DNA of 64,000 bases, from positions 131,502,001-131,566,000 of the forward strand of contig JBITNC010000001.1 in the NCBI GenBank assembly GCA_050084985.1, written 5' to 3'. A model generated the notes under the pieces. The model worked only from the letters and a program-made list of their open reading frames with translations. It was not told the DNA's origin and did no database searches. Each line of letters starts with the position of its first letter. Position 1 is the stretch's first letter. Source of the stretch: Nageia nagi. Taxonomy: Eukaryota; Plantae; Pinophyta. Both the position numbers and the translations under genes were made by a program. Below are positions 1 to 64,000 of the stretch, one piece after another.

Positions 1-99
1 AAAAGGACCTCATCAACTTGATTTTTATAGAATATGAGTTACAATCATAGTAGTTTATATGTCATGGTTAATAGAAATATGAGTCGCATCAACCATGGT

Positions 100-960
100 G
101 ACATAATGGATATCATATTTATTTAATTCTTGCTCTTTAAATTGATTATTCTTTAATAGGATATGATCTATGTGGGTATTATGTTGGTTTGTTCTTAAAA
201 AGGTATTATCTGGTAGAGTAGGATTCACATAGAGATGCTCTCATCATATAGGGACTCCAATTTTTGGCTTGATTACCCAAAGTAGCATGAGCAAGGGGAA
301 ATACAATACCAAAAGTGGGCAAATGATATATCATGCTCAACATATTGATCAAAAAAGGGATGTTCACTTTACTATTAAAAAATTTCTTCTCTTCTCTAGA
401 CTTCTTTAGATTATGCAATTTCAATGCTTTTCATTTTATATCCAAAGAGGGGAAAAATTTAGATGCCTAAAAATGATTTATTATTTATTTAATAAATTAT
501 ATTTAGACTTTTTAAAATGAATTAATACAATATTACATATATTAAGATAAATTTGATATTACAATGAAATCCCATGTGTTATATTAAATGTTATATTAAG
601 AAAGAGGTTTGAAAGTTTCTAAAATGTATACAAACTATGTTATGGTAGTGCATTGTACCAATCCATAGCTTGTCCCTTAAGATTCATGGGAAAAGTTCTC
701 AATAAGAGAGCATTTTAATTTACAATCAAATAACAAGCATGTTTGAAGTGCCTCAAACGCTCCTTTGGATCCTCTTTACTCTTGAACTTATCTATTTTAG
801 GCATTTCAAAATTCTTAGGGTAATAACTCATGGGAATACAAGGATTTATAGGCTGATTGCATATCTCCCCAAAGTTGAATTTAGATAATCTTAGATTATT
901 TATCTTAGCCTCTAATTCTTGCAATCTTATCATAAGTTAGCTTTCATTGTGCACATTGGG
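100..960 (-). mobile_element. Decayed Ty3/gypsy (Tat/Ogre-like) gag remnant
   Basis: ORF 715-933 reads YPKNFEMPKIDKFKSKEDPKERLRHF. It continues past a stop as ALLLRTFPMNLKGQAMDWYNALP, the retrotransposon gag core. Many stops; element ends not resolved. Confidence 0.7.
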
Positions 961-3900
961 TACTCCATAAGGTGGATGTGGTCCACCATGGGGTGGATTT
1001 AATTCACCATAATACTAATTTGGTTTATTTAACAAACTCACTTGCCTCTCAAAATCATATGCATTGGGGTTATAGAATGTGCCTTGTTGATCCCAAGATG
1101 GTCCTTGTGTGTTGTGTCTAAGATTTTGATTATAAACCTATTGTTGACCTTGGTGCTAAAATTGAGTATTGATACCATGACTTTGTTGCATATTTTGAAC
1201 ACTATTTTATTTCATAACATAATTTTTCCATTTTTTTGTACCTTGTAGGATATTCTAACTTTGACTTGCATGTAATTCAACCATTTGGTTTTGATACATA
1301 AGGTTTTGCATGTGCCAATCAATTGTTGCATCTCTTCCATGGATGAAGTTGAGGAACCTTGTTGGGTATTTTATTGTTTGGTATTTTTTATGGATTATGA
1401 GTGGATTTTTGATCTCTATAAAGGTGTTATATGTTGTGGTTTGAATTATTTTGAAATTTAGGCTTTTGAAAATAAGCCATGCCTTGGTTTGGCCCACTTT
1501 GGTTATTTTGCTAGTATTACACAAAAGGTTGGTCAAGGCCATCCCAATCATCAATATTGGATTGTTTAAATTGATCAACATTGGGATTTTGGCCTTATGG
1601 ATTTATTTTCCAAGACACTTGCTTTTGTGGATTTTGAAAATTATTGGTATTAGTGTTTTGGATATTTGGTGAATTTTATAAGGCAATGTATTAGGAAGAA
1701 TTAGCTTGATTAGAATTCATTGCCCTTTGAAGTGGAGGAGGTGTGTTGTGTTGAACAACATTTTGATAGTTGGGTATTATGTTTTGAAAGTATTGTTGTT
1801 TAACTTTGGGTGGATGTTTAGGAATTATGGACTTTTCTTGTGATGACCTTTGATTCAAGATTTCTTGTGCTTGTTGGATTTTCTTTTGAAAATTGAGAAA
1901 ATATATATTTGGTTATAAATTCTCAACAACTAAAGGTTCTTTGGATGGTTTAGGGGTTTTAAATGTGGTATCTTAGTTAGTGGATAGTTTGCATTCTTAA
2001 GGTGGAAACCAACCTTGACCAACATATTATGTAATTGGTATTTGAGGTGGATTAAGGTCATTGTGAGATGGCTAGTTGAGGAATATTATTTTGAATGTCC
2101 ATCATATCTTAGTACCAATTGCATTCATTTGGATTTTTTTTATTAAGTTTTGGAGGAGATAAATACATACTAATAGTAGCTTGAGGTATACTCCCTTTCA
2201 TTATGGTACTATTATAATTATTCCATCAAATTGGAATATCTCTTAGTATTTTCAAAATATATGGAGAAGCTTGTGGTGTAGTACCACCTGAGTTGTGAAC
2301 TTCCTCTACCACTCTTTCCATATTATTGGGTGTAAGGTGTTGAAAGGTTTGAAGAGCCTTGTGAAACTTAATGGATCAATTATCCACACTATTTGTTGGC
2401 TCATCTATTACCTCACTCTCATCCTTCTTTTTTCTTTGAGCTCTTGTGTCCACTATTTCCATAAGGGAATACTCATACCATATCGGATCCTCAAATAGAT
2501 CAGGCTCCATTTTCACACAACTACAATGTGGAACTTTTATAAACTATGAGTACAATAGAAGTGAAAGTACAAACAATAATGAAATAAACAACAAACAAAA
2601 ATATTACAAATTTTTTCAAAAAAATTTATTATTTAGTTTGGTGTAATATTAAAACAAACACTTAGGATGGTGATGCAAAAACTATATGAATATAGCAATG
2701 ATTATAGATAGTAAGTTTTGCTTAGTTGCTCTAATTTTTTCTTTGTTCAATTGGACACTTATCTTTTTAGTTTTGATATCTTTTAATGCACTTGTTCTTT
2801 TGGACACAATATTTTTTATATTTCCTTGGACATAATGATTCTATTCAAGTATTTATCAAGGAAAAGGATCAATCTTCTAAGGGTGTAGATCATTATACAA
2901 GGGTTCTCTTGTACCCTTCATAGGAAGCTATACCAAATGGAGGGGATCCCACTTTGATTTTCATCTCCAAGTATGGGTTAGGTGATGGTAATAAAGTCCA
3001 CATGCCCTAGTAACTCCCTAGTATTATGATAGAATTTAGTACAAAACTAAAATATGATATTCAATTAATATAAAGTGCACACTACTCCTTCAACAATGTT
3101 TGCAATCCCTTCCCAAGTATGCTCTTTTCAACAACCTTTTTCTTTTCAAATGAAATGAAGTGAAGCAACAATTTTTTATGCACTCAACAAAGAGCAAGAA
3201 ATTTCCCAACAAGTAAATAAAATCCTAATTCAAGATACAATTTTTAAATTAAAAATAAATTTCTTGTATATGCAATACCCCCCAAGGATGAATGTAATTT
3301 AGCTACTACACAACAAAAAAGAAGGCAAGCCTAGGATGCGCCAAGTAATGAAACAATATGAACCAAGTATGAAAAGGAATTCAAATTATTACCTAGACAT
3401 AAATGTTCCCTCCTACTCTAAGTGTAGAGCTAAGTAGGTTGCAAGTCCCTCCCAAATGAGAGATCTTTAAAAAAACTAAGCCAATCACCAAGGAAAAAAT
3501 GCAAAAATGAAAGCAACAATGGATGTGTACTCTATCACAAGTGTAAACACATCCCTTACACCATTAAATAACTACATTTGGCTATAATAAGCCAAAACAC
3601 TTCACCCTATTACAATTTTTCACTAAAAATTGAAAGTTAAGACACATTAGTCCTTGGTGTAGTCTAAACCACATCTTGACTAAGATTTGATTGAGAAAAA
3701 GTGGTCTCTATTTATAGGCATGAGCTAAATTGCATATCATATGTAACTTTTTTAAGAAAGAATACCTATATTTGGGACTAACATAGGAGTTTAAAATGGC
3801 ATGTTTACAGGGCACGATATGCCTAAGGTCTAGGCATGGTGCATCTGGGGGTTTGGGACTTGGGTATGATGCACTTAGGTTAGGGTGTAGTAACCCTATC

Positions 3901-5649
3901 TACTTGACTCTAGGGCATGGTGCACCTAGCTATGGCATGTTACACATAGCCTAAAGTCTATTTTTGGATCTAAAATTGCTCTAAAATCTCTTTCTAGCTT
4001 TATGCTTATGTTTCTAGGTGCAACACGACTACTACTAGGCATGAATCGGATCGTGTCTGGTCAAAAAATAATATATAAAAGCTCCAAATATTAGATTTAA
4101 TCTTCCCCTCTCCTTATACTATCATATCAAAATCTAGCTCAAAATTGATCATAAATTCCATAGGCTTTACATGTTTTTTTCCACTTAGGTGGGTGAAAAA
4201 CAAGAAACTCAAAATACAAGCAAAATTTGAAATTTCAAGGAAAGGGTGAGATAAACACCAAATTCAATGGTCATTTTTTGTTCATGTTGGGTTCATCATT
4301 TAATTTAGATTGAAATTTATGCTATATGTGATCTAACATGCATAAACAAGTCAAATGTATACACAAACCTCAAATTATACAACTCTTCTTTTCTCAATGA
4401 GCATTAGGTAGAAAACTTGATAAAAGTAAGTTCAAATCTTTGAATAATAAGCTAAAAAAATTTAAGAACATAAATATATCCTAAATTCATATAAATTGGA
4501 ATGGATACATCCAACCAAATCCCTTTTAGGTACTTAGGTGAGCATGGAGTGAGTCTCCTCACTCCAAATGGCATGTGAGCCCCCTAGCCCTCAAATCATT
4601 GAGAACAAGCGAATTATATATGCCTGTTTATGTAAATGCTTGTGTCTAAATTCTATTTGAATCATTTTAATGGTGTATTTAAACTATGGATATGATATTT
4701 ATATGTTTAGGTGGATAATTTAATTGAGATCTAACATATAAAACCCTTGAAAACCTTAAATGCTTAAAAATGAAGAGATCTTTAAAGATCCTTGGATCAA
4801 TTAGATACAAGGATACCCATGAGATCTAATGGATGATAACAACATATATTTAATTTATTATGATTTAAAATAATTATTTTAATGATGAAAATATAATATA
4901 ATATGATTTTAACCTAAACAACATACTACATGCACACAATTTGGTGGAGGATACAAAAGATAGGTCTTCCCAAGCTCTTCCATGGTTGTATTGCCTTCAA
5001 GTCCCTACAAAAACTTTTAATGCACAAAATAAATACAATAATAATTCAATTCAACTATATAAATGTTACCTCATGAGTTTGGAAGCAAGCTTTGAGAGAT
5101 TTGATGTAGATTTATAGAGTAAATCCTTGATCTTTCAAACCCTTATCTCAAAACCCTAGTAATGTATCTTGGAGAAATAATGTGAGAGAAAAAATAATAA
5201 TTTTACATAAATAATAATGATCCAAGATTTTGAATTCTAATTTTTCTTTGAGTTATATACCTCTTGTGACAACTTAAGCTATTTGGGCTAGATACCCACT
5301 TTTTCTCATATTTGTATTTTAAATCACTTTTTTGCTTTATTTTGGACTTTTGAGTAGTTTGAATTTGCACAATACAACATTAAGAATAAATTAAAGAATT
5401 AGTTAAAACATATCAATGTAATAAAAATATATCTACTCAAAAAATAATATTTTCAATGTCTACACTATCTCATTCTTTATCTAGTGGGCGAACTTTGGGG
5501 AGAAAGATTTCAAATAGTACAAATAAGCCTAGGAATCTTGTAGTATCAAGGAGATAGGAACAATAGGCCAATAATTTTTTAATATAACATTAAAATTAGT
5601 GACATATTCTTGATTATTTCTCTTGCTATAAGTAAATTGAGTGAGAAAC

Positions 5650-6347
5650 TTCATCAAATTCATCAATGAATGCTCCAACTAGATCAACCCAGTTTGTTAC
5701 AAAACCATCTAGAAGGGATTTGTACCAATCAGCTACCTTGACCCTAAAAGATATAGTAAGTAACTAGACCAAAATATCTTTAGTTGTAACATCATGGTTC
5801 CTTTCTTGATTAAGAACATCCTTCTAGTTCTCAAAAGTAGATATAGTATTATTCATTCCATCAAAACTAGGATATGTCTTGACCACCACTTAAAGTATTG
5901 CAACATTCATGTTTAGATTGAGAGGACATACACCATTAAAGGGTGGAAGCTTGGTATGAGCTTCTTGAGAAGCCATGGTACTTATATAAGGATTATTAAC
6001 TGAAGGAGAAGTAGCAGAGTTATAGGTACTACTTGCAAAAAATTGTTAGCTTCAAAGATAGTAGGTAATGGCTACTTCCTTGGTATCCTTCTAGAATCTA
6101 ACTCTAGAAATATGGGATGTTCTCCTAACTCTCTTGATCTTCTCCTTATTATCATAAAATAGGTGAGGAGGTAAAAAGAAAATAGTCAAGCTAGTATAAG
6201 AACAAAATACTCACACTTAGTGTAAAATTATTCTAATAATCACAAAAGGGTAATTTTATCAGATCTTTGACAACAAAGTCACCAATAAGGTATGGTTAAA
6301 ACCTTATGAATTACAAATAGTGGGTTAGAGTCCTACCAAGCATGCCA
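5650..6347 (-). mobile_element. Decayed non-chromoviral gypsy gag plus leader
   Basis: Minus-strand translation gives ...PSFDG...LLTISFRVKVADWYKSLLDGFVTNWVDLVGAFIDEF (gag core), downstream of a PBS at 6330-6347. Confidence 0.6.
6330..6347 (-). other. Decayed tRNA-Arg-type primer-binding site; 5' LTR edge (TG) at 6351
   Basis: gtcctaccaagcatgcca-aaa-tg compared with GTCCCACCGGGCGTGCCA (plant tRNA-Arg 3' end, recalled from memory). The 4 mismatches are all C>T or G>A. Confidence 0.55.
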
Positions 6348-8421
6348 AAATGAACTTTTACTATTGATTAACCTAAGGTAATATAAATTATGCTCGTTTA
6401 ACTAAAGTAAATCCTAGATACAAGATACAAACTTATTGTAAATTGATCTTAGGTATGAATATCAGATAATTATCTATTGGGGTTTTGAGTTGAAGGGATA
6501 GTAAAGGTAAGAGTTAGAAATGTATAAGGCCAAATAAGGTGAACTACCACCAACACAAGCATCATAAATCTTTTGATCCTTGGGTATAAACAATGCTCAA
6601 ATTTCATAGCCACAGGTAGTCATAGTTGGATGCATTAGTAAAATGACTACAATACCTAATAGCCACAATTTGATCTATGCTTGAATTCCTTCCTAGGAGG
6701 CATGCAACTATTAACAACAATCCTAGAGTAACAAATATTTCAAACACAACCTAAGGGGGCAAATAGTGCAATCTCATCATCCCAAAATATACATAATAGT
6801 TTTCATAGGGTAATATTTAATAAGTATTTAACCTTTTATTTAGTAGAGGCCTCTAGTATTTATAGAAATTTACAAGAGTTGAGATTGCATCCCTACCTAC
6901 TAAACTATGAGTTGCAATTCTCATTGATTACAAAATAAGATCTTTTAAATCTTAGATAGGGATTTACATCATCTAGAATTAAATCTTAAAAAAATATGAT
7001 TGATTCAAGGTACAATATGTAAGAGTGCCATGATATTATTGATTCTAATGTAGAGGTCTCATCTGGAAGCTTTTAATTCTAATTTACTCTATCTTCAAGC
7101 TACAAGTTTATATTATATTAGATAAAGGTTTTCTTATGATCAAATAATGTATCTACAGTTGGAAGACTCATGGATGTGATTTCTCTTGTATTTATTGCAG
7201 TATGGTTTGAAGGTGTTTGACCCTTTTTCTCGATTATACTCTCCTCAAAAATGTAGTTACATAAGTTATTGCCTTAATCTTGATCTAGCAATCTAATTTT
7301 GCACATCAAGTCTCAATTAGTTGGTAATCAATAACCCTATCTTCTTGCATTTTAATTTAAATTGTACCAAATAAGGATGTTTCATGGTTATGGAACCTCT
7401 AAAAACTTGATCTTTCATTTTTAAATGAATATGCATTCTTCTTGATGGAATCTACATCGAATCTAAGCTGGAAAGGTGGTCATTTCATAGTGATTTTTGA
7501 TGAATTCACATTGCAGAGTGATAAGATGATGTAATCATCTTATGAAGTGTGGAGAGAGCATTTTGGGATACATGATAACCTTCTAAAGTTCTTTTTTATA
7601 GTGAATTTGAGCTAATCTAGGGTGCAAAGTCTTAGTTTGTTTAGTAGCAATTCTAGAGTATGGAGAGACACATGGCAAGATTGGAGAGGTGGTAGATGTT
7701 AACCTTTCAAAGAAGTTCATACTACAAAGTGTTCTCTTGGTTGAATTTGGAGTGCAGATCTGACAACCTGATGTAAGCCTTTTCTACAATATGGATTCCT
7801 TTGTATTATTTTTACTTCCATGATGCAAAGAAACATTATGATGTCAACCATATTTAGAGTATGAATTTCCTTTATTTGTATTATGTTTCTAGGGTGTGAA
7901 TGATCTTGTTGATGTAAGCGACCTTTGGGTTCAAGATTCACTCAATTTTGAGCGTAAAAGGGCATTTTGAACTATCTTTAGCAGTATGGAGGATGTTGAT
8001 ATCATCAAAACCATCTAAAATATGAATTTACTTTATATGCATGTAAACTTAGAGTATTTTCTTCTTTCCAGGGTTTAGAGAAGCATGGATGATATCATCC
8101 ATATTTGGGATGTAGATAAGCCTCAAAAGCCTACAAATAAATAAAAACTAAGGATCGTATAACAAATATATGTACTAATATAGAATATATGATGTCTATT
8201 AATTAAAATCTAAGCATACTTATACATTATGAGTTGACCATCAATTTGAATAAGATTTGATGCTTGAACAAGTAAATGTAAACAAAACACAATCATAGTA
8301 ATACACAAAATTTGAGCCTAATAAAAACATAGTCTTATCATTATATTTATAAGCACCATGTACAAAATTATATATATAGTTACAAATATTATCTCTACAT
8401 ATCTCTATTGTGAATCACTAG

Positions 8422-9068
8422 AATGATTTAATTATGGATCACAAAGTATTCGTTTGTGTAGTTGGGACTATAGCAAGATTGCATCCATGTAAGCTACAAA
8501 GGGATGTCTATAGAAAAGAGGATAGGTGGTTCCATGGGTCACTCACAAGCTATCACTAGATAAGCACTCACCTCACTCAATACCATAAGTAAAGGAGGAT
8601 TTGTCTCAACAATAATGATAATGCTACTAACAACAATAAAAACAACTATGGTTGAAGTAAATACAACCATTTATATAGTAGAAAACTCCATAAGATAAGG
8701 AGATACAAGAAGAATATGCTTCCATGGAGTTGTTGGTGGAGTAATGGTGAGGTAATAGAGTGTGTTGACTATAACTAATAAAGGAATGGATGGCCATGCC
8801 TATCCATATGAGGAATCCTGATCCAAATTTGATCATATCTCATGTCTATATACCTACAATGAATAAGTATCTTGAGACATAAATATCTTCATCGATACAT
8901 TATAATTTAAAATGAAATGATGTGTATATGGGAAAAAATTTAAAACCCATGCATTATTTAAATTTTTCCCTCATTTTTATAATAATTTAAAGGTGATTCT
9001 ATAATCTTGACTTCTTTGAAATTTATAAAATATTGTAACATCAATATCAATGAAATAAATTTTCTTCA
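8422..9068. repeat. Diverged direct repeat, copy 1 (copy 2 at 10199-10787)
   Basis: Shared collinear blocks: ttgcatccatg, taagcactcacctcactcaat, catgcctatcca, ccaaatttgatca, aaattaaaacccatg. Confidence 0.85.
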
Positions 9069-9120
9069 TTATCTCCCTTAATGTAAAATATTTTATACTC
9101 TATAAGAAATTGATGAAAAT

Positions 9121-9689
9121 TTGATTTGTTGATCTCATGTGGATGTCATCATGTCACTGATATAGGATCATTAAATCCATTTGGATTGAATTAGGTTTCA
9201 TAAAATATTGAAATTTTGAAATTGTCATGCTCTATGGATGGCAAATAATGGCACCAAGCTCTATAACCAATTGAAGAATTTTAAAGTTTCTAAGTTGTAA
9301 AGTTAACAAAATATAGGATCAAGGTTATGATACTAATTAAATATTTTGAAGCATATATACTAAAAGTTCTATTACCATGTTAGAATTTGTAGTTTTTCAA
9401 ACCTTCAACTATTGAAAAACCTACAAATTCTAACATGGTATCATATATTTGAGCCTATGGCCTTCAAAATCTTCAATTGGTATAAAGGCTTAAGCCTCTA
9501 GTTTGCTAACTTTAAGCTCAGAACTTTAAATTATTCAAATGATATCAAAACTTGATGTCATTTTTCACCATCCTTGGATCATGAAGACTTCAAAATTTTA
9601 TCATGGTATTGGAACCAATTCAATCCAAATGGATTCAATGATCTTGTATTGGCAACATGATGACATCTAGGGGGAGATCAATAGATCAA
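9121..9689. repeat. Long imperfect inverted repeat (arms ~280 bp, 11-nt loop) with arrayed PBS(Met)-like motifs; candidate small-RNA hairpin
   Basis: Core: taccatgttagaatttgtagtttttcaa-[accttcaacta]-ttgaaaaacctacaaattctaacatggta. Outer pairs: aatccatttggattgaatt/aattcaatccaaatggatt and gatgtcatcatgt/acatgatgacatc. Confidence 0.9.
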
Positions 9690-10198
9690 GTTGCTATGTT
9701 GTATATGGTTGGAAAGGTGAAAATAAGGGCTTTTCAAAGATTCAATTTCCATTAAAAAAAGAGGTATAAGGAGAAATAAATAGCCCCTAAAATCTTACTA
9801 ATTTTTCTATGAGAAAACATAATGAACATTTGTTTTAGAAAGGTAAACACATAATATGAATAGAAATGAAAATTTAGTCAATGAATGCCAAAGGAATGAA
9901 ATACAATGCTCTTATATTTTTCAAATAAAGTTGTAGCCTTACTCAATGATAAATATTACATGCTCTAGATCTTTACATAAAAAATACATTAGTTTAGTGT
10001 ATCTATGGAACCCAAAATCACCATGAACTATAATAATGTGTTATGGTATTCTCAATAGGCTCTAGGAGTAAATAAACCACTACAAATATAAGGTTTAGTT
10101 GATTAAAATAATGAATTTTCAATGAGAACCCATACAAATCCACTAAAAGGCTTGGAAAATTACAAAGACTATCTTTACATCTCTTTGTGGCAAATCAA

Positions 10199-10787
10199 AA
10201 TGATTCAACTATGAATCATAGAGTGTCCATTTGTGTAGTTAAGACTATGGTTATATTGCATCCATGCAAGATACAAAGGCTTATTTATAGAAAAGATGAT
10301 ATGTGGTACCATAGGGCACTCACAGGTTTCTATTGGGTAAGCACTCACCTCACTCAATGCCATAGGTAAAGGAGGCTCTAGCTCAATACTAATGATAATA
10401 CTATTGGTAAAACTAACAACAACTATGGTTAAAGCAAATAATACCATATATACACCAAAAAACTCCATGAGAAAAGAATATAGGTGAACAATATGCTTCC
10501 ATGTATTTGTTGGAGGACTAATGGTGAGGTGATGGAGTGTGTTGACTACAATGTGATAAAGGAATGGAGGATCATGCCTATCCACATGAGGAATCTTGAA
10601 CCAAATTTGATCAAATTTTATATCTATAAAACTATAGTGGAGGAGTACATGGATACATACATATCTTCATCAATACATTGCAATTTAAATTAGAGGGATG
10701 TGCATATGGAAAAAAAATTAAAACCCATGTAAATTCCAACTTAATAAATCATTGCAACACTAATATCAAGGAAATAAATTTCCTTCA
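10199..10787. repeat. Diverged direct repeat, copy 2, contiguous with the gypsy gag/pre-protease relic
   Basis: Collinear with 8422-9068 and directly follows ORF 10785-11063 on the minus strand. Confidence 0.85.
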
Positions 10788-11930
10788 ATAAATACTAATC
10801 TTAGCAAGAGTATTTTTCAATTTTTTAACACAATCATATTCATTTTTTTGTTTAGAATAAGAAGGTATATCATTACCATGTGTATAAGTGGGATTAGGAA
10901 TAACTCTCTTTTTACCTTGTATTGCCAAATTACATTCTTCTTCTTTTGATTCTTTGTTATTATCTTCATCATCATCATCGATGATCATGTTCATCATATT
11001 GAGTGTTTGATGAACATCTTTATTTACACTCAACTTCTTGATCTCACCATTCTCATATTCCACTTGACTATTATAAAGAATTCCTTAAGCCTTTTATTTA
11101 GATCATAATAGTTGATAGTATAATGCCCTTTTAACTTGATGATAACCAAAAAATTCATTTTATTTATACCATATTCACTTCTTATCACTATCCTTACTAT
11201 GTTTTCCTTGGATCCTCTTTATAAGACCCATTTCAAGATAATTTTCAAACATCTTTTTTGGATAGACCAATAATTAAATAAATTCACTTTCTTTTCTTGG
11301 TTTCGTTAACTATTCTTTTGCACTTACACCAACATTAACATTTACCTTATTGTCCTCTTTCTTTGGATATGATTTTTTAGGATTATCTTTGGTAGCATTT
11401 GCATATTTAAGTTGAATCACAACTAATATTACTTTTTCTTTTTAAATAATATTATACATCATCTCCATAAAAGGCTCATAAATATGATAAAGTACAATAT
11501 GCTTTAAAATAAGTATAATATTCTCAATGTTCAAAAAATTTAGAAATCATTTTCATGGGAATTATACCATCTAAATTTCTCCATACCTTTTGATATCTTG
11601 CAACAAATATTTTAGATGCTCACTCATTCCTTACTTACATCCCATCAAATATGTCAATCCAAGATGTCTTTAACATTGCACTTGTAATGATTCTTAAATA
11701 ATTTTTTCAAGTATTGATATGATGTAATAGAATCTAGATCCAAAGTATGAAACTATTTATTAGCTTCGTTGATCAAACTCTATGGGAAATAGTTAGCTTT
11801 AGTATGATCATTGATGCTACATTTCAACTCCATGGTGTACTTGCAATCCTGAATATGAGTGATAAGGTCTCCTCCACCATTGAATTTTTCTAAATCAGGT
11901 TCCTTATCTATTCTAATGAGGATAATATTA
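10785..11930 (-). mobile_element. Decayed Tat/Ogre-like gypsy gag and pre-protease region
   Basis: KEPDLEKFNGGGDLITHI...YFP*SL (gag) near 11780-11910, and YDCVKKLKNTLAKISI (motif preceding the protease in Tat/Ogre-type elements) in ORF 10785-11063. Confidence 0.65.
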
Positions 11931-14900
11931 TAGATTTTGATACTTAATTTATTTCCTTTCCTCTTTGATAGGAATACTAGAGCTCATTTTCTATTTCATA
12001 TTGTTAATCTTTGTGCATACTTCTTAGGTTCTCAATATATATTGGATTCATCGACTTGACTTGAGGTGAAGGGATACAATTATTTTCATTGGCCTTGATG
12101 TTGATGCATGCCATTAACTTCAAGTTTAAATACTATATTTAATCTTAAAGATTAATCTTTATCTTTTTCTATTATCATTTTTCTTCACACTCAAGAAAAT
12201 TGTGATCAAATGCGTTCAATAACCCTAGGGTTTTTAGTTGATAAAAATGATATAAAATGTGCAAGTTCAAAATATAATATTACCAAATCCTGATTAGGGT
12301 ATGGAATATGCAAAGATTCAAGTTTACTAATTATGTAGATATTTGAAATTAACCCTAATATAAATGATACTTTATAATATATATCTAATAAATAACAAAG
12401 AATAGTATTATGAAATGAACCTATGTAAAGATATGTAATACAAAATAAAATAAAGATAATTATATAAAGTATAACAAAATAAAGGACTTGTGTAATGATA
12501 TTTAGACTAATAGACTTAAGACCTAAGAGAAATATATTAGAGAGAATGTATATGTCACGTTATTTGGATGACCAAAATTACACACACAAATTTAAGCTTA
12601 TCACATTAGTAGAAAATTCAAATGTAACATTAGGAGGTGAATATAACAAGATAACCTAACTTAGATGCGAAACATAATATTAACACCACTCTCATTGTAT
12701 ACTAGTCCTTGCAACCAAGATCTATAGTAGTATAAAGAAGTGACAAGCTTATTTTAACATATAATAGAAAAAGAATGAATGGAAGAACTCATGTGAATGA
12801 TAAAATATCAATCTCAATAGGTGGTGTGGAAATGCATCTTAAGTTATAATATGTAGTGACTATCAAGATAAAGATATGATAGTATTATCATAAGAATACA
12901 TCATCTTTTTATAAGTAATATAACCATTAAAAGATCCACCTAGAAGACAATGTCACCATAATCCTTGTATAACAAAAGAGAAACAACATAATTAAGAATA
13001 CCACTTATGTCGTACAAAATAAAAATAATATAAGATATAATGTTAAAATAGTAATTATTATTAATTAAGCAATATGATAATTAATTTATTGTAAGAGGTA
13101 TCCAAATTAGGTTTCACCATTTGTATAGGTCTAAAAGATTATAGTAAATGTATCTAGGTTGTGTACTTTTATATAGGAATAACCCTTCAATGAACTATTG
13201 GGCCATAATCCCTTCAATAGACTTCATGCAAGATTGTACAAACCAAATATGTACGCAGTCTATATTATTTTTAGGTTAGAAGGTTTTTGATTTACTATAA
13301 TTATACTTACCCTTTACACTAAGATTGTATATATTATATATAATGGAGCTTATGATTTGAAGAAAATCAAAATATGAAAGTGTTTAAAGGAATTATGGAG
13401 TTTGAATTGATCTTGGTTTGGTTAGCTAGGATATTTTTAATATTTAGTCATGGTAAAATGTGATGAGCATTAGTGACTAATCATAATAAAGGGTTAGATA
13501 GTTAAATGTTCTCCTCACAGGAAAGGGTGACACATAATTCGATAATAAGTTCATGGTAAATGATAGATATGACTTTAAATTGTTGATAGTAATCATGTAG
13601 ATAAATTAATGGCTCCTATTAACCACTGGTCTTAATCCACAATAAAGTTCTAACTTAAAAAGAAAATTATGCTCAAAATTCAAGTTCATGGGTTCTAAGA
13701 ATCAATTTCGTACACAGAATTGGGGGCGAAGATACTTGCCAAAGGTGAAAATTAATTATTATTATTATTATTATTATTTTATTATCATATGTGATAATTT
13801 TATTCTCAATGAGGTTTTTAATAGTATTAATTAAATTAATGCATCTATATATGTTATATCCCTTGGTTCTTTGTACTAGTATGAAATACCTCTAATATTA
13901 ATAGGTTTTATTTTAGTGTAATCAATGAGTTTCTATTACCTGAATTAGTTCATGATTACCTTGATCCTGTCATCAAATTTTGTGACTTTATTTTCTCTCT
14001 TCAAATAATTGTAATGGTAATTCCTTATTGTGCATTAACCATACTATATGAAGTATTTTTCTCATTCTTAAGTTTCTCCCCATTTATTACTTTTATCTTA
14101 AAGGTGAATTCTTTGTTATATGAGGTTTCACTAAGTTTGTAAGTCAAATCTTTTACTTCTATTAAGATATTTTATTGGTACAATCTTCATGGCAATATTC
14201 ATCAAATGGATTACTTATGTACAAGATGACACAAATTTCTTTATAATTTGGTAAATAAACATAATTTTGCAATGATCAGTATCATTATAATAATATTGAA
14301 TTATATGATTAGTTCATTTCTAAATTATATGATAAATCAAATCAAGATTTGGTTATTTTTTATTTTATTGTATATAATTAATGGTCATTTTTTCAATAAT
14401 GTTGATTTTAAGATGATATAGAGAGAGGTTTATAAGTGAATGGAAGATGAAGATAAATTTTTTGGATAATTTGTAAAACTATTCAAGAGAACAAATTGAA
14501 ATGATCGCAAAGAATAGTTTAACTTGAAGTCTACCATCATGTAAAAGAGTACTACATAATTCATTAAATTATCGAATGTGGTGATTTAAAACATATTAAC
14601 TTGTAAAGATTCAAAATTTTGAATTTCAAAGAATTAAGGATGGCATAACTTAAGTGAGAATTCACAAGGGAGCAATAAATTTTTGTCACCCCTAACATCT
14701 TTAAGCTAATATGTGAGTTAACCCATTACTTAATTGTGTTCAATTTGCATATGTTGAAGCAAGTTTATCATCTTAGAGACTTCATGCTTCTACAATATAG
14801 AGACTTCATTGTTCTAAAATCAAGGATGAGAATTATAGGTGGAATAGAGATGATAGACAAAATAAGGAAATATTATATATGGAATAAAGATGATAGGTTA

Positions 14901-15569
14901 TTGACTAATAAGGCCAAGGACTTGAAGAGTCAAGGGATAATTAATATTGCAATGTTTTTGAAAAATATTGTAATATATTTTGGATAAGACAAAGTATAAC
15001 AAACTAAGGTATTCACATGGGATGGGTTAAGATATGGTTATGGGTTGATTCCAACATATAAAAATTAGGTATAAGTCCACTAAAAGGTGGCCATGGTTGA
15101 AAGGAAGATAAATTATAATCAATAAATCAACTAATAATAAGTGGAACTTTGAATGTTGAAGTCGAAACAATATACAAATTACTTTAAAAGATGAAGAGTA
15201 TTTTTCAAATAGAATATAATTCCTTCTTAACAACTAAAATGAAATGAGATATCTTCAAATAATAATTCTCATATTTATTTTCATTAAGTTTGATCTATAT
15301 TTACTCTTGAATCCTTTGATCATCATGATATTATTATCTTCTATTCTACTATAATTTAAATGATCATATTTGAAAATGAATGTTATTCTTTCTAAACGAA
15401 TGTAAGAGATAAAATTGAATATTATTATGTGTTAGTTCTCATGTTTATCTTTGTCTAGGTTTGTCTATATTTGATCTCGAGCCCTTCAAGTGATATCATA
15501 ATCTTCATGATAATTGAAAATGATTCCATGTAATAAATCGATATAGTATAAAAAAATATAAAGAAGAGA

Positions 15570-15914
15570 GACGATGTGGCTTACATTACCCAATCTTGAC
15601 ATGCAAGTAATGGGTTGTTTCAAGCCATCTTGTCACATGCGTTAAGCGTACAACAGTGTCCGAACACACGCCGCAGCTCAAATGCACCACGTCATCATCG
15701 AATCATGCTTCGCGTGAATTGGTTATTTCGATCTTAGCGAATTCCCCACTCCGCATAATTATGAGGAATGAATTTGAATATGCAAATCTGACTATTAGTT
15801 TGTATCTGCGATTCAACTTCGAGAAACGTAAAAAGGTTCTGAGTATATTTTGCATGATAATGGCAAGCTTTTGAGCCAAAGCATTTTTCTATCAGTTGGG
15901 TAAGTCGGCAACAC
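15570..15914 (+). promoter_or_regulatory. CpG-retaining promoter/5' region of the B3 gene
   Basis: Sharp local CpG enrichment (gcgttaagcgtac, ccgaacacacgccgc, tcgcgtg) against depleted flanks. CCACGTCA bZIP-type ACGT element near 15686-15693. Confidence 0.5.
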
Positions 15915-16094
15915 ATGGAGGAGAACAGAGATTATCAACAGCATAGCAGCAATGGAGGCATCAATACAACACTGTTGTTCAGAGCTTGCGAGAAATGTAG
16001 CACAGAATGCAGAGTGAAGTCTAGAAGGGGAGATAATACTTCTCATGTTCCATCGTTCTGCATATTTCTCCGTGCAGACTGTAGATCCAAATTG
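15915..16094 (+). CDS. B3-domain (REM-family) transcription factor, exon 1
   Basis: ATG, then 60 codons with CEKCSTEC and PSFCIFLRADCRSKL (B3 beta1 segment), then a phase-0 donor TTG|GTAATT and a U-rich intron. Confidence 0.75.
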
Positions 16095-18693
16095 GTAATT
16101 TTTTTCCTTCTTTTTTTCTCTCTTAATTGTTCTGTGAAATTCAGCCATGCAAGGCCATGCATCAAGTTTTTAGTTTTGGGATGGCTTGTTCGGCCCATTT
16201 GGGGATTAGTTCTGTTCTGTGATATAAAACTATTGTATTTATTTTTGTTGGGTTGCATGATTTTTCGTTGTGAATTTGATTTTTCATACATTAGTTATGG
16301 AGCTTGTGTAGAGCTGAATTTTCTCTGGGATAGAAGCAATTTGTGTTCTGGTGCTGGTTGGTTTATGCTTGATTGGGAGGTTTATGCTTCATTTGTGTTC
16401 TTTTTGCCTTTTTGATAGGTTTATATTAATTGATAGATATTGGATTTCAGTCACATTAGTCTCATGGTCTCAAGGAATTTTTAAAATCTGCCTTTTAATG
16501 CATGTCACTGACCACTGGAGGATAAATTTGACTAAAACCGACCTTTAAATGGAAATAGTTCATTGTATTCTGTAGTATAAGCACGATTAGTTAGTTGAAT
16601 AACAACTTTGGAAGGATGTCAGCATGGTCTAAATGACTAAATGACTGATAGTCAAGTTTAAACTGCTTCATTAGAGCTCCATACGGGATTGGTTGTACAG
16701 TTTTATATCTCTATACTTAATCCTTTGACTTCTGGCTTGATTTTTTTGGTTTGCAACTGGTTATATAGATTGAAGAAGCGATCACAATGAAAACCTTCAT
16801 CTCATCCTCATTGTGATACTGAAAGACATTCTTGCTTTTTATCAGCTACATGGTTTGCAGCCCATATTGGGGAGCATAACAACACTAATGATACTTGAAA
16901 AACATAAGCCAAACTTCTGACCCTTGTCAGAACTTTGCAGTATGTTGAAACTTGTTCAAATGTGAATATTTTGCATAGTTTAGTATACTGCGATTTTTCT
17001 TGTTCTTGAAGATTTGATATTTATCTTTGGTATCTTGTTCCAATACGGGATCTCCTAGCAACAGCTATGGGACTTGTTCTAAAGATAAACACATTTGCAG
17101 TAAGAAGTTGCCACAACGCGTTGTGATGTGAGGTACAACTTTTCTGTTATAAGAAGTGCATACGGAAGATATGAAATTTCTCATTTTAAATGGTATTTAC
17201 GACCTATGCCAATAAGGTAAACTCCCCTGCACCGTATATTAAGATACCCTTCACACTATTATATGCATTCATGTTGTCTGTTCTGGTTTCCAATGTTCAG
17301 TTGGTCTCTTCATATGTTATGCTATAGCCAGATGCACAACATTGTGGGCTTTAATCTATGTGGCAATTACGTCTGTGGCATAAAACAGTCATTCTCAATT
17401 AATTTCCAAGTCTATTTATTTTTCCTTGTTTGAGTGAACCTTAATGTGGACTTTCTTTATTTCGTCAGTTAAATTTCTCAACTTCAAAGAAGGATAAAAC
17501 TAGCATCACTGGGTTGAATATAGATGATATTGATTTCGTTTTTAAAATTGGTAAAATTCCTATCAAAATTAAGTGTCACAGGTTAATTATAATATTTAGA
17601 ATTACACCTGTTTCTCCTAAAAAAGGCAGTTCTAATGTGACACCTAATAATATGAATAGTTGTTTGGAATAGAGATTAGAATTAGAATGTGGAGGAAATA
17701 TTGGGTTCCTAGAGGAAGAAAGGAAGCCATAATCCCTGTAAATCACAATAATACATTAAGAGCCAACTTTCATAAGGATAACCAGATCATACAAACTCTA
17801 GCAACCTTTATTAATATCATCATAAGTCAAAGAAAAAGGTGAATATTTTCAAGAGCGTGGTATGGGCATTAATGAATGTGCTCCATATCGTAAGAAGGCT
17901 ACAAAAACTGGAAGTTGACTTTTGGAAAACAAAGTGCTTTGGCCAGCCTTAAGAAGGAGACGAAATGTTATGCAGAACAAAGTTCACATCATGGGGATGA
18001 GAATATTTTCTCCAAGTAAATTGCTTCAGGTCGTTATCAAGATTGGTTAATTTGCATATGCTAATTATACAATTTTATTTTCATGCTGAGAAAGAGGTAA
18101 ATTGTCTACAGGTCAAGGAAGATCAACATAGAGTCACTAAGACAGATGTATCCATGTTTTTGGGTTTTCAATAGGTGAATTTAAACTGTTATTCCTAGCT
18201 GGTTTATTGCAGGTCATGATTCCACCATCACCATGATTTCTCACAGCCTTCACATGATGGCTTGTTTCTTATTAAGTTTGATTTTTTTCATCAGGTCTTC
18301 CTGCACTTGTATTCTTTGCCCAACACATGCATATTTTATTTGCAGTTGGGAAGTGAAATGTTTTTTCCTGCAACATTGTTTGCTAATTGGTGGCCCTTGA
18401 ATCTCCACAGTAGAATGAATAATCTACCCAGGATTCTCATGCTGTCTCCTACTAATCTCTTGTTACAGTTGAGAGGAGAAAAACATTAGATTTGTCAATC
18501 TTCTTACTCTATTATCACTTGTTAGGTATTTATAAAATCTACTTTGATAAGAACTTAATTAGTAAAGGGAAGTGACAAAGCATTTGTGAATATCTGACAA
18601 GGTGTCTTCTTTATCTTACAGCAAAGGCTATTATGAAGATATCTCGTAATGTCTTATGACAGAAGCAACTCTAACGATCTCTTGTGTTATTCT

Positions 18694-18717
18694 TATATAT
18701 ATATATATATATATATA
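18694..18717. repeat. (TA)12 microsatellite in the B3 intron
   Basis: Read directly from the sequence. Confidence 0.9.
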
Positions 18718-21700
18718 ATGTTTCTGAAAAGTACTTCAACACTTGTTATAGAGTAATTCTGAAAAAGTACTTGAATACTTGTTATTTGAAAAATACTTCA
18801 ACTTTACCAGATTGCATATTTAGAAGTCTCAAGCCTTTGGATTTTGTTATTTTAAGTTGTATTTTTAAATTTAATTTTCTTTTAGAGAATATTAGAATTG
18901 TCATTTCTTTCCCCTTGACTATTATTTCATCTTTTATATAGACTAATGTTTCTTTTTTATTTATTATTTTTTTGAGTCGTATATTAATATCTGAAATATA
19001 TTTTTGAACACCCTTTTTTCGCTAGGCCAGGATGACTTTAAGACTTCCTACACTGTAAGATTTAATTGATGACTTTTAACATATCAAATATTAATTTTTA
19101 GATAGAGAGGAATATGTTTGAGTTTTAGATGCAACAATTTTTATATTGTAACAACATGAAGAAATGTTCTGTTGGTGTGCGCTAGTATTGGTCTTTTGTT
19201 ATATCAGCAATAGTATAATGTATTTGGTTATATTACATATATATTTTCTTTTAGATTTATCAGCCATAGAATGACATATATGAAATTCTTAAATATATCA
19301 AGAGTATGCATTTAGAACATTATATTTATATATGGAAGGTTCTGAAATTTGCAACAGAATTACAAGGGGAAAGCATGTGACCTATGATAAAATTTTACCT
19401 AGAGGTGGTAGGGACAAGCCTCTTGTTCTTAGAGCATGGAGTCTATTATGTAAAATGTAGAATCCCTTCCATTAACTTGGGATATAACTGCAATGAACAA
19501 ATGGGCTTCTATTAAGGGCTGGATCTGCAAGTAATATTTATAATTACAATAGATGTTCGACTTGCAGATTCATATCAACATCAGCCTAAACATCATCTCA
19601 TACATATGCATAAATCCTATAGAATAGGAAAGAAGAAACTAATGATAGAATCCAGTATATCATTCATGCCTTATGTTCCCTAAGGATTTTGGTTAGTTCT
19701 TTTTTAACCGGGAATTGCTATATCTTATGGACATGAGCATCCCTTGGTTGATCAATCATCTGCTTTCTTGTTGGCTTTCATTTCACATATTAACTTTTGT
19801 AAAGCTTCTCTCCAATCTCAAACTTCATATTCTCTATATCCTTTCAGATAACTATGAGCCCCCATATATCCATATAATCTAGTACACATTATTTTGAGGT
19901 CACAGCCAGATCAGAGACTTGCTCCTTTATAAGTACATTTTATACTTCCAATGGGCCCTTGTCGGAAATTTCAGTCATCCTCATTTACAATCAGTATCTT
20001 CTTATCTCAATGCTAGTGTTTAATTTTCACACTAGTTTTATGTGGTTTGTTTTAGTAGTAGACTTCCGTCTTCTTTTATATGCATCAATGTAACTTGTCT
20101 ACATGCATCCGTCCATGCATATTTTTACACTCAGCTCATGTCAGTTGTTATCTTTCTACTTTTTTCCCCATATCTGCATGAACTCTTTTATGTACTCTCA
20201 GTTGTATTTTGATGGCCCCAACATTTGTTTATGATGGTATACAGATGAGATTTACTACTTCAATTCCTGTAGATCTTTGCTGAGTATTTTTACTGTTAAC
20301 TATATTCCTATCTTCATTAATATCACCGATAGATGTACTGTAAAACACTGCTACAACTCTTTGTCAACTCAATTGCTCTATCCATGGCTTTTGGGTGATA
20401 GTTTCTTTGTGTCTACCCTTATCAGTTTCTGGCCCTTCATTGTTCTTGTTTCTTACTGCTACAGTTGACCAAGCGTAAAGAGTCATTTTGTTACCTCAAA
20501 TTTGTCTGTTTATTTTGTGCATTTGATCCCATGTTTAGAAATGCTATTATTCAAAATATTCAGTTTGACTGTCAACTCACTAAAATTTTCACTCTTTTCA
20601 TGTTTATGATGTACTAAATTATTTTTGTTTTTTGGCATCATCTTCTATAATTTGCTGCTTGTCCCAGAGTTCCCATGTTTTGCTTGAAATTTAGTTTTTC
20701 TTATGACATTGTATCTTCAATTGAGTTCCGTGATGTTTTAATCCTAAATCAGTATGTTCCAGTGATCACTTGCACTCCAACAGAGGGCCCAATTAAGTTT
20801 GACATGGTTGTTCTGTTTCCATTGTGCATAAATCTTGTTATTGCAGTATGCTGTGTGGCCTAAATTTTCTATTTAGAAATTTTGAGTTGGTACATCTCAA
20901 AATTCTATCTAGAAATTTTCTATTTAGAAATTTCTCCATTTTGACTCGGTCTAACTGTTCTGTATTTGTGAAGAAAAATACAATAACTGCTGATGCATTA
21001 GCAAATCATGATTTCATGCTTACCTCTTTACTTTGAATACCATGAAAGTCATCTAAGTTTTTCATGGTGGTTGGGACAAATAGAAAGTAAGAATAATTCA
21101 AGACTTCTAATGATTTTCATTGTTCAATGACTCAACCTATTCAAAAACTCTAGTATTAGAAATCCGATGTCAGTTCATGGCATGAATTTATTGTTCCTTG
21201 TGGTAATACCCCAAATATTAGGGTTGTGAGTTTGTAAGAAAGATCATGTGGTTGTTGCATATCAAAATATAAAAAGTTTCTTGTATGCTGTCCTGCAGTA
21301 GGGTTGCTGCAAAAGCAAGTAAACAAACTCAGCTATTCAATCTGAAATCCAGGAAAGTATTAAGCTATAAGAAAGGACAAGAATAGGAAAAAACAATGCT
21401 GAAATTTCAATATTGAAATTGATAAACCTAAAATGGTCTGCCAATATTAAATTGATATAGGTTTACATTGGGCCACATTGCAATATTAATACAATGGAAG
21501 AATATTAAGATGTTAACTATTGTCTGTACAAGCTGTTCTTTGAAAAAATAAGAAAATTTTTGTGAGCCAAACTGCACTTATTTGAGACTCCTTCGTGATA
21601 GATTGTCAAAATTTAACCAGCACAAACATCCTGAGATATTCTTATGCAAAGATGCCTTTTATATATTTGTTTAAAAAATTGAACTGTTCATAGTTAAAAT

Positions 21701-21815
21701 TTAACTTCCTGCCAATTGTAGAAAGTTTCACCCAAAGTGTTTATTGTTTTTCTTCTTAATTGGATTTATCATGCACATACATGCAACTGCCTGCTAGAAT
21801 TATTGGTATGTACGG

Positions 21816-21912
21816 TGTTTTGGCTTCATAAACGAAAACAGATGTGATTCGTAATTGGTTCACGCTGTTTTGGCTTAATAAACCAAAACATATGTGATTC
21901 ATAATTGGTTCA
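21816..21912. repeat. 50-bp tandem duplication in the B3 intron
   Basis: tgttttggctt.ataaac.aaaaca.atgtgattc.taattggttca starts at 21816 and at 21866. Confidence 0.85.
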
Positions 21913-22404
21913 GTTTATTCTCATGGTTGAATTTAGTGACCCAGCAGCATGTGATGGATTGCATAATGCTACATATATGGTACATGTTTTGTTTGTCCAA
22001 TAGAATGAATGGGAGTTACCTTCTTATAACAGAACTATAATTTTTTTCTTATAATTTAACATCATACTTTATAGAGTGTTCAACTTGCAATGACTACTTT
22101 ATTTCTTATTTTGTAAGTCAATAACTTCATATATGTATTAAAGATACCCTTATATAGATAATTATTTCACTGTAATTCTTACGCATCTGCTTTTAGCTCT
22201 CAGAAGGTGAGCTATCTTGTTTTAATCATGTGTTTTTATGAATGTAAGTTGGGGAGACAATATCTAATTATTGTATTTACATTAGATGATAGTTTCTAAA
22301 CTGATTGAAAGAGCTCTAATACAAGTTTTATAAAAAGGAATATGCTTTATGAGCAGGATGAATATTTTATTTTGTTTCTGTTTTTTTTTTTTTGCTTGTT
22401 ACAG

Positions 22405-22683
22405 AGAATTCCAAGAGAGTTTGTGGCACAATTGAAGGACAAACTTAGGGAAGACCTTATCTTGGAAGGTCCAAGTGGGCAGATTTGGATTGTAACCAGA
22501 GATTCAGAGATGAATTTGGTAAAGGGTTGGGACACATTTGTGTTTAATCACTCTGTTCAAAATGGCGAACTTCTGGTGTTTAACATGGTGCAACCCTCTT
22601 TTTTTAAAGTCCATATATATGGCAGAGAGGGGGGAGAACGACATGCACAGTTCAGGATTGATGTCAACCAAATGGACATCTAG
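22405..22683 (+). CDS. B3-domain (REM-family) transcription factor, exon 2
   Basis: Long poly-T tract and ACAG| acceptor, phase 0. RIPREFV...LILEGPSGQIWIV...KGWDTFVFNHSVQNGELLVF...FKVHIY is a typical REM B3 domain. TAG at 22681. Spliced product is 152 aa. Confidence 0.88.
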   Translation, partial: RIPREFVAQLKDKLREDLILEGPSGQIWIVTRDSEMNLVKGWDTFVFNHSVQNGELLVFNMVQPSFFKVHIYGREGGERHAQFRIDVNQMDI

Positions 22684-22874
22684 CATATTGTTTCAAATGT
22701 TATGAATTGAGGAATTTTTGTGATCAGATAAACCAGGGACCATAAAAGCTATATCAAAATAGTGTATTCGATAGTCCTGAGATTTGGAGATGCTCTAGTC
22801 TTTGACTCAGCGTTTTAAACTTCATTTGGATTTAAGGATTTTCTAATACTGTAGAAGATCTTTTTCACTTTTTT

Positions 22875-23630
22875 GGTGAATATCCATATATCTCATTTCA
22901 TGAAATTGAAATTTTGCAATATGATGTCTTCACATAGTTTTTTTTTATTGAAATTTTGCAATATGATGTCTTCATATTGCAATATGAGATTTTGCAATTT
23001 GACTTTAACATCCATGTGGACAGTCTTTCATAGACTTGAGTGCTATGTTTGACAGTTTTGATATTGCAATATGAGATTTTGCAATTTGACTTTAACATCC
23101 ATGTGGACAGTCTTTCATAGACTCGAGTGCTATGTTTGACAGTTTTGATTGCTACTTATTTATGTAAAAGCAGTGAGTAGGTTTTTTTATATAACTGAAC
23201 AAATACACAAGTTTTAAACGATGGGAACTTCATGTTGTGTGTGCATTAAACTGCTTTAAGGTCGAATTCAACTGCTTTAAGGTCGAATATCATTGCTATA
23301 TTTTTTGTGACTTTTTTATAGTGAATATCAATATTTTTCATCTATGAAATTGAAATTTTGCAATACGGTATCTTCACATTGCTCCTTTTTTAGTATATCA
23401 TTTGTGCAAGTATCATCTGAGTAAGCATCCGTATGGACGGTCTTTCATAGACTCACTCTTCTATTTGAGGGTTTTGATTGCTGCTTCTCTATGTTGCAAC
23501 TTATTTTTTTTATATAACTGATAATATTCGTAAGTTTTAACCATGTAAATTTCATGTAATGTCCCCTCTCCATGCTATTTAAGGTGCATTAAACTGGTCT
23601 AGGTGTATTAAACTGCTTTAAGGTCGAATT
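22875..23630. repeat. Nested tandem duplications just 3' of the B3 stop
   Basis: An 87-bp unit at 22974 and 23061 (1 mismatch seen) lies inside an older duplication, ~22875-23290 vs ~23320-23630. Confidence 0.85.
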
Positions 23631-24696
23631 CCTCTTAACAAGCCACTTCTGCCATGAGACTCTGTCCGTCTCATCTAATGTGTTCGTTTGGGATTTTAGT
23701 AAGAGTTATGGAAAACCTAGGTTTAAGGATGCTAAGCAGTGATTCATCTTCATTTAGATAACTCTTAGAAAAAGGGGCAGCTGTTAGTTCAGATATGTCA
23801 TGTAAGCAAGCTGAGTACTATTTATGCTTTGTTTTGTGCCTAGTCAAACTTCTATATTTTAGAGTTTTTTATCTGTTTTGGAATTACCCCATAGTTTCAC
23901 TGGAATGGATGAACTCTTACATTATTCCTCCTGATAGGTAATAGTTGCTAAAATATAGGTCTTCAAAAGCTTATTGCACTTGTCACCTTTGTAGATGCTT
24001 CTCACTTTGTGGCCAGGTACAGCAATGCATTTTTTTTTTAATCTTTTATTACTTCATACTTCGTAAATGCATCCTGCCTCTGCTGTTTTAAGCTATGTCT
24101 GTCAGTCATAATTGATAAGTCAATCTAGATTGGTATATTGAAACAACATAATATTTAATATTGATGAGTAGGTAATTTGTTAAAAACAATACATTTTTCA
24201 TGTTTTTTAATTTGTTAAAAACAACATATTTTTCATGCTTTGTTACCTTAACACCTTAGTTTGTGGGACGTAAGTTTCAAATAGTTTGTATACTATATAA
24301 CACTAATTATATCTTCATGTAAATTTATCCTATTGACTTACAAACTTTCAGATCAGATAATTGTAAATTTTGAAATTAAATGGCTTTAAATTTCTAATCA
24401 TCCAACCTACAAAACTATGATCAAATGACCTGCAAATTTACAATTGAACAAAATATTTAAATTTGCAACTATCCAACTCTGTTTATCAACATCTCCATTG
24501 ATATATTTCTCCATTTTCTCATAACAACAGTGACCTGAGGTTTGCCCTGGACTTCAAATTATGTGTCTTAACTGAGTGGACTCCTTTCTAAAACAGTTGA
24601 ATCTATCCAGGAAAAAAAATCTCCTAAGTTTTAGGTACCTTAAATAAAGGTTAAAATATCAAATTCTGTTTACGGTTTACAATTGTATTATTTTGA

Positions 24697-24769
24697 CGAC
24701 TCCGCTAGGGGTTTAACACAGAACCTCCGGTACCATAGACCGGCGCCTTATCCATTGGGCCACGGAGTC
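24697..24769 (-). pseudogene. tRNA-Arg(ACG)-derived gene with anticodon ATG; probable tRNA pseudogene
   Basis: 73 nt: GACTCCGTGGCCCAATGGATAAGGCGCCGGTCTATGGTACCGGAGGTTCTGTGTTAAACCCCTAGCGGAGTCG. Perfect 7-bp acceptor and 5-bp anticodon stems and an intact A-box. The T-loop reads TTAAACC instead of TTCGATC and the T-stem has a mismatch. Confidence 0.85.
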
Positions 24770-24904
24770 CTCTGATTGGATTTCTTTGAAATTGATTTGT
24801 CTAGTTATAAATTTATTGATTTGAATAAATGGCTTAAAAATTGAAGTAAAGATAACATCGCTGATTGGTTTCATTTTAAAATGATTTTAAAAAGTAGCGA
24901 TACA

Positions 24905-25105
24905 TTATTTATTTATTTTTGAAGAAAAAAGGTTATTTAATTAAGTAAAAGTTTTTACAATAAAAAGTGGTTGGTGGACAAAATGACACCCCTAGAAATT
25001 ATGAGATATATTATTTATTTTTTGATAAAAAAGGTTATTTAATTAATTAAAAGCTTTACAATCAAAAAGTGGTTGGTGGATAAAATGACATCCTTCGAAA
25101 TTACA
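24905..25105. repeat. ~100-bp tandem duplication at the LINE 3' end
   Basis: aaaaaaggttatttaattaa...aaaaagtggttggtgga.aaaatgaca...gaaatta occurs twice. Confidence 0.8.
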
Positions 25106-26642
25106 TCAACCTTAATTACGAGTTAGGATAACAAAATAACTTTACTTGCAAATTGCAAAATATTATAGGGTCAATGGCCATTGCATCAAAACAACAATAT
25201 GCATTATATTGGAGATGTTTACGAAGCATCTTGGGAGGACTCCTTGATAGGCATGTTGCTATCTACCATGCATTTCCATTGATTGACAGGATGGGTTGTA
25301 ATTCCCACCCATCATTAGTATACAAACTTTCATTCTTTTCCATTTCAACACCCCAACCAACATTATGGTGTGAGAGGGAAATCAAGAGAGACAATCCTAA
25401 GTGGGCATGATCATCAATAATGCTTGGATCCCCCACCCCGCAAGATGAGTATCATTATTGCTTGGGTCATCCCACCTTGCGACGATGCTAGGAGGTGGGT
25501 GTGGCATGTTCCTCCCATCAAGTTGCCTTGATGATCCAAAACTAACATCATTAACTCTTCTACGAAAAAACAGAGGTTGAGACCAATGATGATCATAGGG
25601 CTATGAAAGACCACATGAGGGGGCATTAGCAAGAGCAGGATCTAGAGCGATCTTGTGAAACACTGTTTAGAGTAACACTATTTAAGTCCCCTCATATGCA
25701 TGTTAAAATATAATGATTCTAAATAAACCCAATCAATTCATGTTGAACAATAAAAGGCAATAGAGGCCAAAGCTGATGGGCTAAAGCCTTTGTTATAATT
25801 TTATAACTGACCTTCAAAAGAGTGATGGGCTTCCAATTTGTAAAGACTTTCAGGTCTCCTAGTTTAGGAATGAACTTGATATTCCCTTTATTAATAATGG
25901 GACCAAGTGAATTGGACCTCAAGGCTTCAAGATATACCTAGTACAAGTCAGGGCCAACAAAATCCCAACAAGTCTTGTAAAATTCACATGGAAAACCATC
26001 CAATCCAAAGGCCTTTGCATTTTACATTTGGGAAAGAGCATCAACTAAGTATGTAATTATCAAAAGTGATTCACACACTCTTCTTTGAGCCTTAGAAAGA
26101 CAAATGGGGATAACATCTTTGCAACATTGTAAAGCTTACTCTCTTTAAGGGGTAAATTATTGAGCATAAAACACCAAGGTGTAGTGCTTAGGGAAAGGAT
26201 TTTCAATCTTTGGCAGTGAGGTGAGCTACATCCCATTTTTCAAAAGGGTTTTAAATTGAGTCAACTATCTAGGAGGTCAAAGAATTTGAAAGAACTCTTT
26301 AGATACCTATCTCTAATTTTGAGCCAATGTAGGCGAGCCTTAATTTGGGCCTCTTTGGCATCATAAAGCTCAACCACTTTGAGCTTGTGTTAAATCTTAG
26401 CAAGATGGTTTTAAAAATAAACATCAAAGGGATTAGACTCCAAATAAAGAGGGAATTTGGTTAATTCATCTCTTAGATCAGAATTGGAGTGACATCTCAT
26501 TTGGGTTGCTTTCTTACCTAGACTCCTAAGTACAGTAGCTATGAAAAAAATAGTGTCATTCCATAATTTGATCCATATAAAATATCTTTTGGGTATGGGA
26601 ACAAGATTCCAAACCCTTTATATATGATAAATTATGGCATCA
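25021..26642 (-). mobile_element. Decayed, internally deleted L1-type LINE
   Basis: GLDGFPCEFYKTCWDFVG...INKGNIKFIPK...NWKPITLLKVSYKIITKALA...GFI (LINE RT N-terminus) at ~25720-26020. A-rich 3' end near 25021. Confidence 0.75.
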
Positions 26643-27149
26643 TGTTGGAGGAAAGTGAAGGAACTAACACTAACAAGATAATTTCTAATCAACCAAGATC
26701 ACAAGAAAGCTCACAATTACATCTAACAAACTCACAAAGCAATCTCATAACACAAAATGTAAATGGTTCCTCCAACCAGGAGTACATCGACTAACTAGAT
26801 CTTTACTTAAATAAAAAATACAACTCTCTTACAAGCCTCTTAATCTCAACTCCTACACTTCTATCCTATAGCATAACTTTACTCTATAATTGTTATGTGA
26901 TTACAAAGAGGGAGCCTTCTATTTATAGGCCAAAATCCCTCTTTGGATCACCCTTTTATCTAATGTACAAAAGCATGACATGCACATCCTTTTACCCAAG
27001 GGGCATGCTCATGAAATGGAGTGTAGGACAAGTTACATTATCATATCCACTTAAATATTTAAGGTATTAAATGATACCCTTAAGTATTAGTGAACTTACA
27101 TAGAAGATTTAATACAAACGTTTACAATAATGCATTATACATTCCAACA
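26643..27149 (-). repeat. 3' LTR of the copia element (507 bp)
   Basis: TGTTGGA...TCCAACA terminal inverted repeat. Purine tract (taaaggaaag on -) abuts it at 27150-27159. Internal ctatttatag is TATA-like on the - strand. Confidence 0.8.
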
Positions 27150-27608
27150 CTTTCCTTTAATGCAATATTGGGATAGAACAAGTAAAAGAGAAGAAGAAGA
27201 GAAAGTAAGAGAGTTCTTCTCCAAATAGATACAACAAAGATGAGAACTTTTTACATATTTGTGAAGTAAGAAAGATCTAGTTTGAGACTCACTACTTTGC
27301 CAAATACAAGGATTAACCATAATCGATTTCAGTGTACAGAAAGTAGTTATCCAACTGAAAGTCATGAAGAGTCTTCAAGAGCCTGCATACCTAAGGTAAG
27401 TAACTTACAATCTCAAAGGAACCTACAAGTCATAAGTAGCTTAAATAACAAGATCAGTTAGATGAATCATAATCATATCAACAAAGATAGATGAATCACA
27501 TAAATGCCATCATGAACTAATCAATGGTGCATTATAAATCATCACAAAGATGCCATGCTATAAAACTTAGTCACATGCTGTATATACAACATGTATTAAT
27601 TATCATTA

Positions 27609-27960
27609 CAAAATAGAGCATGCACATATGAATTCCTCATATATGGATAACTGAATAGTGCCAAAAGACACATAAGACTTCCTCACACATGGATAAATGA
27701 ATAGTGCTAGATTGACCAAAATAGAGTATGCACATACGAGTTCCTCACATATGGATAACTGAATAATGCTAAAATACACAAGAGTTCCTCACACATGGAT
27801 AACTGAACAATGCTAGATTGACCAAAATAGAGTATGCATAGACGAGTTCCTCACATATGGATAACTGAATAGTGCCAAAAGACACATAAGAGTTCCTCAC
27901 ATATAGATAACTGAACAGTGCTAGATTGGTCAATTTGTACAACAAGTTCTTCACATAGAG
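27609..27960. repeat. Higher-order tandem array (three ~107-bp dimeric units) in the copia 3' UTR
   Basis: Core gagttcctcacatatggataactgaatagtgc occurs six times with two alternating linkers. Units start at 27609, 27717 and 27823. Confidence 0.9.
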
Positions 27961-29864
27961 CAAACTTACCATGAAAGTGTATAATAAAATCAACACTATA
28001 CAACACAAAATCCTCTTAGGGTTGAAGTTATCATCACAAACATGAATTCAACATAAGAATTCAAATTTCAATCCCACTTGAGGGTAACTTCACCAACCCA
28101 ATAACATCTCTAAGCTTACAGAAGTGAGCTTCCATGAGGGGCTTGGTGAACAAATTAGAGGAGTTCAAGGTGGATGGATAATACTCTAAGTGTATGATGC
28201 CATCAAGAACCTTTTCCTTGATAAAATGGGCATGGATTTTTTTATATTTTATTTTCTGATGGAACATAGGATTCTTAGCCAAAGAAATAGCCAACTGATT
28301 ATTTAAAGAGATCAAAGATGAGCCACCTTGCTCGTACCTAATTTTTTTCAAAAGATACCTTAGCTAAATGGCTTCCTGGGCTACAATAGACATGACATGA
28401 TATTCAACTTCTATGGTGGAAAGAAAAATAGTAGGCTACTTCTTGGAGGCCCAAGAGATAGCACTTGAACCAATGCTAAACACATATGCAAAGGTTGACT
28501 TCCTATCATCTCTATCTCTCCCATAGTCAGAATCTGAGTATCCAGAGAGAACAAATGAGGGCAACTTGGAATACTTGAGAGCAAGATCCTTAATCCCTGT
28601 AACATACCTCAAAATTTGCTTAATAGCATTAAGATGTTCAACATAAGGTTTCTGTATGAATCGTTTCATCAGATTCATTACGAAGGTAATATCCATTCTA
28701 GATATAGTTAAATACAAAAGACTACTAATTAATTACTTATAAGTTGTAGCATCAACTAACTAAGAGTTGGAGCTTAGAGAAATAGTGATTCTAGGAGAGA
28801 CTGGGATTGCAGCACATCTACACTCCTCTATTCCAAACTTCTACAGGATATTTGATATATACTTAGATTGATTGAGGTAAGTACAATTCTTGTATTGATA
28901 CACTTGCATTCTAAGATAATAATGCAAAAGATCAAGATCAATCATTTCAAATGTTGCTTTAAGTTTGGATATGCACTCTTGAATGATTTTATCATTATTC
29001 TCAGTAATCAAAAGATCATCCACATAAAGGAGAATCAAGATCCTACCTTTTCCTTGATTGAGCACATAAAGATCGAAGTTAAAAAAATATTTAGAGAATC
29101 TAATATCTGTAAAGTACCTTAAAATCTTTCTATACTAGGCTCTAGGTGCTTTTTTAAGTCCATATAATGACTTCTTTAGCTTACACACAAAAGACTCTTT
29201 ACCTTCCATAATAAACCCTTTTGGTTGATTCATGAAGATTTTCACATCTAAGTCACCATTGACAAATGCACTCTTAACGTCAAGTTGAAAAACATTCCAT
29301 CTTTGAGCTGCAAAAAGAGCAAGGATAACTCTCATAGTAGGCATCTTTGCCATGAAAGCAAAGGTTTTCTTATAATCTACATTGTATTTTTGAGCAAAAC
29401 TTCTAGCCACTAACCTTGCCTTGTATTTATCAATATCTTTGATTAAATTAAATTTGACCTTGTAGATCCACTTATTGCCAATCACATTCTTCTCATTGAG
29501 GTAAGGAACCAAGTCTTAAATTTTATTTTTCATAAGCACTCATACTCCACTTTCATGGCTTCCATCCAGCACTCATGCTTAAAAGCTTCTTTGAAGGTTG
29601 AGGACTCATGCTTATTATCAATCTTAGTAATTAATGATTTGTTCAAGCTTATACTCCTTGTTACCCTTTATGTTGGAGAATTTTATTCCTGAGATGACTT
29701 ATCTACATCAATATCCAACCATCTAGAAGCAACTGAAGAGTCCTTTAGATCATTAACATCCTCATTAGAAGAAAATTCTTTAGAAAGTTCATTGAATTTT
29801 ACATCCCTTGAAATGAACACTACTTTATAGGTTAAAGAGTAGAGTTTGTATCCTCTATATTGAA

Positions 29865-30172
29865 TGTTAGGTCCCTATACTACTCATATATTGTTATTAT
29901 GTATCCCATAGAAGTTCACTATGGTTATTGTTATTCCCTTACATTATTATTGTTATGTCGGTTAGTGTCCTTTCATTGTAGTGGCACCCCTTGGAATCCT
30001 ATATATACTAAGGAGGTATTATCATTTATATTGTCTATTATTATGTATTTGATGTGATGTAAAGGAGGTTGCCCCCTCGAAGTGGCTTATTATTACTGAT
30101 TTTATCTCTTATTCAAGGCGTTGAGCTCTTTCTCTTATGATTTTATGCTATTTTGGAACTTGGTTCATAATA
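29865..30172 (+). mobile_element. Solo LTR (308 bp) inserted in the copia integrase C-terminal region
   Basis: TG...TA (eroded CA), TSD TTGAA/TTGAC. Removing it restores the host frame FMSYDSQ|YRGYKLY. Orientation is inferred from cctatatata only. Confidence 0.75.
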
Positions 30173-31638
30173 TTGACTATCATAACTCATAAATATGTAT
30201 TTGTAGCTCTTTTATCCAACTTATTCCTTTTCTCAAAAAATAATGTAAGAGAATGCTTCACAACTAAACATCCTAAGGTGAGAAATGTTAGGTTTTCTTC
30301 TTGACCGTACCTCAAAAGGAGTTTTACTCTGAACAGCTTTTATGGGACACCTATTCAAGGTGTAAATAGTAGTGCTCATAGGTTCACCCCATAAGAATTT
30401 AGGAATATTACCCAACATCATCTAACCATCTCCATTATTATTCTATTTTTTCTTTTGGCAACACCATTCTCATGAGGAGTGTATGAAATTGTAAATTACC
30501 TCTTGATCTATACTTAACATAATAGTTATTAAACTCATTGCTATTATATTCTCTCTTATTATTTGATCTCAACATCTTGATTTTAAGGTTAGTTTAATTC
30601 TTAACAAAGGCCTTAAAAACTTTAAAACTTTCAAAGGTTTGGTCTTTGTGCTCAAGTAGATATCCAAAGGTCATCCTACTAAAGTCATCAATGAAAGTTG
30701 AGATGTAAGATGCTCCTCCAAGTGACTTAGTTTAAAATGGACCCATCAAATCTGAATGCACAAGTTGAAGAGGTTTAGATGCTCTTGTTACCTTATCTTT
30801 TTCAAACTTTTATCTATGCATCTTGCTAAGAATGCATTTCTCATATAGACCAACTAAAAGAGAAATTAAAAGCAAACCTTTCATAAGTTCTTGGTCTTTC
30901 ATGATTTGAATACTCTTACGGTTAAGATTTCCTAAATGATGGTGCCAAAGATTACCTTTAGAATACACACTAAAAGTAAGACACATCTTTGAAGGAACTT
31001 GATCCATAATATAGAGGTTATCTTTCATAGATCCTTTAACCAATTTGGTAAGTCCTTTCTTAATGCATCAAGATTGAGAGTCGAACTCAAAAGAGTACCC
31101 TTTTCTAGCAACGTAGATTACAAAGAGAAGGTTCATCCTTAACTTAAGAACATAGAGAACATTATCAAGAAACTTTTCATTAATCAACATACTCCCAATT
31201 CTTTGGACTTCAAGGGTAGAGTTATCACCTATCATAACTACATCTTTTCTATACTTGTGAAGGTTCTCAAAATTTTATTTTTCAAATCATAGGTGATTAG
31301 TGCAACCAAAGTCAATAATCCATTCAAATGAAAAAGAGTGAGACATAGAGTAGAATGTTGCAGTAAAACCAACATGAATATTCTACTTTTCTTTTTAGTT
31401 CTTTATATTTTCATTACCTTTATTCTTTTTCTCTATTTTTTTTTTGTAGCAATCAATTTCTTTATGACCTTGAATGCCATAATAGTTATAACTACATCAA
31501 ACTTTTCTTCATGATAAGAAGTGTTTGCTTTATCTTTTTATTTGAAGTGGTTGTTGTTGCTATTATTCCTGCTACTGTGGTTATTATTTCTGTTATTCTT
31601 ATTGCTATTGTAACCATTACCTTTTTTCTCAAACCTTT

Positions 31639-32136
31639 TGTTAGAATTTGTAATGAAATATTGTGAATATCTAAACTCCTTGTAAATTCAATTAATCACT
31701 TAAGGGTATGTAGATACCTTAAGAGATTAATTAAATTCTTTAATATGTATACTTTGACTTTACCAAAGTGGTTAGTTGGTAGGTTGAAGTTTGGTGATAC
31801 ATTTAATGTAACCCTAACCTTACCCTTGGGTTAAAGGAAGGTTAGGGAGGTGCTCTCAAGCTATAAATAGAGGGCCTCTCCTCTTGTAAACATATCTAAG
31901 TTTTGGAGAAAGTTTACTCTACTTGGTTGTGTAGGAGAGAGCAAGAGAATAGTTGTAAGAGAGACATGTATTGAGAATAGAGAACTAGTTGTGGATGTAC
32001 TCCCAAGGAGGGAGGAACCACATTATATTGGTGTCATAATGTGTGAATGATGTTCTTAGAATTATAGATGATGAATGATTTAGCTTCCTAGTCTAAGGTC
32101 CTAGAGGATTTGTTTAGATCTAGTTCAAATCCTTCA
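31639..32136 (+). mobile_element. Solo LTR (498 bp), same family as 62137-62615
   Basis: TG...CA, perfect TSD CCTTT, internal ctataaata. Removing it restores the copia gag frame SSSSKR|FEKKG. Confidence 0.92.
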
Positions 32137-34760
32137 CCTTTTGGAAGAAGAAGAATAAGATTTCCTTTGATGATTGAACTTCTTCTTGAAAGAAGTTTTG
32201 GCTACTCCAAGAGCAACATTATTATCCTTAAGAGAATAAATTAACATCATATTGTTAAGGGTTTTCTTATGCTTCAATAGGTGCCTTGAAAGGTTCTCAA
32301 GGGAGAAGACTTCTTCATCATCATCAAGTTTTATTTTTATAATTATCAAAAGTTTTTAAACTTTGAAAAAAGACTTTGAAGAATAATGAAGATCATAAAC
32401 TCATCATTGATCTAATTGCATACACAAGCAACAAGTTAAGTCTTTAGGTCAATAATTTTATTTAAGTAGATAGCCATATTTTCATATTTTCCTTAACAAG
32501 ATTGAAGCAAAGTTTGGAGAATGGTAAACCTTCTTGAAAAATTTGAACTAAGGTAGATTTGCTTAAGCTTATCCCATGCTTCTTTTATCAAGGTTGATGA
32601 GAAAATCATTAGGAGCACATCATCTGAAATTACATGATAAATCATAGAGGTTGTTAACTCATTCTTTGTATTGTAAGCCTCTAGTGCCTTCTCATCTGTA
32701 GGAGGTACAAGGTTCTCATTCATTATTTACCAAAGCTTCCTTGCTTGCAATTCAACTCTCATCCATGGGTCCTTAAATCCCATAGTTGGAACCAACAAGA
32801 ATGTGTTTGGGTAAAAAGGATTCTCCCATTTGCTACATAAGAATGTAAAATAATAAGCATATGGTTTCAATAAAAAATATTAAATGTTAAGTTTTAACCA
32901 AGTAAATAATACATGTTACATTTAATAGTAAAGATATGTTTGATTTGATTTACAAGTGCAAATGTTTTACAATTCAAATAATAATCCATGTACCCAAAAC
33001 ATTTCTCATCTCAAGAATTGTAGATGTAGAGCGACATTGTTGAAGCTTATTTTATTGTCTAAAATTAAGCCTTCACTCAGATGCCCACATAAGAGGAGTC
33101 CAAGTACTACCAATCCTTAACCAGTTCTCCTTAAGCAGCAATATACTCTCACAAGGAGAAGTACAAGCTATTATTTTAAGGTTTCAACATTTATTGGATC
33201 GATTAAATTATTAATCTTGATTATGTTTTAAATTATCCTCCTAGGTTATCAGGATAATCCTTGAATGGACATGCAGATATATGGTATCACTACACACATA
33301 CCTTTCCTATATTGGAGTTAAATCGAAACCAATAGAGGACTTAGGGGTAATTAAGAAGTACAAACTTTTCACCACTTAGATCGTTAGATTTAAAGGCTCC
33401 AATTCACCTATCCTCACCTCATGGCTCTCCAAACAAGTCATGTTACAGAATGTACGTATGGATGTGTTCATTTTAGGGGGTTGCTCATATCAATATTTGC
33501 ATTTTTGTTTGCATAAGTAAATAAATCAAAGTGTAAAACATGAAGTAAAAGAGCATAAGTAAAACATCATCCATGCAAAAAATTTGAAACCTAAGTGTCC
33601 GATGGGTTTTATTTACCAACCCCTAAAAAATATCTTTACATCAATCCTAATTTTGCACAAGTTAACTTTGCCAAAAAAAAAGATAAATACTTAAGCATAA
33701 GCATATTTTAAATATCAAAAATTTGCATACATTAACTTTGTATAAAGGATAAATACTCAATATGCATCTTTTTAACTTGAGGAATTAAGTCCTAAGCATG
33801 CAACATTATCTTTAAAAATTAAGTACTAAGCATGCATTTATTAACTTAACAAAAAGAATGAATGCTTTAGAGAGGTAATATACATGCATCATTTAAGCAT
33901 AAGCATGCATCTTTTAACTTTGCATAAAGAATGAATGCTTTAGAGAGGTAAAGATCTAGTGATGCATCCATAAAAAATACTTTTAAGTAAAACATAAAAT
34001 TTCCCTTTTTTACTTAAAAATTTTAATATGCCCCCCAAAAAGTATATTATCTCGATTTGTACTAATATCTTTTATTGTAATAGGTGCAAGAAACAAAATT
34101 TTTATTTAAAAAAAAATAATATCCACCTTAAAATAACATTAGATTATTTAATAAGGCATATTTTTATTTAAAGCATGTAAGTAAAAAATAACATTAGAGA
34201 GCTCACTTGTTTCAAAGATGCTTTTAAGAGTAATGATGATATCTTACTCAACCATTAATGCATATTTATTCATTTACTCACTCTAAAGTAACATCATTAC
34301 AATGCTATAAAGTTGGAGTATAGGTTTTAAAGAAATTAATGCTTATGGAGGGGGGTATTAAATAAAACATGCCTTGCAAGAAACAACAACAAAAAAAATG
34401 CACCAAAAATAGAATATACCAACTACATCATTAAATGAGAGTCCCCTAAGATGGTAAAAAAAAAGAGGAAGCGTGCAACCAACCTAGAAGAGATAAATGA
34501 AGGGTTTGAAATAAATGATTAAAAGAAGGGACTATGCAATAAAAAATTACACAAGTATTGATTGAGAAAGTGCAAGCGAAAGGAGAGGGAGGCACGCAAA
34601 GAAGTGTACCTCAATAGAGGAATGGTGTCCAACTGATCGTAGCCCCTAAGTGGCTATTCTCGTACCACAACATCATTTTGGTGGGTAAGTGATGAGATTG
34701 TACTACTTTGAAAATGTGAGCAATGCTATCTCCTTACTTATTTCCTGCTACTGTGCTCCA

Positions 34761-34860
34761 CCCCTAGCTCCTCATGGTTGCTCTACCCCTAGCTCCTCGT
34801 GGTTGCTCAGCCCCTAGCTTCTTATTGTTGCTCTAACCCTTAGCTTCTCATGGTTGCTTC
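34761..34860. repeat. 4 x 25-bp minisatellite
   Basis: cccctagctcctcatggttgctcta units at 34761, 34786, 34811 and 34836. Probably inside an LTR whose edge is near 34969 (gtcttaaca|tcccatc). Confidence 0.85.
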
Positions 34861-37238
34861 GTAGTTATCTTTTTTTCCTTGGGCTCCATTTGAGGTCCCT
34901 CCTCACGTAGCTATTCTCTCTAGAGGTGGGACAACTAGAAGAATGTGGGAAGGTGGTAGGGTCTTAACATCCCATCTACCAACAATGCACTACCTAAACA
35001 TACTACTCATGCAATGAATTCTCAACAACCTTGGACTCAACCTACCCCTTAATTCTATTATATATCCATATGTAGGATAATTCAATCGAAAGGACTTCTA
35101 ATCCCTAATACACATCTCACATAAGAAGGTTCTAATATACATATCTTAGTAGACACTTGATATTTCTCTTACCTCAATAAATTCTTGTTAAAAATTGTAA
35201 TTGATCAAAATATTGACCTTTTTCATTACACCCAAGAGTTTTGTCACCAAGAGATCACCTAGAAGTTGAGTTAATCATACAAAGATTAAGTCAAATTGTA
35301 TACTACCATCTATCAAACTAAATAGGTTATCTAATTAGTTGGATCAATTATTCTCTGCCATAATAAAAAAAATCAACCAACCTTAAGGATAATAGAGACT
35401 AATAACCAAACTCCAAGTGAGGTTTCCAAATTTGGTGATCGACCTCAATACTAGTCCATTACAATAATCAAAAGTAGTCATTGATCACTTCCTCAAATAA
35501 AAGCAAGAAGTTGATGAATTCAACACTAGCCCACAATGGGGATTGATCAAATCAAATAAAAATATAAAGAAGAGATTCAATAATAAAATGTATAATTGTA
35601 TCTCCTCATCACACAACAATAGTATGAGGTACAAAAATCTTAGGACCAACACTAAAATAAAGTTCAACAACTTTAATAACAACATCAACAAGAGATAAAT
35701 AAAATTCAACTATTACAACCAAATGCAGATTGACTCTAGAAAGAATAATAATAATATTTGGTTGAAGGGAATTCAAGAGTTTTGACACTCAATTTCCACC
35801 AATGAAAAAGAAGTTGATATATATAGATACATCTGTATTGACATATAGATCATCATTGATAAGAACAAAAAATTGATATTTTTTGAAGATATCAATCAAC
35901 ACATTGATTAATACATAATAAAAGCACTAGAGTTCTTATGTAAATTTTGACTTTCACTGACTAATCTCTTAGAGATGAACAAAATCAATGAGGAGATGAT
36001 CGAAATGCAAGCAAAAAAAGGTAACAATATCATATTAGCAAACAATACAATCTAAAGATAGCTAACTTATATTGAACTCTTACAAAGGTAGATACACAAC
36101 TGATCGATAATCTTACAACAACCCAAGTCAAAATCCATATTGACATGATTATATAGTAAGTTAAGCATGGCATATTAGTCTAAATACTTCATATGCAATC
36201 ATACTTAACCAAGTATCGTTTGAAGTATTCATAAACAAAACCAAGGAGAATGATGTAATATTTCCATTTTAAAGATAATGAAGTTTTAAAGTGTTTAATG
36301 TTATTTTTTATCATGTATTGTTGATGAACAAATTCAAGAACAAAGAAAGATCAATGAGTTATCTCATAAAATGAATATATATATATATATATATAATATA
36401 TATATATATTAAAGGAAGAAATTGAAAGATTTAAACCTCATAAAAGAATTGATGGTTAAAAATAGTTGAAAATTTTGTTAAGAAACACCCTAATGATAAA
36501 GAGTATGGATTGACAATATTAAAAAGAATATAACCAAAGAGAAAATCAAAGGTTAGGGTTGTTTAAGAAAATAACTTCTAAAGGAACCTACAAGAAACGT
36601 CAAAATAAGTTCAAAAATGTCTCCCAAAACTCTATTACTTTATGAAGAATGTGAAGATTTGAATAACATAAGCACTCTATTCCCATGTTCCTCATTAGAC
36701 ATGGATAAATATGTCACCTCTCCAAGATTGGTACAATTTTTGATATTATTAGCCCTCTTCCATTAAGCAAAATCATATGCCTAGGATATGGATATAATTA
36801 GTAATCAACTTACATTTATAATGAATGTTCAATAATTATTCTTAGATGAAGAATCATAATTTGATTTTATAAATATGATTTTTATGTTATGGCCTAGGCA
36901 TACGACTAAATATCAACTAAATTGTACATAAAACACTTAGTTTTAAGATATTTATTGATATCTAAGTGTGGTAACTATTATTCAATCTTTTGAGTTAGAA
37001 TGGATAACAGAGAAAATACCACTCTAAGCAATAGTGTACGAATACAATGAGAAACTTGTAAAGGAATATAAACCAAATGGGACATAGAAAAAATGTCAAT
37101 TTCAATGAACTTGGAAGCGATTACTGCAATGAAGAATCAAGGCCAATAATAAAAGACCACTTCCATCTCTACCTTAGCAATCAAAGTATTGAATAATTGA
37201 AGTCTCAAGGATGAGCCTTGATCTTAAGTTATGGAGAA

Positions 37239-37658
37239 TGTTAGAAGGAGAGAAATCTAACTAATTATTATACGTAATTTAACCTAAGGCAAATAAGGAG
37301 AACTAATGTTGAACAAATACTTACGCACACCAATAAAGATTAGTGATTGAATCAATCGATTTGTTATTAATAAACATACCAATCCGGATTGACACCACTT
37401 TATAAAGAAGATGAGGAGATATGAAAGGAATCTCAAAAAAGGATAGATAAGTTTGAGAGTCAAGTTGAAGAAGAATTATCAAATAATTAATCAATATCAA
37501 TATATCAATTGTAATGATTGAATGTATTTGAATTTATATATTAATAAAGAGCAACCCATTTTTTTGCTCAATTACTGTCCCCTCATTTTCTACTTAGTAT
37601 TTCATATTTCTATTTCTCTTCGTTCTTTCAATCCAAATTGTTGGTAAAAACCCCATCA
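37239..37658 (+). mobile_element. Probable gypsy 3' LTR remnant
   Basis: Purine-rich ggagaa precedes TGTTAG; internal tataaag and aataaa; ends aaaaaccccatCA. No partner LTR found. Confidence 0.4.
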
Positions 37659-40600
37659 ACTGAAACAATTATTTATATATTATTACATTTAAATTTAAAA
37701 GTACTACATCAATGCAATCTTCTTAAAAGGAAACAATAATTATTTCTACTTAAATTTCCTTATTTCTTAATTAATTAATTAGAAAGTACATATATTCAAT
37801 TGTTTTGTCAAATAAATAATGTTTGTGGACTTATTAGTGTATATATTATATTAAACAATATGTGGCTCAAAATAAAATAGAAAATATAAATGCCTTTACC
37901 AATGAAAATGATTAAATATGTTTTTTTTGCTTTTTTAACTTTTAAAACAAGACATTAAATAATTAAAGTTTTATGATTTGATGAAAGGACAAATTGAGAT
38001 AAAAAAGAGAAGCATGGAGAGAGATATTCCTTCACATTCCAAGATAGTAATGAACTAATATTTATTATTAATGTTATATAAATTAATCATACATAGTAAG
38101 GAAATGAGAAATGCTCTTTGAAATAGTAAAAGTAATGTGTTTAGAAGAAATTTTTTTTTATTAAATATTCTTAAAGATTATTATTTATTTTAATAATTTA
38201 CTTATACAATATTGATTTTTATTTCAATATTTTATCTTATTTACCCCTCTCAAATATTTACCTAAAGCCCTTGCATATATTTTAATAAGACTAAAAATTT
38301 TCAAAAGCCCGAGTGTTAACCAGGTTGCAAGTTTTTAAGCCTGCATGGTCTTTTTCTTATCCCCGACAAAAATGGCTGTTGGGTAGGAACGAATGGAGGA
38401 TTATGAATGCGAGATATCTCACTCAACTTTAACATCTAATAGCGACATATATTTGAAATGCCCAAAGTTTTGTGTAAATATTAATACATGGTGTCACTTA
38501 GTAATCTATCTAGAGTCGTAGGTATTATGTCAAGTCTATATGGATAATGTTATATGTGATCTATCAGTGATACGTTGAGTTAACAAGTGTGAAATGTCAT
38601 TACGTATTACATGGTATATGATGATTATGGACATCATTGTTTGGTAGCAAATCAGTACGGCATACATTATTATCAAGATTTGCAGTATCATTAGTATAAT
38701 ATCTAGTATCGTTAATATGTCAGCAGGTATTATGTTGTGCTATGTGTTGAAGATTTTAAAGTAATTCCAAGTTGGTATACTTCCGTATATAGATTGATTG
38801 TAAATATATATATTTCTTAGATTAGAGATATGCTCTGCTGGCTGACAGATTTGTAGTCCTAAACTTTAGCATTCCAATTATGTATAGTGGCTATTTATGC
38901 CCACAATATTGTAAAGAGCAATGAGTATGAATAAAAAACGAAGTTTGACTCTATGATAATCACGTTAACTACAATGTTGTATTAGTCGAATGATATTATA
39001 AATATGGTCCAATAGAAAGTTTATTCCATTAGAGTCTTACTGTCATCATTTTATAATATTTTCATTGTATGCGTAGACTAGTGTATGCTGTCTAAATGTT
39101 AGATGATTGAGCGTGTTTAGGGGCCATCCACTATTACAGAATAGTTTGCACACCATTTTGCTGGTCTTTTTTTTGTGAAGTTTATCAGTTACAAATGATA
39201 GTGTGGTTAGTGACACCAAAGTCCCAGTAATGGTAATACACACATTCCTCTCAAATATCGAAGATCATCGAAGTCATCACCAAAGAAAAGACAAGTCTAC
39301 AAATAATGAAGAGGTGAGTCTACAAATAATGAAAAGGTGCAGATGAAAAATCAAAGCAACATTAAAGGCACGGCATTGTCATCTTCTTTTTATCTCCTAT
39401 CCCTGATAGACTACAGCATGAGCTATGTCAAATCAAGTGGCTTCTCCAAAAGATTCAGTACTATGGAGTTCTGGAAACCATAAATGCTGCAGAAAGAAAT
39501 TATCAAGGGAAATGAAAGTCACTACAGATAACCCCTCAAGATTTTCCAATTACGTTGGCATAATTGTTTCACCATCAGATCCAATATGCCACGTTAAATG
39601 AAGATATCTACCTAGAAGGAGATCTAAATTTCACGTATTGGACTTGCAATATTTGCCAACGAAAGTGGCCATTAATTTTGCACTCACAAATTTAAGTTCT
39701 TCTCATATGGAAGATAGTGTAGCTTAGGAATTTGCTTTCTGCAAGTAGCTATAATATTTATTTCTATCAGCAGACGTGATAATATAGCTTTCAAACTCCT
39801 ACTCAGTGGCTATGTTGTATAAATTTATCTTTCAAGCATTGTAAAAGGGTCCTTCCTTAGCATTTTCTCATATGCTTCTCGTAATAGAATTTTTGGGTTT
39901 AGTTCGGTTATATTGCCCTTCCTTGTGCTATGGATATTAGTGTCTATTTCCAATTTTTGTTGATCATGGATGTCTATGGATGAACGCAATATGGAATTGA
40001 CCCTGAGCTAAAGATCATTATAGATGGTTATATTTGGGTTATGACATCTTGTGCATGTTACCCTTTGGATTGGGTTATTCTTGGTGGTTATGGGAGGAGT
40101 ATTGAATCATTTTCCCTTCTTTGTGCTACGACTATTGGTCTTGCTCCCTTGCTTTTGCTATGGGGATTCATGTTAATATGAGGCATTTAAGCCTATTGTC
40201 CCTCACCACATTTCCATTTCTTTATTCCCAATAGTTCTTAGATTCATTTCCCTTTCAACATTTTCCCATCTCTTTCTTTTACTTTCGACCTTCATACATA
40301 AGCTGCCCCATGGCAAGCGAAGCGAGAGATGTCTTGTATTCAAAGGTTGGGGAATTTATTCTCCATCCAATGCTTGGCCAACCTAATGTCTCCACGTAAG
40401 GTTGCATTCTATAGGTCAATACTTATGTTTATAATTATATCATTATTTGATAAATAAATATGTAATAATATATTCTAATATTTTGCAATTCAAATTGTAA
40501 TAAAAAAGGAAATACATAAGAGGACAATTTATATATAGAAGACGATCAACCAAAAGATACAATATACCCACTAGTAAAGATTGCCCCTATAAACTTAGAG

Positions 40601-41299
40601 AGTACATCAAATATTGTAGATGACACTAGACAACAAGATCAAATGGAAACAAATTGATATTTAAAAGAGAATACCCTTCATTCCCTTAAAATGGAAGATT
40701 TAGAAGGAACTAATGGAACCATACATCAAGAATCGATAGAAGTACTGAAATCATCAAATAGAAAATATGATGATGGATATAACATCAAGAACAAAAATCT
40801 AACAATATACACTAACGATCTTTATTTTCTCAAGTATGACACACACCTAGTTTAAGCTATTGGTCAAAGTCTACTATGAGATATTCAAAACTTGTGCCCC
40901 AAGGAAAGAATAATAACTTCATTAGAAAGTGATGATGGGTAAATTAGAACTTAACACAAAAATGTAAAATCAAAGGAAGCCCCCTTCCCCACAGTAATCT
41001 CCATATAGAAATGAGGACACTAATAATAACATGATATTGATCCACCTAAATACAATATGTTACAAACTTGAGTACATCCCAAGGTTCTCGCCACCCTTCT
41101 CACCCATTGATGAAACTGAATTACTTTAGCATTGAGTAAATATTGATAGAAAACCAAAGATTATGAATCAACATCACCTCCAAGAATAGGAGGAGGTGTT
41201 GATCCAACCTTTCAAGATATATTTGAAGTAATAGGAGTATAATACTTTGATATAACCTTACTACGAGATAAACCAAGATTTGAGAATAGACACCAAAGA

Positions 41300-44200
41300 C
41301 AAAAAAGTAAGAAATCTATCTCTTTGTAATTCGAGAAGGAAAATTCAAGTGATACAAATAACATCGAATATGGTCACTTTAATAAAATTATTAATTTTTT
41401 AAAAAGATACACATGATGCAAAGGAACACTTATTTATATTAGAAAATGATTGGTAACAATGGGCTATTATAGAGGATAAAACCAAGCTTTTGATTTTATT
41501 ACCACTTTACAAGATGAAGTACTCTAACCCTTAGACAATCAAATCAAACATGGTGAGAAATTAAAGTAGACTTCGAAGTTGAATGCCACTTCTTAGAAGA
41601 TGGGATGTAAAGAGTTAACAAAATGAGAGACATGATCCAAGTACCCTAATAAACTATACAAGAATTCAACAAAAGATTTAAAACTACACAAAGGAAATTA
41701 TAGGAACCTACGATAAAACAAATAAAAAATGGAATGGATCATATCTAATTTACAATCACATATTTGGTGAGTAATGAAAAAGATATATCTTTGTTACATC
41801 AATTCTCTCCAAGATTCCATATAAATTGAATCACAACCATGGTGATAGAAAGGAGTTGATCATATGTTATTAGAGAAAATTAAGTATCTAAGTAGTAAAA
41901 TCACTACAAAGAACCTATAAAATTAAATGATAACACCACTAACTAGAAAAAATACTTGGTGTTAATTATGTACTAGGGAGGGGCATGCTTCGATCAAATG
42001 TCCATAGATCAAGAAACCAATACAAGAATGTTTTAGGTATGTTGAACCATGGGAATACACAACATGCATAATTATTTAATAATAAGAGTAATAAATAGAG
42101 GAATGTTTGATATACTTGGGCCAAATTGTAGCAAATGTGGGTCATAGAATCACTAGACCAAACATTGTAGAAGAAAGGAATTTTTAGATGACATTGAAAT
42201 AGACCTTAGAAAGAAATAGAAAGGAAACCAAAGAAATAGAAAGGAAACCATACTAACCACTTTCATAAAAACCCATCAAATGATCTAAACCAACCCCATT
42301 TATCGATGATATAGGAGTGTCATATATCGCTATAGTAGCATCTTCTCAAACATAACCACATAATGACCAAATGCAATATAACAATAACCACCCTCCAAAT
42401 AGATATCACGATAATAATCAAGACAATGGCTAGGGAAGAGGGACATATAATAGAGGAGGATTTAATAATCAAGGATGTGGATAGGATAAAAGATCATAAT
42501 GTTTTATTTGTGATGATAGTACCCATAGATACTTTGAATGCCCATACCCTAAAAAATTCATTCAATGCTAGTATTATCAATAATTGAATTACCATGTTTA
42601 CATTGTATGCCCCAAATGTCTCAAAGATATGTTGGATAATTTTTTGAATACAAAAAATACCAACAAAACTATTCAACCTAATGTGAACATTATATAAAAG
42701 TATCATTTATAAAAATATACAAAGTTGATTATACAAAAATAGACGAAGCATCTATTTATCAAACCTTAGAAAATAGAAGATGGATGAAAATAAATTATAA
42801 AAATTGAGAACAAAACATCATATCACAAGTGTAATATATGACACCAATCACCTATGTAATGACCACGTTTGGGATTAACAAATTAGATTTAGTGAACTAG
42901 CTATTTAGGAAATAATACCTGAGAAGCAATATTTGGATGTAGATGTACATAAAGAAAGTACTATATTGAACTAAAAACTCTCCCAAAGTATAACTTATTA
43001 ATAAAAATAAATGAATTCTTAGAATAAATGAAATCAGTAAAATTGAAGCATTATATGATACTTTAATGGCTATTATAGTTAGGTGGTAGAGCACTCATAA
43101 AATCACTTTTAGTTCATAGAAACAAATAGTGTGGCATATGAAATTATGCTTCAGGATCCCATCAATACCAACATACACTATTACACAATACGATATAAGT
43201 TCAAATCCATTGATACATATCAAACATTGTGAAAATAGTTGAAACACATCCTCAAAATAGGAATCTACTACTTGGATTCATGTGTTCTACTAAACTTTAG
43301 GAACTTTATTGTGCACATGGTATATTCAATAAGTGATTAGGAGAGAAATGAGATGTTGGGAAGAAATGAAAGATGAATTCATAAGAACATTTATTTTCTA
43401 TGATAATAATCTAACTATACATCAAGGGTTACTTAAAATCAAACAACTATTACTCTCAAACTTCACCAAAGATTATACTCAATTATGTAAAATACCACAA
43501 CAAAAAGAAAAATAATGCATCCTATAACTAATTGAATCCTATGAAATGAAAATAGTATATAAAAATAAAAAGAAAACTAAGTCAGATCAAGATGAACTAG
43601 AAGAAAAAATAAAAAATCTACCATACGAAGTTGAATAAGGATAAATAGATATGATTCTTAAAAAACATGAAATACCACCTTATGAATCTAGTCTCAAGAT
43701 AAAGAAAATCAACATTAGCTGTAATTCTTTACCCTAAATGATGATAATCAATGACTACTAGACATAAGAAGTAGTCAATACAATTTACAAAGTTTAGATT
43801 GAATACTAAGATTTATTCCCATGAAATATGATGGAGTTAAAAGGAATCAAAGAGTAAATTAAAGTAATAAATATTAGACTAAAATAAGATTTTAAACCCC
43901 AAAAATAATAACCATACCAATTAAATCCTAATCTAAAAATTTGTATAGAGGAAGCTAGTGATAAAATGATTGAAGATGACATTATATCACTCACCAATAA
44001 TACTAACTATATTAGTCTAATGGTAAAATAAAATAAGAAAATTAATGACATTCAAATATATGTCAATTTTAGAGAGCTCAATAAATCATGTGAACACAAT
44101 CCTTTTCCTACACCATTTACTAAAGAAATACTAAAAAATATTATTGGAAATGAGCTTTACTCCTTTACAGATGTATTCTCAAGATATTACCAAGGAAAAA

Positions 44201-46450
44201 TTGTTAAGGAAGACCAACCAAAAATAAAATCATTGAATGGGGATATTTTACGTATAATGGCATACCCTTTGGAATAAAAAATGTGCCAACAATTTTCTCT
44301 TGAATTATGATACATGCATTTAAATATTTTATACATGATTTTGTTGAATTACATCTTGATGGTTGGACAATATTATATATGCTAAATAATCACATTCAAG
44401 ATTTGAGACTAATATTTTATTGATGTCAATAATTTCAAATATCATTAAGCCTAAAAAAGTGCTTATTCACTATTCCATATGGCATCTTACTTGGCCATAT
44501 TATTTACAAAGAAAGATTAATAGTTGATATTACCAAAATAATAAGATTAATAAATATCCCACTACCAAAAAATGTAAAATAAATTAAAAAATTCCTTGTA
44601 AAAACATAATTCTATCAATAATTTATTAAAAATTATACCACGCTGGTGTACCAATCGATCATTTGACCAAGAAAAACTACTTCTATTGGTTGATTGAATG
44701 TCAAAATAATTTTGAACTATTGATAGTAAAGCTATCTAATGCACCTATCTTAATGTTTCCTGATTCGATAAAAGAATTTCATTTTTCATGGAATAAAAAT
44801 TAGTGTCATACTTTCTCAACTAGATGCTTGGAACATTGATAATCCTATCTATTTCTTTAGTCAAAAGCTAATAATCAATAAAAAGAACTATACTATCATC
44901 AAACAAGAGGCACTAGCTATGGTTTATGCCTTACCAAAATTTAGATATTACCTTTTAGCTACTTCTTTTATGTTCTTCATTGAACATGACATATTACACT
45001 ACCTATTAAATACACCAGTAATCTAAGGCCACACATGTTGATGGATAATTTTATTTTAAGGATTTTAGTTCAAAATAGTTATGAAACTAGGAAATTGGAT
45101 TATCATTCCTAATATATTATCAAGATTGGAGCATGGTAAGATAATTAACATTGATGATGACCTATACCAAGATTCCACTTGTTCCATATTGAAGTTGCAC
45201 CAGATGACTTACAAGAAATGACTATTTTTTAACTTTTGAATAATTTCCAAAAACCCTTCACTAAAAGAGAAATGCAAACAATTGACTAAACCACTGATTT
45301 ACACCATTATTTTAGGAGAAATATATAATATAGGTATGGATGAAGTGATTCATTGGGTATCAATAAAATATGAATTATAAGACCACAAAGGGATCGTAGT
45401 AGAACATTTCAATGATAAAATTACAAGTAAGAAAATAATGCAAGATGGAATTTGGTGGCCTTCACTCTATCAAGACTCATATACATATGCCCAAAGTTGT
45501 GATGCATGCTAGAGAGTCAGTAAACCATCAACAAAGAGATGAACTACTACTTCTACTTATTCTATCAATACTTCCTTATGTAAAATGAACGATTGATTTT
45601 GTTGGACCATTATTTCCCTTATCTTAAAGGGCCAATTGGAGATATATTATAACAAGATTTGAATATCTTATATGAGAATGGAAGACATTGCTACAAAATA
45701 CTGTATATCATAAGAAACCACCAAGTTCATCTATCAAAATATTATTACTAAGTTTAGATATCCCAAAGAGATTGTAAGTGATCAAGGAAAATATTTTATG
45801 AATCATATAATTAAATAACTTTTTAGTAAATTCATTATCCAACATGAATGAATTTCCCCCTACCATCCATAAGAAAATGGAACAGTCAAATATTTTAGAT
45901 AAAATATTAGAAAGGTATTTTAATAAAAAATATAAATATAGGTTGATCTGATTGGTGAGATAAGCTTCAAGAAGTACTATGGCCCTATATAACCACATAC
46001 AAATGAATCACTAAGAAAACCCTATTTGATTTAGTTTATGGATTAAAAGTTATAGTTACTATGGAATTTTAAGTTCCCTTACTCTGGATTGCAATTGATA
46101 CTCATCTTGATGATCGAATGTCCTTAAAATAATGAATATTTACCATTGATCAACTAAATGAAAATAGAAAAATTACATTACATAGTCAAATTTAGAAAAA
46201 TAATTGATAAAATGTTTACTATGATCAACATATAAAAGCTTGAAGCTTTTTTTTCGATGACAAAATCCTCTTGTAGGAAAATAGATATAAACATAAATTG
46301 AGAAAATTAAAAATTCAATGGCTTGGACTCTACAATGTTGAAAATATAAAAGAAAAGGGTATCATCTAAATGATGACACTATATGGACATATTTGAGAAG
46401 GATATGTAAATGGTTATCATTTAAATAAAAAAACATTATGGGACACCTAA
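41300..46450 (+). mobile_element. Heavily decayed non-chromoviral Ty3/gypsy gag-pol
   Basis: RT PFPTPFTKEILKNIIGNELYSFTDVFSRYYQ (44101-44195), RNase H KNYTIIKQEALAMVYA (~44880-44930) and integrase GIWWPSLYQDSYTYAQSCDAC (~45445-45510), in gypsy order. Many stops and frameshifts. Confidence 0.85.
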
Positions 46451-49400
46451 AAAAAAAACCAAATCCTAACAAAAACTAGAAATGATATTGCTAAGTGAGA
46501 GATCAATAAAAAAACAAAACCCCTAGTAGTTGAACTCTTGAAAAAAATAACTTGATAGTGAAAATCCATTTATGAACACTATTAGATAAATAAGGATTGA
46601 AAAATAAAAATTTGGTGATCCTTAAATAGGAAAAAAAGAGAAGATAAAAACAACAAGAGAAGATGATAGTAAAACATTTTTTTACTAAATCGATTGATAT
46701 TATGCTTTAAGGTAGGGAGTGTGTTGATCACATTTATATTCTACACATCAAATATCATTTATCAAATAGTAAAAAAGAGTTAATTTGGGGAGTACCATTA
46801 CTTATATATGACCATATGAAATTAATAAAATCACTATTTATCAAAATCCAAAATATTTATTTAGAACATATCAGCAATACTAGTTTTCTTATATAATATC
46901 CCATTTACCAGAAGATTACTAACCATTCCTTTGAAATCAAAACTACACTATGGATATATAGGATATACAATATTTTAAAATATTTTTATATTAACCATGT
47001 CCAAAAGGTATTCTTTTTATAAAACCAACTACATTCTAGGTTGATGATAATTACTACAACAAAGACATCTACAAAATGAAGGTAATGCCCAAATGTTACA
47101 CCAAATAGCCTTTTTATTGACATGAGGGGATCAAGAAGATTGTAAGTTGTCTTGATGATTACATCCCAACAATTGGGATGAATTGTAAGAATTGGGACCA
47201 TTACACTCCATGCAACATATCCATCAAAATAAAGTTCACCCTTCATTACATAGAATTTATCAATTCTTACCATATCATCCACTTAATGCTCTAAAAACAT
47301 ATAATGAATTGTTTCCTAAAGTTATCCTTATCACCAAATGTAATGATTATTGGTTCATCACCTTTGCAGGATCCATGGACACACTGAACATAAATACATA
47401 ACCATATAAGAAGCTCATAAATTATACTTGTTTAAATTTGGAGGTTGACTACCATAATTTATAATTATGATGGTACCAAATTACAATATGTTCAAATTAA
47501 ATATATTTAAAGTACTATTATTAATAAGAAATAAAAGTAATTATCATCACATTAAAAGGGATAAGTAAAATTATCCATCAATCATCAACTTTTCCAAATG
47601 GCATCCACCTAAAAGATCAACTACATAGCATAAAGGGATCCAAAAGGATAGTAATGTAAAAAAAAACATTAATTAAAGCTAATCTCTTTGCATGCCTTAA
47701 AATATATCCAACATCCATTTCAAGATAAGCTAGCTTAGATTTGAAAGTATGTTACCAATCATTAAAAAAAAAGAATAAAAGTACTCTTATTTAATATTTA
47801 CATCAACAAGAGTGCATGGATACCTCCCTCACCAATAAATACACATGGTATACCCAAAACTAATATACTCCTAAAATTGCTAAGTGTTTAGATCATGACT
47901 ACAATAAACATCCTTCAACTCCACCTTGTAACTATATTTACACTACTACAATTCCTAGGCTAGAAAAAGAAGCAAAGCCCTTGTACTAGAAGCACAACAT
48001 AGAACTAATCCTAGGGTGACTATCTTATTAGCATATAAAGATTCATCAAAACCATGTTGGATATAAATACAAATAAATATAATATGGTTTTTTTCAAAGA
48101 ACCCCTTGGATATCATTTTATGGACATTTCACCTAAGGTTAATGGAGCTCCTAAATTCATGCAATATATTCGAAAAGTAAAATTTTTGGAGAATGACTTG
48201 AAGTGTGAGGTTGATCTAGAAACCCTCACTAAAGAAGAAAAACATAGGTATTATGTTATGGGATTGCATAATCTTATCACTTTGTTGAATTTCATATACT
48301 ATCACATTATGGTAAATTTCATTTACAATTAATATCATAATAACTTTTTCTTACTGGATAATGCATATAAAAAAAAGCTAGCAAAAATATTCTAAGGTTA
48401 TCGAAGGAATTTGACAACCATGCTTATTTGTATGCAATTTTCAATGTCATATCCTTTACCTTTATCAAACATATATTAAGAATTAAGAAGATTATAAAGG
48501 CTATGTAGTTTCCAATAATTCATAAATCTTGCATCAAAGAAGATATAAAGATTATCTCTTAGATGTTATATTATAAGAATATTATGAACACCATCAACAA
48601 ATTTCAATGCACTATGGATTTCAACATCATGAATAATATTTGAATCTATAATTTGGAAGAAATCTTCCTTTAACATGAGTTAAAATTTATAGCTAGACCA
48701 CATGCTTTTAAATATGGTTCTTTCTCAGTAATGGATGCCATATTTTTTTTGCAATATTTACCTTTAGAGGATGAGATGCCTAATAAAAGTATAGGGAAAT
48801 AGAAATAAAAAGAAAGAGGAAAAAGTGGTATTTAATAAATAAGACTATATGACCTTCGACATATCAAAACCTTTTATCAAATAATATAATGAAGTACAAC
48901 CACTAATGGAGAACATGTCTTGATGGGTCTGAAATATCAAAATCATGATACAAGGATATATGATAATTCTTGAGTAAGTTATTGATAAATTTTTGAGATA
49001 CATCCCAATCCTATAGTTTTTAGTGTATGCAAAGAATATCTACATCAAGAATATGATGCCTCTAAATGCCTCGCTAATTAACACATATCCATACTAGATT
49101 GATTAGAAAACATGCTAAGAGATAGTCACTTTTCTTATTGCTATATAAGAACTATGAGAGGAAGGAGAAAATTAATAAAAATACCTTAAGGAAGGAAAGT
49201 AGATATATATAAAGAGAAATAAGGCCCTAAAACCACAACAAATAATTCTTGAGCCCATCAACAAGTTTACACCCTAATATCTCCCATAGGAGTCTTCCAC
49301 TACTTTACTACCACACATTCCTATTTATGACTCTCCTCCAAAACTAGAGGAGAAGCCCTTGATCAATAAGAAAGTTAGAATATAATAAATAGAAACTCAA

Positions 49401-50234
49401 ACATCAATCGATAACAAACCAAATGGCAACAAACCACACATTCCAATGGAGCTAGCATAAGGAGCTACTGGATAAGATGAGGTAATACTATAAGTAAAGA
49501 ATATAATTACACCTCCTGAGTCTCTAGTAATTTCATTCCTATCCCTCTATTAATATGTCATAATCCCTTATTTTATCAAATTTTAACTTTATAGCTTAGT
49601 TTATCCCCATATTGTCCATAAATTCCATGGCCTCCATCTTGTCATCTACACATAATTGTTCTACAAAATAACTTTATTACACTTCATAATCACATTCCTA
49701 GACTTGATTCTTCCTTATATATAAGATATATGAATCCTTATGCCAACCCTACCACAATGGTCAATACTCTATCCAAAATATAATATGTCTACATCCCCAT
49801 CCTTTCTCACTCTAAACCATCTGCCACACCACCTAACAAATCAATAATCAATGTTATGCATAATGCCAAATATTCAAAAATCATTGAATATATGGGTTTT
49901 TGTATTTAAATATTTTTAAATATGCAAACCTCAAATATAGCACCATTTAGCCCGACATTTATAAGATTCAAATGTTTTTTGGGTGAACTCGCTAAGATTT
50001 TAGTTTTTTTTTTTTATAAAGATAAGTGCAAATAGTTAGTTATACCCCCTATACTTTTGCAATCAATGACCTTGAAATGCTAAATAATTTATTATTTTCT
50101 AATATAATTTCCAATCATATGATTATATATATTTTATACGTTATGATTAGATACATATACATTTCAAGTTCTTAACTTAGAGATATTGAACCACTTTATA
50201 TCAATGAAAATTTTACATTTATAAGGAGTTATGA

Positions 50235-50550
50235 ATGCTCATCTTACCTTCCTAAACATGGTCATCTAAGGATTGCTTACACTCATCTCCATATTCTTGA
50301 AGATAACCATATTTGAGTTTGTCATTTACACTCATCTTCAAAGGATCGAAGATGTTCATCTGTATAAAATTGCAGACTCTTATTTCATAATAATTATAGA
50401 TTTTCATCTCATAAAAATTACATATGCTTGTCTCTAAAGGATTGAAGACACTCATCTCTAAAGGATTTCATATGCTTATATTTCAAAGCATAAATGCTCA
50501 TCTCTAAAAAATATTAAAGATTCTTGTCAACACTTTATTGCAGATGCTCC
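50235..50550. repeat. Degenerate ~24-bp minisatellite (about a dozen units)
   Basis: Consensus close to atgctcatctctaaaggattgcag. Confidence 0.7.
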
Positions 50551-50970
50551 CCTAAATTTTGATGACATAGAAGATCTCTTGATTATTTTTCTTATGAGTC
50601 ATAATTAACATCATGAAAACTTTTGACTTGAAAACTATTCTAAAAATAGGTACAATGGCACCCACTAGAAAAGGTAAGGGAAATAATGGAGATAATTAAC
50701 TTGTAATAAATAATATTAGAAAATATTTTACACCTAGAGAGGCATACACATTTTGCAATATTCCAAGTTTATTTACACATTCCTTTATTCTTTAATTTTA
50801 CCATATCAATAGTTATAATTTTATTGATTCATCATATGAAATAGAATACATTTGTATGAAGAAAAATATGTTGATCCTAATATGGCTCCACTTGAAGGTA
50901 ATTTTTATGATTAAATACCTCAATTTGAAAAAATTATGAATAATAACAATACAAAACCTATACCTAAGGT

Positions 50971-51692
50971 TGATCCATAATCATCGGATGCTTATAACAT
51001 ACTTAGATCCTCACTTAGAGATTCAAATGAGAATAGTTAACCATTATGAGATCATACAAATTGCATATAAATTTGAAAATTGCATAATGTAAATCACAAA
51101 CTAGCAATCTCAAACACACAACAAGATCAAAATAATGATTTACCCTGATCCACCCAATGTGGGCTAATCTAGGATGGAATTGGTCTCATCTCATTATCTA
51201 TGGACATCATAATAGTACATGTATAGAGAAATACCATCAACATAATGGCAATACAATCTTCTACAATTACTATAATCTCCTACAGCAAGAAGAAAATATA
51301 ATCTCAAAACTACAATAATTTTGGAATGACTCTTGGTCTTCCTTCAAACTATTACAATTCTAAAATCCCAAAATTCTACAATCCTCTCTTATTGAGAATC
51401 ATGAATGAGATATGCCATTAAATAAGCCTCTAGAACAATCTAAAATGTTGGCCAATAAACCTAAATTGCTCAATCTTCTAAAATGCTAATGTCTCTTCAA
51501 ATACCCTTACTGACTCATCAAGGTGTATGCCATTCACAACCTAAAAACAATATTTAGTATGCCTCTAGTAGCCTAAAATTGAATACCAAAATACTCCAAA
51601 TTTTGATCTTTAGTCTATCTCCAAGCACATATATCTTTGGATTGAGTATTTCTCCTAAAAATAAAACTTGACACATGATCCAATTCAGATCA
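50971..51692 (-). repeat. 3' LTR (722 bp); PPT tggggaggtg (minus strand) adjacent at 51693-51702
   Basis: Collinear with 55980-56725; preceded by TSD AAGGT. Confidence 0.93.
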
Positions 51693-54600
51693 CACCTCCC
51701 CAATGGAGAAACTTATGGTCAAGTTTATATTTTTCATGTCTCATCTTATACTTGGATTTGCTTGTTTCAAGTTTCTCTTGGACTTTCAAATTAATTTGAC
51801 TAATTCTTTCAACAAATTTTTTAGTTTGCTTTTCCTCTTTCTTAAATGAATCTTCTTTATCCCTTTGCTGCCCAAACACACAATTAAAAGGTGAAGATGA
51901 TAAATAACCAAAATAAGTCTCAAAAGGACTCTTATTAATGGAAGGATGAATTGCCCTATTGTATGCATGTTGGATATATTCAAGATGTTCATCCCAAGAC
52001 TTAGGATGTTTTCCATAATAACCCCTCAAGAGTTGAATTACCATCCTATTCATCACCTCGATTTGTTTATCTATTTAAGGATGAAAGGTAGTACTTATCT
52101 TCAACCTTGTGTCCATATTTTCCCACAAATATGTCCAAAACTTGCCTAAAAATCTACTATCTCTATCTGAAACAATAGAATTAGGTAATCCAAAATGAAC
52201 ACAAACATGTGAAAAGAATAAATTTGTAGTATCTTATCCTATTATAGTATTTTTACATGGAATCAAAACACACATCTTGGTAAATCTATCCATAACAACA
52301 AATAAATAGTCATTACCTTTCTTAGTCATAGACAATCCTCCCACAAAATCCATTGAGATATATTTCCTTGGATATGAAGGTACTTTAAGTGGTTAACACA
52401 AACCTAATTTATTGTTACTTGTCTTGCTAGTGCAATACAAAGAACACCCCCTTATGTACTTGGCAACTTGATCTTGCATCTTTGGCTAATATACATATCT
52501 TTGCAAATTGTATAATGTCTTTCCAATCCCAAAATATCCTGCAATCTTTGATGCATATGCTTCTATAATTAGACCAATCCTTTCACCTACAGGGACACAT
52601 AATGCATTAAAATAATAAAGAAGTCTATTTTACAAATGAAATTCATCCAAACCCTCTTACTTAGACCTAGATGAAGAAAACTACTCATACATTTCTTTGA
52701 AGTTTGGATCCTACACATATGCCTCTAAAAATGACTCAGATAGAAAAGGAAGAAATTTTAGCATTAAGAGGAAACTCATTGGACCTTATTTGCATGTCAC
52801 TAATGGTCCAAAATTAGTACTACATGCCATTGATGGCATGTAATCTATAGTTATAGGTGGCCTAAAAAGCATGTTAATAACTTTATTTCGTGTTCCTTTC
52901 TCATACTTGATTACTATATGAAATTGTTGTAAAAAACTCATCCATATATAGTGTTTAGTTTGTTTTAATTTTGATTGAGTTTGTAAAACATTTAATGGTT
53001 GATGATCAGTATGAATGATTATTTCTTTACCCATTAAGTAATGTTTTCACTTTTTAACAACTTAAACCAATGCATACATTTTCTTATCATAAGTAGGATA
53101 ATTCAAAATAGCCCCACTAAACTTTTTAAAATGATAGCAAATTGGTTTATCTTCTTGTAACAAAATGATTCCCATAGCATAGTCACTTGCATTAGTCTCT
53201 TCTTCAAATGGATTCTATAAATTAGGAAGTGCTAGCATAGGTGCATTAATAATCTTTTGCTTCAAAGTATCAAAAAATGTTCTTTGTTGTTTGCCCCATT
53301 GGATAACTTACCTCTTGTTGGTTACATCATGTAAAAGTGAAGTAATATGAGAAAAATTAATAATAAACTTTCTCAAATATTGGACAACACGTAAGAAACT
53401 CCTCACTTCAGTTACATTAGATAGCCTTGGCCAATATACTATAGCACTTATTTTAGTAGGATCTATCTAAAGTTATCCATGACTAATAACATGGCCTAAA
53501 TACACCAAAGACTCTATGCTAAACTCACATTTTGAATGTTTCAACAGCAACTTCTCCCTATGAAAAGTTTGAAACACTTGTCTAAGATGTACAACATGTT
53601 CTTTCCAAGTAGAACTATAAACAAGAATATCATCCAAGTATACAACAATAAACGAATCAATAAATGGATGAAGTACATCATTCATTACCCTCATGAAAGT
53701 AGCTAGTGCATTATACAAACCAAATGAAAAAACAAGCCACTCAAATAAGCCTTGTCTTATCTTGAAGGTAGTATTCCATATTTTCTCATCCTTGATTCTA
53801 ACTTGGTGATATCCACTTCTCAAGTCCAATTTTGTGAAAAATCTTTCTCCTTACAATTGATCCAAAAGATCATCTATCTGAGGTAAAGGATAGCAATTTT
53901 TGATGATGATTTTATTTAATGCTCTATAGTCAATGCATATTCTCCAAGTTTGATCCTTCTTGAAAACCAAAATAATAGGTGATACACATTTATATGTACT
54001 TGCTCTGATCACTTCTTGATCAACCAACTCCTAAATTTGCCTCTTTATCTCCCCTTAATCCAAAACTAATTACCGATACAAAGCTATGTTGGGAAATGAA
54101 GCATTAGTTAACAACTCAATATCATGTTGTATATTCCTCATAGGAGGTAATCCCTTTGGCTCTACAAATAAGTTGGTGAACTCTTAAACCAAATCTTGCA
54201 TCTGTTCCTCTCTTTTGCACACTACTGGTGACCTGAAATTAGTATTCATGCTGCTAATAGCATGAGATTCACCTCACTCAAGGCTCCTATTTTCACCATG
54301 ATTAGAACAAAATTTTTAGAAGCATTTACAAGATGTTTTACCTAATTGGTAGTGACCAAAGGTAGCTTTTTCCTGCTTTTATGTGCACTAGCTAGAAACA
54401 TCTTTCCATCTTTCACCAATCATAATTTATTCAATCTTTTGTAATAAATGCCATCTCTATCTCACATGTAAGGGTTACCAAGAATAAAACCATAAATATC
54501 TAAAGGAACAACATCAACCACAACTTCCTCAATGTACTTTACATAATTAGCAAATTTCAACTTACATTGCTTAGTGACTTGTAAACTAGCATTATGATGC

Positions 54601-55965
54601 AACCAACCCAAAGGATATGGATTTGGATGGTTGAAAGTTTCTAATCCCAAATTACTTACCATAGTCTCTAAAATCAAATTTTCTTGAGAACTCGAATCAA
54701 TAATGCAATCTACTTTGGTTTTCTTAATTTAGATTTTGAGGTGGAATAATTGAATCCTTTATTCTTCAATGTTTTGAGGTTCTTCAACCTTTTGAATGGC
54801 TGAAAAATTTATTTCTCATCAACTTTTAAATTACCCTTGATATCATCAAATTTAAGAACCATAGAATTAGTTTTCTCCTTATTCTTAAGCTTATATGGAT
54901 GTAATTTTGGATGTAATTTCCAACATTTATCATCAACATGACCATCTTTATCATAATGATACAATGTCTACCATCACCTTCTTTCTTAGAAATATTAGTG
55001 GTCTTAGTTTCTTGGTTACCTTTGCCTTTATCTTGAGATTTAGCTTTCTCTTGTCCTCCACTTGAATTCGAATCCTTCTTGGATTCATCATATTGTCTCC
55101 TTGGTTTACCATCCTCCTTTAAGTATTGTGCTTGCACACACACTTGATCAAGATTAGTAGGATTAAACAACATGATAGTATTTTGCAAATGACTATGTAA
55201 ACCTCCAATGTACCTCATTAAAGTTTGAGGATTTTTTAGTGAAACCCCAAGCAAAGTAGCTTATTTACTATATTTTGTAGTGTATTCTTAAACATTTTTC
55301 CCTCTTTGTTGTCTAAAGAATTACCATTTCATCAATTGTTTATTATGATATCATAATGGATACAATTGATCTCTTAAAAACTCTTAAATTAATTCCAAGA
55401 AGATATTTTAGATAAGTGTTCATGATTAAGAGTTTCTACATAGCTTTCCCACTAAATTAAAGCATGTCCACTCATCTTTAATCTAGCAAAATAGATTTTA
55501 TAAACATCATTTATAACACCATGAATTTGGAAATAAACCTCGAATTATGTCAACCAATTGTTCACCTTTTCCACATCAACCTCTCCTCCAAAAGTAGGAA
55601 TGTCCACTTTGGCCTCCACCTAGAATGGAACTCTATTTGATGAAGATGATGAATCAGGTTTATCAACTACATCATGATATCTCTAATTGATATTTGCATT
55701 TGCTCTAGCATCCAACAACTTAGCTAATCAAGCCAAATGATTCTCCATTGTCAAAAACCTTATTTCAAAATTGACATCTGTTATGGTATGTACAGGTGAC
55801 TGTTGCTCCTCTGCATTATCCATTATAGTTGCTCTACTCTTTTGAACAATCTCAAGATCCTATGGAATTAATTATGGTCTTTGAGATCTCCTCCCAAACA
55901 TCAAATTTCACATCGCTAGCTATGTGGAATTCTTAAAATTGCAACCCTAAATTTTTACAGCACAA

Positions 55966-55977
55966 GCTCTGATACCA
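55966..55977 (-). other. tRNA-iMet primer-binding site
   Basis: gctctgatacca is TGGTATCAGAGC on the - strand, 2 nt from the LTR end. Confidence 0.95.
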
Positions 55978-55979
55978 TA

Positions 55980-56725
55980 TGATTTGTAATCACTGAATGC
56001 TTATCGCATACTCGGATCCTCATTTAGAGATTCAAATAAAAATAGTTATCCATTATGAGATCATACAAATTGCATATAAATTTACAAATTGCATATAAAT
56101 TTAAAAATTACATAATGTAAATCAATAACTAGAAATCTCAAACACACAACAAGATCAACATAATGATTTACCTTGGTTCACCCAATGTTGGCTAATCCAG
56201 CATGGAATTAGATCCTTCTCTTCTAATTGTCTATGGACATCATAATACTACATGTATAGAGAAATACCATCAACATAATGGCAATACAATCTTCTATCAT
56301 TAATGTAATCTCTTATAGTAAGAAAGAAATATAATCTCAAAACTACAACAATTCTAGAATGACTCTTGGTCTTCCTTCAAACTATTACAATTATAAAATC
56401 CCAAAACTCTATAATCCTCTCTCATTAAGAATTAAGAATGAGATACACCATTCAATAAGCTTTCAAAACACTTTGAAACATTGAACAAGGAACTTGAACC
56501 ACTCAGTCTCCTAAAATGCCAATGTCTCTTCAAATTCCCCTACTAACTCATCAAGGTACACATTGTTAGCAGCCTAAAAATAGTATTTTTTATGCCATTG
56601 GTGGCCTAAAATTGAATGATAAAACACTCCAAATTTTGGTGTTTGGTCTATCTCCAAACACATATACCTCTAGATTAAGTATTTCTCTTAAAAAGATAAA
56701 TTGACACATGATCTAATTCAGATCA
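55980..56725 (-). repeat. 5' LTR (746 bp)
   Basis: Collinear with 50971-51692, with an extra 19-bp tandem copy acaaattgcatataaattt. Followed by TSD AAGGT. Confidence 0.93.
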
Positions 56726-57907
56726 AAGGTGAAGACTGATACTCCAACAAAAATTTACAATATTGAATTTGATAAAGAGAATTCTAAAAGTAACAAAAAA
56801 ATCAAATCCACCAAATATGCTTCTTAGAAATCTAATAAAACATAACAAAGTTGTGGGGTTTTTGGTAGAACAGTTAAGGAAGAATGGTCATCATGATTTT
56901 AATTTATTGAGCTAGTGATACCTGAAAATGGTAATCAATCAATATAATGTAGATGCAATATTTGTATTTGGAAATTAAGGAGGAAACAAAATATGCAGTT
57001 CAAGGTTGACACAATTGAAAAATATTATGGTAAATCATATGTCAAAATAATAAAACTATATGGAATGGTTAGAAAATTTCAAATCATAAAGGATGATGTT
57101 TTTAGGTAACCTTAGAATTAAATCTAAGTGGAACTAATAAACATGTAACATTTGAGTACATATTATCCTAGTTATTTAACTTGAATAATCATACATGGTA
57201 ATAGGAATAATAAGAATTAACCCAAATAAATGTAGCAATGAAATAATAGAACTAGGGTTTATTGAATCAAGATGATAAAATAAAATCATGCACTATAGAG
57301 ATGGAATCAAGTGTAAGATAAATAATTATGTGTCCTTACTTGGGAGGAGCTAATTATATGCAGATTGAGCTTTCCAAAAAGAGTTTTCCTTGATGTATGA
57401 ACCCCATAGATTATAACGATAGAAAGACCATTGTAGACACCTATGGTAGCATGGGTGCTAGGTATTGTAACAATAATGCAAGCACACACATGAGCATGGA
57501 TGCGAGGGTTCAAGCTGTGTATAATTCACCACAAAGGATTGATGAACAACATAACATTGAAAATTTGAGTTAGATATATAATTATGAATGATGGATGATA
57601 AATATGCTTGAGTGATAACAAATTACATTCTTAATAGGAGTCATTTAGAAACACCTAATTGTTAGGTACCTACTATCAAGATGAAGTATTTATTTATTTC
57701 CCATATGATTATACTTACCTTTGTATATGCATGATATATCCACCACTAGACATTTAAGAAGGTTAGTGCTAATGCTAGTGTACCTAGCATAAAACTAACA
57801 AAACCATATAATATATATTTAATATTAATGTAATAACATGATAAAAGATGATTATAATATAACACCTAAGTAGGGCCACCTTAGGGAGACCAAATCTAGG
57901 TTTTAAC

Positions 57908-60900
57908 AAAGGCCCCCATTCTGCAAGTATAATGAAATGAAACTATTTAAAATGAAATTATGCTTGAAAAGTAAGTAAATGGTAAATAGAAGAAAAATTT
58001 GATACTTCCATAGTTTAGCTATAAAATCATTCAATCATCAAGGATTGATGATGTATATTTCCCCCTATTTGCCTTGGTTGTGAGATGGAATGACAATCCA
58101 TGGAATAGGAACAACCAAGAACAAATAAAAACCTATAAAATGAGAGATAAAAAATAGGAACTTCCAAACATATGTATGATGATAAACTCATAAAAGATGT
58201 AATGATGATAGTGAGAGAAAATCATGTTAAGTGCATGTTATCTTAATGACAATACTTAATTCCCTATTCATAGATAAAAATCATTATAGCATAACCAAGC
58301 ATCCCATTCATGGACTCATTCATAATATTTTATCAAAAATAATATATAAATAAAGAGAAAGGATGAAATTAATATAATATGCACACATCATCATAAAAAT
58401 ACTAAATATCCTATTCATAGATTCAAATCATCACAAAAATACCCAATGTTTCATTTATATATGCATACATATGATCATATAGAAGTACCATGATAATGTT
58501 TAGTTTGGTACCAACCAATAGAGTGATCATAATGAAGGTTAGTTTTGTCCCAACCAACAAAGTAATAATAGTGATGGTTAGTTTAGTCTCAACTAAAAAT
58601 ATGGTTATAGCAATAGTTATTTTAGTCCCAAATAATAAAGTGATCGTATAAATGGTTAGTTTAGTCCCAACCAACAAAGTGATGAAGCTCAAATGAGGGT
58701 CACATTATCATGGCATCAAAAAAGTACTCTAATCATGGATGCACATCATCATGGAAGTAATGATGCCCTATTCGTGGATGTATCAAATGAATATAACCAA
58801 AAATATGGATTTTATCATGTCTTCCTAGTAAATATGAATAGTAAAAACAATGATGGTTATTTAACATCCATCCAATAAGGACATTATCATAAAGAAATGA
58901 TGGTTATTTATGTTCATCCAACAAGTATATGATCATAAATTAGCCATGCAAAGGAATATCATACTAAAGCATTGTAACAATGAATAGTATGCATTTATTA
59001 GTTATGCATTTAAAGATAAGAAATGGTTCATAAAATAATACCTAAAATTACCATTGAGTACCAATTTATATGTAGAAAGGCTAACATGGATGCTAATGGG
59101 GGTGTGACTGCTGATGTCAACACAAAGTTGATCTTATTGATAGAAATGACCTTGGCATTTATATGAGATTGAGAAGACCTGACTATCAACCTGATAAAAT
59201 GCAATTTATTTCTAAAAAAGGATACCTTTTCTCCTAAGGTATTAAGTGTATGATTGATAAATCTCAAATTGTTGAACTAAATTACACAACTACTTATATA
59301 TAATTTCATTGTAAGAAATGAACTAAAGGACCTATCCAATACCCCTATGATGATTGAGTTTTGTTGGATATTAAAATATTCTAAGAAGACCAGCATGGGT
59401 ATTGGGTTACATGTAGATTTTTGCATCAAAAGCTAACATTGGTACTAGTACAACATAACATAAATAGAGCTAGGTGACTCATACTATGCATCTACATAAA
59501 TGCTTGATTGGCAAATACCATCTAAAATACAAGTGACATGCTTCTCTTATGCATAAAAGGATTTTAGATGCTTGGCATTGATTGAAAATTTATCTACATT
59601 TCATTTAACTGTTACTAATCTATATGCTCTATTTGAATATTTTGTTTTGATGATGTATGGACCCATGTATTTCTTTTTGACTTGTGATTTGTGATGATTT
59701 TATTTAAGTACTAAGTCTCCAACTTGGAATTCTCTTGGTATAATTTTCTTTCCATATGCTTTGTTTATTCTTCTCTAATAAGCTCTAAGGTATTCTAAAG
59801 CATGGATCCTTTTCTCATCCAATCCTTTTAACTGTCTTATTCTTGATTTTCTTTATTCTTCATAATCAATGATTCCCTTCAAAGATACCCTTAGTGATGG
59901 TATTTCCAATTCTAGCGGAAGTACTACCTCATATCCATAGACTACTAAAATGGTGTATACCATATTATTGATATGATGCTAGTACTATATGCCCATAGTA
60001 CATATATAAGTTGATGTAAGATTTTATTTTATGTTTATAATATGTTTCCTTGTGGATAATATGTTGATGAAAACTTTTATTTTATCTTGAATATCTTACA
60101 AAAATTTCTAACTTGTTTACTTATAAAGTTATTTCCATTATCTATGATTATGTGATATAGAACACCAAATCTTTCAATAATATTCTCAGTCAAGAATTTT
60201 ACAATTTGAGTACCCTTATATGATCTCAAAGGTATTGCTTCTTCCATTTAGTGAAATATTTAATATCAATTAGTATAAACTTATATCCTTCACTAGATTT
60301 AGGATTGATAATCCCAACCAAATCCAAAGCCCAAATATAAAAAGGTCAAGGAGAAACCATTATAGCTAATTCACTTGAAGGATAAAGTCTTAAGTTAGTA
60401 TGCTTTTAACATTTTTCACATCTCTTAACATGAAGTATGAAATATTTTTCCATAGATGGCCAATAGTAACCTAGTCTTAAAAGCTTATGAAATATAGATT
60501 TGCCATTAAAATGTACCCCAATTATATTTTCATGCACTTGTTCTTTAGCCTTGCTAGTTTCATTATCATTCAAATATCTATGCAATGTGCCATCAAAATA
60601 TCTTTTGTAAAGAACATCACCAATAATGACATAACTAATTTCCATATGCTTGAGTCTTAATTTGAGAAACATTATTTGATATGAATATGGGATTTTTTCA
60701 TCTTTTAAGTAGTTGTAAATATCAACATACCATTCATGCAATGGTAAGATAACACTTACAAATGGTTATTTCTCAAAGAATGTGTTGAAGTTAGTTTCAT
60801 CTACAAAAGATATATTCCTTAGATTATTGATTTTGATAATAGTTTCTTCATATTCAATTGATATAGGTATCAAAGAAGTGGCATTTTCCATTGAATCAAT

Positions 60901-61266
60901 AAATATATTACTATTTCATGGTATATTCTCAAATTTGATTTGGATAAAGCATATTTGGATCATCCTTATCATTAAGTATTTGTATGGCTGCAACTTTTCA
61001 TATTTTGTATTATAGAATTCATATATTTGATTGATGATAAGCTACGAGTAACCATAAACCTATAATTTCTTTATACCAAGGTTTATGGTAGCCTTTATTC
61101 CCAAGACTAAAGCTTCATATTTAGCCATGTTGTTAGTATAATCAAAATTTAGTTTGAAGGCCATAAAAATCATACCATATTTAGGAGATACTAGTATAAT
61201 ATTTGCTTCTTCTCCTTGTAAGTAATTAGAACCATCAAAGTAAAGTGTCCATTTTTTATCTTCCAC
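57908..61266 (-). mobile_element. Tat/Ogre-type gypsy 3' half: additional RNase H, integrase, long 3' UTR, PPT
   Basis: WTLYFDGS...TNNMAKYEAL (archaeal-type RNase H diagnostic of Tat/Ogre), HE...GVHF...GYYWPSM...C..C integrase, and a GPY module near 59660. PPT aatgggggc is followed by TGTTAAAACC at 57908. Confidence 0.85.
58490..58685. repeat. 5 x 39-bp tandem repeat in the Tat/Ogre 3' UTR
   Basis: ggttagtttagtcccaaccaacaaagtgat units, visible as the 13-aa repeat ITLLVGTKLT in ORF 58423-58692. Confidence 0.85.
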
Positions 61267-62136
61267 TTACTAAAATAATACCATAAGTTCTATAGCACTC
61301 CTATTGAGCAATGCTTCTCACTAACTCTATTTCCAAATTTATAAACCCTAAAAATTTAGACCTATTTTTTTTTAAATTAAACACTCAAATGGTCTAAGAA
61401 TGGACTAGATGATCCACATCAGCATGTCAACACTATTAGCTAACCAACACCCATATGGAAATATTGGTAGAATCTATAATAACCAACCTTGATTGAAAAA
61501 TTTCTAGTGTTCACTTCTTAACACTCATCCCATTGGAAGATGCCACATAGGTCATCCCACCATTCCCATCCACTAACTATGTAATAGATATTTTGGTCCT
61601 GGTGTTATGGTTTCCAATAAAGGGTACATTTCACCCAAGAGAATGCTCATTCATAAGGTTAAACATCTTCACTTGATGTATGATCCTCCTATTCATAGGT
61701 GCAGATAGATTATCCTAGGAAATCATCCATATAAAATGGATAAGCATCATCGCCTATGAAAAAATTGCCAAACTCCTAATTGTTAAACTACAGGATATAT
61801 GACTACTAGTTACCCTAATTCAATAAAAATAGTTTCATTGATTGCTATCCTCATCTAAAAACCTATCAAGGATATGAGACACTAGCCTACCCATATCTAT
61901 TGACTAGGCCCAACATGGAGTTTGGCATCCTAATGCTCATATCTTGTGGAGCCATGGGTATTAAACTAATACCCTAAGTGATTTGTTTAGTATAATATAT
62001 TTTAAAGTAGGGTTAAGAGAAATATTATACCCATAATATCATCGCTAGGATAATTGGTTTTGGATCAAACTTTAGATTTCTAGATTTCATGGTTAAAGCA
62101 AGTAATAATAGATTATTTTCTAAACAACCTACATAT

Positions 62137-62629
62137 TGTTAGAATTTGTAATGAAATATTTTGAATATCTAAACTCCTTGTAAATTCAATTAATCACTTA
62201 AAGGATATGTAGATACCTTAAGGGATTAATTGAATTCTTTATTATGTGTGGACTTTGACCTTACCATGGGGTTAGTTGGTAGGTTAAAGTTAGGTCATAC
62301 ATTTATTGTAACCCTAACCTTACCCTTGGGTTAAAGGGAGATTAGGGAGGTGCTCTCAAGCTATAAATAGAGGGCCTCTCCTCTTGTAACATAACTAAGT
62401 TTTTGGAGTAAGATTACTCTACTAGTTTGTGTAAGAGAGAAAGAGAATTGTAGTAAGAGGTGCATAGATTGAGAATTGAGAACTAATTGTGGATGTACTC
62501 CCAAGGAGGGAGGAACCACATTATATTTGTGTTATATTGTGTGAATGGTGTTATGTTGAATGATTGAGTTTTCTAGTCTTGGACCTTGAGAATTAGAGTA
62601 GGTCTAATTCCTTCAATTGGTATCAGAGC
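62137..62629 (+). mobile_element. 5' LTR (62137-62615) plus tRNA-iMet PBS (62618-62629) of a truncated element
   Basis: Collinear with solo LTR 31639-32136. Junction reads ...ccttCA-at-TGGTATCAGAGC. No gag seen downstream. Confidence 0.9.
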
Positions 62630-63135
62630 TTGGTGTGGAAGCTCTTCTTTTACATCTTGGAGGTTCTTCATCCTTCTTCATTCCTCATCTTACACCCCAT
62701 TGGTGAGGTAAAAATAAGAGAAGGTATAAATTTTCTCCTCCTTTGGTTATCTTATGGATTATTGCATTAGATACTAACATATTTTGTGAGATATTGGAGC
62801 TTATTTTTTTGCAAAATATGATCAAAATGGCAATGCAAGCATTTTTTATACTAACCTCTTATGTTAGTAGCATGTTTTTTACAAAATGCTTAATACATGA
62901 TATACCTTTTAAGAGGATACTATGTAATGCAAATTTTTTTTTACTAACATTTTGTTTGTTAGTAACATTGATTAATCACTAATCCCATTAAAAAAAAGGG
63001 GTTTATGAGGGTTCTGTTTGTCATAAAATTTATGATTTTTGCATATATATATATATATATATAGTTATCAGCATTTTTATATATATAAAAAAATTATATA
63101 TAAAAATTTGGGGGGGATCAAGTAACAAAATGGTC

Positions 63136-63251
63136 TGCGAACTGTTTGACAAAATGCCTCATCGAAATGCAGTCTATGGACTACAATGCTCGAAGGATAT
63201 GCACAAAATAGATACATTGAAAGGGTCTATGAATTGTTTGACAGAGTGCCT
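63136..63251 (+). pseudogene. PLS-class pentatricopeptide-repeat gene fragment, frameshifted
   Basis: CELFDKMPHRNAV, a 1-nt frameshift, then WTTMLEGYAQNRYIERVYELFDRVP: about one 31-aa S-type motif with unrelated flanks. Confidence 0.85.
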
Positions 63252-64000
63252 CCCTCTATGCTTCTCCCTCTATGCTTCTCCTCATAGCCCCTCAATTCAA
63301 CGAGTGCCTCCCACTTCATCTGTAGCATCTCTCCAACCTTCTGACCCTCACTTTGCCCAGCTCCCTCTATGGAGGACCCTACAATCAGCTCTTAGTCAAT
63401 GAGTGCTATTTTTAAAATAATGATAGTAGGGTTTGAATCATGGAACACTTGTTTATTTCACTCTTGGGATTTGATCTAATGACATCTATGCACTTCAACA
63501 CATACTGGTTGTCTAAAGAACTATTCTAGTTCATTTTTTTGGCTACCGAGGGGTTTTTTTAAATAATGTTGGATGAGCAGGATGATCCATGGTAGGAGAG
63601 GAAATGGTGTTTGGCCCGAGCTTGTATGGCATGGACATCCGCCAAGCTGGCCCTATTAGCCCCCACTATGGAAAGGCCTATTCCATAGAGAAATAGTAAC
63701 AACAATCATGATTTCTTTACCATTTTTGATTGCCCCACCACTGCCTTTGCAAAGATGTTATTTGCTCCTCTGCAGCATGTGGGAGTTGGCCTCCAACTCT
63801 CACCTACTCTTGCTACTATGACAAGCACGCAGATGAATGAGCCATCGTAATGTGATAGAAACCATCTCACTCGGCCACTTCTAAGATAGAAACCATCTCC
63901 TCTAGTGGTGTATTCAATTGCTTTGGCCACGTGACGTGTGATTTTTTTTCTCTTTCTTTCTCCTGCAACCTCTAACTCTCCCTCTGCTCCATCACTTGGT

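Follow-up and report, generated by a model that had tools for sequence, protein, structure and literature searches.

A 575-nt hairpin with repeated LTR-end/PBS-like units in Nageia nagi, probably a decaying inverted duplication derived from an LTR retrotransposon lineage

Introduction

Mu killer of maize is a natural inverted duplication of the terminal or 5′ region of a transposon. Its hairpin transcript is diced and the resulting siRNAs silence the parent family. Mu killer was derived from the DNA transposon MuDR, its arms are near-identical and its activity has been demonstrated. Plant miRNAs are known that act on LTR retrotransposons. miR845 targets the tRNA-iMet PBS (Borges et al., bioRxiv 10.1101/203612), and it has been proposed that MIR845 originated when a 5′ LTR and the PBS were truncated and inverted (bioRxiv 10.1101/203612). 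A MIR845 locus is reported to give one mature miRNA, to contain an intact complement of the PBS and to be expressed in pollen (10.1101/203612; the miR845a/b sequences are from Fahlgren et al. 2007, PMC1790633). For MIR845 orthologues, for example that of strawberry, an origin from tRNA-iMet by inversion has been suggested (cited in 10.1101/203612). In strawberry, fve-miR1511, which comes from a single locus, recognises the iMet PBS of LTR transcripts (Surbanovski et al. 2016, as summarised in PMC9780303 and cited in 10.1101/203612). The PBS of LTR elements is also the target of 3′-CCA tRNA fragments, which originate by cleavage of mature tRNA (Schorn et al. 2017, cited in 10.1101/203612; PMC7472051). 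Both MIR845 and miR1511 act at the iMet PBS to silence LTR retrotransposons, and the only basis on which the inversion of LTR and PBS has been proposed is the short mature miRNA.

Here, we describe a 575-nt hairpin in a 64,000-nt stretch of Nageia nagi DNA, the whole of which was analysed and is referred to as the window. Like Mu killer, the locus appears to be an inverted duplication of a TE segment, which can be folded into long dsRNA. Unlike Mu killer, it seems to be built from repeats of an LTR/PBS junction, its arms are about 25% diverged and it is known from its sequence alone. As in MIR845, the putative small-RNA arm is antisense to the iMet PBS and extends into the LTR end (junction type ...TCA-AT-TGGTATCAGAGC). 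The hairpin also resembles the origin model of MIR845 at the DNA level, in that it would be an inverted LTR-end/PBS segment. In contrast to MIR845, the hairpin is 575 nt long, possesses four degenerate units per arm, each of which differs from the PBS at 3/12 or more positions, has no Rfam match and has come to light only as genomic DNA. It differs from the fve-miR1511 group, for which an origin by inversion of tRNA-iMet has been suggested (10.1101/203612), because its units hold LTR-terminal sequence and a spacer. With the 3′-CCA tRNA fragments, it shares the vulnerable target, the PBS; however, its antisense strands are genome-encoded in a putatively TE-derived hairpin and include non-tRNA (LTR) bases. 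Because of the multi-unit arms and the length, we consider the locus to be nearer to Mu killer and similar long inverted-repeat siRNA loci. In the cited literature on MIR845, miR1511 and PBS-targeting tRNA fragments, we found no description of several junction units per arm.

Structure of the hairpin

The imperfect inverted repeat is located at positions 9118–9692 (+ strand), and RNAs of both strands are predicted to fold. The hairpin has ends at 9118/9121 and 9689/9692, and its arms of about 285 nt are 74–77% identical. A repeat search aligned 9142–9284 with 9525–9667 (74% complementary) and 9330–9397 with 9416–9483 (78% complementary). When the hairpin was compared with the window by BLAST, its own reverse complement was returned over 9118–9692 (74.4%). 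The minimum free energy of the + strand RNA was −235.4 kcal/mol, as compared with −120 ± 5 kcal/mol for dinucleotide shuffles (z = −23.6), and the predicted structure was one long hairpin. For the − strand RNA, the minimum free energy was −221.4 kcal/mol (z = −18.4). The original prediction had placed a long hairpin at this locus, and the inverted repeat and the RNA fold bear this out.

The centre of the hairpin is a near-perfect stem-loop at 9373–9440 (+), which consists of a stem (9373–9400/9412–9440) and an 11-nt loop (9401–9411). This 28-bp stem has one bulge and is otherwise perfect, including all G/C columns; the remaining parts of the arms are about 75% identical. The near-perfect stem could reflect local constraint, gene conversion from arm to arm near the loop, or a younger core. 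We considered whether selection can be read from this stem. However, by a rough estimate, given the AT-richness and the many possible blocks, such a stem is not clearly above chance, and this reading was rejected.

The PBS-like units

The motif that we scored is the 12-mer of the tRNA-iMet PBS, TGGTATCAGAGC. In the 3′ arm, four units match it at 9/12 positions on the + strand: unit a (9436–9447, TGGTATCATATA), unit b (9478–9489, TGGTATAAAGGC), which is immediately preceded by CTTCAAT, unit c (9540–9551, TGATATCAAAAC), in which all three differences are G to A, and unit d (9604–9615, TGGTATTGGAAC). In the 5′ arm, antisense units are found on the − strand at 9366–9377 (unit a, GTTCTATTACCA on the + strand, 9/12), at 9324–9335 (unit b, 9/12) and at 9252–9280 (unit c with its flanks, of which the PBS core, 9258–9269, matches at 9/12). 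Seven matches of this quality had been predicted, and all of them are at the predicted positions (9436, 9478, 9540 and 9604 on the + strand; 9366, 9324 and 9258 on the − strand). A fourth copy in the 5′ arm had been predicted near 9195. A weak antisense copy is present at 9195–9206 (−), but it matches only at about 6/12 positions and contains a gap.

In agreement with the prediction, each motif in the 3′ arm is preceded by CA and 0–2 nt, and the units represent several junction variants: CA is joined directly to TGG in units a and d, and CA-AT or CA-AA precedes TGG in units b and c. The spacings of the motifs are also as predicted, namely 42, 62 and 64 nt in the 3′ arm and 42, 66 and 63 nt in the 5′ arm. 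The further claim that these spacings are near multiples of 21 is arithmetically true. However, this regularity is post hoc and is a consequence of the unit period of about 63 nt; therefore, we place little weight on the 21-nt register and rejected it as evidence of phasing. The registers of the motifs modulo 21 are 7, 7, 6 and 7 in the 3′ arm and 0, 0, 18 and 18 in the 5′ arm.

In the whole 64-kb window, the motif is not enriched (35 matches, as compared with 38.8 expected). When the arms were shuffled with conservation of dinucleotides, the mean numbers of matches were 0.08 and 0.06, and none of 20,000 shuffles reached three or more. Shuffled AT-rich hairpins, which the original prediction had named as a possible source of similar counts, do not yield them. 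We also enumerated all 4^12 12-mers on the real 3′ arm, a comparison that allows for both the composition and the internal repetitiveness of the arm. Only 0.025% of the 12-mers give at least four matches, and the iMet PBS is among them. The cluster of PBS-like motifs is far above chance and the array is real. It should be mentioned that the seven matches correspond to fewer than seven independent events, because each arm mirrors the other and there are similarities among the units: units b and c are alike (z of about 8), and so are units a and d (z of about 5).

Comparison with true LTR/PBS junctions

A true LTR followed by AT and an exact iMet PBS is present outside the hairpin at 62137–62629 (+), and we used it as a reference. 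The LTR (62137–62615, TGTTAG...CCTTCA) starts with TGTTAGAATTTGTA and ends with CCTTCA, and a 2-nt AT spacer separates it from the PBS (62618–62629). A second LTR copy (31639–32126) is 86% identical to this LTR and fixes both LTR boundaries. Exact iMet PBS sites occur at two positions in the window, 62618 (+) and 55966 (−). The comparisons with the junction, and those between the arms that are given below, were made position by position between natural sequences.

The best non-self BLAST match of the hairpin within the window is exactly the 62618 junction, one of the two exact PBS sites. The reverse complement of 9252–9280 is AATTCTTCAATTGGTTATAGAGCTTGGTG, and the true junction at 62606–62635 is AATTCCTTCAATTGGTATCAGAGCTTGGTG. 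When 5′-arm unit c was aligned with this junction, the LTR end, the AT spacer, the PBS and six leader bases (TTGGTG) were all aligned (score 41; z = 11.3 as compared with shuffles). Units b and c of the 3′ arm gave z values of 7.3 and 6.3 against the same junction. In the 3′ arm, unit c is followed by TTGATGT, where the true element has TTGGTGT. Furthermore, the exact 12-mer TTCAATTGGTAT is found within the window only in 3′-arm unit b (9472–9483) and at the true junction (62612).

The exact 14-nt 5′ terminus of the 62137/31639 LTR family, TGTTAGAATTTGTA, is present at 9378–9391 (+), where it directly adjoins the anti-PBS at 9366–9377. Its reverse complement (TACAAATTCTAACA on the + strand) is present at 9422–9435 (−); there, it resembles an LTR 3′ end (...CA) and directly adjoins unit a. 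The window contains this 14-mer at no other positions than the starts of the two LTRs and the hairpin arms; in each arm, it adjoins the innermost PBS copy. The innermost unit reads TACAAATTCTAACA directly followed by TGGTA. The two ends of the LTR family form an imperfect inverted repeat (TGTTAGAATTTG and the reverse complement of CTAATTCCTTCA are identical at 8/12 positions). Therefore, unit a can be read as the 3′ end of an LTR of the same lineage, which is joined directly to the PBS.

We compared the 40 nt upstream of the units with five LTR or direct-repeat ends in the window and found no significant similarity. Thus, the LTR-derived part would be only the terminal 7–14 nt. An origin of the units from tRNA-iMet was also considered. 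We rejected this origin on account of the LTR-terminal bases and the AT spacer: the units are not copies of tRNA because a tRNA would supply neither of them.

The original prediction regarded the units as copies of LTR-end/PBS junctions, placed in sense and antisense orientation in the two arms of one hairpin. The match to the true junction and the shared 12-mer and 14-mer uphold this claim. Derivation of the hairpin units from LTR/PBS junctions is well supported by these alignments, and we consider it very probable.

Direct repeats flanking the hairpin

The hairpin sits between two direct repeats, DR1 (8380–9068, +) and DR2 (10160–10787, +), and starts 50 nt after DR1. The core of the repeats (8380–8951 and 10160–10729) is 78.7% identical over 573 nt, and a further homologous block (9019–9071/10738–10790) follows after a 59-nt indel. 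DR1 ends with ...TTTTCTTCA and DR2 ends with ...TTCCTTCA; both ends read ...CTTCA. The last 10-mer of DR2 has the same sequence as the end of the LTR at 62615, and the AT that follows DR2 matches the spacer of that LTR. A purine-rich tract, AAAAGGCTTGGAAAA, lies just upstream of DR2. In the opposite orientation, AAGGGAGATAA precedes a TG start.

A small, old element that contained the hairpin may have had DR1 as its 5′ LTR, and DR1, the hairpin and DR2 may together form an old 2.4-kb non-autonomous LTR-type element. The case for this element is incomplete. Neither repeat possesses a TG start (both begin with TTACAAA), no target-site duplication was found around DR1–DR2 (the flanks, TATAG and ATAAA, differ) and no PBS was found directly after DR1 (9068, TTATCTCCC...). 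The reading of DR1 and DR2 as LTRs, which have a CA end and a purine-rich tract without these other features, is weak.

Sequences of the locus were also found in run X1 (organism A), which is a set of DNA contigs (word share 0.06). One 228-nt contig covers 9537–9764 at 97% identity; the other pieces are scattered and are less than 90% identical. The locus and its right flank exist in another DNA sample, and the contig shows only that. Up to seven contigs of run X1, with less than 90% identity, are stacked on 9025–9104 (80 nt; the end of DR1 and 34 nt), and the body of DR1 is almost without contig cover. The segment 9025–9104 looks like a short, high-copy, AT-rich repeat. Two pattern scans of metagenomes returned nothing apart from one chance bacterial match, L001.

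Divergence of the arms

In a column comparison, the hairpin arms are 76.7% identical, DR1 and DR2 are 79.3% identical, and the LTR pair of a Gypsy-type element in the window is 84.8% identical. In the hairpin arms, 51% of the G/C columns and 6% of the A/T-only columns are mismatched. The corresponding values are 44% and 4% for DR1/DR2, and 38% and 2% for the Gypsy LTR pair. The bias of mismatches to G/C columns would fit methylated repeats, which lose cytosines by deamination. The hairpin arms and DR1/DR2 appear to be similar in age, and this fits a single event that made both, in which case the hairpin would have been near perfect at that time.

The PBS cores are identical between the arms at 29 of 48 positions. 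The 16 nt upstream of each PBS core are identical at 55 of 64 positions, and all columns outside the PBS cores at 188 of 244. Thus, the PBS cores are less conserved between the arms than the remainder (29/48 versus 188/244; Fisher p = 0.019). Selection for PBS complementarity would be expected to have the opposite effect. Within the hairpin, no intact complement of the iMet PBS (GCUCUGAUACCA) was found: seven copies differ from it at 3/12 positions and the eighth is weaker. The original prediction remarked that this copy looks eroded and may be dead. Our results agree with this remark, in that every PBS copy is at least 3/12 off and the arms have diverged like the neighbouring neutral repeats. 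Taken together, the divergence pattern argues against a present function of the hairpin.

Proposed origin

We propose that the hairpin is probably a decaying, TE-derived inverted duplication, that is, a fossil of the Mu killer or proto-MIR845 type. A short segment would have existed as about four direct copies, and each copy would have contained the last 12 nt or so of the LTR, a spacer of 0–2 nt, the tRNA-iMet PBS and a few bases from the start of the leader. Units would have been about 63 nt long, except for the innermost one, which would have been shorter. The array would then have been duplicated in inverted orientation around 9401–9411. The outcome would be a hairpin of about 285 bp with a 5′ arm that runs antisense to LTR-end/PBS junctions. 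It would derive from the LTR lineage that is still present in the window (LTR 62137–62615, PBS 62618), and template switching or snap-back in reverse transcription is a possible route. The hairpin event may be of about the same age as the duplication that produced DR1 and DR2; for this reason, the hairpin probably arose in, or moved with, a small non-autonomous LTR-type element. A transcript of either strand would fold into long dsRNA, and Dicer-like enzymes might cut this dsRNA into small RNAs that are antisense to the LTR-end/PBS junction. Such a route has been demonstrated for Mu killer and has been put forward to explain how MIR845 arose. At present, the locus would be in neutral decay as methylated repeat DNA. 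It would be at best a weak and heterogeneous source of siRNAs and not a maintained multi-miRNA gene.

Alternative explanations

Alternatively, the host may maintain, or may recently have maintained, the hairpin as a multi-duplex precursor, which DCL enzymes would dice into miR845-like RNAs for each junction variant. The locus would then be a multiplexed anti-retrotransposon cassette. The capacity of the hairpin to pair with true junctions bears on this idea. An Allen-type penalty was used to score the pairing of hairpin 21-mers with each of the two true junctions, and 189 random 575-nt windows served as the null. The best 21-mers of the hairpin scored 4.0–4.5; among the best scores of the 189 random windows, the lowest was 5.0 and the median was 7.5. 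Well-scoring 21-mers are, for example, the reverse complement of 9535–9555 and the + strand of 9251–9271. In an antisense RNA, several of the G to A changes of the 3′ arm give G:U wobbles, and this accounts for the good scores. Because some 21-mers score 4.0–4.5 and beat all 189 controls, residual pairing with the true junction is possible, but these scores are at the permissive limit of the target rules for plants. Moreover, 9256–9276 (AAGCUCUAUAACCAAUUGAAG) is identical to ath-miR845a (CGGCUCUGAUACCAAUUGAUG; sequence from PMC1790633) at 15 of 21 positions. Complementarity from the PBS into the LTR end is also present: 5′-arm unit c spans the LTR end, the spacer, the PBS and the leader.

These pairing results are on the side of the cassette, together with the number of junction units (four in each arm, representing at least two junction types), the position of the 3′-arm motifs in one 21-nt register (±1 nt), the near-perfect central stem and the presence of the locus at 97% identity in run X1. 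However, the 5′ arm is 3 nt out of register, every PBS copy is mismatched at 3/12 or more positions, and conservation between the arms is lowest in the PBS cores. The divergence of the arms and its G/C bias equal those of the neighbouring neutral repeats, and the direct repeats that enclose the locus are LTR-like and may be LTRs of a TE rather than host sequence. Furthermore, Rfam gave no match to a miRNA family: no family reached the gathering score in the entire window, and a permissive search (E up to 10) of 8600–10200 returned only generic hairpin matches of 17–30 bits, without a MIR845 or MIR1511 family. Given this evidence, we regard the host-maintained cassette as unlikely. The strict version, in which the locus serves or until recently served as a polycistronic PBS-targeting hairpin and one transcript is diced in register into several miR845-like RNAs, each for one junction variant, seems distinctly unlikely.

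It may also be considered that the beneficiary was the element and not the host. In this case, DR1 and DR2 would bound a non-autonomous LTR retrotransposon, and the hairpin would be a structured internal domain that acted in cis. Its sense PBS copies would once have primed and its antisense copies would have sequestered them, or the hairpin would have acted in packaging or dimerisation. The location of the hairpin, 50 nt past DR1 and between direct repeats of about 79% identity, is consistent with such a domain, as are the ...CTTCA ends that DR1 and DR2 share with the LTR at 62615, the purine-rich tract before DR2 and the similar age of the arms and the direct repeats. In contrast, the PBS is not directly after DR1, the TG start and the target-site duplication are both absent, one PBS suffices for LTR elements, and no further copy of such an element was recovered. 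We judge the cis-acting domain to be improbable.

A MITE or foldback DNA transposon unrelated to retrotransposons, in which the PBS-like words arose by chance and which gives only generic heterochromatic siRNA, would share with the hairpin the long AT-rich inverted repeat, the short loop and the sharp ends, and contigs of run X1 that overlap the inner hairpin with different neighbours (loose ends at 9368 and 9466) hint at other copies, but this explanation is very improbable in view of the missing target-site duplication at 9118/9692 (the flanks are ...TTGATGA on the left and GCTATGTT on the right), the lack of a second hairpin copy in the 64-kb window and the exact matches to true LTR termini and the junction, whose specificity is unexpected for a DNA transposon.

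If the hairpin is a decaying inverted duplication, as we propose, the locus would show the inversion of LTR and PBS at the stage of a long hairpin, with an LTR terminus, a spacer, a PBS and a leader that can be traced to a family 53 kb away. Should younger copies be present in related genomes or among paralogues, they would provide a direct series from a retrotransposon junction to a hairpin siRNA locus and then to a miRNA. Such copies could also show whether PBS-centred rearrangements in reverse transcription supply the raw material. If the polycistronic reading were true, the locus would be a MIR845-type gene caught at the long-hairpin stage of its birth, and plants would be able to multiplex their defence against the site that all iMet-primed LTR elements must keep. 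As a single eroded copy, the locus is useful as a lead rather than as an established defence system.

Other elements in the window

Matches to Pfam in the window comprise a B3 domain and fragments of RVT_1, RVT_2 and integrase. A degraded Gypsy-type LTR retrotransposon is located at 50971–56725 (−). Its LTRs are about 740 nt long and are 82% identical by BLAST, its exact iMet PBS (55966–55977) follows ...ATCA and TA, and an RVT_1 fragment is present at 53476–53829. In the LTR family that starts with TGTTAGAATTTGTA and ends with CCTTCA, the 62137 copy possesses the exact iMet PBS and its element continues beyond the end of the window (64000). The copy at 31639–32126 is a solo LTR or a 3′ LTR because no PBS follows it; an RVT_2 fragment (29138–29512) lies near it on the opposite strand. 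An ORF fragment at 22342–22683 (+) encodes a plant B3 DNA-binding domain (Pfam, E = 7e-9), and tandem repeats are found near it at 22968–23141 (87 nt, two copies), 24909–25103 (about 102 nt, two copies) and 27609–27933 (about 108 nt, three copies). ARAGORN called a tRNA-His with the unusual anticodon atg at 24697–24769 (−). Since Rfam has no tRNA there at the gathering score, the call is probably false or concerns a pseudo-tRNA. Finally, at 60853–60876 (+), TTCAATTGATAT is followed by AGGTATCAAAGA, which may be another degenerate LTR-end/PBS-like junction; it adjoins a fragment of an integrase zinc-binding domain (Integrase_H2C2) at 60409–60741 (−).
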